A DNA stretch of 64,000 nucleotides from an uncultured Poribacteria bacterium. GTDB lineage: Bacteria; Poribacteria; WGA-4E; WGA-3G. Below are positions 1-64,000 of the stretch, one piece after another (the stretch's first letter is position 1; each line of letters begins with the position of its first letter). The translations under genes were made by a program, and so were the position numbers. Where the stretch lies: NCBI GenBank assembly GCA_958296135.2, contig CATQHZ020000001.1, positions 3,072,001 to 3,136,000 of the forward strand, given 5' to 3'. The notes beneath the pieces are model-generated. The model was given only the letters and a program-made list of their open reading frames with translations. It had not been told where the DNA came from and did no database searches.

Positions 1-17
1 GCGCTTTGATGAAGTTT

Positions 18-133
18 CAGTCTGAAATCGGGCAATGTTGCTGGGCGGCCCGCAGCGTCTCTGCGGCTATTGCGCTCAACTGTAAGGGCTTATTTTTAGA
101 TTCGCCCGCCGGTTAAAATGAACCGATTCATTT
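18..133 (+). repeat. ~115 nt structured element, homologous to 60308-60426
   Basis: Aligns by eye with 60308-60426 (tgaaatcgg...gggcgg..gcagcg..ctgcggc..taagggc..ttcgcc..ccgat); nested stems; directly 5' of a CDS. Confidence 0.65.
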
Positions 134-172
134 CTGACGCGCCCGTTAATCAACGATAGGGAGACGAATTTC

Positions 173-1243
173 ATGAGTCAAAAAACGTATCGTGCCGCGG
201 CGATCGGGCATACCGGTGCCGGCAACTTCGGGCACGGCTTACATATCGCCTATAACAACTTGGACAACGTTGAATTTATCGCCGTAGCAGACCCGGATGA
301 AGCCGGCCGCGAAAAGGCGATGGCGGATACGGGTGCCGTGCGCGGCTACGCCGATTACCGCGACATGTTGGATAAGGAGACATTGGACATCGTCAGCGTC
401 TGTCCGCGTTGGGTGCCGGAGCATCTCGCTATGGTGACCGGCTGCTTGGAAGCGGGATGCAACGTCTACTGCGAAAAGCCGATGACGATGTCCCTCGCCG
501 ATGGCGACAAAATTGTGGAGACAGCGAACGCGCGCGGCCTAAAAGTCGCCGTGGCGCATCAGGCAGTTTATCTCCCCGCGACGCACGCAATCAAGCGGAT
601 GCTTGACGATGGCAAGATTGGCACCGTGCAGGCCATCTACGCCAGCGGCAAACAGGACCATCGTGGCGGCGGCGAGGACATGATTACCCTCGGAACGCAC
701 ACGTTCAATATGATGCGGTTTTTCGTCGGCGATGTCGCGTGGATGCAATCCCACGTGACAATCAACGGCAAGGAGGTTGCGCACGGCGACGCGCATGAAC
801 CCACCGAGCCTGTCGGACCTGTCGCAGGCGACTGTGTTAACAGTTATTTCGCCTTCAAGAACGGCGTTTCCGGCTTCTTTTCGTCAAGACGTGCTCAGAG
901 GGGCACCGGGCGTTACGGAATGGAGATTGTCGGTAGCGAGGGCATCTTATCCCTCCGCGGCGATGTTGCCAACCGACTCATGGTTTATCCGTATCCGGTC
1001 TTGTTGCCCTCCAATCCTGCGCAAGAGTGGGAGGCGATGGATCTGGACGACACGCCGTTCTCGCAAGGCAACGAGCTCGCTATCCGTGATCTGGTTGATG
1101 CGATAGAGAACGATCGGAAGCCTATCTCTGCCGCCGAGGATGCTGTCGCCGCGTTGGAGATGATTCTGGGGGCATACCAATCGCAACTCACGGGGCAGCG
1201 CGTCCCCTTCCCGATTGCAAACCGCGAGCATCCGTTCAGTTGA
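173..1243 (+). CDS. Gfo/Idh/MocA family oxidoreductase
   Basis: N-terminal Rossmann fold, CEKP motif, GTHTF; GGGAG RBS. Confidence 0.9.
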   Translation: MSQKTYRAAAIGHTGAGNFGHGLHIAYNNLDNVEFIAVADPDEAGREKAMADTGAVRGYADYRDMLDKETLDIVSVCPRWVPEHLAMVTGCLEAGCNVYCEKPMTMSLADGDKIVETANARGLKVAVAHQAVYLPATHAIKRMLDDGKIGTVQAIYASGKQDHRGGGEDMITLGTHTFNMMRFFVGDVAWMQSHVTINGKEVAHGDAHEPTEPVGPVAGDCVNSYFAFKNGVSGFFSSRRAQRGTGRYGMEIVGSEGILSLRGDVANRLMVYPYPVLLPSNPAQEWEAMDLDDTPFSQGNELAIRDLVDAIENDRKPISAAEDAVAALEMILGAYQSQLTGQRVPFPIANREHPFS

Positions 1244-1261
1244 TAAGACCGCAACCGTCCA

Positions 1262-1390
1262 CGGCCTGTAGCGCGAGGGACAGGCGATCGCGAATCGCCG
1301 GGCCCTCGCCCTACGGCGGAAGGCCCTACCGTCACGGCATGGCGAGGGAAACCCTCGGCGATTCGCGATCGCCGGGCCCTCGCCCTACGG
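1262..1390. repeat. Cluster of GTAG-type REP-like palindromes (family A, GCGAGGGACAGGCCCTCGCCCTAC and variants)
   Basis: Several copies of gcgaggga...ggccctcgccctac between convergent genes. Confidence 0.85.
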
Positions 1391-2104
1391 GATGAGGCGC
1401 GATTTCCGAACACCGTTTTCATACCGCACTTCGTAGGGGCCCTCTGGCACATCCATCGCTCGGATAGCCAGTTCGCCGAACGTGATGAGCTGCTCCGAAA
1501 GCAGGAGCAGCTCATCCAGCGATTCCTGCGGAGTCTTGTCTGTCGTGTCCAAAATGATCTTGCGTCCTTTTTGGGCAAACAGCGATTTGTCAATTTCCTC
1601 GTCAAACAGGCGTTTGAGTTTCGGGATATCCGCTGCCCTGATAATCTGATACTCGTGCGGGTTGGTTTCCATCCGTTCCCGAATCGCCGCATCGCTGGCG
1701 GTGACATGGATCAACACCACATCCGGCAGCCGCGCTTCAATGACTTGGGTTTCGTAGCCTCGCTGCGCGTTATAGTGGTAGTTTCCGTAATAGGGGCTCT
1801 CCGGCTCATCGCCGTAGAGGGAGGTGTAGACAGCCTCCTCAATGTGCCATCCTGCGATGAGCGTGTTCGGATAGTTCTTGATTACCTCAACGTGATATTG
1901 GAGTTGCATCCGTTGCATCCGTTCCTTCACGTCGGCGGGGAAATCCACGTATGCGGCTCTAGATGCCGGGCTGAGCGTTGCATCGGGAATGGTAAAATGG
2001 TCATCGACGTGCACCGCCAGTTGCCGGTGGCGGTAATAGTCTGTCAACAGGTCGATCAGCGTCGATTTTCCTGCGTATTCTATGCCGACAAAAATGCATC
2101 TCAT
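1385..2104 (-). CDS. P-loop nucleoside/nucleotide kinase-like protein
   Basis: N-terminal GIEYAGKST Walker A; thymidylate-kinase-like layout. Confidence 0.65.
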   Translation of the reverse strand: MRCIFVGIEYAGKSTLIDLLTDYYRHRQLAVHVDDHFTIPDATLSPASRAAYVDFPADVKERMQRMQLQYHVEVIKNYPNTLIAGWHIEEAVYTSLYGDEPESPYYGNYHYNAQRGYETQVIEARLPDVVLIHVTASDAAIRERMETNPHEYQIIRAADIPKLKRLFDEEIDKSLFAQKGRKIILDTTDKTPQESLDELLLLSEQLITFGELAIRAMDVPEGPYEVRYENGVRKSRLIP

Positions 2105-2190
2105 GAGAAGTTACCTCGTTTGATGGATTTGTTGTTACACTATTTAGCATGAAGTGGGGAAATTGTCAAGTAGTGGGTTTCTGTATTCAG

Positions 2191-2337
2191 GAGCATTTAG
2201 TTTTCAGTTTGCGATGTCACTCGTGAAAATCAACAACGGCCCCCTGCCTTGTAGGTGGAGATTCGCCGGCTCTTGACCTGTTTGCGCTCCGGCGCGCTCA
2301 TCGCAACCTGCAGATATGGGACAACTGAATGTCTCTA
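2191..2337. repeat. Putative MITE-like element with imperfect terminal inverted repeats
   Basis: gagcatttagtt...aactgaatgtctc; related end sequences at ~34748 (cagcatttagtttcccatttctg) and ~45060 (cagaaatgggataactaaatgtctc). Confidence 0.45.
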
Positions 2338-2353
2338 GCTGTTTATTTGGGGC

Positions 2354-2382
2354 TTGACAATTGCCCCGTTATAGGGTATAAT
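2354..2382 (+). promoter_or_regulatory. Consensus sigma70 promoter with an inverted repeat over the -35
   Basis: TTGACA-17 bp-TATAAT; GGGGC-TTGACAATT-GCCCC palindrome. Confidence 0.85.
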
Positions 2383-2534
2383 AACTTGAATCTAAAGAAG
2401 GTTAGAGAGCCTTGGTTTGCGCAAATCAATATGGACTATCGGGCGTTGGCCCGTGAAGAGGCGGGAACTTTCGTCTGGCCTTGGCTCGGCATGTGAGGCG
2501 GATCCGACAACCGATTTAAGACACGGAGGCACAC

Positions 2535-2846
2535 GTGAAATACGTTCATACGATTGAGTATCTGGATTTCCTTGAAACCTATACTGCCCACATCCAAAAA
2601 AACGGCGAGGGTTGGCTCGGGTGGATACAGGAAGTCCCCGAAGTGAAATCGCAGGACAGCACGCACGAAGCGGTGCTGAAATCTCTCAAGATTGAACTCC
2701 ATGAATTCTTAGAGGCGGACTGGGAGGCATGGACGCAGCAATTTGAGGAAGACGTGAAAGCCGGCAGGCTGGATAACCTTTTCGATAAGGCTCTGGAGGA
2801 TTTACGCGCCGGGAGGTGCACCGAGCTGGCCGTTACACAAGCATAG
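2535..2846 (+). CDS. HicB-like antitoxin family protein
   Basis: YTAHIQKNGEGWLGWIQEVPEVKSQ..T HicB-like N-terminal fold; GGAGG RBS before GTG. Confidence 0.65.
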   Translation: MKYVHTIEYLDFLETYTAHIQKNGEGWLGWIQEVPEVKSQDSTHEAVLKSLKIELHEFLEADWEAWTQQFEEDVKAGRLDNLFDKALEDLRAGRCTELAVTQA

Positions 2847-2988
2847 ACGCGCATCAGAAACTTTTGGAAAAGTGATATGGAACATATCCTTTGGAATTGG
2901 GTTGGTAAACCTGGCGAATACATGAGGCGAATCTGATAGCCGAAATCTTGTAGCTGTTGCCCGTTTCATAATCAGGAAATTCACTATC

Positions 2989-3975
2989 ATGCTAACAATT
3001 GGTGCCCTCCACATCCCCGATTTCCCGTTGTTGCTGGCCCCGATGGAAGATGTCAGCGACCCGCCGTTTCGCGCCGTTTGCAAAGAGAACGGCGCGGATT
3101 TGATGTATACCGAATTCATCTCCGCCGAGGCACTCATCCGTTCTGCCGCGCGGAGTATGGCGAAGCTTGACATCTTTGAGATGGAGAGACCTGTCGGCAT
3201 CCAGATCTTCGGGCACGATATCGCGTCCATGCGCGCATCCGTGGAAATCACCGAACGCGTCCAACCCGATATCCTTGACATTAACTACGGCTGCCCTGTG
3301 AAAAAGGTGACGTGTAAAGGTGCCGGCGCGGGCATTCTTCAGGATATCCCCAAGATGGTGAAGATGACTGCCGAGATAGTGAAAGCGACTTCGCTGCCTG
3401 TCACCGTCAAAACGCGGCTCGGTTGGGATGAAAATACGAAGTATATCGTTGAAGTGGCGGAACGGTTGCAGGATGTGGGCATCCGCGCCATCGCAATTCA
3501 CGGCCGGACGCGAAAGCAGATGTATAAAGGCACGGCGGATTGGACGCTCATCGGCAAGATTAAGGATAACCCGCGCATCACAATCCCGGTTTTTGGGAAC
3601 GGCGATGTGGATAGTCCGCAAAAAGCGGCGGAAATGCGGCAAAAATATGGCGTTGATGGCATCATGATCGGACGCGCTGCGATAGGATACCCGTGGATTT
3701 TCAGCGAGATCAAACACTATTTCGCCACGGGTGAACTGCTCCCGCTGCCCTCCATCGACGAACGCATTGCGGTGTTTCGGAAGCACCTCGATTTTTCGGT
3801 TGAGTGGAAAGGCTTAAAACTGGGGCTTATTGAGATGCGCCGTCACTACGGGAACTATTTCAAGGGTATCCCGCACGTGAAGCCGTTTCGCACCCGCTTG
3901 GTTCAGGCGGATAGTTACGATGACGTTATGGCGATTGTGGAAGAACTCCGCGCGCATGCAAAGTTATGCCTGTAA
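2989..3975 (+). CDS. dusB: tRNA-dihydrouridine synthase B
   Basis: LAPMEDVSD, DINYGCP, IHGRT, GNGD, MIGRAA motifs. Confidence 0.92.
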   Translation: MLTIGALHIPDFPLLLAPMEDVSDPPFRAVCKENGADLMYTEFISAEALIRSAARSMAKLDIFEMERPVGIQIFGHDIASMRASVEITERVQPDILDINYGCPVKKVTCKGAGAGILQDIPKMVKMTAEIVKATSLPVTVKTRLGWDENTKYIVEVAERLQDVGIRAIAIHGRTRKQMYKGTADWTLIGKIKDNPRITIPVFGNGDVDSPQKAAEMRQKYGVDGIMIGRAAIGYPWIFSEIKHYFATGELLPLPSIDERIAVFRKHLDFSVEWKGLKLGLIEMRRHYGNYFKGIPHVKPFRTRLVQADSYDDVMAIVEELRAHAKLCL

Positions 3976-4098
3976 TGCCAGATTTCTATATCTGTCCGTT
4001 CTCTCAGCGAGAAAAACTGCTTGACAGAAAATACAACTCCTTTTATCATATAAAAAAACGATATGAGGAGGAGTCGCGATCGGGAGATCGCTCCTACA

Positions 4099-4965
4099 AT
4101 GGATAAAATACCCTTTATGAAACTCAGCGGTGCGGGGAACGATTTTGTAATTATCAACAATCTGGAGAATATCGTTGATAGCACCGACACAACCTTCGTG
4201 AAAAAGGTGTGCGAACGCCGGATGTCGGTTGGGGCTGACGGTGTGTTGCTCGTTGAAAAGGCGGACGGGATGGGTCCCGGGAGGGCTCGCCTACCCGCAG
4301 AGGGGGAAGGTGTCGATTTTCGGATGCGCTACTTCAATGCCGATGGCGGCGAAGTGGAGACGTGCGGCAACGGGGCGCGGTGCATCTCTAAATTCGCTTA
4401 TCTGAACGGCATTGTCCCGGAGCAGATGCGCTTTCTGACGAACGCCGGCATCTATGAATCTGAGATAGTCGGCGATAATGTCAAGGTTCGCATGAGCGAT
4501 CCGACGGACATTCGGCTCAACGTTCCGCTTCGCTTGACAGACAGGGTGCATACCATCGGCTTTGCGAACAGCGGCGTGCCGCACGTCGTCTTTTTTGTCG
4601 ACGACTTGGAAGGCACAGATGTCTTCGACCTGGGGCAACAGACCCGCTACCACACCGATTTCACGCCTGCTGGCACCAATGCCAACTTCATCCGCATTCA
4701 GTCATCGGAACGGTTGGATATTCGGACGTATGAACGCGGCGTTGAAGATGAGACACTCGCCTGTGGCACCGGTTCGATTGCCTCTGCCATCGTTTCTGCT
4801 GCATTGGGGAAGGTTACGTCGCCGGTTTCTGTCAAGACAGCGAGCGGCGTTGTGCTGAAAATCCATTTTGATATGTCAGATGGTGAGCCGAAAAACGTCT
4901 ATCTGGAGGGCGATGCTCGGGTTATCTACGCGGGCGAATTGACAACCGATGCGTGGAATTATTAA
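4099..4965 (+). CDS. dapF: Diaminopimelate epimerase (with a REP-derived in-frame insert)
   Basis: GAGNDF, CGNGARC, GVPH, ERGVEDETLACGTG; start chosen at MDKIPF. Confidence 0.93.
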   Translation: MDKIPFMKLSGAGNDFVIINNLENIVDSTDTTFVKKVCERRMSVGADGVLLVEKADGMGPGRARLPAEGEGVDFRMRYFNADGGEVETCGNGARCISKFAYLNGIVPEQMRFLTNAGIYESEIVGDNVKVRMSDPTDIRLNVPLRLTDRVHTIGFANSGVPHVVFFVDDLEGTDVFDLGQQTRYHTDFTPAGTNANFIRIQSSERLDIRTYERGVEDETLACGTGSIASAIVSAALGKVTSPVSVKTASGVVLKIHFDMSDGEPKNVYLEGDARVIYAGELTTDAWNY

Positions 4966-5078
4966 TCGGTGTTTGGGAAATCGGGGCATGGCGAGGGACA
5001 CCCTCGGCGATTCGCGGTCGCCGGGCCCGCGCCCTACGTTTCGGTAGGCGCGCTTTGGATGCGCGCGAGGAGAATTTT

Positions 5079-5954
5079 ATGTTTCAAGGTTCTTATGTTG
5101 CACTGGTTACGCCGTTTAAGGACGATGAATCGCTTGACGAAGCGAAGCTGAAGGAACTCATCCGATTTCAGTTGGATGGTGGCACGCACGGCATCGTTCC
5201 GTGTGGGACTACCGGCGAGTCGCCTGCGCTCACTGAAGCAGAGCACGACAGGGTAATTGAACTCACCGTTGAGACGGTAAACGGCCGGGTGCCGGTTATC
5301 GCTGGTACTGGTTCTAACTCAACGACGCGGACGCTGCGCGCGACGCAGCACGCGAAATCCGCTGGGGCGGATGCCGCGCTGATCGTCACGCCCTATTACA
5401 ATAAACCGACGCAGGAAGGGCTCTACGCGCACTATATGACAATCGCCGACACCGTGGACATCCCGATTGTTATCTACAATGTCCCAGGGCGCTGCGGTAC
5501 TGACATCCTTTCGCCGACGATTGCTCGCCTCTCGGCGCATCCGAACATCGTTGGGCTTAAGGAGGCGACAGGCGAACTGAAACGCGCGAGTGAAGTCGTC
5601 AGCCTCTGTCCCGATGACTTTGTTGTCCTTTCCGGTGACGATGTCAACACGCTGCCTATCCTTGCTGTCGGTGGGAGAGGGGTTATCTCGGTTGTTGCGA
5701 ACGTCGCACCTGCAGATGTGGCGGAGATGTGCAACGCGTTCCACGCGGGCAATTGGGAGCTTGCGCGCAAGTTGCACTATAAGACGCTGTCGCTCGCTGT
5801 GAACCTGTTCATCGAGACGAACCCGATTCCTGCGAAGACAGCGTTGCAGTTGATGGGCAAGTTGAACGGGAAACTGCGCCTGCCTCTCGTGTCGATGGGC
5901 ATACGGAATGTTGATGTCGTGCAGAAGACGCTTCGAGAGGTAGGGTTGATTTAG
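5079..5954 (+). CDS. dapA: 4-hydroxy-tetrahydrodipicolinate synthase
   Basis: GTTGES, PYYNKP, YNVPGR, GLKEA; GAGGAG RBS before ATG 5079. Confidence 0.95.
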   Translation: MFQGSYVALVTPFKDDESLDEAKLKELIRFQLDGGTHGIVPCGTTGESPALTEAEHDRVIELTVETVNGRVPVIAGTGSNSTTRTLRATQHAKSAGADAALIVTPYYNKPTQEGLYAHYMTIADTVDIPIVIYNVPGRCGTDILSPTIARLSAHPNIVGLKEATGELKRASEVVSLCPDDFVVLSGDDVNTLPILAVGGRGVISVVANVAPADVAEMCNAFHAGNWELARKLHYKTLSLAVNLFIETNPIPAKTALQLMGKLNGKLRLPLVSMGIRNVDVVQKTLREVGLI

Positions 5955-6097
5955 GGCGGAATATGCCGATGAGCTCCGAATTAAGAAAAGAAATAGGTAA
6001 GTTTTTCTGCGGAAAACCAACGGGCGGATAGAGACATCCGCCCTTACCCTCCGAACGGCACAAGTTAGCTCTAATCCCAATAAAGCCGTTCATCCCG

Positions 6098-9000
6098 TCA
6101 ATCCTGATGCAGACGAAAGGCGGACAACCCCTCCACAATCTCCATCGTCTTTAAACTCACCGTAATTACCGAACCAATGAGGGCCACAATCGCCGCAGGG
6201 TTTTCTGCATCGTTCGCATCGTTGGTAATCTGGCTCTTATCATAGGTTTTGACGCGATACTGGGCGAGAAGCCAGTCTAACGCGGAACGGTTCCCTAACC
6301 GATAGGCTAACGCCTTTGCCGGAATGCCATCTAACGTGAGCGACTCGTTATAGATTAGCTGCGTCTTGTCCTTGGAGAGTTTCATCTGTTCCACGCGCAA
6401 ATTGAGGGCGTGTCCCTTTCTGATGGCCTTCAATTCATATTGCGGCTGCGCTTCGTAGTTGACGTGAAGTTCTGCGAGTTGCGCGCCCGCGTTCGCGAAG
6501 GCCCAGAAGTCTTCAACGAAAGGGATATGCGGCAAGTCGCGCTTGAGATCGGCGGTGTGACGTTCGCGGTAGTGCGGATGATGCAGGAGCCCGTAGATAT
6601 AGTTAAAAATATCCCACTTCGTGAGGGTGTCGTCGGCGTAATGCGCGCGGAATGCCGCCAGTGCCCAGTCGGTGATGTTTTCTCGGCGATTGGTGCCATC
6701 TTCATCGTAAACGTAGAACGGAAAGCACTGATTGGCATCAAGGGTAATAAGTGAGGTACTGAGAATAACATTTGCGACACAACACCAAAAAGGCGCGCGG
6801 CCGCCCGGTCCGGGGACACAAATCACCCGATTCTCTGCTTCGGTATCGGGCGTAGGGAAGATAGCGGAGAACCCAGACACGCTGTCATTGAGCGTCCTGT
6901 CAAAGAAGAGATTGGTTTTTGTGAAGGGGCGATAGAGAAAATGCCGCATCTTGTTTTCCGCGTATTCGGCGAGTCTACCGCGCTGCAACTTCGCTTTCAA
7001 ATCGCGGCTCCACTTGATGCGGGTTTCATCGTTATCGACAAAATTGTCAACATTTACGCCCGATTTGTCTGCTAAGCCTCGCCACTTGAACACCTCATCG
7101 TTATAGGCTCGACTCATCCGTTGGACGTTTTCTGCGAGTGCGTTTGGGTTGAAGTTGCAAACCCAAGCGTCCCGGCTAGTGTTGATGCCGGTGCTGTACG
7201 TGTGAAAAATGACACCTTGCGGTTCGATTTTGGCGCGCTTTGCCGCCTTGGTGCCCATCGGGATGAACGTCAAAAATTCGGGGTTGAGTCCTTCGGTGAG
7301 CCACGTGTGCCGTGCATCCGGTTGAAGCATTTGCCATGCAACATTGCCGATGTGTTCGGCTTGCGTGAGGAACTCGAATTTCTGGTTTTTGTTCCACGTG
7401 TCATTAGTGCGGAAGTAGAAGATACGCGCTGTTGAGGCCGGGGGGTTGCCCTTTTCTTGTGTCGAAGCCGGATCGTGTGTCAAGACCGGGAGGGCTCTCC
7501 TACCGGGGTTTTTGACGAACAGGTTGATGCTTACGCCGACGCGGATGCCGAAGACGTTTGCATCAGCAACGGGTGCGTCTTTCCGCGCGTTCCCCCCGAG
7601 GTCTACGATATAGAGTGCATCAAACTCTTGAGCGAGATGGTGTCGCATGCCGTCAAACGCCGTCGCGTCTAGGAAACTGTTGTTCGTGACGAAGGCGACA
7701 ATCCCCTCGTTGCCAATCCGGTCTGATGCGTAGCGGATTGCCTTCACATACGCGTCGTAAAGGGCACGTCTCAGTGTGGCTTGCGATGCTTTCACGTACG
7801 TCTCCTCGATTCGCGCGTCCATCGCGGGATATTTGCGGTTCTTGTTGTTATCGTTTTCGTTGGCTTGCCCGACGTTATAGGGTGGGTTGCCGATGACGAT
7901 AAACATCGGTGCAGCCTTCTGTTTCTCCACGCGCGCGGTATTCTCCTGCGTCAACAGCGACAACTGCCGGTTTTCAGCTAAATCGAACGTATCGACGAGG
8001 GAAATGCCTTCAAACGGGAGGTATTCCCCGGTGATGGCATAAAATTCATGTTCGATGTTGAGATTCGCCACATAGTAGGGCAATAACAGCAACTCATTGC
8101 ACCAGAGTTCGGTGCTGTATTTCGCCTTCAGTTTGAACGGGTCGAGCTCGCGCATCAGCCGTACGATGAAGTTGCCGGTGCCGACGAACGCATCGATGAG
8201 ATGCACGCCTGCGTCGGAGAGAGAACGCTTGAATTCGGTTTGGAGGAGATAGTCCACACTCTTCACCATGAAATCGACGATGGGCTGCGGGGTGTAGACG
8301 ATGCCGTGCGTATCGGCAATCTTCACGGAGAAGCCTTGGAAGAACTGCTCGTAGACGGTATTCAGGAAGTTCTGTTTCTGCGAGAAGTCGGCGAGCGTTG
8401 CAGCTTGGCGTTCGATTTCGCGGTAGAACGGGTCCAGTCGTCGGAGGAATTCGCCGCGGCTGTAGGCTTTGTCGAGTGGGCCTTTCAGCACCTTTTCGAT
8501 TTCCCGTGCGATGATGTTCCGGGAAGTGAAGTCTGGATTCTCGAACACGGTTCGGAAGATGCGTTCGGTGAGGAGGTGCTGGATGAGCATTTCCTCGACA
8601 GCTGCTTCAGAGAGGTTCGGGTTGATGGCGGCTTGGCAGAGGCGATGAAAATCGGCGAAGTCGGCGTGAAATTGCGGATTGGTTTTGTGCTGAGCCCGGA
8701 GGAGTTCGGCGGCTTCTTTGCCTAATTCGGGGACGAGCGTCTTGAAGTCGGCGACAGCGGCTTCCCAGTTGGCGGCATGTTCGCGTTCGTAAGAGAAGAA
8801 CGCTTTCAGCACAGTGACGAGCGTGTGGCGTTCGGTGATGTCTGCGTCCAGCACTTCTCTGCCATTCTGGTACAAAATGGCGCGTTCTGGCGTTTGGAAG
8901 AGGATGTTGTCCTGTGGGTACCCGGCATCGAACTTGGTTTGGATGTCTGCACGTAGATTTCCGTGAACGCCTTTTGCCTCCCAGGTGCCGCGAGGGAGAC

Positions 9001-9256
9001 TATATGCGTCAAGCAGCGCGCCATCAAGACGAATCACCGTAGCGCGGGGGCCTGTCCCCTGCGAACCTCCCGTAACTCGCAGCGTATATTCACAAACGAG
9101 CGTCCAGTTCAACTGTCGCGCGCCAACTTCAAGGAGTGCTTGAAAGGCGGCTCGCACGGCAGTTTCGTGGGTGATGCCGTGTTGTTGAAACCGGTCGAGG
9201 GCGGCGTAATAGGCGGTTATCGCTTTGTGGTTTGGTTTTATGTTAAGTGTTGGCAT
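6098..9256 (-). CDS. Single-chain restriction-modification enzyme (nuclease + N6-adenine MTase + Type ISP-like target recognition C-terminus, no helicase)
   Basis: N-terminal LDG...WEAK PD-(D/E)xK-like motif; GIVYTP, DAFVGTGNF, IGNPPY. Confidence 0.82.
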   Translation of the reverse strand: MPTLNIKPNHKAITAYYAALDRFQQHGITHETAVRAAFQALLEVGARQLNWTLVCEYTLRVTGGSQGTGPRATVIRLDGALLDAYSLPRGTWEAKGVHGNLRADIQTKFDAGYPQDNILFQTPERAILYQNGREVLDADITERHTLVTVLKAFFSYEREHAANWEAAVADFKTLVPELGKEAAELLRAQHKTNPQFHADFADFHRLCQAAINPNLSEAAVEEMLIQHLLTERIFRTVFENPDFTSRNIIAREIEKVLKGPLDKAYSRGEFLRRLDPFYREIERQAATLADFSQKQNFLNTVYEQFFQGFSVKIADTHGIVYTPQPIVDFMVKSVDYLLQTEFKRSLSDAGVHLIDAFVGTGNFIVRLMRELDPFKLKAKYSTELWCNELLLLPYYVANLNIEHEFYAITGEYLPFEGISLVDTFDLAENRQLSLLTQENTARVEKQKAAPMFIVIGNPPYNVGQANENDNNKNRKYPAMDARIEETYVKASQATLRRALYDAYVKAIRYASDRIGNEGIVAFVTNNSFLDATAFDGMRHHLAQEFDALYIVDLGGNARKDAPVADANVFGIRVGVSINLFVKNPGRRALPVLTHDPASTQEKGNPPASTARIFYFRTNDTWNKNQKFEFLTQAEHIGNVAWQMLQPDARHTWLTEGLNPEFLTFIPMGTKAAKRAKIEPQGVIFHTYSTGINTSRDAWVCNFNPNALAENVQRMSRAYNDEVFKWRGLADKSGVNVDNFVDNDETRIKWSRDLKAKLQRGRLAEYAENKMRHFLYRPFTKTNLFFDRTLNDSVSGFSAIFPTPDTEAENRVICVPGPGGRAPFWCCVANVILSTSLITLDANQCFPFYVYDEDGTNRRENITDWALAAFRAHYADDTLTKWDIFNYIYGLLHHPHYRERHTADLKRDLPHIPFVEDFWAFANAGAQLAELHVNYEAQPQYELKAIRKGHALNLRVEQMKLSKDKTQLIYNESLTLDGIPAKALAYRLGNRSALDWLLAQYRVKTYDKSQITNDANDAENPAAIVALIGSVITVSLKTMEIVEGLSAFRLHQD

Positions 9257-9397
9257 GGTTTTTAGTCTATCATAGTTTGCAATCAGATTGCAAGGAAAAA
9301 AGGCTGAATCTAGGGTGATATGGGCGGATAGAGATATCCGCCCTTACAGGTACTGCGCTGCAAATCTCAAATATGAGAAACAATCCGGCGCGATTTT

Positions 9398-10717
9398 CTA
9401 CTGCAGAAATTCAGCGGGCAGCAGCCGATGCACTGCATCAACGACTAACTGCTCCACGCCGGGGGCGAAGCGAGTCGGCGGGCCGAAATAGAGCATCGCG
9501 TCGCCGCCCTCATATCCTCCCTCGGCGAGGACGCGCTCAGATGGGATATAGCCGGGAAAGGCGTTGGCGTAGGCCCCTACCCACAGCCGCGCTGCATCGA
9601 ATTCGTGTTTTAACCGAAGCGAATAGTCAACCACTACTTCACTGGCAAGGAAAACGATGGCGAGTTCGTCCCCGAAAGTCCATGTCTGCACCGGGTAAGA
9701 GAGTTCCGTTTGCAAGGGTTCTCCCCGCTGTAGCCGTTCGAGATGCTTTTGCGCGTGGTATCCAACGGCCCCTCCCGCCGCGACGCGTGCTTTCCACTCG
9801 TCAGGCGTGGGTAGCGTATCAAACGGCAGGTTTACGCGTTCAAACGAACCTGTCGGCGTTTGGGAGAGCGGCGTGGCATTGGATGCTAGAAGGCGTTGGA
9901 CTTCCTGCGCGAGTGCTTCTCCGTGTTCTTTCGCATAGGCGAGGCGCGTCTGAAAAACCTCCTGTTGTCTATCGGGCATCGGCATCATCCGCGATGCAGG
10001 ATTCGCGTCCGCGCCGCATCCGATAGAGATTAACGCCGTTGTGCCGGGGTTTGTCTCCTGAATTGCCTCTTGCGCGTATCCGGCCCAGTCGCCGCAGATG
10101 TGATTGTCGGTGCCTGCCAACGTGGTGCAGTGGCATGCGTAACTTGCCCACACGGCACGCAAGGCACCATCTTCACCGGTGACTTGTAGCATCGGCAAAG
10201 AATGCTCAGCGGGTCCGCCCTGAGTTCGCCGATTTTTGGCGAAGTCCAATTCGCCGATGCTCCACTGCACTTGACACGGTTCACGATTTGTCAGTGCCTC
10301 CAGCGCGGCTTCCTCTAGCCAATCGCCGAGTTGTCGGGTATACCGGTAGATCTTTTCTTGCTGTTCCGGCGGTATATCTGAACTGAAAAGGAAAGGCGCG
10401 GCGTTGGTGAGGCATGGCGCGCTGTGCGTGTGCGTAAAACATGCGACAAAATGTGCCCGGGAGAGCCCAGTCTTCTGCTTGACGCGGTGCGCTATTTCCT
10501 CGGTAAGTTCATCTGGTAAGCCGCAGTTTTCGACGGTTACGACGACAACCGGTTCCTCGGTTTCACTGCCGATGGCGAGGGCTTTCGCCCAAATCCGCTG
10601 AATGATGCCCTCGGATTCGGTGCGTCGGCTACCGTAGCCGCTGAGGCGAATTGGGTAATCTGGCGTGATGTCCACTTGGGCAACGCCTACCTCAAGAGTG
10701 TTGTGTTTGTGATTCAT
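9398..10717 (-). CDS. Neutral/alkaline ceramidase-like hydrolase
   Basis: DITP..IRLSGYG, THTHSAP, YACHCT, GYIPS, GGYEG. Confidence 0.75.
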   Translation of the reverse strand: MNHKHNTLEVGVAQVDITPDYPIRLSGYGSRRTESEGIIQRIWAKALAIGSETEEPVVVVTVENCGLPDELTEEIAHRVKQKTGLSRAHFVACFTHTHSAPCLTNAAPFLFSSDIPPEQQEKIYRYTRQLGDWLEEAALEALTNREPCQVQWSIGELDFAKNRRTQGGPAEHSLPMLQVTGEDGALRAVWASYACHCTTLAGTDNHICGDWAGYAQEAIQETNPGTTALISIGCGADANPASRMMPMPDRQQEVFQTRLAYAKEHGEALAQEVQRLLASNATPLSQTPTGSFERVNLPFDTLPTPDEWKARVAAGGAVGYHAQKHLERLQRGEPLQTELSYPVQTWTFGDELAIVFLASEVVVDYSLRLKHEFDAARLWVGAYANAFPGYIPSERVLAEGGYEGGDAMLYFGPPTRFAPGVEQLVVDAVHRLLPAEFLQ

Positions 10718-10733
10718 GTCCGTTTCCTCATTT

Positions 10734-11900
10734 CTACCAATGCAGCGTGAATGCCACTAGGTGACTTGCCGCTGTAATCGGGATGTTCGTAAAAGGGCTA
10801 CGCAAAGTATATTCTGTAGAGAGCGTGCCAAGCGTTAAGGCGATGCCGATGGAAAAGTGAGGCGTTGCTTCAACGCGCCCAGTGCCCATGCGGAGGGCCA
10901 TGGCGAAACCATTCTCCCATGCCCGATGGAATTCGGTGCCCAGTGCCCAATCCATACCGCTAGTTCCCGTGGCCCGTGATACATCTGCGGCGAGGGCAAT
11001 CCATTCCAAAGGTTCATACGCGATACCGATGCCGAGCTTGAGCGGGAGAGGTTCAACCAAATCTGCACGCAGGATATTTTCAAAGAGAACGCCTACCTGT
11101 ATCGGTTTTAGGCGCGAGAACCGGACCTCGTGCTGCAACCCGACATCCAATTCCAACTGACCGGATGTCCTATCGATTTCGGGATGATTCTCATGGATAA
11201 TATCCCGGACTCTGTCGCCGAATTGCAACGCCTCAACGATTGCTGGAATGAATTGTTCCGGTGTGCGCGTATCTATATCCGGTCCGTGCCGTGCCGCCAA
11301 ATTTAAGGTGGACACCAGCGTGCCGCGCCTCACATTTTGTGTTATCCACTTGAGCCGTGCCCCCGCCACCGTCTTTCCAATCTGGCGGCCGAGGCACAGT
11401 ATCCAACGTCCTTCGCGGAACAAAGCGTAGTCTGTGCTGAGGTCTGTCTGTGAAGAAAACTGGCGGTTATTCGTATCATATTCAGCGCGAGTGGCAGAAA
11501 ACGTGACATTCGCAAAATGGGTGAATGTCGTTGCATAGCCGATGCTAGTTCCCCACTTTCCGAAGGCGTGCGAGTAGTAAGATGCAGGGTAAACGTCGAT
11601 GCCTGCTTCGGCGGCGAACTGGTGCTTGTCTTCAAAGGGCATCGCGCCCGGGAGGGCGCGCCTGCTGGTTTTCGGCAATTCTCCCCAGTGCAGATTTTCG
11701 GCGGCAATTCCGAAAGCGAGATTATGGTTTTGCACGTGAATTAACGATGCCGGATTGCCAAAGATGCCAGCGTCTGCTGTGCGCGTTGCGATGCGGGTGC
11801 CGCCCATTCCAAGGCTGCGGAGCCTCTCGTCTGCGGATGCGCGTGAGGGCAGGCTGGCGGCGAGTATGTAAAGTGCGACGAGCCATGCTTTCAAAGTCAC
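10734..11900 (-). CDS. Exported putative outer-membrane beta-barrel protein
   Basis: Signal peptide; RSLGMGG...FGNPASL as in FadL/PorV/TraF-like barrels; C-terminal aromatic residue. Confidence 0.5.
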   Translation of the reverse strand: MTLKAWLVALYILAASLPSRASADERLRSLGMGGTRIATRTADAGIFGNPASLIHVQNHNLAFGIAAENLHWGELPKTSRRALPGAMPFEDKHQFAAEAGIDVYPASYYSHAFGKWGTSIGYATTFTHFANVTFSATRAEYDTNNRQFSSQTDLSTDYALFREGRWILCLGRQIGKTVAGARLKWITQNVRRGTLVSTLNLAARHGPDIDTRTPEQFIPAIVEALQFGDRVRDIIHENHPEIDRTSGQLELDVGLQHEVRFSRLKPIQVGVLFENILRADLVEPLPLKLGIGIAYEPLEWIALAADVSRATGTSGMDWALGTEFHRAWENGFAMALRMGTGRVEATPHFSIGIALTLGTLSTEYTLRSPFTNIPITAASHLVAFTLHW

Positions 11901-12835
11901 TCTACACCTATCGCCTCGGCGAAGATATCCTCAAGCGAGTGCTTCACCTCGCGCAGTTGGCGCAGTTGGATACCACATTCCAATGCTAATCTGAAAAAAC
12001 ATCTCGGGTCTGTTTCATCAGTCCGTGCGTTTTCACGGGTGGTGACTCGGAGTCTGCCGCCCGATTTGAGTTCGGCCAGATACCGATTGCGTTCCAATGC
12101 GCGAACGTAAGCCACCCCGGCATCCTCACTACCACCGACAATCTTCAGGTCGAACGCGCGATGTTGCTGTTTCTTCAACGCCTCTATGTTGCCGTGGACG
12201 ACAACGCGGCCGTCGTGGAGTGCGATGACCTCCTGACACGCTGTCTCAACATCGGGCAATAGATGCGAGGACAAAATGGTGTTAATCCCCTTGTTGGCGG
12301 AGATGTCTTTTACGAGGGAGATCATCTCCTCGCGTCCACTTGTATCCATGCCGTTGGTGGGTTCATCGAGGAACAACAGTTTTGCGTCATGGACGAGTGC
12401 CTGCGCGAGTTTCACCCGCTGTTTCATTCCTGTTGAGTATTCGCCGACTGGGCGGTAGCGTTCTTCGTCAACGCCGACGTAATAGAGGACTTCGTGGGCG
12501 CGTTGTAGTGCATCGCGGGCCGGCATCCCGCACAACTCGCCGGCGTAAGCCACCAATTGCACGGCGTTCATTCCTGGGATTAAGCAGTCATCTTCGGGCA
12601 TATAGCCTACCTGTTGGCGGATGGCTAAGGCGTGCGTCTGGATATCCATGCCGAAGATGGCCGCGCTTCCTTCGGTTGGCGGAACGAAGCCGAGCAGCGT
12701 CTTCAGCAGCGTGCTTTTGCCTGCACCGTTCGGACCGAGGAGGCCGATGGCACCTCCTTTTACTTCTAGCGAGAGTGAATCCAACGCCGGACGAGTGCCA
12801 TAAGAGACAGAGAGATTTTTGAGTGTGATTACCAT
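11897..12835 (-). CDS. ABC transporter ATP-binding protein
   Basis: GPNGAGKST, YSTGMKQR, LFLDEPT, SSH. Confidence 0.92.
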   Translation of the reverse strand: MVITLKNLSVSYGTRPALDSLSLEVKGGAIGLLGPNGAGKSTLLKTLLGFVPPTEGSAAIFGMDIQTHALAIRQQVGYMPEDDCLIPGMNAVQLVAYAGELCGMPARDALQRAHEVLYYVGVDEERYRPVGEYSTGMKQRVKLAQALVHDAKLLFLDEPTNGMDTSGREEMISLVKDISANKGINTILSSHLLPDVETACQEVIALHDGRVVVHGNIEALKKQQHRAFDLKIVGGSEDAGVAYVRALERNRYLAELKSGGRLRVTTRENARTDETDPRCFFRLALECGIQLRQLREVKHSLEDIFAEAIGVE

Positions 12836-12894
12836 TTTTCGTGATTTGTAAGGGCAATACTAGTTCGATGGGCGGAAACCATAGAAATCCGCTC

Positions 12895-14286
12895 TTAAGA
12901 TTTATGAGATGGCTTGTAGTTTCGTTCAACACGGTTGCTTATTTGCGTGAGAATGTGATATGAAATCGTGCCGGCGCGCGTGGCAATTTCATCAATGCCG
13001 AGCTCAGCGTCTCCCTGTTTACCGATTAGCACTGCTTCATCCCCAACTGAGACGTTGTCTGAAGGTTCTAGTTGGACGACGGTTACGTCCATGCAGATGC
13101 GCCCCGCAATTGGCCTGCGTTTGCCGGCGATTAATACCTCTCCGCCAATCGGTGCATGGCGAGGGACAGGCCCTCGCCCTACGGTAGTTGTCGGTTTCGG
13201 TGTCTGGTGAGGGACAGGCCCTCGCTCTACGGTAGACATCGGTTTCGGTGCATGGCGAGTGGCTGTTCCTGTCTCTACGGTAGTTGTCGGTTTCGGTGTC
13301 TGGTGAGGGACAGGCCCTCGCCCTACGGTAGTTGTCGGTTTCGGTGTCTGGCGAGGGATAGGCCCTGGCTCTACGGTAGTTGTCGGTTTCGGTGCGTGGC
13401 GAATGACAGGCCCTCGCCCTACGGTGGGAGGATTGGATAGCGCGCGCGGATATCCATCGCCGTAGCCTACCTGTAACGCTGCTACGCGAGTTCGGCGTGG
13501 TGCCCGATACGTCAACCCGTAACTCACGCCTTCGCCTGCTTCGAGCCACCCCACCCATCCGATGCGTGTTTTCCATGTGAGGGCCGGTTGCAACGGAATC
13601 GGTTTTTCTGCCGATGGGTAGATACCGTATAGACTCAAACCGGGGCGAACAGCATCGAAACGCGCTTCTGGTATCGTTAGCGTTGCAGCACTGTTCGCCG
13701 CGTGAACCGTCGTCGTAACCGGCAGGGCGCGTTTATCAAGCACTGCCGAGAACCGCTCAAGTTGCAGGTAGGCATAACTTTTGTCTACCTCGTCGGCGGT
13801 TGCGAAGTGCGTGAAGATGCCTCCGATTTCAAGTTGCTTTAGCGTTTTCAACTTCTCTAAAAATGCTTTCGCCTCTGTCCAATGGACTCCGCCTCGATTC
13901 ATGCCGGTATTAATGTCAACATGCACGGGGAGTCGCGTGCGGGAAATTGCGCCTACTAACCTTTGCGCCAACTGCCAATTGTCAATCGCCGGTGTCAATT
14001 GATGTGCAACGAGTGCCTCCGCCAATTCGGGGAGGGGGCTCAACAGAATCAGGATGGGCTTGTGAATGCCAGCCTTGCGCAGTTCGATGCCCTCTTCTAC
14101 CGTGGCAACGGCGAACATGTCAGCGATTTCGTGCAGTGCCAGTGCGACGCGTACTGCGCCGTGTCCATAGGCATCTGCCTTGATAACGGTGATGAGACAG
14201 GTGCCAGTATGTGCCTTGATTGCCGTTGCGTTCGCTGCAATCGCCTGCAAGTCTACTTCTATCCACGTGCGTGAAAATGTCATCAT
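12895..14286 (-). CDS. alr: Alanine racemase with a ~90 aa repeat insertion
   Basis: VIKADAYGHG PLP motif, TGMNRGG, HAANSAA, VSYG, GYGDGYPR, GRICMD. Confidence 0.93.
   Translation of the reverse strand: MMTFSRTWIEVDLQAIAANATAIKAHTGTCLITVIKADAYGHGAVRVALALHEIADMFAVATVEEGIELRKAGIHKPILILLSPLPELAEALVAHQLTPAIDNWQLAQRLVGAISRTRLPVHVDINTGMNRGGVHWTEAKAFLEKLKTLKQLEIGGIFTHFATADEVDKSYAYLQLERFSAVLDKRALPVTTTVHAANSAATLTIPEARFDAVRPGLSLYGIYPSAEKPIPLQPALTWKTRIGWVGWLEAGEGVSYGLTYRAPRRTRVAALQVGYGDGYPRALSNPPTVGRGPVIRHAPKPTTTVEPGPIPRQTPKPTTTVGRGPVPHQTPKPTTTVETGTATRHAPKPMSTVERGPVPHQTPKPTTTVGRGPVPRHAPIGGEVLIAGKRRPIAGRICMDVTVVQLEPSDNVSVGDEAVLIGKQGDAELGIDEIATRAGTISYHILTQISNRVERNYKPSHKS
13150..13425 (-). repeat. Tandem array of about six 48 bp REP-containing units within alr
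   Basis: Unit tcggtg(c/t)(a/c)tgg(c/t)gagggacaggccctcgccctacggtagttgtcggtt, translated as TVGRGPVPHQTPKPTT. Confidence 0.92.
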
Positions 14287-14364
14287 GAAATATGATACCA
14301 CAGATAGCGTTTTTTTGCCTAACGGTTTGGCGCGCCCTCTAACTATTGCACCCTTAACGGGGTT

Positions 14365-15144
14365 TTAGAGGGACGGGGACTTTTCCTTTTTCTCTCTGAA
14401 TCGCAGAAATAGCAGGATAAAAACAATTGAGTTCACCAACAACATCGTCGAGATAGCGTTGATTTTTGGCGTGATGCCGAATTTGAGTAGCGAATAGATA
14501 TGCACCGACAGCGTCGTCCATCCGACTCCCGCGGTAAAGAACGTGATGACAAAATCGTCAATGGAGAGTGTGAATGCGAGCAATGCGCCGCCGATAATTC
14601 CCGGTGCGATGAGCGGTAGCGTTATCCGCCAAAACGTCTGCCACTGGGTGGCACCTAGGTCGAGTGCTGCGTCCTCTACGCTGTTATCGTACCCCTGCAA
14701 GCGTGCTCTGACGACGATGGTAACGTAAGCGATATTGAAAACGCCGTGCGCGATGATCAGTGATATGATTCCAAGTGGGATGCGCGCTTGCACGTAAAAT
14801 GTGAGTAGCGCAATCGCCAGGACGATGTCCGGAATGATGATTGGGAGGTAGAGACATCGCACTAACGCCGCGCGAAACCGAAACCGGTGGCGTTCAATGG
14901 CGAGCGCGGTGGCTGTCCCGATAACGGTGGCGATGAGCGTTGCGGCCCCTGCTACTATCAAACTATTTCGGCATGCGCGCCATAACGCTGCGTCCTCAAA
15001 CAACGCCGCATACCAATTGAACGTGAACCCCTGCCACACTGCTGTCTGTTCGCTGCTGTTGAATGAGAACGCGACGACTGTCAGGATGGGAACGTAGAGG
15101 AAGAGGAAAACTACGGCGATGTTGATTTCAAGGAGGCGTTTCAT
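14365..15144 (-). CDS. potC: Polyamine ABC transporter permease
   Basis: Hydrophobic; EDAALDLGA EAA loop; SIDDFVIT. Confidence 0.85.
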   Translation of the reverse strand: MKRLLEINIAVVFLFLYVPILTVVAFSFNSSEQTAVWQGFTFNWYAALFEDAALWRACRNSLIVAGAATLIATVIGTATALAIERHRFRFRAALVRCLYLPIIIPDIVLAIALLTFYVQARIPLGIISLIIAHGVFNIAYVTIVVRARLQGYDNSVEDAALDLGATQWQTFWRITLPLIAPGIIGGALLAFTLSIDDFVITFFTAGVGWTTLSVHIYSLLKFGITPKINAISTMLLVNSIVFILLFLRFREKKEKSPSL

Positions 15145-16001
15145 TTTCCTGTCGCCTCCCCATCGTCTTCACGGCCTTGCAAGGTGCGGAAATAGAGCAC
15201 TGTTCCCGCCAGCACAATGCACATCAGCATGAACGACAGCGCGGAACCGAACGGCCAATCTCGCGCCGATTTGAATTGCCGTTCAACGACGTTTCCGATG
15301 TAACTCACCTTCCCGCCGCCGAGTAAATCTGGGGTGATAAACGCGCCGACGGTGGGGATGAAAACCAACATGGATCCGGCGAGGATGCCGGGGAGGCTGA
15401 GCGGCACGGTGACGTGCCAGAAGGTGCGACGTGGCGATGCGCCTAAATCTTGTGCTGCCTCCATTAGTGACATGTCCAGTTGTTCTAGTGAGGCATACAG
15501 CGGCAAAATCATAAACGGCAGATATCCGTAGACGAGCCCGATCTGCACCGCTATCGGCGTGTTGAGCAGTTCCACCGGACCGGCAGTCGGGATGAGCACG
15601 GCGAGCAGGCTGTTTAAAACGCCTTCCGTTCGCAAGAGCAGCATCCATGCGTAGGTGCGGATGAGAAAATTTGTCCAAAAGGGAACGACGACTAGCAATA
15701 ACAGGACGTTTCGCCATTTCGGCTGATACCGCGCCAGATAGTAGGCGAACGGGTAGCCGAGTAGCAAACATAAGGCTGTCGCCACAATTGCCGTGGAGAC
15801 TGAACGCCACAGGATACCGAGGTAGAGCCCGTCAAACAGCCGCTGATAGTTTTCCAATGTGAAGTTCCACTGCACGCCGCCATAAGTGCCGCGCTCTATA
15901 AAACTATACGCAAACACGGACAGCAGCGGAATGATGAAGAAGCAGAGGAGCCAAAAGACGACAGGAAATAGCAGGATGAGAAGGCGGTAGTTGCGGTGCA
16001 T
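15141..16001 (-). CDS. potB: Polyamine ABC transporter permease
   Basis: PFWTNFLIRTYAW, YLPFMILPLY, EAAQDLGA. Confidence 0.88.
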   Translation of the reverse strand: MHRNYRLLILLFPVVFWLLCFFIIPLLSVFAYSFIERGTYGGVQWNFTLENYQRLFDGLYLGILWRSVSTAIVATALCLLLGYPFAYYLARYQPKWRNVLLLLVVVPFWTNFLIRTYAWMLLLRTEGVLNSLLAVLIPTAGPVELLNTPIAVQIGLVYGYLPFMILPLYASLEQLDMSLMEAAQDLGASPRRTFWHVTVPLSLPGILAGSMLVFIPTVGAFITPDLLGGGKVSYIGNVVERQFKSARDWPFGSALSFMLMCIVLAGTVLYFRTLQGREDDGEATGK

Positions 16002-16025
16002 AGACGCGGTTTCGGCCCGTGCGGT

Positions 16026-16511
16026 TTAATAGGGGACGCGCATCCCGCGATAGAATTCAGGCTCCGTGTAATCCTTCCGCAGGGGGTACCCTATCCAATC
16101 ATCAGGGAGTAAGAGGCGGCGCAGATCGCTGTGCCCCTCGAAGTGGATGCCGTAGAGATCGAACGTTTCGCGTTCGTGCCAATTCGCCGTTTTCCAGATA
16201 TGCTCCACAGTCGGGAGGTGCGGTTCATCTTTCGGCACTGGTGCTTTGATTACCACCTTATGCCGATGTTGTATCGAGTAGAGGTGATAGACGACGGTGA
16301 ATTCCTCGTCGCGTGCGCTGAAGTCTACGCCGCTCAGCGACATCAACGAATCGAACGCTAATGTCTCGGTTTCGGCGAGGTATGCGCAGACATCGGCGAC
16401 GGCGAGGGCGGCGACGCGAATGCTCGGGTCGCCGGCAAGTTCCGCGTCAAAACCGAGGACTGCCTCGCCGAACTGCTGGGATAGCGTTTCATAAATTTCT
16501 TCGGGTTTCAC
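16026..16511 (-). CDS. nuoC: NADH-quinone oxidoreductase subunit C
   Basis: ANWHERETFDLYGI..GH..LRRLLL...PLRKDY. Confidence 0.93.
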   Translation of the reverse strand: MKPEEIYETLSQQFGEAVLGFDAELAGDPSIRVAALAVADVCAYLAETETLAFDSLMSLSGVDFSARDEEFTVVYHLYSIQHRHKVVIKAPVPKDEPHLPTVEHIWKTANWHERETFDLYGIHFEGHSDLRRLLLPDDWIGYPLRKDYTEPEFYRGMRVPY

Positions 16512-16578
16512 GTGTTTGCTTCACTCCATAGTTGAAACGGGCGGATATGGAAATCCACGCTTATAGTATCGGGTGACT

Positions 16579-17139
16579 TTACTCTGCAGCCTCTCCTTCC
16601 CCTTCGTGCTGGTACCATTCGGTTTTGGTAAAGAGTTTTTTCAGGAATGGCACGTGGGCGCGCTTGGCCACGGTCTGCGTCCGGATTTTCTCCTGCAACT
16701 TGAGCAACCCTTCGATGAGTGCTTCTGGGCGCGGGGGACATCCCGGCACGTAAACATCAACGGGGATAATCCGGTCTACGCCTTTGAGGACGTGGTATCC
16801 GTGTTGCCAATAGGGTCCGCCGCTCGTGGCGCAGCTGCCCATCGAGATGACGTATTTCGGCTCGGGCATTTGTTCGTAGAGCCGCTTGATGCGCGTTGCC
16901 ATTTTGAGTGTTACGGTGCCGGAGATAACCATCAGATCGGATTGGCGCGGTGTTGCGCGTGGCACGCCGGCCCCGAACCGGTCCAAGTCATAGTTAGAAG
17001 CCGCCGCCGCCATGAACTCAATTGCGCAGCAGGCGAGTCCGAACGTCATCGGCCAGAGTGCCGAGGAACGCGCCCAGTTGGCGACAGCATCAACGGATGT
17101 GACGATAACGTTTTTGTCGAGTTTTTCATCAATTATCAT
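16579..17139 (-). CDS. nuoB: NADH-quinone oxidoreductase subunit B
   Basis: [23 protein letters not shown]. Confidence 0.96.
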
Positions 17140-17539
17140 GAGTTTCTTCCCTCCGTAGGGATTGCACTGCCAGTTGTGTGGAACGGATCCACTCCAGATC
17201 GCCCTTCGCCCAGACGTAGGCGAGGCCGACTAAGAGGATAGCGATGAAGACGAGCATCTCTAAAAATGCGAACATCCCCATTTTGCGGAAAACTACCGCC
17301 CATGGGAAAAGGAACACTGTTTCCACATCGAAAATGAGGAAGATGAGCGCGATGACGTAGAAGCGCGTGTTAAACTTAATTCGTGTGTCGCCGACCGGGT
17401 CTTCGCCGCATTCATAGGGAATATACTTCTCGCCGGAATACAACTTCGTGTGTAGTAGGCGAGAGAGAGTCAGGTTGAGTACGACAAAGAGACAGCCGAC
17501 ACCTAAGAAAATGAGTACATTTGCAAAGTTGAATAGCAT
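17129..17539 (-). CDS. nuoA: NADH-quinone oxidoreductase subunit A
   Basis: [29 protein letters not shown]. Confidence 0.95.
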
Positions 17540-17756
17540 GTAGTTTTGTCCTTAAGCGTTTTGTGGTTAATAGTATATATTATATTGGGTTATTTTGCAA
17601 GAAAAAATGGAGTTTTTGTGTTCCTTCGGATTTCGGGCGCGCTTGGTTTCGTTTTGACTTCCGCCGCCGAGGGGAAGAGGTTGAGCCCCGTATTTGCCTC
17701 CCCTCCTTTTTGTGAAAGAAGTTACGCTGTGTTTCCATCGGAAAAGCATTGAGCTC

Positions 17757-18725
17757 TCAAAGTTTCATTTTGCTCCACGTCGTAGTCAACAGCTGCGGCT
17801 GCGGCGAAACAGGCAAACGCCTCGGATCAAACCAACTCTTAGGGAAATTGTTGCCACGCCGCGTCAACTGCGTGACACTACGGGTGCCTAAATCAATCTT
17901 GAAGATCTGGCTCCCCTCTTTAGGAACTGCTTGTGAATAGAGAAGTTCGTCACCTGTCGGAGACCAGACGGGCGCGTTTGCGAAAACGTCAACGAGCTGC
18001 TCAAGCCCACTTCCATCACGGTTCACGATGAATATGGATTGTTGCTGCGCCGCAGTTCTGTGCCAGACAAAAGCGATTTTTGTCCCATCCGGTGACCAGG
18101 CGGGTTGATACATCCTCGGCTCATCGTCAGGTAAAAGCGTCTGCTGTTTGCGGGTTTTTAAGTCAATAAAGCGGATTTGGCGGCTCGCCCAGTGAATCTC
18201 CTCTGCTACAACAAAGGCGATTTCTGTCCCCTCCGGTGCCCAGGTCGGCTGTCCGCTCTCCACGCTATTGACTTGGAGGACGCGCTTCACTAAGGTCCCG
18301 TCTGTCTTAGCGGTGTAAAGGGTTGTAACGTCGGTACCAAGGTCAGACTGCGCGTAAGCGATTCGCCTACCATCAGGCGACCAGGTGCCGCCGCTTCGGT
18401 ATGCCTTCTCAATTTTAAACAGGGGCCGCACCCGCTGTCCATCGGTGTCCATGAGATAGAGGTCGCGAGGGCCACCGCGGTCTGACATAAACAAAATCTG
18501 TTCGCCGGTCGGCGACCAGACGGGCCTGAGATCTGCCGCGCGATGATGCGTCAATCTCACTTGTTGACTGCCGTCGGGATTCATCGAAAAGATTTCCCAA
18601 TTGCCATCCCGGTTTGACGTAAACAAGATTTTTTCGGTTGCAGGTGCCTTCGCCGATACCGGACATAACAACGCGAAACTTAGGCAGCACAAACCGAAAA
18701 TGTGTAGGAGTTTTTTGATTGACAT
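17757..18725 (-). CDS. Secreted TolB-like (PD40 repeat) beta-propeller with conserved C-terminal tail
   Basis: Signal peptide; repeated WSPDG; C-terminus VSPQPQLLTTTWSKMKL; AAGGAG RBS. Confidence 0.85.
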   Translation of the reverse strand: MSIKKLLHIFGLCCLSFALLCPVSAKAPATEKILFTSNRDGNWEIFSMNPDGSQQVRLTHHRAADLRPVWSPTGEQILFMSDRGGPRDLYLMDTDGQRVRPLFKIEKAYRSGGTWSPDGRRIAYAQSDLGTDVTTLYTAKTDGTLVKRVLQVNSVESGQPTWAPEGTEIAFVVAEEIHWASRQIRFIDLKTRKQQTLLPDDEPRMYQPAWSPDGTKIAFVWHRTAAQQQSIFIVNRDGSGLEQLVDVFANAPVWSPTGDELLYSQAVPKEGSQIFKIDLGTRSVTQLTRRGNNFPKSWFDPRRLPVSPQPQLLTTTWSKMKL

Positions 18726-18980
18726 GAGAGATCTCCTTATCATTGCTATTGCTATTTTACAGTGAGACATCCGCGAAGAATTGGGCCCCGCCCTGCGTCA
18801 GTTATTTCGGAGGCGCGTCCAACCCCAATCGGTGCCCGAGCATTTTTCTTTTGACTTCAGGAAGGGACAGATATTGAAAACTGTCCTTACGAACCGAAGA
18901 AACGCGACTTGCAGCGCGCCTACCGGCATTTTAAAAGAAAAAGGGCGGATATGGACATCCGCCCTTACACCATTCAAATC

Positions 18981-20459
18981 TTACTCAAAACCGCCAACCT
19001 TGGCAGCTTCAGGCGCGCGCGTCGGCAGCTCCTTCTTCGCTAATGTGTCTTCAGGCACATAGCCGGAGTAATCTGAAATCTTGCCGTGCGTCAACGCATA
19101 CACGACAACGTTCGTCATGAAACGATACACACCCGGCGAATAGTGCACACTCCGCGTCGGAAGACTCACCGACTCCATCGCGCACATATAGTCACGACGG
19201 ACGACGATGACAGACAACTTCTCGCCGACAGAGATACCTTCAAGGTAGTTCCGTTTCGGTGGACGCGTCCCCCACCAGAAGATGTCAAAGCCTACCGGCG
19301 GGCCACCCATTTCGTAGAAATTGTCGTAGACCTCGTGCTCATTGTCAATCCGCTCGATCTGGAATTCGGGCATGACGTAACGCATCTGCGCGAGGAAGAG
19401 ACGAATCATCGCCTGCGCAGGCGCGTTCACACCGCAGTCGTCAAAGACGAGGAATCCGCCTTTTTCAACGAGGTAGCGGCGCATGCCAGAGGCTTCAGTT
19501 TCGGTGAGACGGCTATCCATCTTACCACCGCCATACTGCCTGCCGAGCAGGTTACGGGACCGGACGAGTGAAGGATCGTGCCCTGTCATGAAGACGAAGG
19601 GTGTTTTGAAGAGGTTCGCATCGGTGAGTTTCAATGCACCGCCTTCAACGTTCATGTCTGTCTTAATCTTCGTCCGCTCGTTGAGCCATTTCGTCAAGGC
19701 GTTCAGCGAAGATGCATCAGCCCACCAGTCAGAGAGGCTGTGACGGATGCGTGTGAACCGGAAGACACCACGAATGTCGCGGCCTTTACCGATGACGCGG
19801 CCACCGGGTTCGCCTCTGGGCAGCGGCGGCACTTCAACGTTACCGAGGGTGATGTTTTCAACGACATCGCCGAGGGCATCGCGCGCCGCACCCACATGTT
19901 CAACCATCGCGAGACCGGGCGGCCGTTCAAACGCCACCTTCACCTGCACTGCACCGCCTGCCACGCCGCGGCCGATGTTCGCCGGGCCAGCAGAAGGAGC
20001 CGTCGCAACGGGTGCAGAAAATGCCAGCGCGCCGGGCGCATCGGATACCGGCAGGTCTGTGTGTGTAACCACCTGCGGCACAGGCGCGTTCGGCGTGACA
20101 ACCTTCGGCACGTTCGGGTTAATCGGCGCATCTACCTTCACCGCTTGGTTGGAAAATTCCAACACCGTCTGCGGTTGGAAGTTGGACTTTGCAACAAACG
20201 CAGTAGTCACACGCGGCTGCACTTGGACTTGTTCAACGACGACAGTGTTCTGCGTCGGAACGGTCGGTTTGATATCAGGCTTGACAACGGGCTTACGTAC
20301 CTTCGGCTTCGGCGGTTCCTTCGGCTGAAGGACTTCGGCACCAACGAGGTCTTTGAATTGTTCCGTCTGGGTAACGAGATAGATACCCGCGATGAAAGCG
20401 ATGACCACGTGTAGCACGACCGAAGTCATGAAGGCACCGGAAGTTCTTTTGGCACTCAT
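18981..20459 (-). CDS. Membrane-anchored Pro/Val-rich protein with DUF4159-like C-terminal domain
   Basis: N-terminal TM helix, TonB-like linker, PFVFMTGH, GGFLVFDDCG, NVVVYALT. Confidence 0.7.
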   Translation of the reverse strand: MSAKRTSGAFMTSVVLHVVIAFIAGIYLVTQTEQFKDLVGAEVLQPKEPPKPKVRKPVVKPDIKPTVPTQNTVVVEQVQVQPRVTTAFVAKSNFQPQTVLEFSNQAVKVDAPINPNVPKVVTPNAPVPQVVTHTDLPVSDAPGALAFSAPVATAPSAGPANIGRGVAGGAVQVKVAFERPPGLAMVEHVGAARDALGDVVENITLGNVEVPPLPRGEPGGRVIGKGRDIRGVFRFTRIRHSLSDWWADASSLNALTKWLNERTKIKTDMNVEGGALKLTDANLFKTPFVFMTGHDPSLVRSRNLLGRQYGGGKMDSRLTETEASGMRRYLVEKGGFLVFDDCGVNAPAQAMIRLFLAQMRYVMPEFQIERIDNEHEVYDNFYEMGGPPVGFDIFWWGTRPPKRNYLEGISVGEKLSVIVVRRDYMCAMESVSLPTRSVHYSPGVYRFMTNVVVYALTHGKISDYSGYVPEDTLAKKELPTRAPEAAKVGGFE

Positions 20460-20609
20460 GTTTTTACCTCCAAGGGATAGTGGTTTCGCGGAACGTATCC
20501 GGTAGGCGTGCTCTATAGGGGCGCGCCTGCCGCAACGCGCACTCAGCGCGCCTACGGGAGTCCGCGGAAATCCTTACACAAAAAATAAAATTGTTGATGC
20601 AAAGAGACT

Positions 20610-20625
20610 TGCAATTTCTATGCCA
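20610..20625 (-). promoter_or_regulatory. Sigma54 (-24/-12) promoter
   Basis: Minus strand TGGCAT-AGAAA-TTGCA upstream of 20459; paired TGCAC(G/A)AAAAGGGG(T/C)AAT sites at 20665 and 20696. Confidence 0.7.
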
Positions 20626-20818
20626 ATTAATATGCAGGTATCGTGGCATCAAAACGGGCAACATTGCACGAAAAGGGGTAATTCTCTCTTCATGCTGCAC
20701 AAAAAGGGGCAATGCCCGATTTATCCGGCAGTCTGATGTCGCCCCGGACAGCAGACCGCGGCGCGTCGGGGTGGATATATCCACCCTGACGAAACACCGA
20801 GAAGGCTGTTACGGCGCC

Positions 20819-21589
20819 TTATCCGCCGATGTGGAGAAGAATTTGTCGATACGCGGCTTCTGTTTCTTCCAACGTCAGTGTGATGCTATTGGACATCAGC
20901 GATGCCTTGCCGCGACGCGATTTGACTGGAAGATACAGGGCCCGCTTTTCGTCTTTGTGCTTCGATTTGATAAACTCGATCTGTTCGCGGATTTCGTTAA
21001 TTGCGTCACGCTTCACCGCAGGCGTAAGCGCGGCATCCACGTTGGACTGGAGCCGCGCAATGTCCTGCTCCAATTCAACTATCTGTGGGTGTGGTTCTAG
21101 CAGCGACTCTCGGTAGACCTCCAATTCAACCTCTACTGCTATCGTGTAGGTGCCTGCTGGCAGCCGGTAATATTGCCGCAAATTTTCCAGCGAGACAGTC
21201 TGCTGCGCGCCGGCTTTCAGTTCAAATCCCTGAATGCATCGAACGGATTTTCCCTGGTGTATCACATATTTTTGCGGGTTTTCCATCGTGATGGGCCGTT
21301 TGCGCTTGACAACCTCGCCGTTTGCATTCGTGACTGTTATGGCAGTAAAAGCACTTTTAGTTGCGACGGTAACAAACGGCACGAAGAGGTCGAATTTCCC
21401 GTTCTGGATGCTGATTTCAAGCGGGATGGCTTCCTTCGCGGCGTAACTGGTTTTTGGCGTTGATAGGTGGATTTCCACGAGTGCCTGCGGTGCAGAGGTT
21501 TCGCCAACAGGTTGTGTGGTCGTCTGCTGGCTGCCGAGGCAACCGAGTAGGAAGACCAGGACGAGATAAAAAGGTGTAAAGCGTTTCAT
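20819..21589 (-). CDS. Hypothetical lipoprotein
   Basis: MKRFTPF...LLGC lipobox; AAGGA RBS. Confidence 0.65.
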   Translation of the reverse strand: MKRFTPFYLVLVFLLGCLGSQQTTTQPVGETSAPQALVEIHLSTPKTSYAAKEAIPLEISIQNGKFDLFVPFVTVATKSAFTAITVTNANGEVVKRKRPITMENPQKYVIHQGKSVRCIQGFELKAGAQQTVSLENLRQYYRLPAGTYTIAVEVELEVYRESLLEPHPQIVELEQDIARLQSNVDAALTPAVKRDAINEIREQIEFIKSKHKDEKRALYLPVKSRRGKASLMSNSITLTLEETEAAYRQILLHIGG

Positions 21590-21734
21590 AAGTTTCTCTT
21601 TCCTTGTTATGTAGGACTGACGCAGCATCAGTTCCGTAGGTAGGATTTCGATCTTGAACGGGTCCAGATCCGGCGAACTCATCTGGTTTCTATACAGCGG
21701 AAACCAGACGCGTCAAACTCATTTGGTATGAGTC

Positions 21735-22823
21735 CTATCGCGATTCAAGCTGCACGCCCAAACCCGGTCGGTTGGGCACGTTGATAAAGCCGTTGACAAT
21801 GTTTTCAGGTGGGGAGACGAGGGCGGCACGCCAGTTCACCTCGCCCCACGCGTATTCCAAGATGGCGAAGTTTGGCACACTCGCCATGCACTGCACACTC
21901 GCGGCAGTTGCGATGGGGCCGCTCGGATTGTGCGGCGTTACCATCACGTTCTGTGCCTCGGCGAGGGCGGCTATCTTTTTCAACCCCAACAATCCGCCGA
22001 CGTGTTTGACATCCGGCAAGATGTAATCGACGCGTCCCTGTTTAAGTAGCCGGTCGAAGGCGGAAAGGGTGCGGAGGCGTTCCCCGGTCGCGATGGGCAT
22101 GGAGGTGGAGCAGCTCACGTGCGCGAGCGCATCCAGATTATCCAGAGGCACCGGGTCTTCCACCCAGAAGAGGTGCAGGTCATCCAACTCTTTCGCGACT
22201 TGGACGATGATACCGGTGTTAAAACGGCTGTGACAATCTACCATCAGTTCGATGTCAGCACCGATTGTGGCACGAATCGCGCGAATCCGATCGATGCCGA
22301 GACGGATGGCTGGCGTGAGGCTGCCGTGTGAGATATTCACCACCGACACATCGTCGAACGGCGCGCATTTTATCGCTGTGAAGCCTTCGGAAACCGCCAT
22401 CTCTGCATTGCGAGCGAAGCCGTCGGGGCTCCGTTCTACCGTGGCGCGGTTGATATTCGCGTAAAGACGAATCTTGTCGCGGCATTTGCCACCTAACAGT
22501 TGATAACTGGGTAGGTTTAACGCCTTACCTGCCAAATCCCAGGTTGCCTGTTCAATACCGCTGAGCGCGGTGTGATAGGCTTGCCCCTCGGCATCGGGAT
22601 AGAACCTGCGTCGGAATGCCTCAAACTGAAAGACATTCCATCCGATGAGTGCCGGTGTCAGTGTTTCAATGATATGCGCGACGCGCGCATCATCCCTGCC
22701 GTGCGATGCCTCACCGATGCTGACTGTGCCATTGTCTGCATGGACTTTGACGAAGAGCCAATCGCCGCGGTGATTCACCGGAACAGTTTTGGTTTCTATA
22801 GCGGTGACTTTCAGTGTGTGCAT
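21735..22823 (-). CDS. Mandelate racemase/enolase-superfamily dehydratase (DgoD-like)
   Basis: WDLAGK, VDCHSR, WVEDP, ATGERL, PHNPSGP. Confidence 0.88.
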   Translation of the reverse strand: MHTLKVTAIETKTVPVNHRGDWLFVKVHADNGTVSIGEASHGRDDARVAHIIETLTPALIGWNVFQFEAFRRRFYPDAEGQAYHTALSGIEQATWDLAGKALNLPSYQLLGGKCRDKIRLYANINRATVERSPDGFARNAEMAVSEGFTAIKCAPFDDVSVVNISHGSLTPAIRLGIDRIRAIRATIGADIELMVDCHSRFNTGIIVQVAKELDDLHLFWVEDPVPLDNLDALAHVSCSTSMPIATGERLRTLSAFDRLLKQGRVDYILPDVKHVGGLLGLKKIAALAEAQNVMVTPHNPSGPIATAASVQCMASVPNFAILEYAWGEVNWRAALVSPPENIVNGFINVPNRPGLGVQLESR

Positions 22824-22882
22824 CCGATCCCAAACTCCGAGGGGGGCGGATAGTTAACAATATCCGCCCTTACAATACCGAA

Positions 22883-23530
22883 TTATGCGTTAGCGGCCCA
22901 CTTGGCTGCTTGTGTGATGAACTTTTGCATCCCGGCGCGTTCAAAGGTGCCGGGGCCGTGTCCCAACGTGGTATAGAAGACGCGTCCTGAGCCGTAGGGC
23001 TTCACCCACGCCATTGGATGCGCCTTGCCAAACCACTCGGCGGAAGCCAAGACGTGAATGTGCGGTTCGTGCGCGGAGATGTAAATTTCATCTTCCACGT
23101 CAAAGTCCACAACGTCTTGCGTCGTCGGGTGTTCGGGATCCTCAATATGCACCGTGAAGGTAGAGCCCGGCGGGTGCCAGTTTGAGTGGCCGCCGATGAG
23201 GTCTGCGGCTCGGCCGCCGATCCACCAGGCGGTGCCATGAATGCCGACGAGCCCTTTGCCGCCGCGGACGTAGCGGAACAAGCCAGCCTCTTCTTCGGGG
23301 GCTAGATCGGGTACGTGCGCTACAGAGCCATCGGCTTGCCGCTCGGTGCGCGTGAAGCCAGTGCCGAAGACGCACGCATCGTAACTGTTCAATTCGGTGG
23401 AGGCTAATATTGCTTTGTCGTCGGTGAGCGTGGCTGAAATATCAGCATCGGCGGCGAGGAAGTCGTGAATGACGCTTGCGCTCGCATCAAAGCGATGGTT
23501 TTCACCGGATAGCACGAGAATTTTTGACAT
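22883..23530 (-). CDS. ThuA-like domain protein
   Basis: GKGLVGIHG, EDEIY, PMAWVKPYGSGRVFYTTLGH. Confidence 0.85.
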   Translation of the reverse strand: MSKILVLSGENHRFDASASVIHDFLAADADISATLTDDKAILASTELNSYDACVFGTGFTRTERQADGSVAHVPDLAPEEEAGLFRYVRGGKGLVGIHGTAWWIGGRAADLIGGHSNWHPPGSTFTVHIEDPEHPTTQDVVDFDVEDEIYISAHEPHIHVLASAEWFGKAHPMAWVKPYGSGRVFYTTLGHGPGTFERAGMQKFITQAAKWAANA

Positions 23531-23685
23531 GATTGTCTCCTTTAGAATTGCTTATCCTGAGAAATCAGACCTAAAAACTGCATGTTGACTATTGTAAATG
23601 AAAACCAGAATTGTGTCAAGTTATTTTTTTGAATTGTCAGGGAGGATAGAGACATCCGTCCTGACACACCCTGGCTGCGCACGGC

Positions 23686-24636
23686 TTATTTTCTTCGCCA
23701 CCAACTTTTTTTATTCTGATACGATGCCAGCAATTTTGAAATCGCCTTATCCTTTTTATCCAGATGCAGCACTGCCTCGCACGCCTGAATTACTTTTTGC
23801 TTTGCTGTCTCATCTTGGGTGTGGGAATAGACGTGGTGATAACTCTGCGCGACGGCGGCGTAATAGGCCGCGCTGTCCACACCCGCTGGTACCTCGTCGG
23901 GGAGTTCAGCGAGGCATGCAACCGCCTCTTCCCACGCCTCGGCGTTCGCGTAACATATAACTTTGTGAAACAACGGCGCGGGTTGCGAATCGTCAAGCCA
24001 ATATGCCTCCTCATAACAGGACACCGCCTCGGTATAGGCATCGTTGGCAATGTGCAATTCGGCGAGTTCGGTATAGAAGGCATAGAGCCCGCTAGTTGTT
24101 ATCGTGTAAAGTTCCGAGCCACTTCCGGCGAGCCATTCTCTCTCCAATAGGAATTCGATGGCGGAATTCACTTCTTCTTCCGTGATACGGACATCAGAGA
24201 GGAGATGCTTCGCTACGGCGGCGTTTGGGAAAATCTTGGTGCGGCTCTTCAGCAGCGGATACGCTTGCACCGGTTTCTCCATCGCCAGCAGTTTAATTCC
24301 CGTTGCGATTCGGAAAAGAGAGACGATTGCGTCGCTGTTTTTGCGCGACATTTCATCGGCTATCTGCTCTCGGTTTTGCGAGAAGTGCAGATTGAGTTCA
24401 TCTATCGCGGCTCGGATGTCGGCGTTTCTGGGTTCAAGTTGATGTGCTTGTGCCAAAAACCGCTGCGCGGCGAAGAGTTCACTCCACTCGCGATAGATAA
24501 CTCCGAGCCGAAAATTGGCGTGTGCAAGCGTCGCCGTTTCTTCGGTTGTACCGAGAATAGTATCGTAAGCCCGAATGGCTTCGGCGAGGTGTCCCTCGGT
24601 CTCTAGCGTTTGGGCGTGATGGATTAGGTTTGGCAT
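23686..24636 (-). CDS. TPR-repeat protein
   Basis: Helical TPR-like repeats. Confidence 0.7.
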   Translation of the reverse strand: MPNLIHHAQTLETEGHLAEAIRAYDTILGTTEETATLAHANFRLGVIYREWSELFAAQRFLAQAHQLEPRNADIRAAIDELNLHFSQNREQIADEMSRKNSDAIVSLFRIATGIKLLAMEKPVQAYPLLKSRTKIFPNAAVAKHLLSDVRITEEEVNSAIEFLLEREWLAGSGSELYTITTSGLYAFYTELAELHIANDAYTEAVSCYEEAYWLDDSQPAPLFHKVICYANAEAWEEAVACLAELPDEVPAGVDSAAYYAAVAQSYHHVYSHTQDETAKQKVIQACEAVLHLDKKDKAISKLLASYQNKKSWWRRK

Positions 24637-24736
24637 TTTTCGTACTAGCGCAAGGCGTTCAATAACGGTGGTTGGTGCGATGTCGTCTTCCTCTGTATCT
24701 CCGCATGCGCCGTTGTTGCATGCTCGGTTTTCGATG

Positions 24737-24949
24737 CTAAGGTTCTAGGGAGGATTCCCATTCCTCTGTCGCGGCGGCGAATTGCTCGGAAAGTTCCGTA
24801 GAGACAGTCTGCTCAAGCACCTGAATCAGGTCTGCGCGGAATTGCGCCCAGTCGTTGCCGCGGCGCGTATACCGAATCCTATCGTCGATTTCGATAAACA
24901 TCGTGTCGTTCGGTTCGGACATGGATTCAAAATAGCGGGTGACGTTCAT
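24737..24949 (-). CDS. Small hypothetical protein
   Basis: 70 aa with AAGGA RBS, co-oriented with neighbours. Confidence 0.55.
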   Translation of the reverse strand: MNVTRYFESMSEPNDTMFIEIDDRIRYTRRGNDWAQFRADLIQVLEQTVSTELSEQFAAATEEWESSLEP

Positions 24950-25017
24950 ATTTTTTCCTTTCTTTTAGTTTTGGCAAGATTGCCTGAGGATTAAGTAAAG
25001 AAACCGGTCATTTTATG

Positions 25018-25710
25018 TCAAAGTATCCATTCATGCATTTCCCAGCCGGCGGAGAGTGCTTTCTCGCGGAGGGATTTTCTCGGGTTCACAACAGCGGGAT
25101 TGCCGACGCACTCTAACATCGGCAGGTCAGATTGACTGTCGCCGTAGGCGTAGCAATTATCAAGTGAGATGCTGTGTTTCGCGGCGAAGGTGTGCATCGC
25201 TTTCGCCTTCTGCTCTCCGATGAGCGGCAGCGTTGTCAGTTCACCGGTGAACTGTCCGGTTCGTTCGCGGAGTTGTGGTGCTAAGACGTAGTCTACGGCA
25301 AGGAAATCGGCAAGCGGTTGCATAATGAAATCTAGCGAGCCGGTTACGAGGACGATTGCCGCGCCTTGCTCCTGATGTTCCTGAATTTGCGATATGGCGG
25401 CGGGAAAGATTTTGGTGCGTAGGTAGTCCTCAAACATCTCCTCGGACAACGCTTTGACACTTTCCACGTCCATCCCGCGATAGTTACGATAGAAGACCTG
25501 GTTGAACCGCGGTCTGCTCACTCTGTCCAAAATCAGGTAGTAAACGATTTTGGGAAGGAACGCCGCCAGCCACAACGGTTTCAAAAAGAGTGGAAGTTGT
25601 GACATGCGCAACCAGAGGTAGTAATGCACAATCGTGGCATCCAGGAGCGTGCCGTCTACATCAAAGAACGCTATAGTATCGGATGCCAGTGGCGTTTTTT
25701 TTGCGTCCAT
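25018..25710 (-). CDS. HAD-IB family phosphatase (SerB-like)
   Basis: FFDVDGT, VTGS, YGDSQSD; TAATG overlap with the upstream gene. Confidence 0.88.
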   Translation of the reverse strand: MDAKKTPLASDTIAFFDVDGTLLDATIVHYYLWLRMSQLPLFLKPLWLAAFLPKIVYYLILDRVSRPRFNQVFYRNYRGMDVESVKALSEEMFEDYLRTKIFPAAISQIQEHQEQGAAIVLVTGSLDFIMQPLADFLAVDYVLAPQLRERTGQFTGELTTLPLIGEQKAKAMHTFAAKHSISLDNCYAYGDSQSDLPMLECVGNPAVVNPRKSLREKALSAGWEMHEWIL

Positions 25711-28700
25711 TATGCACCGTCCTTTGATAGGGTTGAGCCAAGTTTTGCGACTTGGTTTCGCGCCTGTTCCAGAAAATCTTGGTATCTGTCCGCGTCTATA
25801 TGCGCTTTGCCGGCTTGCATATCAAAGGTGAGCGGTTTGCCGAAAACTATGCGGACCGGATGCTTTTTGGGGAGATTTTTTCCTTTCGGGAGCGCGCGAT
25901 AAGTGCCTTCAATGTACGCTGGGATAATCGGCACGTCGGGGGCATAAATCAGCAAGCTGAGGACTCCCTGTTTGAACGGCTGAAGGTTGCCATCAAGCGA
26001 ACGGGTGCCTTCGGGGAAGACAAGCAATCCGTTGTTTTGCGCCATGACTTCGTTTGCCACGCGTAGATCTTGGAGAAACTCGGTGAAGTTGCCCTCCCGT
26101 TCAATTGGGAGCGCGTTGAGGCAGTTTCGCGCGAACCAGCCTTGGAGGCGGTTTGCAAACCAGTAATCGCGTGCGGCGAGCGTCCAGAGCTGATATGCCT
26201 TCGGGCCGAGGGCGGTTATCACCGTGAGTGTATCCAAGTGACTCGTGTGATTCGGCGTGATAATGTAGGGTTTTCCCAGTGGGATGTGCTCGAGCCCGTG
26301 GCACTCTAGTGAGAAATAGTGTTTATAGATGCCACCGATTACGGAGCGGAAGGCGCGCGCGTACCACCGCGGCACCTGCCGAATATCAATTGGTTTCACG
26401 GAGTCGCGAGGTGCTGCGTTATCTTCAGCATCCGACGCGTGGAAGGTCTGCGTGAGTTCAACAACATCGCCGACTGTCTGTAAATTGGCGAGCATCGCGT
26501 CGGGGATGGTGTGGCCGAGGCGCGCTTCCAAGAGAAGCAACAGGTCGAGTCTCATGAGCGAGTCTAGCCCGAGGTCGGTGTCTAAACGGCTTTCTGGACG
26601 AATTTGATTAACGGACATGCGTGCTAACCGCGCGAGAGACGCTAAAATTTCTTCCGGAGTACCTTCTGCAGTCTCGATTACCTCACTTGGAGGCGCGCTT
26701 TGCAAGCGCGCCAGACGTTCCTGAAGCATTGCCTTCACGCGATGCCTATCAATCGCGCCCTCGGCAGTCTTGGGGAGTGCCTCTTCCCACAGATGCGTTT
26801 TGTGAAAGTGCTGATAACTCGGCACCTGTTTGGCGCGCGCCTGAAGATATTTTTGAATCGCTTCCTCGGTAGCGGGATGACAAACCGGGTCTACGGATGT
26901 CGCGTTTGTCTCTTTCGGCACAATGACGGCGTGGATAGCTGTATCGGCCCCGTCTTCATAAGGAATGCCGACGACGCACATCTCCGAAATCGCTGGATGC
27001 TCTTGATAAAGTGCCTCCAATTCCACAGGGTACACATTTTTGCCGGAGGCGGGGACGATAATATCTTTGCAATGCCCCGTGATATAGAGATATCCCTCTG
27101 GGTCCATGAACCCGAGGTCGCCCGTGTAGAGCCATCCATCGCGGATGGCTTTCTCCGTGGCGTTTGGATTTTGGTAGTATCCCTTCATCGTGCTTGGGCC
27201 TTTGGCGATGATTTCACCGATGCCGTTGCTATCAGGGTTTTCGATGTGGAGTTCGACTCCCTCCACCGCCGGTCCGACAGAGTCGCGCTTGCTTTTCAGG
27301 TATGGATTGACGCTGAGGACAGGCGCGGTTTCTGTCATTCCGTAGCCTTGGTAAAGGGTGAGTCCAAACGCTTTAAATTCATCGTAGATTGCGGCGGAGA
27401 GGGCGGCACCGCCGCTGACTAGCACCCGAATCTCCCCTCCCATGACGGCGCGTACCTTCTCTGCCAAAGTCTGCCCTGGCGTTTCGGTTCGTTCGGCCTG
27501 CCGTTTGATAGTGCTCTGGAGCATCTGGAATAGCCGTGGCACACCGATGAAGGCAGTAATTTTCGCTTCACGCATCGTCTTAAGGAGCGTCGTTGGGCGG
27601 AGCGCGTTGACGTAAATCGCTGTTGTGCCGCTGTAAAGTGCCATCAGCAGGCTGCACGAGAAACTCAAGGCGTGATACAGCGGTAGCGCGGACAGGATAC
27701 GTTCGTTATCTGTCGGCGGCAGTGCTTTTGCAACAGCGCGAACGTTAGAAATAAATCCGCCGTGCGTTAACATTGCGCCTTTCGCGTCCACCGTTGTGCC
27801 CATGGTGAAGATGATCGAAGCGACGGTATCGGGCGTAATCTTGACGTTTGGGAAATCGGCGGGGAGCTCCGATGTCGCTGTCATCTGGTTGATGTTCTGC
27901 ACCTGCGGTTTTGCCGCCGTTAATGGCTTGCTGCACTTGGCTAAGACGCTTGCAGATACCAAAATGGATTTCGCTTCGGTGAATTCGGCGATGGCTAACA
28001 TCTCGGGTGCCGGCGTTTGCGCGTCAAGTGGCACTACCGCCACGCCAATCTGGACAGCGGCGAGGTAGGCGATGCACCACTCTGGCTGGTTCTCCGAAAC
28101 GAGGAGGGCCCTGTCACCTTTTCGGAGGCCACTTTTCCACAATTGAAATGCAACTTGGCGCGAGTGCGCGTAGGTTTCCGCGTAAGTGTACTGCACCCAC
28201 TCTCCATCGTTTACCATCTGGAGCGCGATGTTGTTGGGAATGCGCTTTGCCTGTATCTCCACCAAATCGACGATGGTTTTGGGGGAAATCCGGTCGATGG
28301 GGTTTTCTGCATCATCACCGGTCGGACGTAGAAATCCGTCCTTACAATTCTCGTTGGGCAGTTGCGCCTGGGCGGTTGCAGCGGGGGCTTCCGCTTCGTC
28401 GTCAGCATCCGATTGGCTTTGTGCTGCCGAGGTGGCTTCGCCTGCCGTTGGCGCTTCCAATTTCAGCACGTGTCGTTTGATGCCGGGAATATGAATTTCA
28501 TGAAAATACTGCTTCCAGTGGATTTGCGAGACATCAAAGTTAAAGCGTTGCTGTTCTGTCGGGGAGAGTGCCTCCCAGAGTGCCTGCGTTTTCCCTGTCT
28601 CGAACTCAAAGTTGGTGCGGGTGTAAGGGGCGTAAATGCGGATGTAGTGTAGCAGTGCCCTGATGCTGCTCTGCTTCACGACAAGTTTGCGGCGGCGGCG

Positions 28701-30041
28701 TTTGGCGGCGCGCAGCGGTAACCGCGCGAGGCCCTGAATTGCCCTATCAAGCATCCGCATCCGGCTGTCCAATTTCCGTTGGAAGTCCTCTAAACTGGGA
28801 TACTGCCAGACAGGCACCTGAATCGGTTTGCCGTTTTCTAGCATTGGGTTTTCGACAAAATAGTCGTAGGTTGCGTCAACGATGCCGCGGAAATAGAGGG
28901 GATTCTGCGTGCCGGTGGCGACGTGATAGACTTCAATGCCGCCCTTCCGTGCAGTGGCTTCGGCGGCCGCCAAAATGGCGTTCACAACGAAATCGACGGG
29001 AATAATATCGAGGATAATATCTGGTTCTGCGGGGAAATCGGGTAAACGCCCTTTTGCGAAACCGACGATGAGTGGTTCCGACATCCGAAACTTGCCGAGC
29101 CACCCTGGCACGGGTTCTGCGAGACTACTCTCAATAATGGAAGGCCGGATGATAGCCGTGGGGAGTTCGCCGCGCAATTCCATCACCATCTGTTCGCCGA
29201 GGAATTTCATGTAGGTATAGGTATCGTTCCACCCCCGCGAGCGCGCGTGCTTCAACCCTGCCTCAACGAGTCGCGTCTCAAGCCATTCTGCTTGTGCCTC
29301 TTTGACTTGGGCATCGAGTCCTTTGCGGCTGCCCCGTTTATTCTGTTCTGCTCCCTGCTGAAACTGCGCGAGGCGTTCTGGCGAGTCTGCCTCTGCGTAG
29401 ATGGCATCGCTCAGAACTAGCAATTCCTCAACTTCCGCCGAGAGAGTCTGCGGGATGGTTGTGCCAGTCTTCTCCTGATGCTGCGCAGCGTAGACTTGAT
29501 AAGGAGGTGGGAGTTCCTCCGAAACTCGGCCTGGCGCGTGGCCGCAGACATACGCCGTTGAAACGTGCAGGAACACGGCGTTCTGACATCCCCTAGCGAA
29601 GGTGACGACGTGCTTGGCTGCCAGCGCGTTGCCCTTTAACGATTCGTCAAACGGCGGATCGAATTGAACTACCCCGGCGATGTTAATGAAGATTTGCACT
29701 TCGTTCTGCAGCTGTCGGTATTCTTCATCGTTGAGGCCGAGGCGTTCATGCGTGAGTTCGCCTTCAACAGCAAACAGTTTCTGCTTCGCCCAGTCATCAA
29801 AATTCTCGCCGTGCAATTGGCGAAGGGACGCGAACACATCGGAGGTTAACAGTTCGTTCTCTAACCGTTCTTGTGCAGAAGTGCGTTTTCCGTTGGAATC
29901 GGTGCGGCTCCGGATGAGCAGATAAATTTTGTGGACATCCGGAAGCGCGGTCAAAATTTTGGAGACCATGGGCTGCCCGAGGAAGGCGGTGCCGCCTGTT
30001 ATGAGTAGAACTTTCCCGCGAAAAAAATCGGCTATTGACAT
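25710..30041 (-). CDS. Multidomain fatty acyl reductase - AMP-binding - ACP - acyltransferase (ElbD-like)
   Basis: FAR YTYMK; YQGYGMTE and YTGDLG; ACP GLDSL; PlsC NHTSHLD and FPEGTRS. Confidence 0.88.
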   Translation of the reverse strand: MSIADFFRGKVLLITGGTAFLGQPMVSKILTALPDVHKIYLLIRSRTDSNGKRTSAQERLENELLTSDVFASLRQLHGENFDDWAKQKLFAVEGELTHERLGLNDEEYRQLQNEVQIFINIAGVVQFDPPFDESLKGNALAAKHVVTFARGCQNAVFLHVSTAYVCGHAPGRVSEELPPPYQVYAAQHQEKTGTTIPQTLSAEVEELLVLSDAIYAEADSPERLAQFQQGAEQNKRGSRKGLDAQVKEAQAEWLETRLVEAGLKHARSRGWNDTYTYMKFLGEQMVMELRGELPTAIIRPSIIESSLAEPVPGWLGKFRMSEPLIVGFAKGRLPDFPAEPDIILDIIPVDFVVNAILAAAEATARKGGIEVYHVATGTQNPLYFRGIVDATYDYFVENPMLENGKPIQVPVWQYPSLEDFQRKLDSRMRMLDRAIQGLARLPLRAAKRRRRKLVVKQSSIRALLHYIRIYAPYTRTNFEFETGKTQALWEALSPTEQQRFNFDVSQIHWKQYFHEIHIPGIKRHVLKLEAPTAGEATSAAQSQSDADDEAEAPAATAQAQLPNENCKDGFLRPTGDDAENPIDRISPKTIVDLVEIQAKRIPNNIALQMVNDGEWVQYTYAETYAHSRQVAFQLWKSGLRKGDRALLVSENQPEWCIAYLAAVQIGVAVVPLDAQTPAPEMLAIAEFTEAKSILVSASVLAKCSKPLTAAKPQVQNINQMTATSELPADFPNVKITPDTVASIIFTMGTTVDAKGAMLTHGGFISNVRAVAKALPPTDNERILSALPLYHALSFSCSLLMALYSGTTAIYVNALRPTTLLKTMREAKITAFIGVPRLFQMLQSTIKRQAERTETPGQTLAEKVRAVMGGEIRVLVSGGAALSAAIYDEFKAFGLTLYQGYGMTETAPVLSVNPYLKSKRDSVGPAVEGVELHIENPDSNGIGEIIAKGPSTMKGYYQNPNATEKAIRDGWLYTGDLGFMDPEGYLYITGHCKDIIVPASGKNVYPVELEALYQEHPAISEMCVVGIPYEDGADTAIHAVIVPKETNATSVDPVCHPATEEAIQKYLQARAKQVPSYQHFHKTHLWEEALPKTAEGAIDRHRVKAMLQERLARLQSAPPSEVIETAEGTPEEILASLARLARMSVNQIRPESRLDTDLGLDSLMRLDLLLLLEARLGHTIPDAMLANLQTVGDVVELTQTFHASDAEDNAAPRDSVKPIDIRQVPRWYARAFRSVIGGIYKHYFSLECHGLEHIPLGKPYIITPNHTSHLDTLTVITALGPKAYQLWTLAARDYWFANRLQGWFARNCLNALPIEREGNFTEFLQDLRVANEVMAQNNGLLVFPEGTRSLDGNLQPFKQGVLSLLIYAPDVPIIPAYIEGTYRALPKGKNLPKKHPVRIVFGKPLTFDMQAGKAHIDADRYQDFLEQARNQVAKLGSTLSKDGA

Positions 30042-30251
30042 AATTTCCTTTTCGTGTTATCATTCGTAACCGTGATACGACATGATAGGTTTAGTGTGCG
30101 TTTATTGCAAAGAGAAGACTTGGGCAGAACATCTTCGGTAGGCGCGGTTTGTCACCGTGCACGCCGCGAGGGTCCTGTTTCAAAACAAGCCTATCAGTAT
30201 TTCTAAATTTTAACGGATTTTCTGAAAAAAGTCAAGAGGATTGAATGGACG

Positions 30252-31442
30252 ATGTTAACCGAAGAAGATAAACTCCAATTTCTGCGGGAGACTGCGCTGT
30301 TTGCAGCACTCCCGCCGGCGGAATTAAAATTAATCTGCGATATCGCCCGCGAGGTAACTTACCCTGCTGAGGAGACGCTGTTTGAAGAGGGCGACGAAGG
30401 CGATTCACTCTACCTGCTCGTTAATGGCGAAGTCAGCATTATCAAGGCTGAGACCGAGGTGTTGTCTTTCGATGAGCAAGGGTATTGCATCGGCGAGATA
30501 GCCATGATTGATGACCAGGCGCGTAGTGCCACCGTCAAAACGGCGGTTCCGACACAGTTTCTGCAAATTACCCGGCACGACTTTCATGAGGCGATGAGAC
30601 GGGAGCCGCTGATCGGCATCGGCATGTTTCGGGTGCTGAACAACAAAATCCGGCGCGATTTGGAAATTCAGATGGATGCCATCCGCAAGGACATCGCGCA
30701 GGAGGAATCGATGCGGCTCGCCGCGGAGGTGCAACAATCGATTCTACCTAACGAAGAAATTGATACGTTGTGTTTAACCTCTGCCGGGTATTGCAAACCG
30801 ACGAATAGCGTCGGCGGCGACTATTACGATTATCTCTATCTCTCTGGCGACCGGGTGGCCCTCTTCATCGGCGATGTGATGGGGCACGGCTACCACTCGG
30901 CGATGGTGGCGGCGATGACGAAGAGCTGCTTGCAAACCCAAATCCGTTTTGACGCTTCCGTGCCGGAAGTCATGAATGCCATCAATCGCGTCGCAGAGGA
31001 AGACGTGCAGGCGTTTACTTACCAGACTTGCTGTTACGTCATCATTCATCCGGATAACCGGATGGAGTTTTCCAATGCGGGCCATCCCGCGATGCTCCTC
31101 TTCCGGGCCGGGCAGCAGCAGGCGGAGCCTCTTGAACTGAAATCGTCCTTTACGCCTGTTGGCATCTCCAGGTTCCTGTCGCAGCCAGAGACAAACTACT
31201 CCGGCAAAGAACTCGCGTGGTATCCGGGAGACTTGCTCGTCCTTTACTCCGATGGCATCACAGAGGCATTTAACCCAGCATCTGAAATGTATGGGCTCGA
31301 CCGTTTCAAAGCCGTGCTGTCTGAAAAACGGCACTTACCGCCCGCGAACATCAAACAGGCAGTGCTGGCAGACCTCGGGGCGCATCAGCAGAGTGCCGCT
31401 GCCAATGATGATATTACCTTAGTTATCGCGAAATTCCGGTAG
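30252..31442 (+). CDS. cNMP-binding domain + SpoIIE/PP2C phosphatase
   Basis: GEIAMIDDQARSATV; VGGDYYD, GDVMGHG, YSDGITEA, DDITL. Confidence 0.9.
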   Translation: MLTEEDKLQFLRETALFAALPPAELKLICDIAREVTYPAEETLFEEGDEGDSLYLLVNGEVSIIKAETEVLSFDEQGYCIGEIAMIDDQARSATVKTAVPTQFLQITRHDFHEAMRREPLIGIGMFRVLNNKIRRDLEIQMDAIRKDIAQEESMRLAAEVQQSILPNEEIDTLCLTSAGYCKPTNSVGGDYYDYLYLSGDRVALFIGDVMGHGYHSAMVAAMTKSCLQTQIRFDASVPEVMNAINRVAEEDVQAFTYQTCCYVIIHPDNRMEFSNAGHPAMLLFRAGQQQAEPLELKSSFTPVGISRFLSQPETNYSGKELAWYPGDLLVLYSDGITEAFNPASEMYGLDRFKAVLSEKRHLPPANIKQAVLADLGAHQQSAAANDDITLVIAKFR

Positions 31443-31467
31443 GAGCGATTCAAAAAGGCTGCTCATA

Positions 31468-31647
31468 CCGTGGCGCGGGGGCCTGTCTCCCGCAATCGTT
31501 GATTGTGATCGGTTTGATCGATGCCTGACGAGGGGAACCCTCGGCGATTCGCTATCGCCGGGCCCTCGCCCTACGGTATCCGGGGCCCTGGCGGCACGGC
31601 GAGGGAAACCCTCGGCGATTCGTGCTCGCTGGGCCCTCGCCCTACGG
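31468..31647. repeat. REP family A cluster
   Basis: Copies of gaggg(g/a)aaccctcggcgattc...gggccctcgccctacgg. Confidence 0.8.
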
Positions 31648-31659
31648 TGCCAAGCAATT

Positions 31660-32859
31660 CTATAACCGAGCCACTGCGTAATGCAGAATATTCTCCATCA
31701 ACGCCTTATTCATCGTCGTCGTATATTGGCTATCGTTGCGGAGGCTGGTAATGATATAGAGCCCCTTGCCATATTTGCGCACGCCGACAACGAGTTCGTT
31801 CCCTCCCGGGGTTGTCGCCAAAATTTCGTCACGTCGTTCCCACTTCTTCCATGAATCATCAATAAAGATTGTGCCGGACTCGATCTTGTTCGGTGTGGAG
31901 AAGAGTGAACTGCCCTTTTTTGTCACGACAAAATTTTGCGTCGGGGGGCTCTCTACGCCTTTCAGTTTGCCGTGTAGCCATCCGATGCCGCAAGGATTTT
32001 CCTCGCTGCTGTCTTGTCCGGTGACGATAACAATGCCGCCTTTCTTAACGAAGTCTCGGATTTTCTTCTCTGTTTCAGGGGAGAGGTGGTAGCGTCCGTA
32101 ACTTGATATTTCCTCGTATCCCATCCACAGCATATCGGCTTCGTTGAGGTTGGCGAGTTTTCTATCTTGGACAGGTTCGTAAACTATGTGGCGTTTCCCG
32201 GCTTTCTTCGTTGCGCGCAGTGCTTGATACTCATACGTCATCGTGTTGGTGTAGACTTCCACCTGACTCCACGTTGAGTGCGTGCTATTGCCGGTGAGGA
32301 CGAGCGTCTTCACGGCGTTTTCGGGCGCGCCTACCCACATCTTCCCAGCAAGTATCTCCCGGACAATTTTTTGGAACGCCTTCGTTTTTCCCTTAAACGT
32401 GCGCGACATCATCGGATCGATGTGCGTGAAACTCCACCATGAACCGGCGGTGTATCTGCCGTGATACCCACGCATTTGGAACCACGTGTTATCGACAAAA
32501 CACATGCTGTCGATACCGTAGTGTTGGCGGTAGAAAACGATAATCGGCATCCCGGGTTCAAGCAGTTTCGCCAGTTTTTCGGGAGAAGTGCCGCGTTTGT
32601 AGTGCCCGGTGGCGAAGTTCATATTAATTTCCTTCATACCGCATTCGCCTTTGACATCCTCCTGCACGGTGACGATGCCTCTCAGGCGGCGTTTGTCAAC
32701 GCTTTTGACTTCGCCGAAGACGATGTTGGTGCAGGCATCAAGCACTTCGCGAATGGTATATTCACGTTCAATAAACGCGGCCGTTTCCGATGGCGCGAAC
32801 AGCAGGCCGATGAAACAGCACGCGAGGACTGAGGCGGTGAGGTTGTGTGTCCAATGCAC
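31660..32859 (-). CDS. Secreted hypothetical protein
   Basis: GTG start with AGGAGG RBS; signal peptide; GATase-like C-terminal segment. Confidence 0.65.
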   Translation of the reverse strand: MHWTHNLTASVLACCFIGLLFAPSETAAFIEREYTIREVLDACTNIVFGEVKSVDKRRLRGIVTVQEDVKGECGMKEINMNFATGHYKRGTSPEKLAKLLEPGMPIIVFYRQHYGIDSMCFVDNTWFQMRGYHGRYTAGSWWSFTHIDPMMSRTFKGKTKAFQKIVREILAGKMWVGAPENAVKTLVLTGNSTHSTWSQVEVYTNTMTYEYQALRATKKAGKRHIVYEPVQDRKLANLNEADMLWMGYEEISSYGRYHLSPETEKKIRDFVKKGGIVIVTGQDSSEENPCGIGWLHGKLKGVESPPTQNFVVTKKGSSLFSTPNKIESGTIFIDDSWKKWERRDEILATTPGGNELVVGVRKYGKGLYIITSLRNDSQYTTTMNKALMENILHYAVARL

Positions 32860-33199
32860 GGTGCAATTCCTCCTTTTACGTAAGTTGACATTTATTATAG
32901 CATATTTTGTATAAACTTGGCAAGAAAAAAATTGGGGTGGTGGGCGGAGAAAAAATGCTCGGAATATCATTCGGACGAGGATGTCTACCGCGGCGCAGCT
33001 AAGTGTCTGAATGAGGCTCGCGAGGGACAGTGGACATCTCTGCAGCCTCGCTGCAGAGATGACAACGTTTCGGCGTGACGGCTCTCGCGCTACGGGCTAA
33101 GCGGTAGGGCGAGGGACAGGCTCTCGCCGTGCTGCGGACCGGGGCCGTTTTTTCAGATTCCTTCTTGACATTCAAAACGGTTTAAGGTATGCTTCCATC

Positions 33200-34738
33200 A
33201 TGCTGAACACGCCAAAAATCTTTGACGCTGCCATCTACGTTGGGTTTCTTATTTTTGTGCTATCGCTGCCGTTCGGGTATTCAACGGTGTTCCTGAACCT
33301 CGGGATGTCGCTAGTGCTCGTCGGATGGGTGGGCAGAACCATCTTGGAGCGGAAACTCGGCTGGCACCGCACTGCGCTTGACTTGCCAATCGCGCTCTTT
33401 TTAGGATTGGCCTTGGTGGCATCGTTCTTCGCGCCGCATCCTGCCACGAGTAGCCTCGGCTATTTTTGGAAATGGCTCCGGGCAGTTCTCCTCTTTTACG
33501 CCGTTGTCCACTGTCGTCTTGGACATCGGTGGCGGCACGTTGTCGTTGCGTTTATCCTTGCCGGTGGGATTTCCTCTGCGCTGGGGCTCTGGTATTACGC
33601 CAACGACGCGCAGTTGGCGATGGATTTTATGGGACGAATGCCGTTAGCGTATCAGGCGGAAATGCCCGATGGCAACGGATACCGCATTTCGGGGGAACTG
33701 CGCGCCGAATTGCGGAAGCACAACATGCCGCTTTCGCCGAGCGCGGTGTTCGTGCCATCAAAAGTACCTGACGAGTGGCGCATCGAGGATGCCGAGCGAG
33801 AGAGACGTTACACGATTCGGAAGAGCGAAACATATCTGATGGTTTACATGATAGAACCGCGGCTCACGGGGACGTTCAAAATGCCGAACGACTTGGGTGC
33901 GTATCTCGCGCTCCTCCTTCCGTTAACGCTCGGCTATTTTGTTGCCAGTATTCGCGCATGTCTGTCTCAGTCGGTAGGCGCGCGTTGGAAGCGTGCACAC
34001 CGCTGGTTCTCCTTCGCGCTTGGCACAGCCCTAGTCCTGATGTGTGCGAATTTGGCGTTGACTTTGACTCGCGCGGCGTGGGTGAGCGTTGCCGTTACGG
34101 CAGGCTTTTTGTTCCTAGTGGTTGTTCGGGCTCGGGCTGGCGATAGCGCGAGGGACAGGCCCTCGCGCTACGGTGGGAGGGCGGTAAAATGGTGCTTTCT
34201 ACTATTCTTAACCGCTGTCACCGTGGTGCTATCGCTATTTTTTATCCCTCGGCATATCCAGACACGCTTCCAGACGATGCTGGAGCATCCCGCGGGGTTC
34301 ATGGGGGAACGTCCGCAATGGTGGCAGACTTCGCTTGAGCTCATTCGGCACTATCCGCTGACAGGCATCGGATTGGGTAGGTTTCGTTATGAATATCAAC
34401 TGAACGGCCCGCCAAACCAGTATAACATCCCGTATCATTCGCATAACATCTATTTGCACATCGCCGTTGAGCACGGTATTCCTTCGCTTTTCGTGTTCGT
34501 GTGGATGCTCGTGATTATCTGTCGGCAGGTACTCGCGATGCGGAAGGCGAATGATTTTTGGGGGATGGGCATTTTTATCGGTGGGAGCGGATCCCTGCTC
34601 TCTGCGCTGGTTTACGGGCTTGCCGATAATGTGCTGCACCACCGTTCGTTGTTGATTTTCTGGTTTATTGTTGGTTTGATTTTTGTTGTTCCTCGTGATG
34701 GTTCAGTTGCCTCTGGGGATACGCGCTTGCCTGAGTAG
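33200..34738 (+). CDS. O-antigen ligase family membrane protein
   Basis: Multi-TM; RLTGTFKMPN, TLTRAAW, GIGLG, HSHNIYL; upstream TTGACA-17-TATGCT. Confidence 0.85.
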   Translation: MLNTPKIFDAAIYVGFLIFVLSLPFGYSTVFLNLGMSLVLVGWVGRTILERKLGWHRTALDLPIALFLGLALVASFFAPHPATSSLGYFWKWLRAVLLFYAVVHCRLGHRWRHVVVAFILAGGISSALGLWYYANDAQLAMDFMGRMPLAYQAEMPDGNGYRISGELRAELRKHNMPLSPSAVFVPSKVPDEWRIEDAERERRYTIRKSETYLMVYMIEPRLTGTFKMPNDLGAYLALLLPLTLGYFVASIRACLSQSVGARWKRAHRWFSFALGTALVLMCANLALTLTRAAWVSVAVTAGFLFLVVVRARAGDSARDRPSRYGGRAVKWCFLLFLTAVTVVLSLFFIPRHIQTRFQTMLEHPAGFMGERPQWWQTSLELIRHYPLTGIGLGRFRYEYQLNGPPNQYNIPYHSHNIYLHIAVEHGIPSLFVFVWMLVIICRQVLAMRKANDFWGMGIFIGGSGSLLSALVYGLADNVLHHRSLLIFWFIVGLIFVVPRDGSVASGDTRLPE

Positions 34739-34897
34739 GCCGTCCAGCAGCATTTAGTTTCCCATTTCTGTCGTTTGAGATGAGTTCGCCAGAGCTCAAA
34801 CAGTGGGCATCTCTGCTGGAAAACCGGCAGGGATGAACGCGAAGAGGCGTAACGGCCCTCGCCTTACGGGGGCCGGGGGTGTTTGCGTGGTGAGAGA

Positions 34898-35017
34898 CAG
34901 TGGACATCTCTGCAGCGAGGCGGCAGAGATGACAAAGTTAAAGTAAGGTAGCATGCTTTCGCGGGGCGACACACGCACGTTTGCTGTAGGCGTGACCGTA
35001 ACGGCCCTCGCCCTACG
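34898..35017 (+). repeat. Composite repeat, with copies at 36303-36566 and a partial copy at ~33028-33070
   Basis: agtgg(a/c)catctctgcagc...gc(g/t)gcagagatgaca..gttaaagtaaggtag followed by cacgtttgctgtaggcgtgaccg and a REP. Confidence 0.75.
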
Positions 35018-36272
35018 GGAACGGTGGGGGAAAATTCTCAATAATCGCCGCGCCGAATTCGGACGTGCGCACCTTTGTTGCGCCCTCCATTAACCGCTCC
35101 AAGTCATACGTCACTCGCTTTTGGAGGAGAGTTTTCTCCAACCCCGCGATAACCAAATCCGCGGCTTCTTGCCAGCCGATATGCTCCAGCATCATCACAG
35201 CGGAGAGGATCAGCGAGCCTGGGTTGACGACATCCTGGTCGGTGTATTTAGGTGCGGTGCCGTGCGTTGCCTCAAATAGCGCAACATCGTCACTCAGGTT
35301 GCCGCCGGGTGCCATGCCGATGCCGCCTACCTGTGCGGCGGCTGCATCGGACAGATAGTCACCGTTGAGATTCGGTGTGACGATGACATCGTACTCATCG
35401 GTGCGCGTCAGAATCTGTTGCAACATGCTGTCCGCGATCCGGTCGTTGACGAGGATTTTTCCTTCGGGGAGATTCCCATCGTAGTCGCTGTAGAGTTCGT
35501 CTTCGGTCAGGGTTACATCGGCGAATTCCTCTTTGGCGAGTTCATATCCCCAGGCGCAGAATGCGCCTTCGGTGAACTTCATGATGTTGCCTTTGTGAAC
35601 AAAGGTGACGGTGCGTCTGCCGTGATTGAGCGCGTATTGAATCGCCATCCGCGCTAAGCGTTTCGTGCCGAAAATGCTGATGGGCTTGATTCCAACGCCG
35701 GAGTCTTGGCGGATTTCCACTCCCATCTCGGTGCGGAGCAGTTCGATCACCTTATGCACTTCTGGTGTGCCTTGTTCCCACTCAATCCCGGCGTAGACAT
35801 CTTCGGTATTCTCCCGAAAGATGACGACATCCATCTTTTCTGGATGCGTAACAGGAGCGGGGACACCCTGAAAATAGCGGACGGGTCTGACGCAGGCGTA
35901 AAGTTCAAGCACCTGACGCAATGTCACGTTTAAGCTGCGAAAGCCGCCGCCAACCGGTGTTGTCAACGGGCCTTTCAAGGCGACACGGAAGTGTTCAATT
36001 GCTTTGAAGGTATCCTGCGGCAGCCATTCGTTGTATTTTTCAAAGGCGTTTTCGCCGGCGTAGATATCAAACCAGATAATCTGTTTTTCGGTGCCGTAGG
36101 CGGTCTGGATGGCGGCATTGACGACGCGTCGGGTGACTTTCATGATGTCTCGGCCGATGCCATCGCCTTCGATAACAGGGATAATAGGCTTGTTGGGGAC
36201 AACCATTCGTCCATCGCCTGTCTCAATTTTGTCGCCTTCGGATGGGACTGTTAATTGCTCAAATTCAATCAT
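35013..36272 (-). CDS. icd: NADP-dependent isocitrate dehydrogenase
   Basis: [50 protein letters not shown]. Confidence 0.96.
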
Positions 36273-36367
36273 TTTTGTTGTTCCTAGTAACATGGCGAGG
36301 GGCAGTGGCCATCTCTGCAGCGCGGCTGCAGAGATGACAGCGTTAAAGTAAGGTAGTTTGCTTTTAT

Positions 36368-36453
36368 AGTTTTTGACGCAGTGTTATTCGCAAAACCGAA
36401 TAACACATCTTCGGAAACCGTTTGGCTTTCGCAAACTGCCTACGTCAAAAACT
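36368..36453. repeat. Two-hairpin mini-element, same family as 50190-50279
   Basis: Terminal IR agtttttgacg/cgtcaaaaact enclosing gtgttattcg/cgaataacac and gtttg/caaac hairpins. Confidence 0.75.
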
Positions 36454-36601
36454 GCAGCGATGCAAAGGTCACGTCTATCAAGACAGGCGAGCTGCCTCGC
36501 CAGAGCGACTGACTACCGTAAACACGTTTGCTGTAGGCGTGACCGGGACGGCCCTCGCGCTACGGTGGCTCAGTAATAATTATGAGAGACCGGTTCTCGC
36601 C

Positions 36602-38161
36602 CTACCGGTCAAAAGCGTTCGCGCCTGCTAGCCGGTTGTGCAGTGCCACCACCTCGTTTGCGATAGTCATATCGTCAGTGGGTGTTGGGATGATCTCGGG
36701 GTGCGGCGGGATGACCGGCCGGATAATCTTCAGTTGCAGTTGCTCGCGTGCATCCATCATCCATCCGAATCCGCGGAAAATGTATGTCAGGAGCGTCCGG
36801 TCGCTTTCGTAGATGTCAAGTCCTTCTTGTACTGCCCATCCGCCGAAGTCGGTGTTGGGTGTGACGCGAAGCGGCGGGTCATTTTCACGGCCGGGGCGCA
36901 CGATGCCGTCAATGAAAGCGAGTTGATAAATGCGCTGGATAATCCCCAACCGTTTCTTCTGCCTGTCGCTGAGTTGAACGTCTCCGTTATCAACGGCTTC
37001 AAGGAAGGGGTTGAGATAGATGGCGGGCCTCGGGTCTTGCTGGATTTCGTCGGTGCGTCCAGCGGCGGCGATTTCTGGGTGCCCAAAGGTCGGTAGCGCG
37101 ATGAGCATTCGTGCGCGGATGGCTTCTTCTCGCGCGTCGGCATCGAGCGGTTCAAGTTGGTTCATAAACGCTGTCATGTCGTGAATTGCGCCGAAGTGCC
37201 GGTCTCCGTCTAATGTCATTTGGGAGGCGACGAAGAAGTCAGAGACTGCGCCCGTATGTAAGGTGGCGAGGTAGCGCGCGACGACGTTGGAACCGGCGGA
37301 GCCGTGGTGCGTCTGGATGATGCCCATTCGTTCCAAAATGTTCGCCTCGACGGGGCTCGCGTGTCTACCGAGGAGGAGGCTATAGCAAGTTTGGAAGGCA
37401 GTCTTCCCGCTTTTTTGGTGTTCCACGATGAGGTCCTTCGCGCGCATGGCGAGCACCTGCGGATGCAATGCAGTGTTGCCCCGGAGTTGGTGCCGCATGT
37501 AAACGGAGACTGCGCCCAAGGCGACATTTTCCATGTGCGCTCCGATGAGCTCAAAGAGGAGCGAGCCGGGGTTCCGTGTGCTGTTAATGCCGCGCTGCCG
37601 CGGTGCGTTGAGTTTGCGGAGCGTCGAGAAATGTTGAATGACTGCCTCGGGGCCAGCTTCCGGGAAGGCTTTGACGAACTCCGCGACCTGGTTGATGAGG
37701 CGTTGTTTGCCGTTCACACTGTCCCGGCGGGTGTCAGCGAACCGATAAAACTTCCTATCTATTAATTCTGACAAGACGGCCTCTTCATCGAGTCCATCGG
37801 TGTCCTTTTCCGGTTTCCTGCCGAAGAGTCCGGCGAAGATAACAAACGCGGGGCTGAGCCGTTCGGCGACAATCTCGCTCTCCAAAACGATGCCGCGGAT
37901 TGCGAAACTTCGGATATTCAGGGTTATCTCTGTCTCCGCACATTTCACCGCGGTTTTGTGTAACGCGGGATTCGCGAAGACAGTCGTGGATTGAGGCATT
38001 GAACTGAAACTATTAAGCACCGCGGTAATTTGTTCTTCACCGAGTTCATCAGCGCGTGCTATGGATTCTGTCACGGGCGCATACGCTGAGGCATCGGGGA
38101 GGTAGGATAGGGTTTTCCTGACCGCGGCGACTTTTTTCGCCTCCAAATTTTTATTGAACAT
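36602..38161 (-). CDS. Divergent citrate synthase-superfamily protein
   Basis: THHGS, DRHFGA, TFGHP, DPR, PNTDF, RGFGW motifs; AAGGAG RBS; upstream of icd. Confidence 0.72.
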   Translation of the reverse strand: MFNKNLEAKKVAAVRKTLSYLPDASAYAPVTESIARADELGEEQITAVLNSFSSMPQSTTVFANPALHKTAVKCAETEITLNIRSFAIRGIVLESEIVAERLSPAFVIFAGLFGRKPEKDTDGLDEEAVLSELIDRKFYRFADTRRDSVNGKQRLINQVAEFVKAFPEAGPEAVIQHFSTLRKLNAPRQRGINSTRNPGSLLFELIGAHMENVALGAVSVYMRHQLRGNTALHPQVLAMRAKDLIVEHQKSGKTAFQTCYSLLLGRHASPVEANILERMGIIQTHHGSAGSNVVARYLATLHTGAVSDFFVASQMTLDGDRHFGAIHDMTAFMNQLEPLDADAREEAIRARMLIALPTFGHPEIAAAGRTDEIQQDPRPAIYLNPFLEAVDNGDVQLSDRQKKRLGIIQRIYQLAFIDGIVRPGRENDPPLRVTPNTDFGGWAVQEGLDIYESDRTLLTYIFRGFGWMMDAREQLQLKIIRPVIPPHPEIIPTPTDDMTIANEVVALHNRLAGANAFDR

Positions 38162-38411
38162 GAAATCTCCTTCGTTAATAGTCATTTTCGCCTGTCGCGT
38201 GCAGACGTTCCGGTTAATTCGTCTGCGCGTGCGCGCCGCCAAAAGTGGCAACGAATGTTTTTAATTTACCGTGCCTATCGTTGTTAATTATTCTGACCTG
38301 GGAATAGCTCAGCACCATTCCCTGTATGACATGCCGGTCAAGACCCGGGGAACTCCTCTCCACTTAACAGGGGTGAGACAAATCAACGTCGTTTGGTATT
38401 AAGTCTTAATT

Positions 38412-38481
38412 ATTTTACCAAAACAGCCATTAAAAGTCAAGATAAAAATAATTTGCACAAATTGAGAAATTGTAGTATCAT
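38412..38481. promoter_or_regulatory. Back-to-back sigma70 promoters
   Basis: Minus strand TTGACT-17-TAAAAT (38440-38412); plus strand TTGCAC-17-TATCAT (38453-38481). Confidence 0.7.
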
Positions 38482-38656
38482 TTTAATGAGCGATATGATT
38501 TGAAGTCACTGCGCGTCTCTTTTGACTTGCGCGGTGCTTAGCATTTATTTTTTTCCAAATAGGACGGACGCAGCACACCCCGTAGGCGCGGTTTGTAACC
38601 GCGCTACCGGCACCTGTGAATTTTGCGAAGGTCCGGATAGATAAGGAGTTAACGCT

Positions 38657-38941
38657 ATGCGCAATGAAGCATTAGGAATGGTTGAAACCCGCGGGCTTAT
38701 CGGCGCGATAGAAGCCGCTGACACTATGGTAAAAGCCGCTAACGTGAAATTAGTCGGCAAGGAGCAGGTAGGCGGCGGTTTCGTCACTGTCATGGTTCGT
38801 GGGGATGTCGGTGCAGTGCAGGCTGCGACAGAAGCAGGCGCGGAGGCCGCGAAATCGGTAGGCGAGTTAGTCTCGGTGCACGTTATCCCGCGCCCGCATT
38901 CAGATGTGGAAATCATCCTCGGTGGGACAGCGGACGAATAA
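38657..38941 (+). CDS. Bacterial microcompartment hexameric shell protein (EutM/PduA-like)
   Basis: [38 protein letters not shown]. Confidence 0.95.
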
Positions 38942-39118
38942 ACCCGTTGTCCGTGTTGGACCTGGCGCGATACATGCATCGCGCCTTAGGGGTTTTTGTT
39001 GTTCCTAGCGGTTGTTTAGTTGCGTCTGGGCGGCGGAGACAGCCTGAGCAGGCCGTCTTCACGTTGTGAAGACTTGCGGCTGCCCGGCAGCATCACAACC
39101 GAAAGAGTGGAGGGCTGA

Positions 39119-40552
39119 ATGACACAAATTGACGAAAAACAGATTGAAGAACTTGTTTCCCAGATCTTAACCACACTGCAGCAGAACGGTGCTGTTTCAC
39201 CGGCCGCTCCGGTTAGTGTGAACAGGGTGAGCGCGTCAACACGTGCCGGCGTTTTCGCCACGGTGGATGAGGCTGTCGCTGCGGCGAAAGTAGCGCAGGC
39301 ATCCTTCGTCGCGCTCGGGTTTGCCAAACGCGGCGCGCTTATTGATGCCATTAAGCATGCCTCGCTAGAGAACGCGAAGCGGCTTGCCGAATTCGCGGCG
39401 GAAGAGACGCAAATGGGCAATCCGGTACACAAGGTGATGAAAAATGAGGGGGCAGTTCACCTGTCCCCGGGTGTTGAGGATTTGCAGTCGGAGGCAATGA
39501 CAGGCGATGCTGGCACGCTCCTGGTTGAGTATGTCCCGTTCGGAGTCATCAATTCGATTACGCCCACAACGAATCCGACTTCAACGGTGATTAACCATGC
39601 GATTATCATGCTCTCGGCGGGCAATGCAGTCGTGTTCAGTCCGCATCCGAATGCGCGTGAATGCACCGAGGAGACGATGCACGTCATCAACGAAGCGATT
39701 GTGCAGGCAGGGGGGCCCGCGAATCTCCTGACTTCCGTTGCTAATGCGAGTCTCCGCACGGCGAAACAGCTTATGGAGCATCCTGACATCGCGATGCTGG
39801 TGGCCACCGGGGGCGGGAGCGTCGTCAAGGCGGCACTCTCTAGTGGAAAGAAGGCCGTCGCTGCCGGGCCGGGTAACCCGCCCGCGGTTATTGACGAAAC
39901 CGCTGACATTTCTCAAGCGGCGAAGCATGTCATCGCCGGCACCAGTTTTGATAACAACCTGCTCTGCATCGGCGAGAAAGCACTCTTTGTCGTGGAATCT
40001 GTCGCTAATGAGACGGTTCGCGAGCTGACCCGGGGCGGCGGATATCTCCTGGGCGCGAGTCAACGCGAGGCCCTGGAGGCGGTTGTCACCCAAAATGGGG
40101 AATCCAACAAGGACTACATCGGCAAGGACGCAAAGCACATTCTCGCCGCAGCAGGCATTACAGCCCCTGCTGACACGGCTGCGATTGTTGTTGAAGTCCC
40201 GGCAGACCACGGATTCGTGCTTAACGAATACCTGATGCCGATTCTGCCGGTAGTGCGGTGCCGTGATTTTGATGAGGCTGTCAAGGGTGCAGTCGCCGCA
40301 GAGGGAGGACGACGGCACACTGCCGTGCTTCACACCCATAACACCGCGCGCATCACCCGGTTTACGAAGGCGACAGACTGCAACGTTGTTGTGATTAACG
40401 CGCCCTCTTATGCCTGCTGCGGGTTAGAAGGCGAAGGCTATTTGGCAATGACTATCGCCGGTCCGACAGGCGAAGGGTTTACGCGGCCTCGCACGTTTAC
40501 GCGTCAGCGGCGGTTAACTCTCGCAAACGATTTGTCGGTGCATACTTTATAG
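39119..40552 (+). CDS. BMC acylating aldehyde dehydrogenase (EutE/PduP-like) with encapsulation peptide
   Basis: N-terminal IEELVSQILTTL amphipathic helix; PTTNPT, AGPGNPP, FDNNLLCIGEK, GPTGEG. Confidence 0.9.
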   Translation: MTQIDEKQIEELVSQILTTLQQNGAVSPAAPVSVNRVSASTRAGVFATVDEAVAAAKVAQASFVALGFAKRGALIDAIKHASLENAKRLAEFAAEETQMGNPVHKVMKNEGAVHLSPGVEDLQSEAMTGDAGTLLVEYVPFGVINSITPTTNPTSTVINHAIIMLSAGNAVVFSPHPNARECTEETMHVINEAIVQAGGPANLLTSVANASLRTAKQLMEHPDIAMLVATGGGSVVKAALSSGKKAVAAGPGNPPAVIDETADISQAAKHVIAGTSFDNNLLCIGEKALFVVESVANETVRELTRGGGYLLGASQREALEAVVTQNGESNKDYIGKDAKHILAAAGITAPADTAAIVVEVPADHGFVLNEYLMPILPVVRCRDFDEAVKGAVAAEGGRRHTAVLHTHNTARITRFTKATDCNVVVINAPSYACCGLEGEGYLAMTIAGPTGEGFTRPRTFTRQRRLTLANDLSVHTL

Positions 40553-40683
40553 AGACTGTAAGGGCGGATGTCCATATCCGCCCTTTTTCTAGCTGACATT
40601 AAACGCGCTATCCCAGGGTTTACGCACATGCCAATTCGGTAGGCGCGGTTTGAAACCGTGCCTACGGGGTTCAGGCTGCGTAG

Positions 40684-42780
<2,097 letters not shown>

Positions 42781-42863
42781 CGATTGTTGCCGGTCGGAGA
42801 GACCACTTTTTTGTAAGGGCGGCTGTCTCTATCCGCCCACCCTGCCGATGTGAGGGAAACCTA

Positions 42864-43193
42864 ATGACGTTAACCAAAGAGCAAATCACAACTATTCTCG
42901 TTGAAGAATTCCCGTATCTTCTGTCGGAATACGGCGTGAGTAAAATCGGTCTGTTCGGTTCCTACGCCAAAGGCACCTCAACTGCGTTAAGCGATGTCGA
43001 TATTATCGTCGCATTTGAACGGCCTATCGGCTTTAAGTTCATGGAACTTGCCGACTATCTTGAAGAACGATTAGGGAAGCCGGCCGATGTCCTCACTGAA
43101 GGCGGATTGACAAGGATTCGGATTCCAGAAGTCGCCACGTCTCTTAAGGAAGGTATTGTCTATATTCAAACCAGAGTCCATTGTGTTTTCTAG
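42864..43193 (+). CDS. Minimal nucleotidyltransferase (MNT) antitoxin-like protein
   Basis: LFGSYAKG...SDVDI. Confidence 0.85.
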   Translation: MTLTKEQITTILVEEFPYLLSEYGVSKIGLFGSYAKGTSTALSDVDIIVAFERPIGFKFMELADYLEERLGKPADVLTEGGLTRIRIPEVATSLKEGIVYIQTRVHCVF

Positions 43194-43235
43194 TCGGAGG
43201 ACTCGCTATAATTGCAAGGAGGTTCATGAATAAAG

Positions 43236-43691
43236 ATGAAAATTGACAGAACTGTTTTACGGGCAGCACTCGCCATAATTGAAAAGGATGCATTAATAGA
43301 ACCTACTTCTATTTATGGTGTGCAAAACATGATGAAGTGTTTTTGTGGCGAAACTGTTCTTATTATGCGGGTGATACCCGAGTCGCCGTGGAACCTAAAC
43401 CAACTTATGGAAGGTATATGTCTTGAGGGCTTAGAAGAAGAAGTAGAGTTGATAGTTTGCGACATAGAGGAGGTTACAACCATCTCCGAAGAAGGCGTGT
43501 CGCAAATTGGATATGTCCTGCACAGCAATCGGTGTGCCCGGGCAGACGAATATCTGCAAGATCTTCTTCAGGCTCCTACCGTTGAGAAAAAGAGTACAGG
43601 CGAAGTGTTCCGGGCAGTGAAAGCGGGAGACACGGTTATAGGTTGGGTAAACGTGAAAACGGGGGAAATCATAGATGAAAGTCCTTTTTGA
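43236..43691 (+). CDS. Hypothetical protein
   Basis: 151 aa ORF, lower GC, AGGAGG upstream. Confidence 0.6.
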   Translation: MKIDRTVLRAALAIIEKDALIEPTSIYGVQNMMKCFCGETVLIMRVIPESPWNLNQLMEGICLEGLEEEVELIVCDIEEVTTISEEGVSQIGYVLHSNRCARADEYLQDLLQAPTVEKKSTGEVFRAVKAGDTVIGWVNVKTGEIIDESPF

Positions 43692-43738
43692 AATCTGGTG
43701 AGTGTTACGAGGAGTAGCACTCATCGCAATTGATGGCC

Positions 43739-44884
43739 CTACCAATCCGCAACACTTCCATCCGTATCGTAATAAAACTCGCCGCCGAGTTCTTCGGGAT
43801 ACGTATCCAGATTCTGTTCAGCCTCCTTCTCGTCAATCTCAAAGCCGAGGCCCGGTTTAGTAGGCAACTCAATATGTCCATCCCTCACCTGCCACTCTTC
43901 CTTGAGCAGGCCGGCACCCAAGCCGTTATCGATCTGCTCTTGGATGAGGAAATTCGGGACAACGGCATCGACGTGCAGCGAAGCGGAAAAGGCGACGGGC
44001 CCGATGGCACAGTGCGGCGCAATGTGCATGTAGTAAACCTCCGCCATATTGGCAATCTTTTTGAGTTCGGTGATACCGCCGGTGTGCGAGGTATCCGGCT
44101 GTAGATAAGCCACAGCTTGCTTCTCAAAAATCTCGCGGAATTCCCATCGGGTGAGCAGCCGTTCGCCTGTTGCAATGGGGAACGGCACCTGCTCAGAAAC
44201 TTGTTTGAGTGCGTCCACATTCTCTTGTGGAATGGGTTCCTCGACAAACATTGGGCGCATGCCTTTCAACTCGTGGCAGATTTCAATGGCGAGGGCCGGT
44301 GTCATTTTTCCATGAAAATCGAAGGCGAGTTCGACATCGGGGCCTACCCACTCGCGCATGAGATAGGCACGCTCTACAAACGCATCGATGACCGCGGGCG
44401 GTTCATGCGCTCGCCATTTACCGCCGGGACCGCTCTTAAACGCCTTGTAGCCGCCTTTTTTCTGCAAGAATTCTAGGCGTTCCTTCGCAGCGGCTTTTCC
44501 CTCGTCAGTTAAACTACCGATGCCCCAGTGCGCGTAGACGCGAATTCTGTCACGGACGGGGCCGCCTAGCAGCTGGTACGTCGGCACATCGTAGTGTTTG
44601 CCAGCGATGTCCCAGAGAGCCTGGTCGATGCCGGACAACGCCGACATCAGGATGTTGCCGCCCCTGAAAAAGGCGGAACGGTAGACGTGCTGCCAGTGGT
44701 GCTCAATGCGCAGCGGGTCCTTGCCGATAAAATAGTCGGCGAGTTCATCTACGGCGGCGCAAGTGCTTTTGGGTTTGCCTTCAAGCGTCGTCTCTCCCCA
44801 GCCGACAATGCCGGTGTCTATCGTGATTTTGACGAGGCGCGTCCGGGGACGCGGAAAAAATTGTTCAATAGTTGCGATTTTCAT
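43739..44884 (-). CDS. dgoD: Galactonate dehydratase
   Basis: MKIATIE..PR, GWGE, FFRGG, DFHGK, FVEEP, ATGERL, DGSVADW C-terminus. Confidence 0.85.
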   Translation of the reverse strand: MKIATIEQFFPRPRTRLVKITIDTGIVGWGETTLEGKPKSTCAAVDELADYFIGKDPLRIEHHWQHVYRSAFFRGGNILMSALSGIDQALWDIAGKHYDVPTYQLLGGPVRDRIRVYAHWGIGSLTDEGKAAAKERLEFLQKKGGYKAFKSGPGGKWRAHEPPAVIDAFVERAYLMREWVGPDVELAFDFHGKMTPALAIEICHELKGMRPMFVEEPIPQENVDALKQVSEQVPFPIATGERLLTRWEFREIFEKQAVAYLQPDTSHTGGITELKKIANMAEVYYMHIAPHCAIGPVAFSASLHVDAVVPNFLIQEQIDNGLGAGLLKEEWQVRDGHIELPTKPGLGFEIDEKEAEQNLDTYPEELGGEFYYDTDGSVADW

Positions 44885-45169
44885 TTTGTCTTTTTTTCTC
44901 CGTAGGCGCGCTGTATACCAAATGACGTTGATTCGTCTTGTTCTGTAAGTCAAGCTCGCCCGATAATGTCCGTTACGCCGAGACTTTGCGATCGATTCAG
45001 GTTTTCCTGAATTGATGTGCACTGTTCGGGTTTCCTGCGAAGCGGGCAAGCCCGAGCTACAGAAATGGGATAACTAAATGTCTCTGCGTTGTTTACCCCA
45101 AAATTGACTCTCACGGAAGAATGTGATAAAATAGATTAAAGCATACGATAAAGAGACAAGGAGAGAGAC

Positions 45170-46771
45170 ATGAGATATTTCCAAACCGAGGGCATCGTAT
45201 ACCCGGAGGAGAACTACATCGTTGCGCGGCCTAAGGAAGTTGCTGATTTCATCAAGCGGGTGAAAAGAGGGAAATACATCGTCCTTTTCGCGCCACGCCA
45301 AACAGGGAAGACTACGTTCATCCGCGATGCGTTAGAGAGGCTCGCTGTGGCGGAGCGCACTTACTTCCCAATTCAGCTGAATTTTGAGGCATATAAAAAC
45401 CTCGCCGTTTCCGATTTTTACGAGTGGCTGTCTGAAGATATTCGCGAAGAAATCGAGGCTGTTTTTCGACAGCGGGGGAGCACGCCTTCTGAGGCTCTGC
45501 GCCAATTCTTGACAGCGACAACATTAACAGCACCTCATTCAATGAGGCGGTTCTTTAGCAGGCTTGCAACCTTCCTAGGAAACCAGCGGGTTGTCCTCGT
45601 CATCGACGAGTTTGATGGCATTCCCCGAGAGACAGTGAGCGATTTTCTGCACACGCTCCGCCGGATTTATCTCTCGGATAGGCATCGGTGCCCTTACAGC
45701 GTCGGCATCGTCGGCGTGAAGAATATCTCACAACTGAACTACGACTGGTCCATCTCGCCGTTTAATATTCAAAACGAGTTCAACTTGCCCAACTTCACCC
45801 GTGAACAAGTGCAGGAACTGCTTGGGCAGTATACCATTGAAGTGGGGCAGGCGTTCGCGCCGGCAGTGATTGAAAGTCTCCACAGACAGACAGGTGGGCA
45901 GCCGGTTCTTGTCAACTGTCTCGCGCAAATACTCACCGAGGAAATGGGTATCCCGCGGACCGAACCGATTGGCATGGCACACTTTGCGTCCGCCTATTCG
46001 CGACTCCTTGACGCAGACAACGTCAACATGACGCACCTGACTACCAATGTCCGCAGAAACCCGAGGTTTCAACGCGTTCTGATGCAAATCACGTCGTCCG
46101 ATAGAGGTGTGGATTTCAATCTACGTGATGATGTCATCAGCGAGCTCGCTAGTTACGGTGTCATCAAGAGAGGTGCAGACAGGATGTGCGAGATCTCGAA
46201 CCCGATGTATCTCCACAGCATCTTGCAAACCTTCAAGCCGACGATTAACGGGTTGGAGGAAGAATACTACCCCCAAGACACCGGCAACGACGTTCAGGAT
46301 TACCTTACTTCTGCCGGCCAGATTGATATGGAAAAACTGCTTAATAACTTTCGGGACTTCATCGCCCGAGCCGGCTTCCGCATCCTACAGGTGCCACAGA
46401 CACCGAAGGAACATGTCGGACAGCACCTGCTTCTCGCCTATCTGGACCGGTTTGTGCGGCTGGTGCATGGGGTGATGCACCTTGAAGTGCAGCCCGGGCG
46501 CGGCCGGATAGTTCTGGTGGTGAACCACCGTGGGCGAAAGCATATCGTTGAAACGAAGATTTGGCAAGGACAGAAATCCTATCAGGCCGGCAAGGCGCAA
46601 CTCGCCGCTTACCTTAAATTAGAGGGAGTCGCGGAAGGAGATTATGTTGTGTTCGACTATCGCAAGCATCCAGAACCGCGGGTTGAGACAGAAACGCTAG
46701 CAGGCGATTTGACGATTCGGAGTTACGTCATTCCCGTGGTGCAAGAAATGCCTTCAGATGCTCGGGGCTAG
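45170..46771 (+). CDS. AAA-like ATPase with C-terminal PD-(D/E)xK-like domain
   Basis: APRQTGKTT, VIDEFD, SPFNI; C-terminal GRI.L...IVETK..QLAAYL. Confidence 0.8.
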   Translation: MRYFQTEGIVYPEENYIVARPKEVADFIKRVKRGKYIVLFAPRQTGKTTFIRDALERLAVAERTYFPIQLNFEAYKNLAVSDFYEWLSEDIREEIEAVFRQRGSTPSEALRQFLTATTLTAPHSMRRFFSRLATFLGNQRVVLVIDEFDGIPRETVSDFLHTLRRIYLSDRHRCPYSVGIVGVKNISQLNYDWSISPFNIQNEFNLPNFTREQVQELLGQYTIEVGQAFAPAVIESLHRQTGGQPVLVNCLAQILTEEMGIPRTEPIGMAHFASAYSRLLDADNVNMTHLTTNVRRNPRFQRVLMQITSSDRGVDFNLRDDVISELASYGVIKRGADRMCEISNPMYLHSILQTFKPTINGLEEEYYPQDTGNDVQDYLTSAGQIDMEKLLNNFRDFIARAGFRILQVPQTPKEHVGQHLLLAYLDRFVRLVHGVMHLEVQPGRGRIVLVVNHRGRKHIVETKIWQGQKSYQAGKAQLAAYLKLEGVAEGDYVVFDYRKHPEPRVETETLAGDLTIRSYVIPVVQEMPSDARG

Positions 46772-46811
46772 TTTTTCCCTGACGTTCCTCCCCTTGCCCT
46801 TTCGTGGGCCG

Positions 46812-47384
46812 CTACAACTTTTGCAATTCCGCAACAATTTGCGCGGAGTTCAGCCTATTCCCGAACTGCACATCAAGAAAATTCCATCGGATTATTCCGC
46901 TTTCATCGATGAGATAAGTCGCGGGCCGCGCGATTTGCCCATTGCCCGGGTCGAGGACGTTATAAGCAGTAATCGCCTCTTTCGCCTTGTCGGAGAGCAA
47001 CGGATAGGTTATTTGGAGTGTCTCCCGCGTTAACCCAGTCGTCGCTGGGGTATCCGCGCTGATAGCAAGAACTTCGGCACCTTCCGCTTGGATGGCTTCG
47101 TAGCCGGTTTGCAACTCACCGAGCTGCGTTTGACAGAAGCCTCACGTCCCGAAGCGGTAGAACACCAGCACCACCTTTTGGCCGAGATAGTCGGCGAGGG
47201 TGTGGGAATTTCCATCGGCATCGAGTAGCGAGAACGCGGGTGCTTGGATACCGACGTTCAAGCCCTCGCCTGCTGCGAGTTCTTCGACGACTGGGACTTG
47301 CACAAGCGGGTCCGTTTCTTCGCAAGTGAAGCCGGTTAGCGCGATGAACGCGATGACAATATAGAAAACCAAATTGGATTTCAT
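46812..47384 (-). CDS. Exported peroxiredoxin-like (AhpC/TSA) selenoprotein, Sec at UGA 47142-47144
   Basis: ORFs 47142-47384 and 46812-47114 are in frame, joined by VFYRFGT-TGA-GFCQTQLGEL (UxxC); hairpin GCAGCTC-GGT-GAGTTGC follows the UGA. Confidence 0.85.
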
Positions 47385-47526
47385 GTTTTATTTCTCCTTT
47401 CCTGTCGGCGTGACGGTTTGCAACCGCGCACGGGTTATGTTGCGCGCATCCAAAGCGCGCCTACGCGTAAGTCCTGTTGGTATTATTGATGCGGGTGGAT
47501 AGAGACATCCGCCCTTACCGCATGAA

Positions 47527-48381
47527 TTATTCCTCGGCAATCGGGAACAGCTCCGGCTTCTCAGGATTCTCAGTTCCCATCGGGATTGCTTCTGGCGGGA
47601 ACTGCGTGCAGACTTCGCCGTTTTTCATTGCCCATCGGGAGTTGTGCCAGTAGCGTTTGCTCGTGTTGACAATCTCCGGATTTGTCCAGACTCCGGCGAC
47701 AGCGATGCGGCTCTGCGCACTTCGATTGGGGGGACTGTAGTGCCACATATTGCTGTGCCAAAAGACAACCTCCCCGGGGCCCAATTCAATGTGGTGCACG
47801 CCGTGTTTGTTAAGCATCTCCTGCACCTTTTCACGTGGAAGTTCGCCATGGATGCTGTCCGCATAAAGTACATGCTCAACGATTTCCGTTTTGTGGCTGC
47901 CCGGAATAAACTGCATGCATCCGTTCTCCCGCGTTGCCGGTTCAAGGGGCATCCAGAAATTGAAGGGCTCCGTCTCTCCGTCGCGCCAGAGCCCGTTATC
48001 TTGGTGCCACGGTGTCGCACTGCCGGTGCGCGCCGGTTTGAGGAAACAACTATTAAATTTGACGATAATATCGCCGCCGAGGAAATAGCGGGCGATGTTG
48101 AGCAGTGCCGCGCCGGCATGCACATTATGCCAGATCAGCGGCGATTGCACGCAGAAGTTACTCAGCTTCCGATAGCGCGCGATTCTGCCTTGCGGCGAAT
48201 CTTTCATCGGATCCCTCGGGTCGATGTCCACAAATGTGCCGGGCTCCGGGAGCATAATGACATTGCGAATAACCCCGCGGAGTTCTGCCGTGAGTTCGCG
48301 TGAAATCACGTTCCGAAGGATAAAATAGCCTTCAGTTTCGTAGTGTGATTTCTGTTCGGGAGTAGGTTGCCAATGCATCAT
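47527..48381 (-). CDS. Phytanoyl-CoA dioxygenase (PhyH) family protein
   Basis: PWHQD, IPGSHK, WHYSPPN. Confidence 0.88.
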   Translation of the reverse strand: MMHWQPTPEQKSHYETEGYFILRNVISRELTAELRGVIRNVIMLPEPGTFVDIDPRDPMKDSPQGRIARYRKLSNFCVQSPLIWHNVHAGAALLNIARYFLGGDIIVKFNSCFLKPARTGSATPWHQDNGLWRDGETEPFNFWMPLEPATRENGCMQFIPGSHKTEIVEHVLYADSIHGELPREKVQEMLNKHGVHHIELGPGEVVFWHSNMWHYSPPNRSAQSRIAVAGVWTNPEIVNTSKRYWHNSRWAMKNGEVCTQFPPEAIPMGTENPEKPELFPIAEE

Positions 48382-48455
48382 AGTTCACTTTTTTCTGCCG
48401 TAGGGGCGGTTTGCAGTTGCGGATTTTGTGAGCGTTGCACGCGTTCCACGCGCGC

Positions 48456-49205
48456 CTACCGGAGATGCCCTGTTTTGAGATGTCCCCACGCGGTGGTGAG
48501 CATGCCCTTCGGCGAAACGGGTAGGACGGCTTCAACGCCTCCCATCAATTCCGAGATCTCATTCTCCGTTATCGCTTTGTCAAAGAAGACTACTTCGTCT
48601 AACCTGCCGAGGAATTTTTCGCCGCCGAAGGTGCCGAAAAGCAGTTCGCCGGCACCGTCTATATCGCCTTTCTGTGCCTGAGTCGCCTCAAGCGTGCCAT
48701 CGACATAGAGTCGCATTTCTTTGCCATCGTAGAGGCCGACGACGTGATACCACTGCTCAAATTCAAGCACCGTTTTTCCCCACACGCCGCCTGTGAATCC
48801 GCCGCCCGACCAGATGCCAAACACATAGCCGCCCGGCACCCGCTCCGTTGGGGACTGCACCTCCAAGAGATACGCACCGTTCCGCCGTATCGCTGTGTCT
48901 GAAACGCCATCGTTCATGTAGACCCAGGTTGCGATAGTCATCTGGTCTGCAAAAGCGAGGCTATCCGAATGTTCAACGGTGACAACGTGAGGCGGTTCAA
49001 ATTCTAGCGCGCCGCCGAATTTGCCTTCCGCCCATTTCGCGCCGGCGATCGCGCCGTCGTTTCCATTGCCGGAGGTATCCGCGGCAGTTACGCCTTTCTC
49101 CTCGTCAAAAAGCCAGATGCCGACTGCGTCGTCCAGCAAATTCGCCGAAAACGCACCGCTCACGATGCAGAAACACCCGATGAACAGACAAAATATCCAT
49201 TTCAT
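48456..49205 (-). CDS. Secreted LamG-like jellyroll protein with conserved C-terminal tail
   Basis: WLFDE, GKFGGALEF, WYHVVGLYDG, LYVDG; tail VSPKGMLTTAWGHLK. Confidence 0.85.
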   Translation of the reverse strand: MKWIFCLFIGCFCIVSGAFSANLLDDAVGIWLFDEEKGVTAADTSGNGNDGAIAGAKWAEGKFGGALEFEPPHVVTVEHSDSLAFADQMTIATWVYMNDGVSDTAIRRNGAYLLEVQSPTERVPGGYVFGIWSGGGFTGGVWGKTVLEFEQWYHVVGLYDGKEMRLYVDGTLEATQAQKGDIDGAGELLFGTFGGEKFLGRLDEVVFFDKAITENEISELMGGVEAVLPVSPKGMLTTAWGHLKTGHLR

Positions 49206-49379
49206 GATTTGTGTCCTCCTTGGGTAAACATTGTAGCAGAAATCGTAAATGTTGTCAAAAAATGATTTGAATTTTCTACGGAATTGTGCTAAATTGAACA
49301 GCACGGACGTAAACAATCTACACCTTCTTGTAGGCGCGGTTTGAAACCGCGCCTACGGAGCGCGTTACGCTATTGAGAA

Positions 49380-50168
49380 TTGACGATGTTGACGCAAGAG
49401 ATGATTCAAGACGTGCCATCGCAACCCGGTGTCTACTTTTTTCGGGGGGCTTCAGGCAAGCTCCTCTACATTGGCAAGGCGAAATGCCTGCGGAAGCGGG
49501 TGCGCTCGTATTTACACAAAAACAAGAGCCGGCCCTCCAAAATCAAACGGCTTGTGCGGTGGACAACCGACGTACGGTATCAGGTCTGCCGTTCGGAGCA
49601 GGAGGCCCTCTTTCTTGAATCGCGTTTGATTAAAGAGCATCAGCCCTCCTATAACTCCGCCTTGAAATATGGGCGGAAGTCGTGGTATATTCGGATAGAT
49701 ATCGGCGAGGATTTTCCGCTCGTGGAGCAAGTCTGCAAGAAAGAAGAAGTGGATGGCGCGAGGTACTTCGGTCCGTTTTCTAGCCGGCGATGGACAGCAG
49801 AAGCGGTTGAGGTTTTCCACCGCATCTTCCCGATACGGACGTGCGCGGGGGCGATTCATCCGTCCTCGGCGTTCCGGCCGTGCTTCAGTTATCATATCAA
49901 ACGGTGCGACGCGCCGTGCGCGGGCTATATCACGCGCACGGCATATCACGCCATGATAGCCGATGTGGTTGGCTTGTTGGAGGGCAATTATGACGCGGTG
50001 TTCGCATCCCTTGTTGCGAAACGGGATAGTGCCGCCGCTGAACTGCAATTTGAACGGGCGGCTGTCTTTCAAAAACAGATTCAGCGCATCCAAAAAGTAT
50101 TTACGTTTTTAGATGTGCATCGGAGCGGGAGGGCTCGGTGCAGTGGCGAGAACTCTATGAGAATCTAG
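49380..50168 (+). CDS. GIY-YIG nuclease (UvrC N-terminal/Cho-like) with UVR domain; last codons come from the IS left end
   Basis: PGVYFF..LYIGKAK.LRKRVRSY, FGPF, C..PC, LQFERAA. Confidence 0.85.
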   Translation: MTMLTQEMIQDVPSQPGVYFFRGASGKLLYIGKAKCLRKRVRSYLHKNKSRPSKIKRLVRWTTDVRYQVCRSEQEALFLESRLIKEHQPSYNSALKYGRKSWYIRIDIGEDFPLVEQVCKKEEVDGARYFGPFSSRRWTAEAVEVFHRIFPIRTCAGAIHPSSAFRPCFSYHIKRCDAPCAGYITRTAYHAMIADVVGLLEGNYDAVFASLVAKRDSAAAELQFERAAVFQKQIQRIQKVFTFLDVHRSGRARCSGENSMRI

Positions 50169-50189
50169 CAGAACCTACCCGAATCTATC

Positions 50190-50279
50190 TCCGATTTTTG
50201 CGCAGTGTCATTCGCAAAGCCGAATGACACATCTTCGGCATGCTTGGCTTTCGCAAGCATGCCTACGCAAAAATCGGCA
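50190..50279. repeat. 90 bp two-hairpin mini-element inserted in the IS left end
   Basis: Absent from copy 2 at the aligned position (aatctatc|gatgtgca); IR ccgatttttgcg/cgcaaaaatcgg. Confidence 0.8.
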
Positions 50280-50294
50280 GATGTGCATTTTTAT

Positions 50295-50323
50295 TTGCAG
50301 TCGGCTTGGATTTGTGGTAGAAT
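50295..50323 (+). promoter_or_regulatory. Sigma70 promoter of tnpB copy 1
   Basis: TTGCAG-17-TAGAAT with extended TG; conserved in copy 2. Confidence 0.75.
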
Positions 50324-50329
50324 GTAGTT

Positions 50330-50416
50330 GCCGTTGGGAGGTGAGACCTACTAAGCGCGGCATCCCGCCGTGTCTCTCACCTCCACCTTACCTGAGTAGG
50401 AAGGAAAAACAACGGC
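50330..50416 (+). ncRNA. Structured tnpB 5' leader RNA, copy 1
   Basis: Four stems plus a long-range pairing, covarying with copy 2. Confidence 0.7.
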
Positions 50417-50431
50417 GAACGGTGACGCTCT

Positions 50432-51667
50432 ATGACATTGAAAACGCATTTAATGGCGTTGGACCCGAATAATAAGCAGGCGACGCTGCTTGCACGACAT
50501 TGTGGTTATGCCCGCGTTGCACGTAACCATGCGCTCTCAGATTTCAAGGCAGGACTCGCCGAAAACGAGTGGCGCAGTGGTTACACATTGAACGTTCGCT
50601 TCAACGCCGTGAAACACGAGACATATCCGTGGTGTAAGGAACTCGACCAACGCGCAGCGAAAAACGCTGTGATGCACATTGATGACGCAGTCAAACGGTG
50701 GCGGCGCGGTCAAAATCGATTCCCACGTTATCACACCCGAGCGAGTAGGACTTCCTACCAACCGCATGAACGTGTGAGAATTGACAGGAATCGCGTCAAA
50801 CTGCCGAAGATAGGCTGGGTTCGGATGCGTGAGAAGTTGCGATGGCGTGGCGAGATTCGGCGGTGTGTCGTCTCAAAACGTGCGGGCAGGTGGTTTCTAT
50901 CGGTTCTCGTGAAGGTGGTTTCCGACAGTGCGCCACGTGTGCGTTCTGAGGCAGCACCTATGCGTGTGGTTGGTGTTGATGTAGGTATCAAGACACTAGC
51001 CGTAACCTCCGATGGTGTTGAGTTTGAAAACCCGAAGGCATTGTATCGATACCTGCGGAAGTTGCGGCGTGCGCAGCGTCAGCTCTCTCGTTCGGTTTAC
51101 CGAAGCAGAAACTGGTATCGGAAGCAGTTCCGCGTGCAGAAGATTCACTATCGTATCTGCTGTCTGCGTGAGGATACACATCATAAGGCAAGCACGGCGA
51201 TTGTAAAGTCGGCTGACGTTCTCGGTATCGAGAGTCTTCGTGTGGCGGGCTTGTTGAAAAACCGCCGTCTTGCGAAGGCGTTGAGCGATGCGTCGTTAAG
51301 CGGTTTCCTGACGATGCTTCGGTATAAGGCGGAGGCGCGTGGCGTTGAGATTATCGAAGCACCGTCGAACTTCCCGTCATCGAAGACGTGCAGTGCTTGC
51401 GGGAATAAAAAGACGAAGTTGTCCCTCTCGGAGCGGACATATCACTGCGAGGCATGTGGCGTGGGTATCGACCGCGACTTGAATGCCGCGCATAACTTAA
51501 GAAACCTCGCCGCTAGCTTGACGGAGAGGCAAAACGGCTGCGGAGCGACTATAAGCCCTCATAGTAGGCACACCTCGTGTGTCTCGGAGGCACGCCGCAT
51601 TGAAACAGCAACTACGACAGATAAGAGGACAGGTCAGCTTAGGATAGATTTGTCCAGAGTATCATAA
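50432..51667 (+). CDS. tnpB: RNA-guided endonuclease TnpB
   Basis: RuvC GVDVG / IESL / DRDLNAA; CSAC..CEAC Zn finger. Confidence 0.93.
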   Translation: MTLKTHLMALDPNNKQATLLARHCGYARVARNHALSDFKAGLAENEWRSGYTLNVRFNAVKHETYPWCKELDQRAAKNAVMHIDDAVKRWRRGQNRFPRYHTRASRTSYQPHERVRIDRNRVKLPKIGWVRMREKLRWRGEIRRCVVSKRAGRWFLSVLVKVVSDSAPRVRSEAAPMRVVGVDVGIKTLAVTSDGVEFENPKALYRYLRKLRRAQRQLSRSVYRSRNWYRKQFRVQKIHYRICCLREDTHHKASTAIVKSADVLGIESLRVAGLLKNRRLAKALSDASLSGFLTMLRYKAEARGVEIIEAPSNFPSSKTCSACGNKKTKLSLSERTYHCEACGVGIDRDLNAAHNLRNLAASLTERQNGCGATISPHSRHTSCVSEARRIETATTTDKRTGQLRIDLSRVS

Positions 51668-51681
51668 GTTCTAGGGAGCGG
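51505..51681 (+). ncRNA. Putative omega/reRNA scaffold, copy 1 (5' boundary approximate)
   Basis: Overlaps the tnpB 3' end up to the right end; positional and partial similarity to copy 2. Confidence 0.55.
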
Positions 51682-51688
51682 GAAATTC

Positions 51689-52009
51689 ATGAGCAAGGCG
51701 GTTCTCGGCGGAAGCGATGGAAGAGCGCGGTGCAAGTGCGGGCGGCTCCGTTATCCGCGCTACCCAGTTTGTCCCAAGTGCTATTATGAAGGCGCGCAGA
51801 AACCGACTTCTCTCAACCCGAGAAAATTGTCGCGCGAGGAACTGCTGAAGATGCAGGTTCCTAAACGGATGCTGCTGCCCGACCGGCAGGAACGCATCCG
51901 GTTTTTAGAGCAGCGATATGGCCCGCAATTACGCGGGCAAGACATCCGTTTTATGAAGAATCCGCAGGTGTACGCGCTCTCCGAACAAGCCGGATATCGG
52001 CGGAGATAA
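51689..52009 (+). CDS. Small Cys-rich hypothetical protein
   Basis: CKC...CPKC; ATG would overlap the restored stop of the upstream nuclease gene. Confidence 0.6.
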   Translation: MSKAVLGGSDGRARCKCGRLRYPRYPVCPKCYYEGAQKPTSLNPRKLSREELLKMQVPKRMLLPDRQERIRFLEQRYGPQLRGQDIRFMKNPQVYALSEQAGYRRR

Positions 52010-52105
52010 ATTAGCGGCTCGCTTTCAAAGCGCGCCTGCCGAGTGTCAAAAAACGTTGTTTCTGGCACATACAAAATTTTGCCCAAAAAAAACTTGCAAG
52101 AAGAC

Positions 52106-52134
52106 TTGACAAATAATTGCATATTTGTTAAAAT
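52106..52134 (+). promoter_or_regulatory. Sigma70 promoter with operator-like inverted repeat
   Basis: TTGACA-17-TAAAAT; ACAAATA-ATTGCA-TATTTGT across the spacer. Confidence 0.75.
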
Positions 52135-52165
52135 AACCAACAAATTATTCAAGGAGGAATTCCTC

Positions 52166-53164
52166 ATGTATATTGCAAGATTAGCGTTGATTTGCATCAT
52201 CGCTTTTGCATTGTCAATGGGTGCTCAGGTGATGGCAACCGAATCGACGGATGCCACACCGGACGCGACCGTTGAAAAAGTGACGCTTAGCGTGACAGGC
52301 ATGACGTGAGGCGGCTGTGTTTCTGCAGTGCAGGGTGCACTCAAGAAAGTCGCCGGTGTCACGGAAGTCGTCAGTGTTTCGTCAGCCGACAATCAGGCTG
52401 TCGTGAAGGTAGAGAAGGGGAAAGTTGACACGGCGGCACTTGTCGCAGCCGTCGAAGCAGACCCGCGCTTCAAAGCCGAGGTTGTTATGCCTAAGCCCGC
52501 GGTTGAAGAAGTGACGCTGAAAGTGACAGGGATGACGTGAGGTGCGTGCACTGCTAAGGTGCAGGATGCACTTGGAAAAGTCGCCGGTGTCACGGAAGTC
52601 ATCAGCGTTTCTACAGACAGCAATACGGCTGTGGTGAAGGTTGAAAAAGACAAAGTCGCCGCTGCCGATTTGACAACCGCTATCAAAGCCGCAGGGTTTA
52701 CCGCGGAAGTGATGCCTATCGCCGAAGTGACGCTGAAAGTGACAGGGATGACGTGAGGTGCGTGCACTACTAAGGTGCAGGATGCACTTGGAAAAGTCGC
52801 CGGTGTCATGGAAGTCATCAGTGTCTCCACAGACAGTAACACGGCTGTGGTGAAGGTTGAAAAAGGCAAGGTCGCGGATGCTGATTTGACAACCGCTGTC
52901 AAAGCCGCAGGATTCACCGCGGAAGTTGTCAAGCCGGAAGTTGAAGAGGTGACGCTGAAAGTAACAGGGATGATGTGTGATGCATGTCCCGCCAAGGTAG
53001 AAGCCGCCCTCGGTAAGGTGGACGGTGTCGCCGAGGTTGTCAGCGTTTCGATGGCGGACAGCACGGCTGTGGTGAAGATCGAGAAGGGGAAAGTGACGAC
53101 AGCTGCCCTCATTGAGGCAGTTGCTGGCGCGCACCCGGGTTTCAAAGCGGAAGTCGCCAAATAG
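52166..53164 (+). CDS. Secreted four-HMA-domain multi-selenoprotein (332 aa; UGA at 52307, 52538, 52754)
   Basis: AAGGAGG RBS; signal peptide; GMT-U-GGC, GMT-U-GAC, GMT-U-GAC, GMMCDAC in one frame; SECIS-like hairpins after each UGA. Confidence 0.88.
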
Positions 53165-53173
53165 CGCGGCACG

Positions 53174-53200
53174 GAAGGATGGGCTTTGCCCGTCTTTTCT
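53174..53200 (+). terminator. Probable intrinsic terminator
   Basis: GAAGGATGGGC-TTT-GCCCGTCTTTTC hairpin with T-rich tail. Confidence 0.6.
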
Positions 53201-53282
53201 TAGTTTGCTGGTAGGCGCGCTTTCAAAGCGCGCCTACCGAAATTCTGGAAAGGAACGCGTTCAGATTCAAGCGGGTGCCTAC

Positions 53283-53585
53283 ATGACGTTCAAAGATATT
53301 CTTCCGCTCATGTTCCCGGTGAGAGCGGTTCATCCGCAGGTGCAAGCCTGGTCTGGCAACCTTGAGCGCGCTGTTTTTCATCTCAGGGACGAGGTTCCGC
53401 CGGAAGTAGAGTGGGTGTGGTTCTTCCATCACGAGGACAGCTGCATCTATAAATTTCAAAGCGTTCGCGGCATCCATCATCAATGGAAAATGGCCGAGGT
53501 CTGCGATGCTGGCACACTGCCGAAGTTCGTAAATCAGAAGGCTTTTGCGGAGATACCGGCGGTGTTTCCGCAAAATAAGCGGTAG
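53283..53585 (+). CDS. Hypothetical protein
   Basis: 100 aa from MTFKDIL; stop provided by a REP GTAG. Confidence 0.5.
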   Translation: MTFKDILPLMFPVRAVHPQVQAWSGNLERAVFHLRDEVPPEVEWVWFFHHEDSCIYKFQSVRGIHHQWKMAEVCDAGTLPKFVNQKAFAEIPAVFPQNKR

Positions 53586-53647
53586 GCGCGGTTTCTCAGC
53601 GTCAATCCCGTAGGCGCGGTTTGAAATCGCGCCTACGGGGTTTTCTG

Positions 53648-54505
53648 TCACTGCTGCGCGTAGAGCGGGTTTTCAAGCAGCGACTGTACCTCGTAAATTG
53701 AACCCTTCTTCTCCGAATAGGGTTCCGGCATCCGCACGGGTGCCGCAACCATGCGCGGCTGGTTCGTCGGTTCACCACGGATGATAAAGTCGTTGAAGCT
53801 ATCCCAATCCGGAATCCCTTTTAGCGGCCACGCATCCACAGCGCAATACTGGAACAGGAGTAAACGCCGCGGCTTATCGGAGGTATTCGGTGCCGAACCG
53901 TGCAACGCTCGGACATGGTGGATGGAAATCCCGCCGGCTTTCAGTTCAACCGGTACCGCTTCCTCCGGCGTGAAATCGGCCTCGGTCACCGCACCGATAA
54001 ACGCGCCGTTTTGGTGATGATTCAAGGTGGGCCCCTTGTGGGAACCGGGGAGTATCATCAGTGCCCCGTTCTCCACCGTCATGTCATCAATGACAACCCC
54101 GACAGCGAGCAGATCATCGTTCGTGTGCGGATAAAACGCCCAATCCTGATGCCATTCCACCGGACTGCCAAACGCCGGATACTTCATATTCAGTTTATGT
54201 CCGTTATACCGGAGCCCGGGCCCGATGAGCTGCTCAACGATGTCCAGAATCTTCGGGTGTCGCAAGGTTCCGTCGTAGACTGAGTGGTAGAGCCCCGGGT
54301 TTTTGATGCGGCGCACACGCGGGTTCGCGGGGGTGTGCCCCGGCTCCAGATCGAAGATGTCGGTATGTTCTGTAACTTCCCTGGATTTCTCGACAAATTC
54401 ATCGGTGACCCGGCGGAGTGCTACGACTTCATCGGCTGTCAGCACTGCTTCAACGCCGAGGTAGCCGTTTTCATTGTAAAAACCGAGTTGTTCTTGAGTG
54501 AGCAT
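53648..54505 (-). CDS. PhyH family dioxygenase
   Basis: EWHQD, LPGSHK, HGSAPN. Confidence 0.88.
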   Translation of the reverse strand: MLTQEQLGFYNENGYLGVEAVLTADEVVALRRVTDEFVEKSREVTEHTDIFDLEPGHTPANPRVRRIKNPGLYHSVYDGTLRHPKILDIVEQLIGPGLRYNGHKLNMKYPAFGSPVEWHQDWAFYPHTNDDLLAVGVVIDDMTVENGALMILPGSHKGPTLNHHQNGAFIGAVTEADFTPEEAVPVELKAGGISIHHVRALHGSAPNTSDKPRRLLLFQYCAVDAWPLKGIPDWDSFNDFIIRGEPTNQPRMVAAPVRMPEPYSEKKGSIYEVQSLLENPLYAQQ

Positions 54506-54673
54506 GGTATCGTTCCTCCTAGAGCTGATAAATCGTGACCGGCAGATCGCTCTTACAGATTAGGACTGACGCAGCAGAGCCCGGGAGGCGTGTTTTATAA
54601 GCGCGCCTACCGGACAGGAATTACGGAATTGCGTAAGTCCTGAGATGATATTTTTATTATACCTCAGTTCTGT

Positions 54674-55921
54674 TTAAAAATTCAACAGTTCCGCATAAAT
54701 TCCCTGCACCTTTTTGACATGCGTCCCAATGCCGAACGCTTCTTCCGCGCGCTTTCGGGCGGCACGCCCCATTTTTTCAGAGAGACGACGGTTCGTGGCA
54801 AGGTGGACAATGCTGTCCGCAATCGCCGCCATTTCGGAACGTAACCGAGTGTTTCCAATGCCGTCTGTCTCCTCAACGGATAACGGCATCACCCACCCCG
54901 TAACGCCATTGACAAGCATCTCTGCGGTGCTGCCGATAGGCGTGCCGATGACAGGCTTCCCGGTAGCCATCGCCTCGGCGATAACACTCCCCGCTGAAAG
55001 TGTGACGAGCAAGTCCAACTCTTGCATTGCCCGCGGCATATCGGCGCAGTGGCCCGTGAACATGAGCCGTTCGTTTAACTGGAGGACTGTCACGAGTTGG
55101 CGGACCTCGCGTTCATACGCGCGATGTTCAGGTGTATTCTCCAACGCCGCCCCGATGATGTGAAAGCGAACGTTTTCGCATTGCGCCGCAACCTGCGCCG
55201 CTATTTCAACGAACGTCTGTTGGCGTTTGAAGGGTTCAATTCTGCCGACTATCCCGACGATAAATGGGCGAATCTCTTGTAGGAGAGACCTCCTGGTCCC
55301 GATGCTTTCGCTTAGGGGCGCCCTCCCTGTCTCGATGCCCACCTCTCGCGAGGACATTTTGCCTGTCTCAATGTCTTCGCTTGGTGGACGAAAAACGGAC
55401 AAATCCACACAATTCAGGATAACCTCTATCCTTTCAGGAGGGATGCCGGCTTGGAGCAGCGGTTGCTTGCTCTGTTCGGAGATAGCGATGATGCAGTCCA
55501 TCCGATCAAAGTTGTATTTCCGCACCTGCGCTGGCGTAAGAAGATTTCGTACGTGCGAAACGACTGGTATGTTCAACTGCTTTTTGAGTTGCCACACATA
55601 AGGGTTCAGCCACGAATCGGAGGTATGCACCAATTGCGCGTTGTGCGCTTTCGCGAGGGCGGCAAGTTTTGCGGCTGCGCTGTGCCGCGCGATGCGCGAT
55701 TTTGCCTTGCGCCACGGCGGCAGCGCGAGAATTGTTGTCGGTGTGTTCGCACGCCTTAACTGCTCGGCGAAAACGCCATCGTCTGGGCAGACGACGAGCG
55801 GCTGATAGCGTTCCTTGTCTACGTTTGTGACGAGGTAATAGAGCTGCCTTTCGCCCCCGCCGATGCTGGAGCCGCAATGGCTGAGGTAAAGAATGGGGGT
55901 TGCAGGAAGTTTTTTTGGCAT
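54674..55921 (-). CDS. Glycosyltransferase family 4
   Basis: GGGERQ, GRIEPFKRQ, EAMATGKPVI. Confidence 0.88.
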   Translation of the reverse strand: MPKKLPATPILYLSHCGSSIGGGERQLYYLVTNVDKERYQPLVVCPDDGVFAEQLRRANTPTTILALPPWRKAKSRIARHSAAAKLAALAKAHNAQLVHTSDSWLNPYVWQLKKQLNIPVVSHVRNLLTPAQVRKYNFDRMDCIIAISEQSKQPLLQAGIPPERIEVILNCVDLSVFRPPSEDIETGKMSSREVGIETGRAPLSESIGTRRSLLQEIRPFIVGIVGRIEPFKRQQTFVEIAAQVAAQCENVRFHIIGAALENTPEHRAYEREVRQLVTVLQLNERLMFTGHCADMPRAMQELDLLVTLSAGSVIAEAMATGKPVIGTPIGSTAEMLVNGVTGWVMPLSVEETDGIGNTRLRSEMAAIADSIVHLATNRRLSEKMGRAARKRAEEAFGIGTHVKKVQGIYAELLNF

Positions 55922-56037
55922 TCTGGGAGTGGCGAGGGACAGGCCCTCGCGCTACGGTGAAAAGGGCTCGGTGCAGTGGCGATAACTCTATGAGATACTA
56001 GGATAACCTACCCTAATCTATCGATGTGCATTTTGAC

Positions 56038-56066
56038 TTGCATTCGGCTTGATTTTGTGGTATAAT
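56038..56066 (+). promoter_or_regulatory. Sigma70 promoter of tnpB copy 2
   Basis: TTGCAT-17-TATAAT with extended TG. Confidence 0.8.
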
Positions 56067-56073
56067 ATAGTTA

Positions 56074-56154
56074 CCGTTGGGGGCGAGACTGCTAGGCGCG
56101 GCTTCCCGCCGTGTCTCTCGCCCCACCTATCTAGCAGCAGGTGACAACCAACGG
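56074..56154 (+). ncRNA. Structured tnpB 5' leader RNA, copy 2
   Basis: Same fold as 50330-50416 with compensatory changes. Confidence 0.7.
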
Positions 56155-56167
56155 GAACGGTGACGCT

Positions 56168-57391
56168 ATGGCACTACGAGCCCAGAAGATAGCACTCCAT
56201 CCAACTGAGGAACAGGTCGAGGCATTTAACCTGCATGTGGCATTCGCACGCGCTGCATATAATGCCGCGCATTCTGATTGGAACGCCGACCGCCGTAACT
56301 CCCTCTACGATTTGAAGAAAATCTTCAACTCACGGAAGCGGCAGGTGTTCCCCGAATTCGCCGCGTGTTCTCAAAACGCAGGCAAGAATGCTATCCACGC
56401 TTTCGGTGATGCTATCGCCAGATACAAATCGGGACAGAATGGTGCGCCCAAACGGAAGACGCATAAATCCACACCTGCTTTTCAGATGGACAATGGCGTG
56501 GATACCGTCAAAATAACGGAGGACAGCAAACATGTCGTTCTCCCGACAATTGGACAGGTTAGGTTGCATGAACCCCCTCGATGGACAGGTGAAGTTCGCC
56601 GTGCTTTCGTCAAGCGAATCGCACATCGTTGGTATCTCAGCATCCTTGTCGACGTTAATGAACCGGAACCGCCCGACACGTCAGCACTGCCCCCTGCAGG
56701 TTGTGATGTCGGCATCTCTGCCCTCGCCACGATGGACGATGGCACTGTCTATGAAAATCCGCGTGCCTTGCGCGTCAATGAACGCAAACTACGCCGCGCC
56801 AATAAGGCACTCTCCCGCAAGACGTTCCTGAGCAAAAACTGGTGGCAGGCGAAGGAATGCCTCGCCCGCCTGCATGCCCGTATCGCCAATGTCCGAACCG
56901 ATGCGCATCATCAGGCAACACATCGCATCCTGCAAGGTATTTCGGCACTTGGCATCGAAAGCCTCACCGTGAAAGGTTTGATGAAAAATCGCAAGCTGAG
57001 CAAGGCACTCGCGGACGCAAGCCTCGGTGGTTTTCTCGTCAAACTTAAATACAAAGCGGTGCGCCGGGGTATCCGTATTGTGTCAGCAGATGAGTTCTGG
57101 CCGTCAACACAGCGATGCAGTTCTTGTGGATACATTAAGCGTGGTGAATTCAAGCTGTCCCTGAAGGACAGAGAATACCATTGCGGTGTGTGTGGTTTCA
57201 TAGAAGATAGAGACGTTAACGCAGCTATAAACCTTCGACAGCTCGCCTCCAGCACGGAGGAGAGTCTAAACGCCTGTGGAGAAGCCGTAACACCAACTGC
57301 GGTTGGCTGGCATCACAACCCGCGTGTGCGCGGAAGAAGCAGGAAACCGCTAACCTCTCAGAGACTCATAGACTTCGCACATGCTAGATAA
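56168..57391 (+). CDS. tnpB: RNA-guided endonuclease TnpB
   Basis: GCDVG / IESL / DRDVNAA; Zn finger; ATG 56168 aligns with the copy 1 start. Confidence 0.93.
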   Translation: MALRAQKIALHPTEEQVEAFNLHVAFARAAYNAAHSDWNADRRNSLYDLKKIFNSRKRQVFPEFAACSQNAGKNAIHAFGDAIARYKSGQNGAPKRKTHKSTPAFQMDNGVDTVKITEDSKHVVLPTIGQVRLHEPPRWTGEVRRAFVKRIAHRWYLSILVDVNEPEPPDTSALPPAGCDVGISALATMDDGTVYENPRALRVNERKLRRANKALSRKTFLSKNWWQAKECLARLHARIANVRTDAHHQATHRILQGISALGIESLTVKGLMKNRKLSKALADASLGGFLVKLKYKAVRRGIRIVSADEFWPSTQRCSSCGYIKRGEFKLSLKDREYHCGVCGFIEDRDVNAAINLRQLASSTEESLNACGEAVTPTAVGWHHNPRVRGRSRKPLTSQRLIDFAHAR

Positions 57392-57431
57392 GTCTATATT
57401 TGACGAGATGCTCATAGGTTATGTAGTGCGG
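57240..57431 (+). ncRNA. Putative omega/reRNA scaffold, copy 2 (5' boundary approximate)
   Basis: taaacgcctgtggaga...gaagcaggaa pattern typical of tnpB 3' ends. Confidence 0.6.
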
Positions 57432-57488
57432 TGAATTTCGTCAGGCGGATATAGAAACCCGCCATGACAAATCGGCGAAATGTTAGTA

Positions 57489-58478
57489 TTAAACCGGAAA
57501 AATCAGTTTTTGCTCTAAGAAAACTTGGCTGACCGAACGGTGGTGATGAATCCGCAGAATCGCCTCGGCGAGCAGTGGTGCGATGGAAAGCACCTTGATT
57601 TTCCCATTCAGTTCTTTCTCCGGCGGAATAGGAATCGTGTTGGTTGTGACGACTTCCCGGATCGCTGGATGTTTCAATCGCTCTAAGGCCGGTCCGACGA
57701 GGACAGCGTGCGCGATGCTAATGTATGCCGGATTTGCCCCTGCTTCCGCGAGTGCTTTTGCCTGCTGATAGATGCTTCCGCCCGTGGCAATCTCATCGTC
57801 GATAACGATAGGGGTTTTGCCTGCAACGTCCCCAACTAATTCGACGAATTCTACCTGTTGTCCATCAACACCGCCGCGCCGCTTGTGCATGATGGCTAGC
57901 GGCAGGCCGAGGATGCCGGCGTATTTCTCCGCCAGTTTCGCGCGTCCAGCGTCCGGGGCGACGACGACACCGTTTTCAACCACCTGTTTCTCTTTGAAAT
58001 AGTTGGCCAGGGTCGTGACGGCTGTCAGATGATCCAAGGGGATATCAAAGAACGCTTGGATCTGCGGGACGTGCAAATCGATGGCGATGACGCGACTTGC
58101 GCCTGCGGTTGTCAAGAGATTCGCGACCAGTTTCGCGCTAATCGGTTCGCGTCCTGTCGTCTTGTGGTCCTGCCGTGCGTATCCGAAATAGGGGATGATT
58201 GCGGTAATCTGCCGCGCCGAGGCCCGCTTCATTGCGTCAATCGTGATGAGCAGTTCCATCAAGGTTTCGTTAGCGGGTTCGCACGTTGGCTGGACGAGAT
58301 AGATATCTGTCCCGCGAATGCTTTCCTCAATCTGGACTCGAGTTTCGCTATTAGGAAAAGGTCCGATTGAAATTTTTCCGAGTTCAACACCTAGGGTTGC
58401 GGCGATTTCTTGTGCTAGTGCCGGGTTTGCGCGTCCGGCGAAGAGCCTGAAATCTCCGCGCACTTTCTGGTCAATCAT
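57489..58478 (-). CDS. prs: Ribose-phosphate pyrophosphokinase
   Basis: PYFGYARQD, DLHVPQIQ, APDAGR, IDDEIATGGS. Confidence 0.95.
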   Translation of the reverse strand: MIDQKVRGDFRLFAGRANPALAQEIAATLGVELGKISIGPFPNSETRVQIEESIRGTDIYLVQPTCEPANETLMELLITIDAMKRASARQITAIIPYFGYARQDHKTTGREPISAKLVANLLTTAGASRVIAIDLHVPQIQAFFDIPLDHLTAVTTLANYFKEKQVVENGVVVAPDAGRAKLAEKYAGILGLPLAIMHKRRGGVDGQQVEFVELVGDVAGKTPIVIDDEIATGGSIYQQAKALAEAGANPAYISIAHAVLVGPALERLKHPAIREVVTTNTIPIPPEKELNGKIKVLSIAPLLAEAILRIHHHRSVSQVFLEQKLIFPV

Positions 58479-58533
58479 TGCGAAGTCTCCTTTTTCTGTA
58501 GGTATCGCGCGTGATGAGAGATAGCCCCTCGCG

Positions 58534-60168
58534 CTACGGTAACCGGCCGGTCAGGAGGGATTCTCCGGTCATTTCCGCGGGTTGCTTCAAGCCGAGCAAT
58601 CGGAGGGCCGTGGGCGCAATGTCGGCAAGCCTCCCTCCGGTTCGGAGTTGTAGCCCTTTGCACCTGTCATCGACGAGAATCAGGTTTACGTCGTAGGTGG
58701 TATGCGCGGTGTGGATGCCGCCTGTTTCTACATCGATCATCTGCTCGCAGTTGCCGTGGTCTGCCGTGACGATGAGCGCGCCGCCCTTTTTCAGTACTGC
58801 TTCAACGATTTTGCCAACGCCGCTATCCACAGTTTCAACCGCTTTGATAGATGCCTTCAGCGAGCCGGTATGTCCCACCATGTCGCCGTTTGCGTAGTTA
58901 AGCACCATCAGTTCGTATTTGTCCGAGGCAATTCGGCGCAGCATCTCTGCTGTCACGCCGGGTGCGGACATTTCCGGCTTCTGGTCATACGTTGTGACAT
59001 CGCGCGGTGAGGCGATGATTTGCCGCTCTTCCCCCGGATAGGGTGCGTCACGGTAATCGTTGAAAAAGAACGTGACATGCGGAAATTTCTCTGTCTCCGC
59101 GCATCGGAATTGCGTTAAGCCCGCCGCGCTGGCGTAAGTCCCCAGGGTATTCTCCATCTTGGGCGGTTTTTTGATTGCAGTTTCAACAGGAAGTCCCTGT
59201 TCGTATTCTGTCATTGTAACAAACTTAACGTTGATTTTGCAATTCCGTTTAAATCCCATCTGCCGCGTGACACCGTCCTTCCCTTCTGCTTCAAAAGGAA
59301 ACGTATCAAGGCAGAACGCTTTGGCGAGTTCTCTCGGCCGGTCTCCCCGGAAATTGTAGAAGACAACAGCATCGCCATCGGCAATCCGCGGAAGGATTTT
59401 GCCGTTTTCGTCCACAATTGCTGTGGGCCGAATGAATTCGTCGCCTTTCCGGTTTGTGTCATCGGGGTTTTCGTAGTAGCGGCGATAGGCATCGGCGGCG
59501 GTAGTCGCGCGCTCGCCTGCGCCCTCAGTTAAAAGGCGATACGCTACCTCCACCCGGCCCCACCGGTCATCCCTATCCATCGCGTAGTAACGCCCGACAA
59601 CGGAGGCTATCTGTCCGATGCCGATGTCTTTCAGTTTCGCTTCGATTTGTTCACAGAATTGCACCCCGAGGTCTGGTTGACAGTCGCGGCCGTCGCTGAA
59701 GTTGTGAACAAGCACCTGGTCAGCGTTCAGTCCGTTTGCCTTGGCGAGGGCGAGGAGCCCATAGAGATGCTCCAGCGAGCTGTGAACGCCGGCATCGCTT
59801 GCCAATCCCATCAGATGCAGGTGTGTTCCGTTGCTTTTGACGTGCGCGATTGCGTCCAAAAGCACCTCATTTCGGTTGAATTCTCCGGTGTGCATCATCG
59901 TGCTAATACGCAGGAGTTCCTGATTCACGATGCGTCCTGCGCCGATGTTCTGATGTCCGACCTCGCTATTGCCGATGACACCCGCTGGCAAGCCGACATC
60001 TTCGCCGGAAGTATGAATTAGCACATTCGGATACGTCTGCCTCAGCCAGTCATCTACCGGCGTTTTGGCGAGGTAAACAGCATTCACGTTGTTCGACTCA
60101 GGATACGGATTGTGTCCCCAGCCATCTCGGATGATGAGGACGACAGGACGTTTTTGTAAGTTTGTCAC
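58534..60168 (-). CDS. gpmI: 2,3-BPG-independent phosphoglycerate mutase
   Basis: IRDGWG, GNSEVGH, GRYYAMDRD, AETEKFPHVT, DMVGHTG, TADHGN. Confidence 0.96.
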   Translation of the reverse strand: MTNLQKRPVVLIIRDGWGHNPYPESNNVNAVYLAKTPVDDWLRQTYPNVLIHTSGEDVGLPAGVIGNSEVGHQNIGAGRIVNQELLRISTMMHTGEFNRNEVLLDAIAHVKSNGTHLHLMGLASDAGVHSSLEHLYGLLALAKANGLNADQVLVHNFSDGRDCQPDLGVQFCEQIEAKLKDIGIGQIASVVGRYYAMDRDDRWGRVEVAYRLLTEGAGERATTAADAYRRYYENPDDTNRKGDEFIRPTAIVDENGKILPRIADGDAVVFYNFRGDRPRELAKAFCLDTFPFEAEGKDGVTRQMGFKRNCKINVKFVTMTEYEQGLPVETAIKKPPKMENTLGTYASAAGLTQFRCAETEKFPHVTFFFNDYRDAPYPGEERQIIASPRDVTTYDQKPEMSAPGVTAEMLRRIASDKYELMVLNYANGDMVGHTGSLKASIKAVETVDSGVGKIVEAVLKKGGALIVTADHGNCEQMIDVETGGIHTAHTTYDVNLILVDDRCKGLQLRTGGRLADIAPTALRLLGLKQPAEMTGESLLTGRLP

Positions 60169-60307
60169 GCGATTTCCTTTCTGGCGTTTGAAATTTTGGA
60201 TGCAATATGTTAGACTATTGATTCGCTGCTACGGGTTTGGCCGCGCGCGATAAGATTTTATCACATTTTTAACAGGAAATCAAGGTAAGGTTCAAATCTG
60301 TTTTTGT

Positions 60308-60426
60308 CAGTATGAAATCGGACACTGTTTCCGGGCGGTCTGCAGCGGAAATGCTGCGGCCATCGCGCCCGCCTATAAGGGCGGATTTCTATATTCGCCT
60401 GTCGGTGAGAATTACCCGATGATTTT
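60308..60426 (+). repeat. Second copy of the ~115 nt structured element
   Basis: Homologous to 18-133; 5' of a PhyH gene. Confidence 0.65.
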
Positions 60427-60463
60427 CTTGAGCTCCATGCAAGCGCGCGAAAGGAGAATAACT

Positions 60464-61309
60464 ATGGACACAACTTGGCTTGAATACTGCGCCACAGACG
60501 AACAACTCAAAGCGTTCAACGATGAAGGCTACCTCATTGTGGAGAACGCTTTGGCCCCTGAAATGGCGGACGCGCTGGAAGCAGTGGCAGACCGGATTGA
60601 TGCCGCGGAGCGCGCTGCCAATGGACTCGCGCCGCACGAACTAATGTCCAAATTCCGCACCGTCATTGAAGACGACATCTTCCTTGAATTGCTGGACACC
60701 AAGAAGGTGTTCCCCCTGCTGTGGGACATCTTGGGATGGAACATCCAATTGTATATCTCGCATCTCATCATGTATCCGCCGGAGCCGCCCGATGCGCCGC
60801 GCCTCCGAAAAGGTGCGCATTGGCATCAGGATGGCGGTAGGCCGGTGCCAGAGATGGAACGTCCCCACCCGCGTCTCTCGCTGAAGGTGAGTTACTGGCT
60901 GAGCGATGTCACGCACCGCGACAACGGTGCGATGCGCATTATCCCGGGAAGCCATAAACTTGACACGCGTCCATCCCAAAGCGATGCTGACAGCGACCCG
61001 GGCGGTGCCATGGATTTGTTAGTGAAACGCGGCACGGCGGTGCTGTTCGACCGGCGGATGTGGCACTCGCGCGGCAGAAATTACTCCGATGCCACACGGA
61101 AAGTCCTGTTCATGGGGTATAGTTATCGGTGGTTACGGGGCCTGGATTACAACCTCATGCCGCCTGACATCCTCGCTAAATGCGATGCGATTCGGCGGCA
61201 GTTGTTGGGCGACGGTGTGGATATTAAGGGCTGGTGGCAACCCACAGATGCAGACGTGCCGCTGAAGACCTGGATTGCGGCGCATCGCGGCGAGGGGTAT
61301 GTGCGCTAG
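60464..61309 (+). CDS. PhyH family dioxygenase
   Basis: HWHQD, IPGSHK, WHSRGRN; AAGGAG RBS. Confidence 0.88.
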   Translation: MDTTWLEYCATDEQLKAFNDEGYLIVENALAPEMADALEAVADRIDAAERAANGLAPHELMSKFRTVIEDDIFLELLDTKKVFPLLWDILGWNIQLYISHLIMYPPEPPDAPRLRKGAHWHQDGGRPVPEMERPHPRLSLKVSYWLSDVTHRDNGAMRIIPGSHKLDTRPSQSDADSDPGGAMDLLVKRGTAVLFDRRMWHSRGRNYSDATRKVLFMGYSYRWLRGLDYNLMPPDILAKCDAIRRQLLGDGVDIKGWWQPTDADVPLKTWIAAHRGEGYVR

Positions 61310-61519
61310 GCGTAATGCCAAATGACTTAACGCGTCTCTCCGCTGTCGATGGAGATTCGCCGGCGCCTGATTCAGACAACAGGCATAGCGAGAAACAGGC
61401 ATTCGGGATGGCGGTGCTTGACGATGCCTATAGTTTCTTTAGACAACAAGCATAGCGAGGGGAACCCTCGGCGATTCGCGCTCGCCGGGTTTTCCCGCGC
61501 CCTACGGGCTGTGGGACGC

Positions 61520-62155
61520 TCACTGCCCGGCACGTGACGGCTCTCGCCCTCCGGCATGAGTGGTGCTTGCAGCTTTGAAGATAGCATCAATTGCACCGAA
61601 AAGTGCTGGCAAATCCTGCAAGGAGAAGAACGTTGTGTCTTCAGTAAATGTATCGCCGACAAGTCGTCCAAATTGCCACCGCTCGCCATCGGTGACAATG
61701 CCATAAACCGGGAAACCTGCATCGGCGTTGATTTTTTGTGCCGCTACCAATTCGGCAAGGCATTGTCCCCAGCCTGTCTCAAAATCGTTCCGCTTCGCCT
61801 CAACCAGCATGATTAGCGGACTTCCGACAACGAGCGGCCCTAATTCCGAGCGGGTAGAGACAAAGTAATCTGGCGTGCCGCTCAACGTGTCATTGTAAGT
61901 CATGGATTTTTCTATCCAGAGCGCGTAACCTTCGGCGTATGGCTTGTAGACCTCGCGCAAAATCGGATAGATCAGTGCCTGACACTTTGCTGCCTCGGAT
62001 GCCAACACATCAATGTGCTGCCGTGTAAACGCGAGTTCTTGCAGGAACTGTTCGGATGGGTTTGAAGGTTCACCCTGGATGAAGTCCTGCCGCCTGTGTC
62101 GAATTCCGAACTTTGCTTGGACTTCCGGAATTTCCTTGAAATCGCTAAATGCCAT
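61520..62155 (-). CDS. PD-(D/E)xK-fold hypothetical protein (HsdR N-terminal-like)
   Basis: GTPDY...VEAKR...GQCLAELVAAQ, YGIVTDGERWQFG. Confidence 0.7.
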   Translation of the reverse strand: MAFSDFKEIPEVQAKFGIRHRRQDFIQGEPSNPSEQFLQELAFTRQHIDVLASEAAKCQALIYPILREVYKPYAEGYALWIEKSMTYNDTLSGTPDYFVSTRSELGPLVVGSPLIMLVEAKRNDFETGWGQCLAELVAAQKINADAGFPVYGIVTDGERWQFGRLVGDTFTEDTTFFSLQDLPALFGAIDAIFKAASTTHAGGREPSRAGQ

Positions 62156-62252
62156 GGGGTGTTATCTCCTCTCAAACGATGTCCGGCGCGGGACAGGCCC
62201 TCGCCCTACGGGACGTGGGACGCTCACTGCCCGGCGGGGACATCAACAGAAT

Positions 62253-63707
62253 CTACCACAACATGTTCTGCAACGGTTTTCCCGTATACGGGTCTGTCAG
62301 TTGGGGCAGCCGCAACCTCCCACGCTGCCCATCGAAATGCTCTGACACCGAATAGCATTGCACGCGCGGAAACGTCTCTGTGCCGATAATGACTGTGCCT
62401 TTGTTGGCTATCTCCACCATCGCATGCGGAGACGTAACCCGGTTGAGTGTCAGGTAAATCCCCAGGGCGGCGTTTTCCCGTTCAATAACGTGCAGAAAAT
62501 CACGGAGCTGGCTCAACGAAAACTTGCCGCTTTTCACTTGTGCAAGCACCAGCGGTTTGTAGCCGCCCCCGGGTCGCTCCACGGTGTTGCCGACACCGTC
62601 AATGCCGCCATCGGCACCGCCCCGCTCGTTCGGCGCGAGCCCCGGCACACACCCAGTCGCCCAAATTTCAAAATGACGACGGTTGTCCTGTGCCAGCCGC
62701 GCGGCACTCGCAAAGTCTGCAGGGATACCCGTGATTGGGATGTCGCGCCCCGGAAATCGGCGCGTCTTGATAATATCCAGCGCAATCGGGTTGATGTCCA
62801 CGCCAACCCACTGCCGCTTGAGGTTATCCGCGGCGACTACCGTCGTGCCGCAGCCACAGAACGGATCCAACACGATGTCACCCGCTTTTGACGATGCGGC
62901 AATGATACGTTCCAGCAGCGCGACCGGCTTCTGTGTCGGATACCCCAGCCGCTCCTTCGCTATAGAATTCAGGGAGGGAATATCAGTCCACCAATCGTTG
63001 CACGTCATCCCATCCTCTGGATAGTAGACGCGCGTTTTCCCGGCGTTCGTCCGAATGAAGCATCTGCGCCCCTGTTCATCGACATGCCGATAATGACTCG
63101 CTAGGTATTTTTCACTGATAGGCACTCGGTAATCTCCCCAGAACGCCGCATCGGTTTTGGTATAGAGGAAGATAGTATCGTGCTTCTTGACGAAGAACCG
63201 TTTTGAACGGCCGCTGTTAGAATAACACCATCGAATGGCGTTGCGGAACTGCTTAGGGCCGAAGATGTCGTCTAGCAGTATCTTGAGATGAGGGCCCGCG
63301 GTATTATCGCAGTGGAGGTAGAAACTGCCGGTCGGCTTGAGGAGCCGGTGGATTTCCACGAGGCGTTCCGCCATATAACTCAGGTAGGCCATCATGCCGC
63401 TGTCTCCAAGTATAGCGTGGAGTCCGGTAATAGATTTATAGGCGGGGTGCGCCGGTGCATTTTTGATGCGTTGGACTCGTTCAACAGCGGCTGCGCCCCA
63501 TGTCCAGGTATCCTCAAACGCTTTGAGGGATGCATTGCGGGTGCCTTGGTTCGTATCGGTTTCGACACGGTAAAGTTGGTTATAGTTCGCCTTGCTGTTG
63601 AAAGGAGGATCGGCGTAGGCGATGTCTACCCATCCGTTGCGCCAGGTGCGCATGATGTGGAGGTTATCGCCGTAGTGGAGGCTATTCAGTTCGGGCATGA
63701 TAAGCAT
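62253..63707 (-). CDS. Beta-class N4/N6 DNA methyltransferase fused to Mrr-like endonuclease
   Basis: DPPF, YPTQKP, DPFCGCGT; C-terminal DGGIDG...QVKSG; AGGAG RBS before ATG 63707. Confidence 0.85.
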   Translation of the reverse strand: MLIMPELNSLHYGDNLHIMRTWRNGWVDIAYADPPFNSKANYNQLYRVETDTNQGTRNASLKAFEDTWTWGAAAVERVQRIKNAPAHPAYKSITGLHAILGDSGMMAYLSYMAERLVEIHRLLKPTGSFYLHCDNTAGPHLKILLDDIFGPKQFRNAIRWCYSNSGRSKRFFVKKHDTIFLYTKTDAAFWGDYRVPISEKYLASHYRHVDEQGRRCFIRTNAGKTRVYYPEDGMTCNDWWTDIPSLNSIAKERLGYPTQKPVALLERIIAASSKAGDIVLDPFCGCGTTVVAADNLKRQWVGVDINPIALDIIKTRRFPGRDIPITGIPADFASAARLAQDNRRHFEIWATGCVPGLAPNERGGADGGIDGVGNTVERPGGGYKPLVLAQVKSGKFSLSQLRDFLHVIERENAALGIYLTLNRVTSPHAMVEIANKGTVIIGTETFPRVQCYSVSEHFDGQRGRLRLPQLTDPYTGKPLQNMLW

Positions 63708-64000
63708 TATCGTTTCTCCTTTCATAAAGAGGCGCGGTTAGATGAAAATTCAGTCAATAAACGGCTCATTTTTTCCGCAGGAAACGGGCGGATATTTAAC
63801 GACATCCGCTCTTGCACTCCCAAGGCGTGGCGGGCTTTCCGAAAATTATCCGATTAAATTCTGAAACTTCATAAAAACGCGCCCCCTGGATACGTTAATT
63901 CGCTAAGGTTAACGCCTCCTCCCCATCTGTCAACCATGCTAGATCGAACTTGGCGAACGACAGTGTCTCATAGGGCCGCATTTCGCCGCGTTCGTAGAGA

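Follow-up and report, generated by a model that had tools for sequence, protein, structure and literature searches.

Two tnpB genes in the genome of an uncultured Poribacteria bacterium are each preceded by a short stretch of DNA that can be drawn into one and the same RNA fold, and the locus raises the question of what a structured RNA at the 5′ end of a tnpB gene might be for. A first-pass annotation, made from the sequence alone, had described the fold and had considered for it a translational autoregulator, a riboswitch-like switch, a ribozyme or an accessory RNA of TnpB. Candidatus Poribacteria are sponge symbionts, and the genome in question comprises 5.19 Mb in 4 contigs with 53.9% G+C; the window, by which we mean the whole stretch of DNA that was analysed, is 64,000 nucleotides long. 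By examining the fold, its place in the transcript, its copies in this genome and its relatives, and the genes that follow it, we arrive at a reading in which the leader is not dedicated to TnpB, and we weigh that reading against its rivals as the evidence bearing on each is presented.

A structured leader before two tnpB genes

The two genes belong to different families and lie on the same strand:

50432..51667, + strand: tnpB of family A, 411 aa, with OrfB_IS605, Cas12f1-like TNB and HTH domains (guided_TnpB 269.9 bits, above the cut-off)
56168..57391, + strand: tnpB of family B, 407 aa counted from its ATG; upstream of this the frame stays open as far as a GTG (56141) that falls within the leader

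Upstream of each gene lies one copy of the leader, with the following parts:

50330..50416, + strand: leader RNA copy A, P1 to P4 and a pseudoknot (basis: sequence, minimum-free-energy fold and covariation)
50330-50336 / 50410-50416, + strand: copy A, P1
50337-50346 / 50375-50384, + strand: copy A, P2
50355-50361 / 50367-50373, + strand: copy A, P3 hairpin
50386-50389 / 50401-50404, + strand: copy A, P4
50347-50352 / 50395-50400, + strand: copy A, long-range pair, its 3′ arm within the P4 loop
50347-50354, + strand: copy A, 5′ arm of the pseudoknot
C50374, + strand: copy A, bulged C
50405-50409, + strand: copy A, A-rich junction
56074..56154, + strand: leader RNA copy B, P1 to P4 and a pseudoknot (basis: sequence, minimum-free-energy fold and covariation)
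56074-56079 / 56149-56154, + strand: copy B, P1
56080-56088 / 56116-56124, + strand: copy B, P2
56096-56102 / 56108-56114, + strand: copy B, P3
56125-56128 / 56139-56142, + strand: copy B, P4
56089-56095 / 56131-56137, + strand: copy B, long-range pair (pseudoknot)

In both copies the four helices and the long-range pair are present in the sequence where the first-pass annotation had put them, and P1 to P4 are recovered in the minimum-free-energy folds of the 87-nt copy A and the 81-nt copy B. These folds have z-scores of -6.75 (copy A) and -4.24 (copy B), and not one of 200 shuffles folded equally well for either copy (0/200 in each case). When the copies are aligned with each other, a block of about 60 nt upstream, the promoter and the leader are common to both. 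We regard it as confirmed that the 5′ leader before both tnpB genes is a genuine, strongly covarying, pseudoknotted structured RNA.

In the modelled architecture, P1 closes a three-way junction, P2 is stacked on a P3 hairpin of variable form, and P4 forms a further hairpin; an 8-bp pseudoknot connects the internal loop between P2 and P3 to the P4 loop and so locks the fold. The element measures about 80-90 nt, and a model match about 100-110 nt when it includes a second P1 strand (described below) and the ATG.

Comparison with known RNAs

The motif had not been recognised at first sight, and a comparison with Rfam 15 bears this out: at gathering thresholds there are no matches in the whole window, at E-values up to 10 nothing falls on the motif in the interval 50000-57600, and 20 related loci, 51,143 bases in all, give no match at E-values up to 1. 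Group I introns and the known riboswitches and ribozymes are among the families covered. A Poribacteria-1 RNA motif exists, and if it is in Rfam 15 it has no match here.

Three kinds of RNA associated with transposons of this sort invite comparison. HEARO, the guide RNA of IscB, resembles the leader in being a pseudoknotted RNA upstream of an IS200/IS605-type nuclease gene, but its Rfam model does not match and the leader is much smaller; moreover, the leader cannot take a guide from the flank, since about 110-200 nt, the promoter included, separate it from the transposon end. The IS605-orfB-I and -II RNAs, like the leader, are structured RNAs found by comparative genomics and adjoin tnpB (orfB), but their Rfam models do not match the leader, which in turn is not confined to tnpB. 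Both IS605-orfB-I (RF03065) and HEARO (RF02033) are in Rfam 15, as an excerpt of PMC11701678 has it. The third kind are the omega or reRNAs of TnpB, including the RAGATH-18-derived RNAs that an excerpt of PMC11061315 describes for IS607 TnpBs: they too are non-coding RNAs inside a transposon, but they lie at the 3′/right end and run into the flank, whereas the leader is 5′, past the left end and the promoter, with no adjacent guide. The leader sits about 200 nt (copy A) or about 110 nt (copy B) inside the left end, between promoter and tnpB start. We considered the leader as the TnpB guide RNA itself and rejected this, as its position is at the wrong end and it also precedes genes other than tnpB.

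A literature search on TnpB/IS605-orfB, leader, pseudoknot and Poribacteria RNA motifs yielded no description of the motif, a statement that for Weinberg 2017 (PMC5737381) applies to the main text, while the motif-listing supplements of that paper may bear on novelty. As far as checked, the leader represents a new family of RNA, though its general kind, a structured cis-acting 5′ leader with alternative pairing, is known. Its architecture is unusual, and its host range is selfish DNA-acting genes together with a membrane-protein family.

Copies in the genome and its relatives

A BLAST search with either leader found 21 full copies in the window's genome, and a broader covariance model added 2 reduced copies, situated before a third TnpB family, for a total of 23. 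The reduced form has almost no P3, a short P4 loop and none of the conserved loop residues; it retains P1, P2, P4, the pseudoknot and both 3′ copies of the P1 strand. Three leader sequence types occur in this genome (in 9, 4 and 8 copies), whose P2, P4 and long-range pairing differ in sequence with complementarity kept; the pseudoknot arms of the three types are CCTACTAAG/CTTAGTAGG, CATCCAAG/CTTGGATG and CTGCTAG/CTAGCAG. Downstream of the 21 copies, 10 of the genes are of tnpB family A and 11 of family B. The two families have no DNA similarity to each other and share only the left end of about 60 nt and the promoter-plus-leader of about 150 nt; leader type is independent of gene family, and we therefore infer that the 5′ module has been recombined between elements.

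From the 21 copies a first covariance model (R1) was made; of 60 related genomes, 10 contained matches to it, 14 in all and diverged, and these served to rebuild the model (R2). In the bacterium's own family, the window's genome included, R2 has matches in 91 of 112 genomes, for a total of about 600 matches (150 + 448); 64 of the 65 genomes of genus g5 carry a match, as do 23 of the 40 of genus g2. In a sample of the phylum, matches occur in 79 of 99 genomes of family f1 and in 6 of 26 of family f3, and in none of the 25 genomes from seven other families. On the genome sequences searched, the leader RNA is lineage-restricted. A blastn search of a plasmid collection with the left end plus leader returned no match. 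The sole locus returned for a distant relative of the family A TnpB (31% identity, from a Hyphomicrobium MAG) has no motif, the best model E-value being 2.2. Among viral contigs, one exact pattern of the commonest leader type found 1 stretch, which is unconfirmed by the covariance model, and there is no sign of a phage link.

Covariation

The first-pass annotation had seen compensatory changes in P2, P4 and the long-range pair between two copies; these are upheld across the three leader types of the genome and across a larger alignment of 101 sequences. The 101 comprise loci from the model searches and 60 regions from the top of the match list, and are thus a higher-scoring, non-random subset of the roughly 600 matches in which kin are not independent. 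In this alignment, drawn from the bacterium's own and related genomes, 95.2% of 3223 cells hold standard pairs, against 71.5% after column shuffles and 36.5-56.9% when the partners are slid, and both sides change in 29 of the 33 pairs. The alignment behind the count of the nested helices had itself been fitted with the model, and this biases it in favour of structure. The 7 pairs of the pseudoknot were not fitted by the covariance model, so that their count is free of alignment bias: 95.4% are paired, and both sides change in 5 of the 7. An earlier count on 41 sequences gave 95.9% of cells paired and 23 of 26 pairs changing on both sides, with slid controls at 32.5-51.2%. Computed for each sequence, the pseudoknot arms have pairing energies of -10.75 kcal/mol with cognate and -3.81 kcal/mol with non-cognate partners, and the pseudoknot is maintained through more than 10 compensatory variants.

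Some G-U pairs are nearly invariant, for example in 96 of the 101 sequences at the base of P3; on the opposite strand these would be C-A mismatches, which places the structure on the sense strand. Strongly conserved unpaired positions are few among the 101 sequences, and those that are nearly invariant are the bulged C (94/101), a loop A (99/101) and the central A's of a UAAA junction (99/101 and 96/101).

Promoter and place in the transcript

Each copy in the window begins just past a promoter-like site:

50294..50323, + strand: sigma-70-type promoter of copy A (-35 TTGCAG at 50295-50300, TGn, -10 TAGAAT at 50318-50323; given in the promoter scan as TTTGCA-18-TAGAAT)
56038..56066, + strand: promoter of copy B (TTGCAT, 17-nt spacer, TGnTATAAT, -10 at 56061-56066; read by eye from the sequence)

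The scan missed the promoter of copy B because its -35 matches at only 3 of 6 positions; the -10 with its TG is perfect. Across the larger set, the pattern TTGNNN-N16-18-TANNNT stands in register upstream of 86 of the 101 motifs, compared with 18 hits at 1761 positions drawn at random from these loci, and the extended TGn is found in 73 of 101. In 83 of the 86 promoter-bearing motifs the first P1 nucleotide is 6-9 nt past the -10 box. The leader is predicted to begin at, or within a few nucleotides of, a sigma-70 transcription start, both start site and expression being read from the promoter consensus. At its other end, the motif stops about 15 nt upstream of the ATG, whose position relative to the model is the same in 77 of the 101 matches. 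A scan of the window found no promoter-like site between motif and ATG, and no terminator after the motif. The RNA is accordingly where it had been placed, between promoter and start codon.

These features bear on the idea of a self-cleaving ribozyme, or of a small RNA that is processed and stands alone. Small ribozymes are of comparable size, and the fold is compact and pseudoknotted, yet no Rfam ribozyme model matches it, in the window even at E up to 10, nor does any match the 20 related loci; there is no terminator to release a separate RNA, the distance to the ATG is fixed as expected of a cis-acting leader, and a motif at the 5′ end of its own transcript has no obvious need to cleave. 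With no sign of a ribozyme in the window or the related loci, we consider this the least probable of the readings weighed here.

Elements without tnpA

The elements around the two genes are of IS607 type and lack tnpA:

50131..50189, + strand: left end of the tnpA-less IS607-type element A; homology starts at GGGCTCGGTGCAG, and the block aligns to the left end of a tnpA-bearing copy
50190..50282, + strand: 93-nt hairpin-rich, MITE-like insert between left end and promoter, outside the leader and absent from copy B
51668..51681, + strand: right end of element A, ending in GGGAGCGG
55964..56022, + strand: left end of element B, which aligns to the left end of the tnpA-bearing copy
57392..57431, + strand: right end of element B, ending in GTAGTGCGG and sharing 88% identity with its counterpart in the tnpA-bearing copy

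The 93-nt insert has 25 blastn matches in the genome, of which 3 are identical and all at the same position in family-A tnpB elements. The tnpB units start with GGGCTCGGTGCAG (GGGCTC) and end with GCGG, their exact boundaries being ambiguous within G runs, and their flanks are unrelated, with no conserved 4-5-nt target. An excerpt of a preprint on IS607 (bioRxiv 10.1101/2023.11.20.567912) describes junctions that both carry a GG core dinucleotide, and ends that have neither terminal inverted repeats nor hairpins. We rejected the possibility that the fold is a DNA hairpin for a Y1 transposase, as the elements are IS607-like and the fold is in register with the promoter and relies on G-U pairs.

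Three ORFs in the genome have a Resolvase domain, and one of them (L135) is an IS607-type tnpA, with a MerR-like HTH followed by the catalytic Resolvase domain; it looks frameshifted, because the HTH and catalytic parts are in different frames. This tnpA overlaps a family-B-like tnpB, in the copy whose right end matches that of element B. The IS607 serine recombinase TnpA is thus absent from both elements of the window and present in a related copy of the same genome. In the tnpA-bearing copy the left end aligns to those of the window copies, with full identity over 15 nt around the -10 (TGTGGTATAATATAG); immediately beyond this block, at the predicted transcription start, the homology breaks, the one copy leading into a tnpA whose ATG comes 8 nt after the -10, and the window copies into the leader. 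The earlier statement that the RNA occupies the place where IS607 has tnpA is borne out by this comparison, and the position of the break shows that tnpA was exchanged, as a module, for a portable leader next to the promoter.

Genes downstream of the leader

In the window's genome all 23 copies precede tnpB genes, of three families. Related genomes present a different picture: in many genomes of genus g5 the leader stands mostly before genes other than tnpB. Within the sample of 101 matches, the commonest downstream gene belongs to a family of small membrane proteins of about 120 aa; 45 matches are followed by such proteins, of 90-160 aa, with a hydrophobic N-terminus, a coiled coil and a second hydrophobic helix. 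Another 23 are followed by an ORF of at least 350 aa, 16 by other ORFs of 60-349 aa and 4 by an ORF of fewer than 60 aa, and 13 have no ATG-started ORF by the rule used. The small membrane proteins match no Pfam or NCBIfam family. A cyanobacterial origin of the genome was considered and rejected, as Photo_RC (photosynthetic reaction-centre) has no match in it. Look-alikes of the small membrane protein found with a language model are mostly labelled Candidatus Poribacteria, which we mention as a lead only.

The same sample yields 84 distinct downstream ORFs that reach 60 aa in length, and among these Pfam assigns OrfB_IS605 to 20. Methylases also occur (N6_N4 in 4 ORFs, D12 in 1), as do nucleases (two ORFs with GIY-YIG, of which one also has NUMOD3, and a BglII endonuclease in 1). 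The 84 ORFs have no common pathway, transport or physiological theme.

The proposal that the motif is a second RNA dedicated to TnpB, whether an accessory RNA bound by the protein or an operator through which TnpB regulates its own translation, must be judged against these counts. TnpB does bind structured RNA, and the exclusive association with tnpB in the window's genome is what one would expect; however, tnpB accounts for only 20 of the 84 ORFs, the fold also stands ahead of genes for methylases, for GIY-YIG and BglII nucleases and, in 45 of 101 cases, for small membrane proteins, the genus g5 genomes carry it mostly before other genes, and its 5′ location is far from the right end that forms the guide. 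As related genomes carry the motif before methylases, nucleases and membrane proteins, it is not a TnpB RNA, and this suggestion of the first-pass annotation, in either form, now appears very unlikely to us. The leader is probably a general translation-control leader and not a partner RNA of TnpB. The association with tnpB seen in one genome vanishes once relatives are examined.

A duplicated P1 strand over the ribosome-binding region

Between the motif and each start codon lies a second copy of the 3′ strand of P1:

50418..50426, + strand: second P1 3′ strand of copy A, AACGGTGAC, complementary to the 5′ strand, with an SD-like GGTGA, 5 nt before the ATG at 50432
56156..56164, + strand: second P1 3′ strand of copy B, AACGGTGAC, 3 nt before the ATG at 56168

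Every leader type has this arrangement, the P1 3′ strand being followed, 2-5 nt on, by a second segment complementary to the 5′ strand, as in AACGG..AACGG, AACTGG..ACTGG, ACGTGAT ACGTGAT, ACGCGAT ACGCGAT and CCGTGAG CCGTGA. Over 29 types of 5′ strand, P1 has a pairing energy of -9.03 kcal/mol with cognate and -3.92 kcal/mol with non-cognate partners; for P1′, the helix formed with the second copy, the values are -7.26 and -3.68 kcal/mol. P1′ often extends one to three nucleotides further 5′ than P1, and in some members it is weak, down to -2.7 or -2.8 kcal/mol. At one locus (L036) the two 3′ copies differ (GCTGTGA and ACCGTGA) and yet both pair with the 5′ strand, which argues for selection on pairing and not on repeat identity.

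The balance between the helices was computed for 77 of the 101 sequences, the other 24, which lack the canonical ATG position, being left out. In these 77 the second copy ends 5-9 nt upstream of the ATG. With one copy blocked each time, the ensemble free energies with P1 and with P1′ differ by +1.06 +/- 1.89 kcal/mol, and the minimum-free-energy fold chooses P1 in 51, P1′ in 19 and neither in 7, figures that come from nearest-neighbour energies, which omit the pseudoknot and tertiary contacts; the switch is purely computational. On these models, two near-isoenergetic closing helices, P1 and P1′, are predicted to compete for the same 5′ strand.

In the window copies the second segment holds GGTGA, and given the genome's own 16S tail (GGATCACCTCCTTTCT) its predicted pairing with the anti-SD is -7.4 to -10.6 kcal/mol. 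A role of the second P1 copy as a general Shine-Dalgarno mimic was considered and rejected: over the set the anti-SD pairing is -5.11 kcal/mol against -4.57 kcal/mol for shuffled sequence, and the mimicry holds only for leaders of the window type. Because the pairing is no better than shuffled, occlusion is claimed here for the ribosome-binding region and not for a defined SD.

A model for the leader

We propose, with about even confidence, that the leader acts in cis as a translational gate that is self-contained, its setting depending on folding state or on the 5′ end of the transcript. The 5′-terminal strand would pair with either of the two tandem complementary segments. Were P1 formed, the junction would be closed and the ribosome-binding region left single-stranded, with translation on; were P1′ formed, the ribosome-binding region would be buried and translation off. 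The choice between the helices would fall to the pseudoknotted core, which would tip a balance that is otherwise near even. One example of a trigger would be that only transcripts starting at the element's own promoter are translated: some types have nucleotides ahead of the likely start that add further pairs to P1′, and read-through transcripts would therefore be shut off. For the tnpA-less elements, the leader would give tnpB the translation start that is otherwise gained by overlapping tnpA.

The main rival to the gate is a constitutive stabiliser or insulator: a leader that does not switch, whose fold protects the mRNA from 5′-end-dependent decay and insulates the ribosome-binding region, the second P1 copy being a back-up partner. 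P1 lies at the predicted transcription start, so that the 5′ end would be paired in either conformer; this reading also agrees with the small number of strongly conserved unpaired positions, with the functional diversity of the downstream genes, and with a reduced form that dispenses with P3 and the conserved loop residues and keeps P1, P2, P4, the pseudoknot and both 3′ copies. Such a role, however, could be filled by a simple hairpin at the terminus, and an 8-bp pseudoknot kept through so many compensatory variants suggests more; the second copy, moreover, keeps its complementarity in the ribosome-binding region, and a helix that formed there constitutively would come at a cost. We take the constitutive leader to be a possible but doubtful reading.

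A true riboswitch or protein-binding sensor would use the same parts differently, with the junction as an aptamer for a small molecule, ion or protein whose binding stabilises P1 and frees the ribosome-binding region. The three-part design of 5′ strand, decoy and strand over the ribosome site, with its near-isoenergetic conformers as predicted, is what such a sensor would have, and the bulged C, the loop A and the A's of the UAAA junction are nearly invariant. This conservation is weak evidence, however, as the sequences all come from one phylum-level lineage; a reduced variant does without the conserved loop residues, and a set of genes for TnpB, methylases, nucleases and membrane proteins suggests no shared ligand. 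The sensor is in our judgement unlikely. Of the riboswitch-like switch named by the first-pass annotation, then, the switch remains viable, given the covarying fold and the duplicated, covarying P1 3′ strand with pairings predicted to be mutually exclusive; the part that fares less well is the sensing, as there is no shared downstream theme. We favour the self-contained gate over a metabolite sensor because the fold starts at the transcript's own 5′ end, because the longer P1′ of some types would silence read-through transcripts, as transposase leaders do, and because the downstream genes have no metabolic theme; a metabolite sensor as the trigger is less likely.

Two kinds of known system resemble the gate as proposed. 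Riboswitches of the purine or THF-I type are three-way junctions with loop-loop or loop-junction pseudoknots that switch through their P1 helix. Translational riboswitches share with the leader a pseudoknot-locked three-way junction and a closing helix set against a helix over the ribosome site, in near-isoenergetic conformers; the differences are that the genes under the leader are not metabolic ones and that it matches none of the known aptamer models. The transposase mRNAs of IS10, IS50 and IS200 have leaders that sequester the ribosome-binding site ('fold-back inhibition'). These are likewise 5′ leaders of insertion sequences in which an upstream segment pairs over the ribosome-binding region, and like them the leader might discriminate between an element's own and read-through transcripts; unlike them, it has a pseudoknotted three-way junction and a decoy copy, and it serves non-transposon genes too.

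Implications

A general leader is less exciting than a dedicated second RNA of TnpB would be. Nonetheless, the fold is new: a pseudoknotted three-way junction with about 600 matches and very strong covariation that is absent from Rfam 15, with a built-in decoy architecture that makes for a clear regulatory hypothesis. The swap of tnpA for the leader bears on the translation, and possibly the restraint, of abundant stand-alone tnpB genes. A bolder claim, which we think rather improbable, is that the leader is a new sensory RNA class, either a riboswitch or a protein- or ion-responsive RNA, through which a single signal governs TnpB, restriction-modification enzymes, homing-type nucleases and a family of small membrane proteins in a lineage that has been little studied, tnpA-less TnpB elements having captured a host switch; if this were true, such elements would time their own expression by it. 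More generally, if one RNA fold controls nucleases, methylases and transposon genes alike, mobile elements would have borrowed a module from their host, or the host from them, and the leader illustrates how transposons and host genes exchange modules.

Repeats, ends and promoters of the tnpB elements

Two kinds of repeat accompany the two tnpA-less IS607-type elements of the window, elements A and B, one of them lying inside element A:

window 50190-50282, 93-nt repeat inserted in tnpB copy A, downstream of its left end and upstream of its promoter, with a branched hairpin fold of -48.4 kcal/mol
window 53607-53640, perfect GC-rich palindrome, CCCGTAGGCGCG...CGCGCCTACGGG

The 93-nt repeat resembles mobile repeats of the MITE or REP type. 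It has 25 blastn matches in the genome containing the window; three of these are identical copies, each occupying the same position within an element of tnpB family A. The palindrome has at least 150 blastn matches across the same genome, and similar palindromes adjoin several tnpB insertions as well as the tnpA-bearing IS607 copy. The genome contains two ORFs with a Y1_Tnp domain, which could be the transposases of these palindromes. Rfam's sole report at the palindrome is a microRNA, a chance match.

Just 14 nt in element A and 40 nt in element B separate the tnpB stop codon from the right end, so that any guide-RNA scaffold must fall almost wholly within the coding region. The right-end regions (window 51600-51681 and 57340-57431) gave no match to any Rfam family, RAGATH-18 included if Rfam lists it. 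Two further features concern a promoter between the two elements and the only tnpA-carrying IS607 copy of the genome (locus L135; G000:C1 denotes genome coordinates):

window 52106-52134, plus strand, predicted near-consensus promoter (TTGACA-17-TAAAAT with TG, 11/12)
L135:1205-3236 (G000:C1 about 3725810-3727840), tnpA-bearing IS607 copy

This promoter is not followed by a leader motif. At L135, tnpA starts only 8 nt past the -10 box and its mRNA would therefore be nearly leaderless; the gene itself appears frameshifted, since its HTH and catalytic parts sit in separate frames.

Probable exchange of the leader between elements, and the genes behind it

Among the 21 leader copies of the genome (L001-L021), leader sequence types are shuffled against tnpB families A and B, the type-1 leader standing, for example, before two family-B genes. 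Because leader types do not track the families, sequence comparison indicates that the 5' module has been recombined or swapped between elements.

A large paralogous family of 103-152 aa, without a Pfam or NCBIfam family, lies behind the leader at loci L024, L035, L063, L119 and many others, and is the most frequent downstream gene type in g5, a genus of the window's own family. Its members open with a hydrophobic N-terminus and a coiled coil, followed by another hydrophobic helix and, at the C-terminus, a coiled coil that ends in ...QQQIVRP; there are often several per genome, at times in tandem (at L119 two leaders are separated by 635 nt).

Reduced leaders precede two genes of a third TnpB family (359-360 aa):

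G000:C1:961313-961401, minus strand, reduced leader upstream of a third-family TnpB gene
G000:C1:1521835-1521923, plus strand, reduced leader upstream of a third-family TnpB gene

With P3 nearly lost and a P4 loop of just 6 nt, the reduced leader retains P1, P2, P4, a 6-bp pseudoknot and both copies of the P1 3' strand, and helps to define the minimal core.

Follow-up and report, generated by a model that had tools for sequence, protein, structure and literature searches.

A putative exported HMA-domain protein with three selenocysteines in Poribacteria

A gene at positions 52166..53164 (+ strand) of a 64,000-nucleotide stretch of poribacterial DNA (hereafter the window) very probably encodes a true selenoprotein with three selenocysteine (Sec) residues. 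We suspect that the gene is intact and of an expressed type, and that the ribosome decodes its three in-frame UGA codons as Sec, each of them served by its own hairpin in the coding sequence. An N-terminal signal peptide would export the product, a string of four ferredoxin-like HMA domains of which three carry a U-x-x-C site and the last a C-x-x-C site. Its most likely job would be to bind soft metals in the periplasm at two-coordinate selenolate/thiolate sites, as a multivalent buffer or chaperone. Its origin probably lies in a phylum-wide pair of lipoprotein genes, each with a single Sec-HMA domain, that occupies this locus in relatives; the pair would have fused, and a cassette made of UGA, hairpin and domain would have been duplicated in tandem. 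To this reading as a whole, from Sec read-through to the origin from the gene pair, we assign a probability of roughly 0.8.

From the ATG at 52166 to the TAG at 53162-53164 the gene forms a single frame of 999 nt (332 aa when read through), in which the sole in-frame stops are TGA at 52307, 52538 and 52754 (residues 48, 125 and 197, or U48, U125 and U197). An earlier note on this DNA had described just this frame, and we found neither a frameshift nor a stop other than TGA inside it. Four stretches of the protein match Pfam HMA (PF00403; E 2.1e-34, 118.2 bits against a gathering score of 24.8), which makes it a member of that family, and a six-frame HMA search scores the gene at 630.5 bits with three TGAs. 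Each TGA takes the place of the first Cys of the HMA metal motif, in exact agreement with the note. By Pfam and profile matches and the domain tree, domain 1 (52271..52489, +) reads GMT-U-GGC, with its UGA at 52307-52309. Domains 2 (52502..52711, +) and 3 (52718..52933, +), delimited by Pfam and profile matches, both read GMT-U-GAC, with UGAs at 52538-52540 and 52754-52756. Domain 4 (52940..53161, +; GMMCDACPAKVEAAL), placed by profile match and domain tree, is of the Cys type and reads GMM-C-DAC. Domains 2 and 3 form part of a tandem repeat with a period of 216 and share 88.4% nucleotide identity, against 66-70% for the other domain pairs; to judge from this likeness, they are the outcome of a recent tandem duplication. 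Two antisense ORFs, 52393-53172(-) (259 aa) and 52382-53134(-) (250 aa), were rejected as real genes because they have no Pfam match, while the plus-strand frame is conserved in relatives.

The expression and export signals that the note had listed around the gene were also found. A putative sigma-70-type promoter at 52106..52134 (+; TTGACA, 17 nt, TAAAAT, with TG before the -10) matches the consensus at 11 of 12 positions, and a like promoter with an extended -10 lies upstream of the orthologous genes in relatives. The dyad ACAAATA-N6-TATTTGT in the promoter spacer (52109-52128) was considered as an operator and set aside: it is common only to locus L041 of the same genus, the other relatives differ at this place, and it is mainly the extended -10 that is conserved. 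The ribosome-binding site, AAGGAGG at 52151..52157 (+), stands 8 nt 5' of the ATG, and the same heptamer occupies the identical place in 27 of the 27 upstream regions listed for orthologous genes of relatives. The putative signal peptide, MYIARLALICIIAFALSMGAQVMA (52166..52237, +), was read from the sequence and has no lipobox Cys; the orthologues carry lipoprotein signals (MYIARLSLICL..VGC), with the lipobox at the position that matches the signal peptide of the window protein. Downstream of the gene, an intrinsic-terminator-like hairpin followed by a T run is found at 53173..53199 (+), and the terminator scan alone is weak evidence for it because one site was found against 2.5 expected in shuffles. 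The note's proposal of an exported protein of 332 aa, with UxxC at three sites and CxxC at one, stands as a prediction, whereas its selenium store and its ladder of shorter isoforms are conjectures.

Logan contigs from four public runs cover all three TGAs with zero variant letters, and they show TGA rather than TGC or TGT, the letters that the note had said would speak against Sec. The four runs represent one sample from one study, and none is listed as RNA. These contigs lend no independent support because the one sample may be the source of the genome assembly. No single contig spans the whole gene because the contigs break at the repeat formed by domains 2 and 3.

The related loci belong to Candidatus Poribacteria, which are sponge symbionts. 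In a six-frame search all 41 related genomes gave HMA matches and, by our reading of the result rows, one or more of the matches in each genome contain an in-frame TGA. We took the window together with 57 loci and drew 94 distinct 60-nt fragments, each beginning at the U/C codon. TGA is found in 85 of them and TGY in the other nine, always in one column, the first Cys of the motif, and these counts are to be read as those of kin, not of independent samples. More distant lineages supplied another 15 distinct sequences, and these too have TGA in the matching column. Alternation between TGA and TGY is therefore confined to a single column in homologues and paralogous domains, as expected of a selenoprotein, and the random placement of stops that the note had named as a sign against Sec was not seen in the homologues. 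The first motif pattern found no match in four of 18 fetched regions (L123-L126); the two of these that were translated, L123 and L125, show a U-x-x-x-C variant.

A domain tree with 51 tips calls for three changes of the Sec/Cys state. This tree was built on 70 columns from 20 of about 60 sources (the window, L022, L023, L025, L026, L028, L030, L032, L034, L038, L039, L044, L047, L050, L053, L055, L065, L070, L074 and L081); the others were omitted to keep the tree small, and it is only partly resolved, with 19 unresolved branches among the 46 inner ones.

The genome, which is 94.7% complete, contains the full set of selA, selB, selC and selD that a bacterial selenoprotein calls for. Its tRNA-Sec scores 78.1 bits against a cut-off of 47 and is reported by ARAGORN as tRNA-SeC with anticodon tca. 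The selB gene (317.5 bits, cut-off 242) directly adjoins that of the tRNA, and selA (596 bits) and selD (350.6 bits) both lie above their curated cut-offs. The note had proposed the search for these four genes as a check on its Sec reading, and the machinery now supports that reading together with the one-column TGA/Cys alternation and a conserved hairpin. The selD gene has one in-frame TGA of its own.

In bacteria, a Sec-UGA requires its own SECIS just downstream, and three UGA recodings in a row are expected to be costly in yield, a point against the Sec reading. By comparative and pairing analysis we located a SECIS-like hairpin after each UGA of the window gene, all on the + strand: A-GUGCA-GGG-UGCAC-U at 52327..52341, 20-34 nt past UGA1, and G-GUGCA-GGA-UGCAC-U at both 52558..52572 and 52774..52788. 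We suspect that this stem (GUGCA/UGCAC) with its G-rich triloop is the SECIS bound by SelB. A GUGCA-GNN-UGCAC hairpin lies in-frame, 20-34 nt 3' of every UGA, in the 85 Sec fragments, the kind of stem-loop looked for in a selenoprotein gene, and in 85 of 85 the codons at +7, +8 and +10 from the TGA read GTG, CAG and GCA (GTG CAG nnn GCA). The Val codon in the stem is GTG in all 85, against 7 of 168 at other Val codons of the same fragments, and the Ala codon is GCA in all 85, against 21 of 106 elsewhere in them. The synonymous sites of the hairpin are frozen. Three Cys-type domains that keep the VQDAL peptide have one synonymous stem change each (GTA, GTT or GAC), and Cys domain 4 of the window protein encodes VEAAL, without the GUGCA/UGCAC stem.

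Pairing was counted over 91 distinct sequences, including the 15 added from more distant families; 92.5% of cells pair, compared with 17-46% when partners are slid. Among the 91, pair 12-20 is G-C in 87, G-U in three and A-U in one, and pair 14-18 is A-U in 86, G-C in two and unpaired in three. Compensatory changes thus occur in the distant lineages, from G-C to A-U in one sequence, with three G-U intermediates, and from A-U to G-C in two. None of 500 shuffles reached the covariation score. The covariation rests on few sequences because the stem is nearly invariant; double-change cells number 10 of 637, and seven of these belong to the outermost pair, a weak one that fails to form in 43 of the 91 sequences.

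The folding energy of single sequences was tried as a marker and given up, as it does not single the hairpins out: the 60 nt past UGA1, UGA2 and UGA3 give unexceptional z values of -1.20, -1.47 and -0.81, and 23, 17 and 42 of 200 shuffles, respectively, fold at least as well. An Rfam scan of 51900-53400 returned no match at E up to 1; we know of no general bacterial SECIS model in Rfam. In selD of the same genome, a comparable hairpin with a 6-bp stem and a GGG loop follows the UGA.

At 31 of 38 loci from genome contigs there are two adjacent genes, each for a single-HMA protein of ~100-160 aa that has GMTUxxC and a signal of the lipoprotein type. The window gene is syntenic with this pair locus, with PhyH, Laminin_G_3 and GIY-YIG upstream and GT4 downstream, and a TnpB/IS605 gene is inserted upstream of it (50432-51667). 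On this arrangement, a phylum-wide pair of single-HMA Sec lipoprotein genes appears to have been replaced here by one four-domain gene. Like pair gene 1, the window gene begins with the MYIARL signal, but its lipobox Cys has been lost. In the domain tree, domain 1 clusters with domain 1 of a protein of the same genus and with pair gene 1. Domains 2 and 3 group with Sec domain 2 and Cys domains 3-4 of that same-genus protein (support 98/97), and domain 4 groups with its last Cys domain (support 100/99).

Tandem Sec-HMA arrays were found in at least 9 of 176 genomes of the phylum, a lower bound because the pattern was strict (GMT-U-G-x-C twice at fixed spacing); the reversed control pattern gave 0 matches. 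Eight of the nine arrays are of a predicted exported type, one with two Sec, five with three (the window protein included) and two with four. The four-Sec arrays, from two genomes, have one Cys domain in addition and a length of 406 aa, so three Sec is not the maximum of the family. The ninth array belongs to a cytochrome c-WD40 protein that ends in two Sec-HMA domains. In every array seen, the last domain is of the Cys type. The arrays of other genera start with another signal peptide, occur alongside the canonical pair and fall into a clade of their own (97/91), so the array architecture probably arose more than once. A metagenome scan yielded nine loci, none with a tandem array.

Metal binding is the likely function predicted for the window protein, and soft metals are suggested by the HMA fold with its GMTxxxC loop. 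The nearest solved structures, by sequence matches, are the metal-binding domains of ATP7B and CopA, CopZ and MerP (7xuk, E 1.3e-32; 7si3, 2ew9, 2rml and 1cpz; MerP 1afi, E 4.9e-8). The best of these matches are to the N-terminal arrays of Cu(I) P-type ATPases (ATP7B, CopA) and to CopZ, with HMA repeats arranged as beads on a string. Those proteins lie in the cytosol, have Cys throughout and either belong to a pump or partner one, whereas the window protein has a putative signal peptide and would carry Sec. Among the named NCBIfam families, none has a curated cut-off that an HMA domain of the window protein reaches. For the CopZ-type chaperones (NF047957, NF033795 and NF033794, with cut-offs of 85-95) the best score is 57 bits, with NF047957 (cut-off 85), and a putative signal peptide followed by four domains differs from the single cytosolic domain of that type.

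The conserved neighbours (PhyH, Laminin_G_3, GIY-YIG, GT4, PRPP synthetase and a sulfatase) are none of them metal-related, and the conserved neighbourhood contains no transporter, regulator, mer or cop genes. Based on the nearest structures, the family scores, the absence of a MerT match and of any MerA match over the cut-off, and the lack of a metal gene in the conserved neighbourhood, our preferred role is that of a Cu(I) buffer or chaperone in the periplasm, with the metal itself a guess. We would put Cu(I) at about even odds and Hg(II), Ag(I) or Cd(II) together at about half of that, leaving the remainder to something else.

An unlikely alternative is that this genuine selenoprotein is a mercury-specific analogue of MerP, a periplasmic scavenger of Hg(II) that delivers the ion to machinery for its uptake and reduction. 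Selenolates have a very high affinity for Hg(II), and MerP (TIGR02052), like the window protein, has a signal peptide ahead of an HMA domain whose loop reads GMT-x-x-x-C, here in the form GMT-[U/C]-x-x-C. The MerP structure 1afi is one of the sequence matches named above, and a Sec form of this type is already on record, to the extent of a row for a 'Mercuric transport protein MerP' selenoprotein family of two sequences in the GOS selenoproteome table (PMC2398784). However, the window protein has four domains per chain and three Sec, and each domain scores 40.6-45.9 bits with the MerP model, far from its cut-off of 92.55 and below the CopZ-type scores. MerT was not found in the 94.7% complete genome, and the best genome matches to the MerA model, at 353 and 344 bits, fall below its 454-bit cut-off. 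Nor are there mer genes in the conserved neighbourhood, and the gene pair sits on the chromosome throughout the phylum, whereas mer operons are typically mobile.

We regard it as distinctly improbable that the U-x-x-C sites serve redox chemistry or selenium handling, the protein being a selenylsulfide oxidoreductase or a selenium store or carrier like selenoprotein P. A review of prokaryotic selenoproteins does state that most of those with UxxC or CxxU are thought to be redox proteins (PMC13188914), and three to four Sec modules raise the selenium content of a chain. Yet the fold is that of HMA and not of thioredoxin, and CxxC is a metal site in all the solved relatives matched. The G-M-T-x-x-x-C loop is kept, with the Met and Thr that HMA loops for metal binding typically show, and the last domain is always of the Cys type. 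Three to four Se per ~35-45 kDa would also make a poor store. A redox or selenium-carrier role is possible, but it fits the HMA fold less well than metal binding does. Eukaryotic selenoprotein P is secreted and has several Sec, as the window protein is predicted to be and to have, but its fold is unrelated; there, SECIS elements in the 3' UTR each attend to many UGAs, in contrast to the one in-frame hairpin per UGA of the window gene.

There is very little probability that the gene is broken or truncated, with translation ending at the first UGA and the domains beyond it either dead or made as Cys-less fragments from internal starts. Automatic gene callers do treat it so: translation table 11 splits the gene into four ORF pieces, and 13 of the 13 best database homologues start at MQ[GDA]AL, just past the first-domain TGA, with Cys in their later domains. 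The gene callers truncated these homologues at the TGA. A broken gene is nevertheless hard to reconcile with three stops on one motif column and an otherwise open frame of 999 nt, with TGA in the identical column in 85 distinct fragments from dozens of genomes, and with frozen synonymous sites downstream in a genome whose Sec machinery is complete; moreover, the pieces that begin after the TGA would be without the first metal ligand and the signal peptide. Just as improbable is that suppression or an altered code makes UGA stand for one of the standard amino acids (Cys, Trp or Gly), for although a frame that is open when TGA codes for a residue does not itself identify that residue, TGA is also an ordinary stop in this genome (the terminator of 268 of 1275 ORFs >=400 aa), which excludes genome-wide reassignment, a dedicated tRNA-Sec and SelB are present, TGA occurs only where paralogous domains have Cys, and the conserved hairpin after it would be unneeded for suppression.

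With the three-Sec selenoprotein as the preferred reading, the window protein is unusual but not unprecedented. Sec in HMA/MerP-type metal sites has already been catalogued, and relatives reach four Sec; the earlier note rated the novelty of the protein too high. NCBIfam already has the Sec HMA-type families NF041115 (UxxU) and NF045683 (a MerT/CopZ fusion). In NF041115 (UxxU_metal_bind, 'metal-binding (seleno)protein'), as here, Sec stands at the metal motif of a small domain of the HMA type, and the family appears in a review table as a 'putative mercuric reductase' with UxxU and two Sec (PMC13188914). The window protein differs in its UxxC motif, its predicted export and its tandem domains, which score 45.8-51.9 bits each against a cut-off of 95; the 162 bits of the whole protein with this model are a sum over four domains. 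A Sec P-type ATPase (UxxC, in the TIGR01525 row) and NF045683 likewise have UxxC in an HMA domain, but there the domain is fused to a membrane transporter, whereas the window protein would be a soluble exported array without one.

Table 1 of the 2026 review, which covers 119 prokaryotic selenoprotein families, gives one Sec for most of them and a maximum of three, in one family; its rows include the UxxC form of the P-type ATPase, NF041115 and MerT, and no stand-alone exported HMA UxxC family stands among them (PMC13188914). SelA and SelB have been stated to be enriched in sponge symbionts (PMC5649159), and a Sec-hydrogenase of Poribacteria is already in print. Our literature search found no description of tandem HMA selenoproteins or of HMA selenoproteins from Poribacteria, and supplementary lists (e.g., the GOS 'MerP' entries) may already include some of its members.

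From the perspective of selenoprotein evolution, it is of interest to consider how a bacterial protein could acquire several Sec residues. Multi-Sec proteins are rare in bacteria because each UGA needs its own downstream SECIS. The window gene and its relatives suggest a route around this constraint, in which a domain is duplicated along with its UGA and hairpin, and which would have been used at least twice in the phylum, with up to four Sec as the result. If true, four Sec per chain would exceed the three that are the maximum in Table 1 of the 2026 review (PMC13188914). The Sec and Cys versions of one metal site within a single polypeptide would also offer a natural series for what selenium adds to the coordination of Cu(I) or Hg(II).

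Sec-HMA genes are missing or truncated in databases because gene callers cut them at the TGA. The gene pair adds a conserved, probably highly expressed and putatively exported pair of selenoproteins to the biology of sponge symbionts. More speculatively, Poribacteria could have repeatedly amplified the cassette of UGA, in-frame SECIS and HMA domain into exported multivalent selenolate traps that sequester soft toxic metals (Hg, Cu, Ag and Cd) in the periplasm and so aid metal handling in the sponge holobiont. The Cys-type last domain might then be the hand-off point, perhaps to the phylum-wide cytochrome c-WD40-HMA(Sec) protein. The main interest of the finding lies in the multiplication of a modular UGA-plus-SECIS cassette, and in a phylum-wide, predicted exported Sec-HMA system in sponge symbionts.

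Two TnpB/IS605 OrfB genes, each encoding an OrfB_IS605 and a Cas12f1-like TNB domain, lie on the forward strand near the HMA gene (window 50432-51667 and 56141-57391). The first of them, together with an unassigned 106-aa ORF (51689-52009), separates the GIY-YIG gene from the HMA gene; in relatives the GIY-YIG and HMA genes directly adjoin. Two PhyH (phytanoyl-CoA dioxygenase family) genes occur on the reverse strand, one on either side of the HMA locus (window 47527-48381 and 53648-54505). Among the genes around the HMA pair (the two adjacent single-HMA Sec lipoprotein genes at the syntenic site in phylum relatives), PhyH paralogues are the best conserved, occurring in 34 of 35 related loci.

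Both flanks of the HMA gene carry a REP-like palindrome (GCGCGCTTTCAAAGCGCGCC..; window 52017-52038 and 53215-53236), with a further copy at window 47442. Allowing up to two mismatches, there are 137 copies on contig C1, and contig depth in the public runs jumps about 25-fold over the palindrome. The promoter spacer of the HMA gene contains a dyad, ACAAATA-N6-TATTTGT (window 52109-52128), which is common to the window and the same-genus locus L041, while other relatives have not kept it; the dyad could be an operator or a chance occurrence.

Elsewhere on contig C1, a 346-aa frame with one in-frame TGA (L091, 1840889-1841569, reverse strand) matches the central part of the model for MerA (pyridine nucleotide-disulfide oxidoreductase) with 68.6 bits, and is possibly another selenoprotein. 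A more distant family within the same order has a Sec-HMA motif that is longer by one residue, U-x-x-x-C versus U-x-x-C (GMTUGVGC and GMIUGISC; L123 229-519 and L125 205-480, both reverse strand).

The genome also encodes a second HMA selenoprotein, beyond the window (L079 2550-4109, reverse strand; contig C1 about 3466049-3467608). Besides a signal peptide, this 519-aa protein contains a cytochrome c domain of the planctomycete type (PSCyt1, CQGCH) and a WD40 propeller; at its C-terminus is an HMA domain with a GMTUGAC motif and the same SECIS-like hairpin as in the window's HMA gene. Among the 41 related genomes, most contain comparable frames of 527-590 aa with a single TGA. In one genome (L092) the protein ends in two Sec-HMA domains. 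The exported HMA proteins may have this cytochrome c-WD40-HMA(Sec) protein as a partner.
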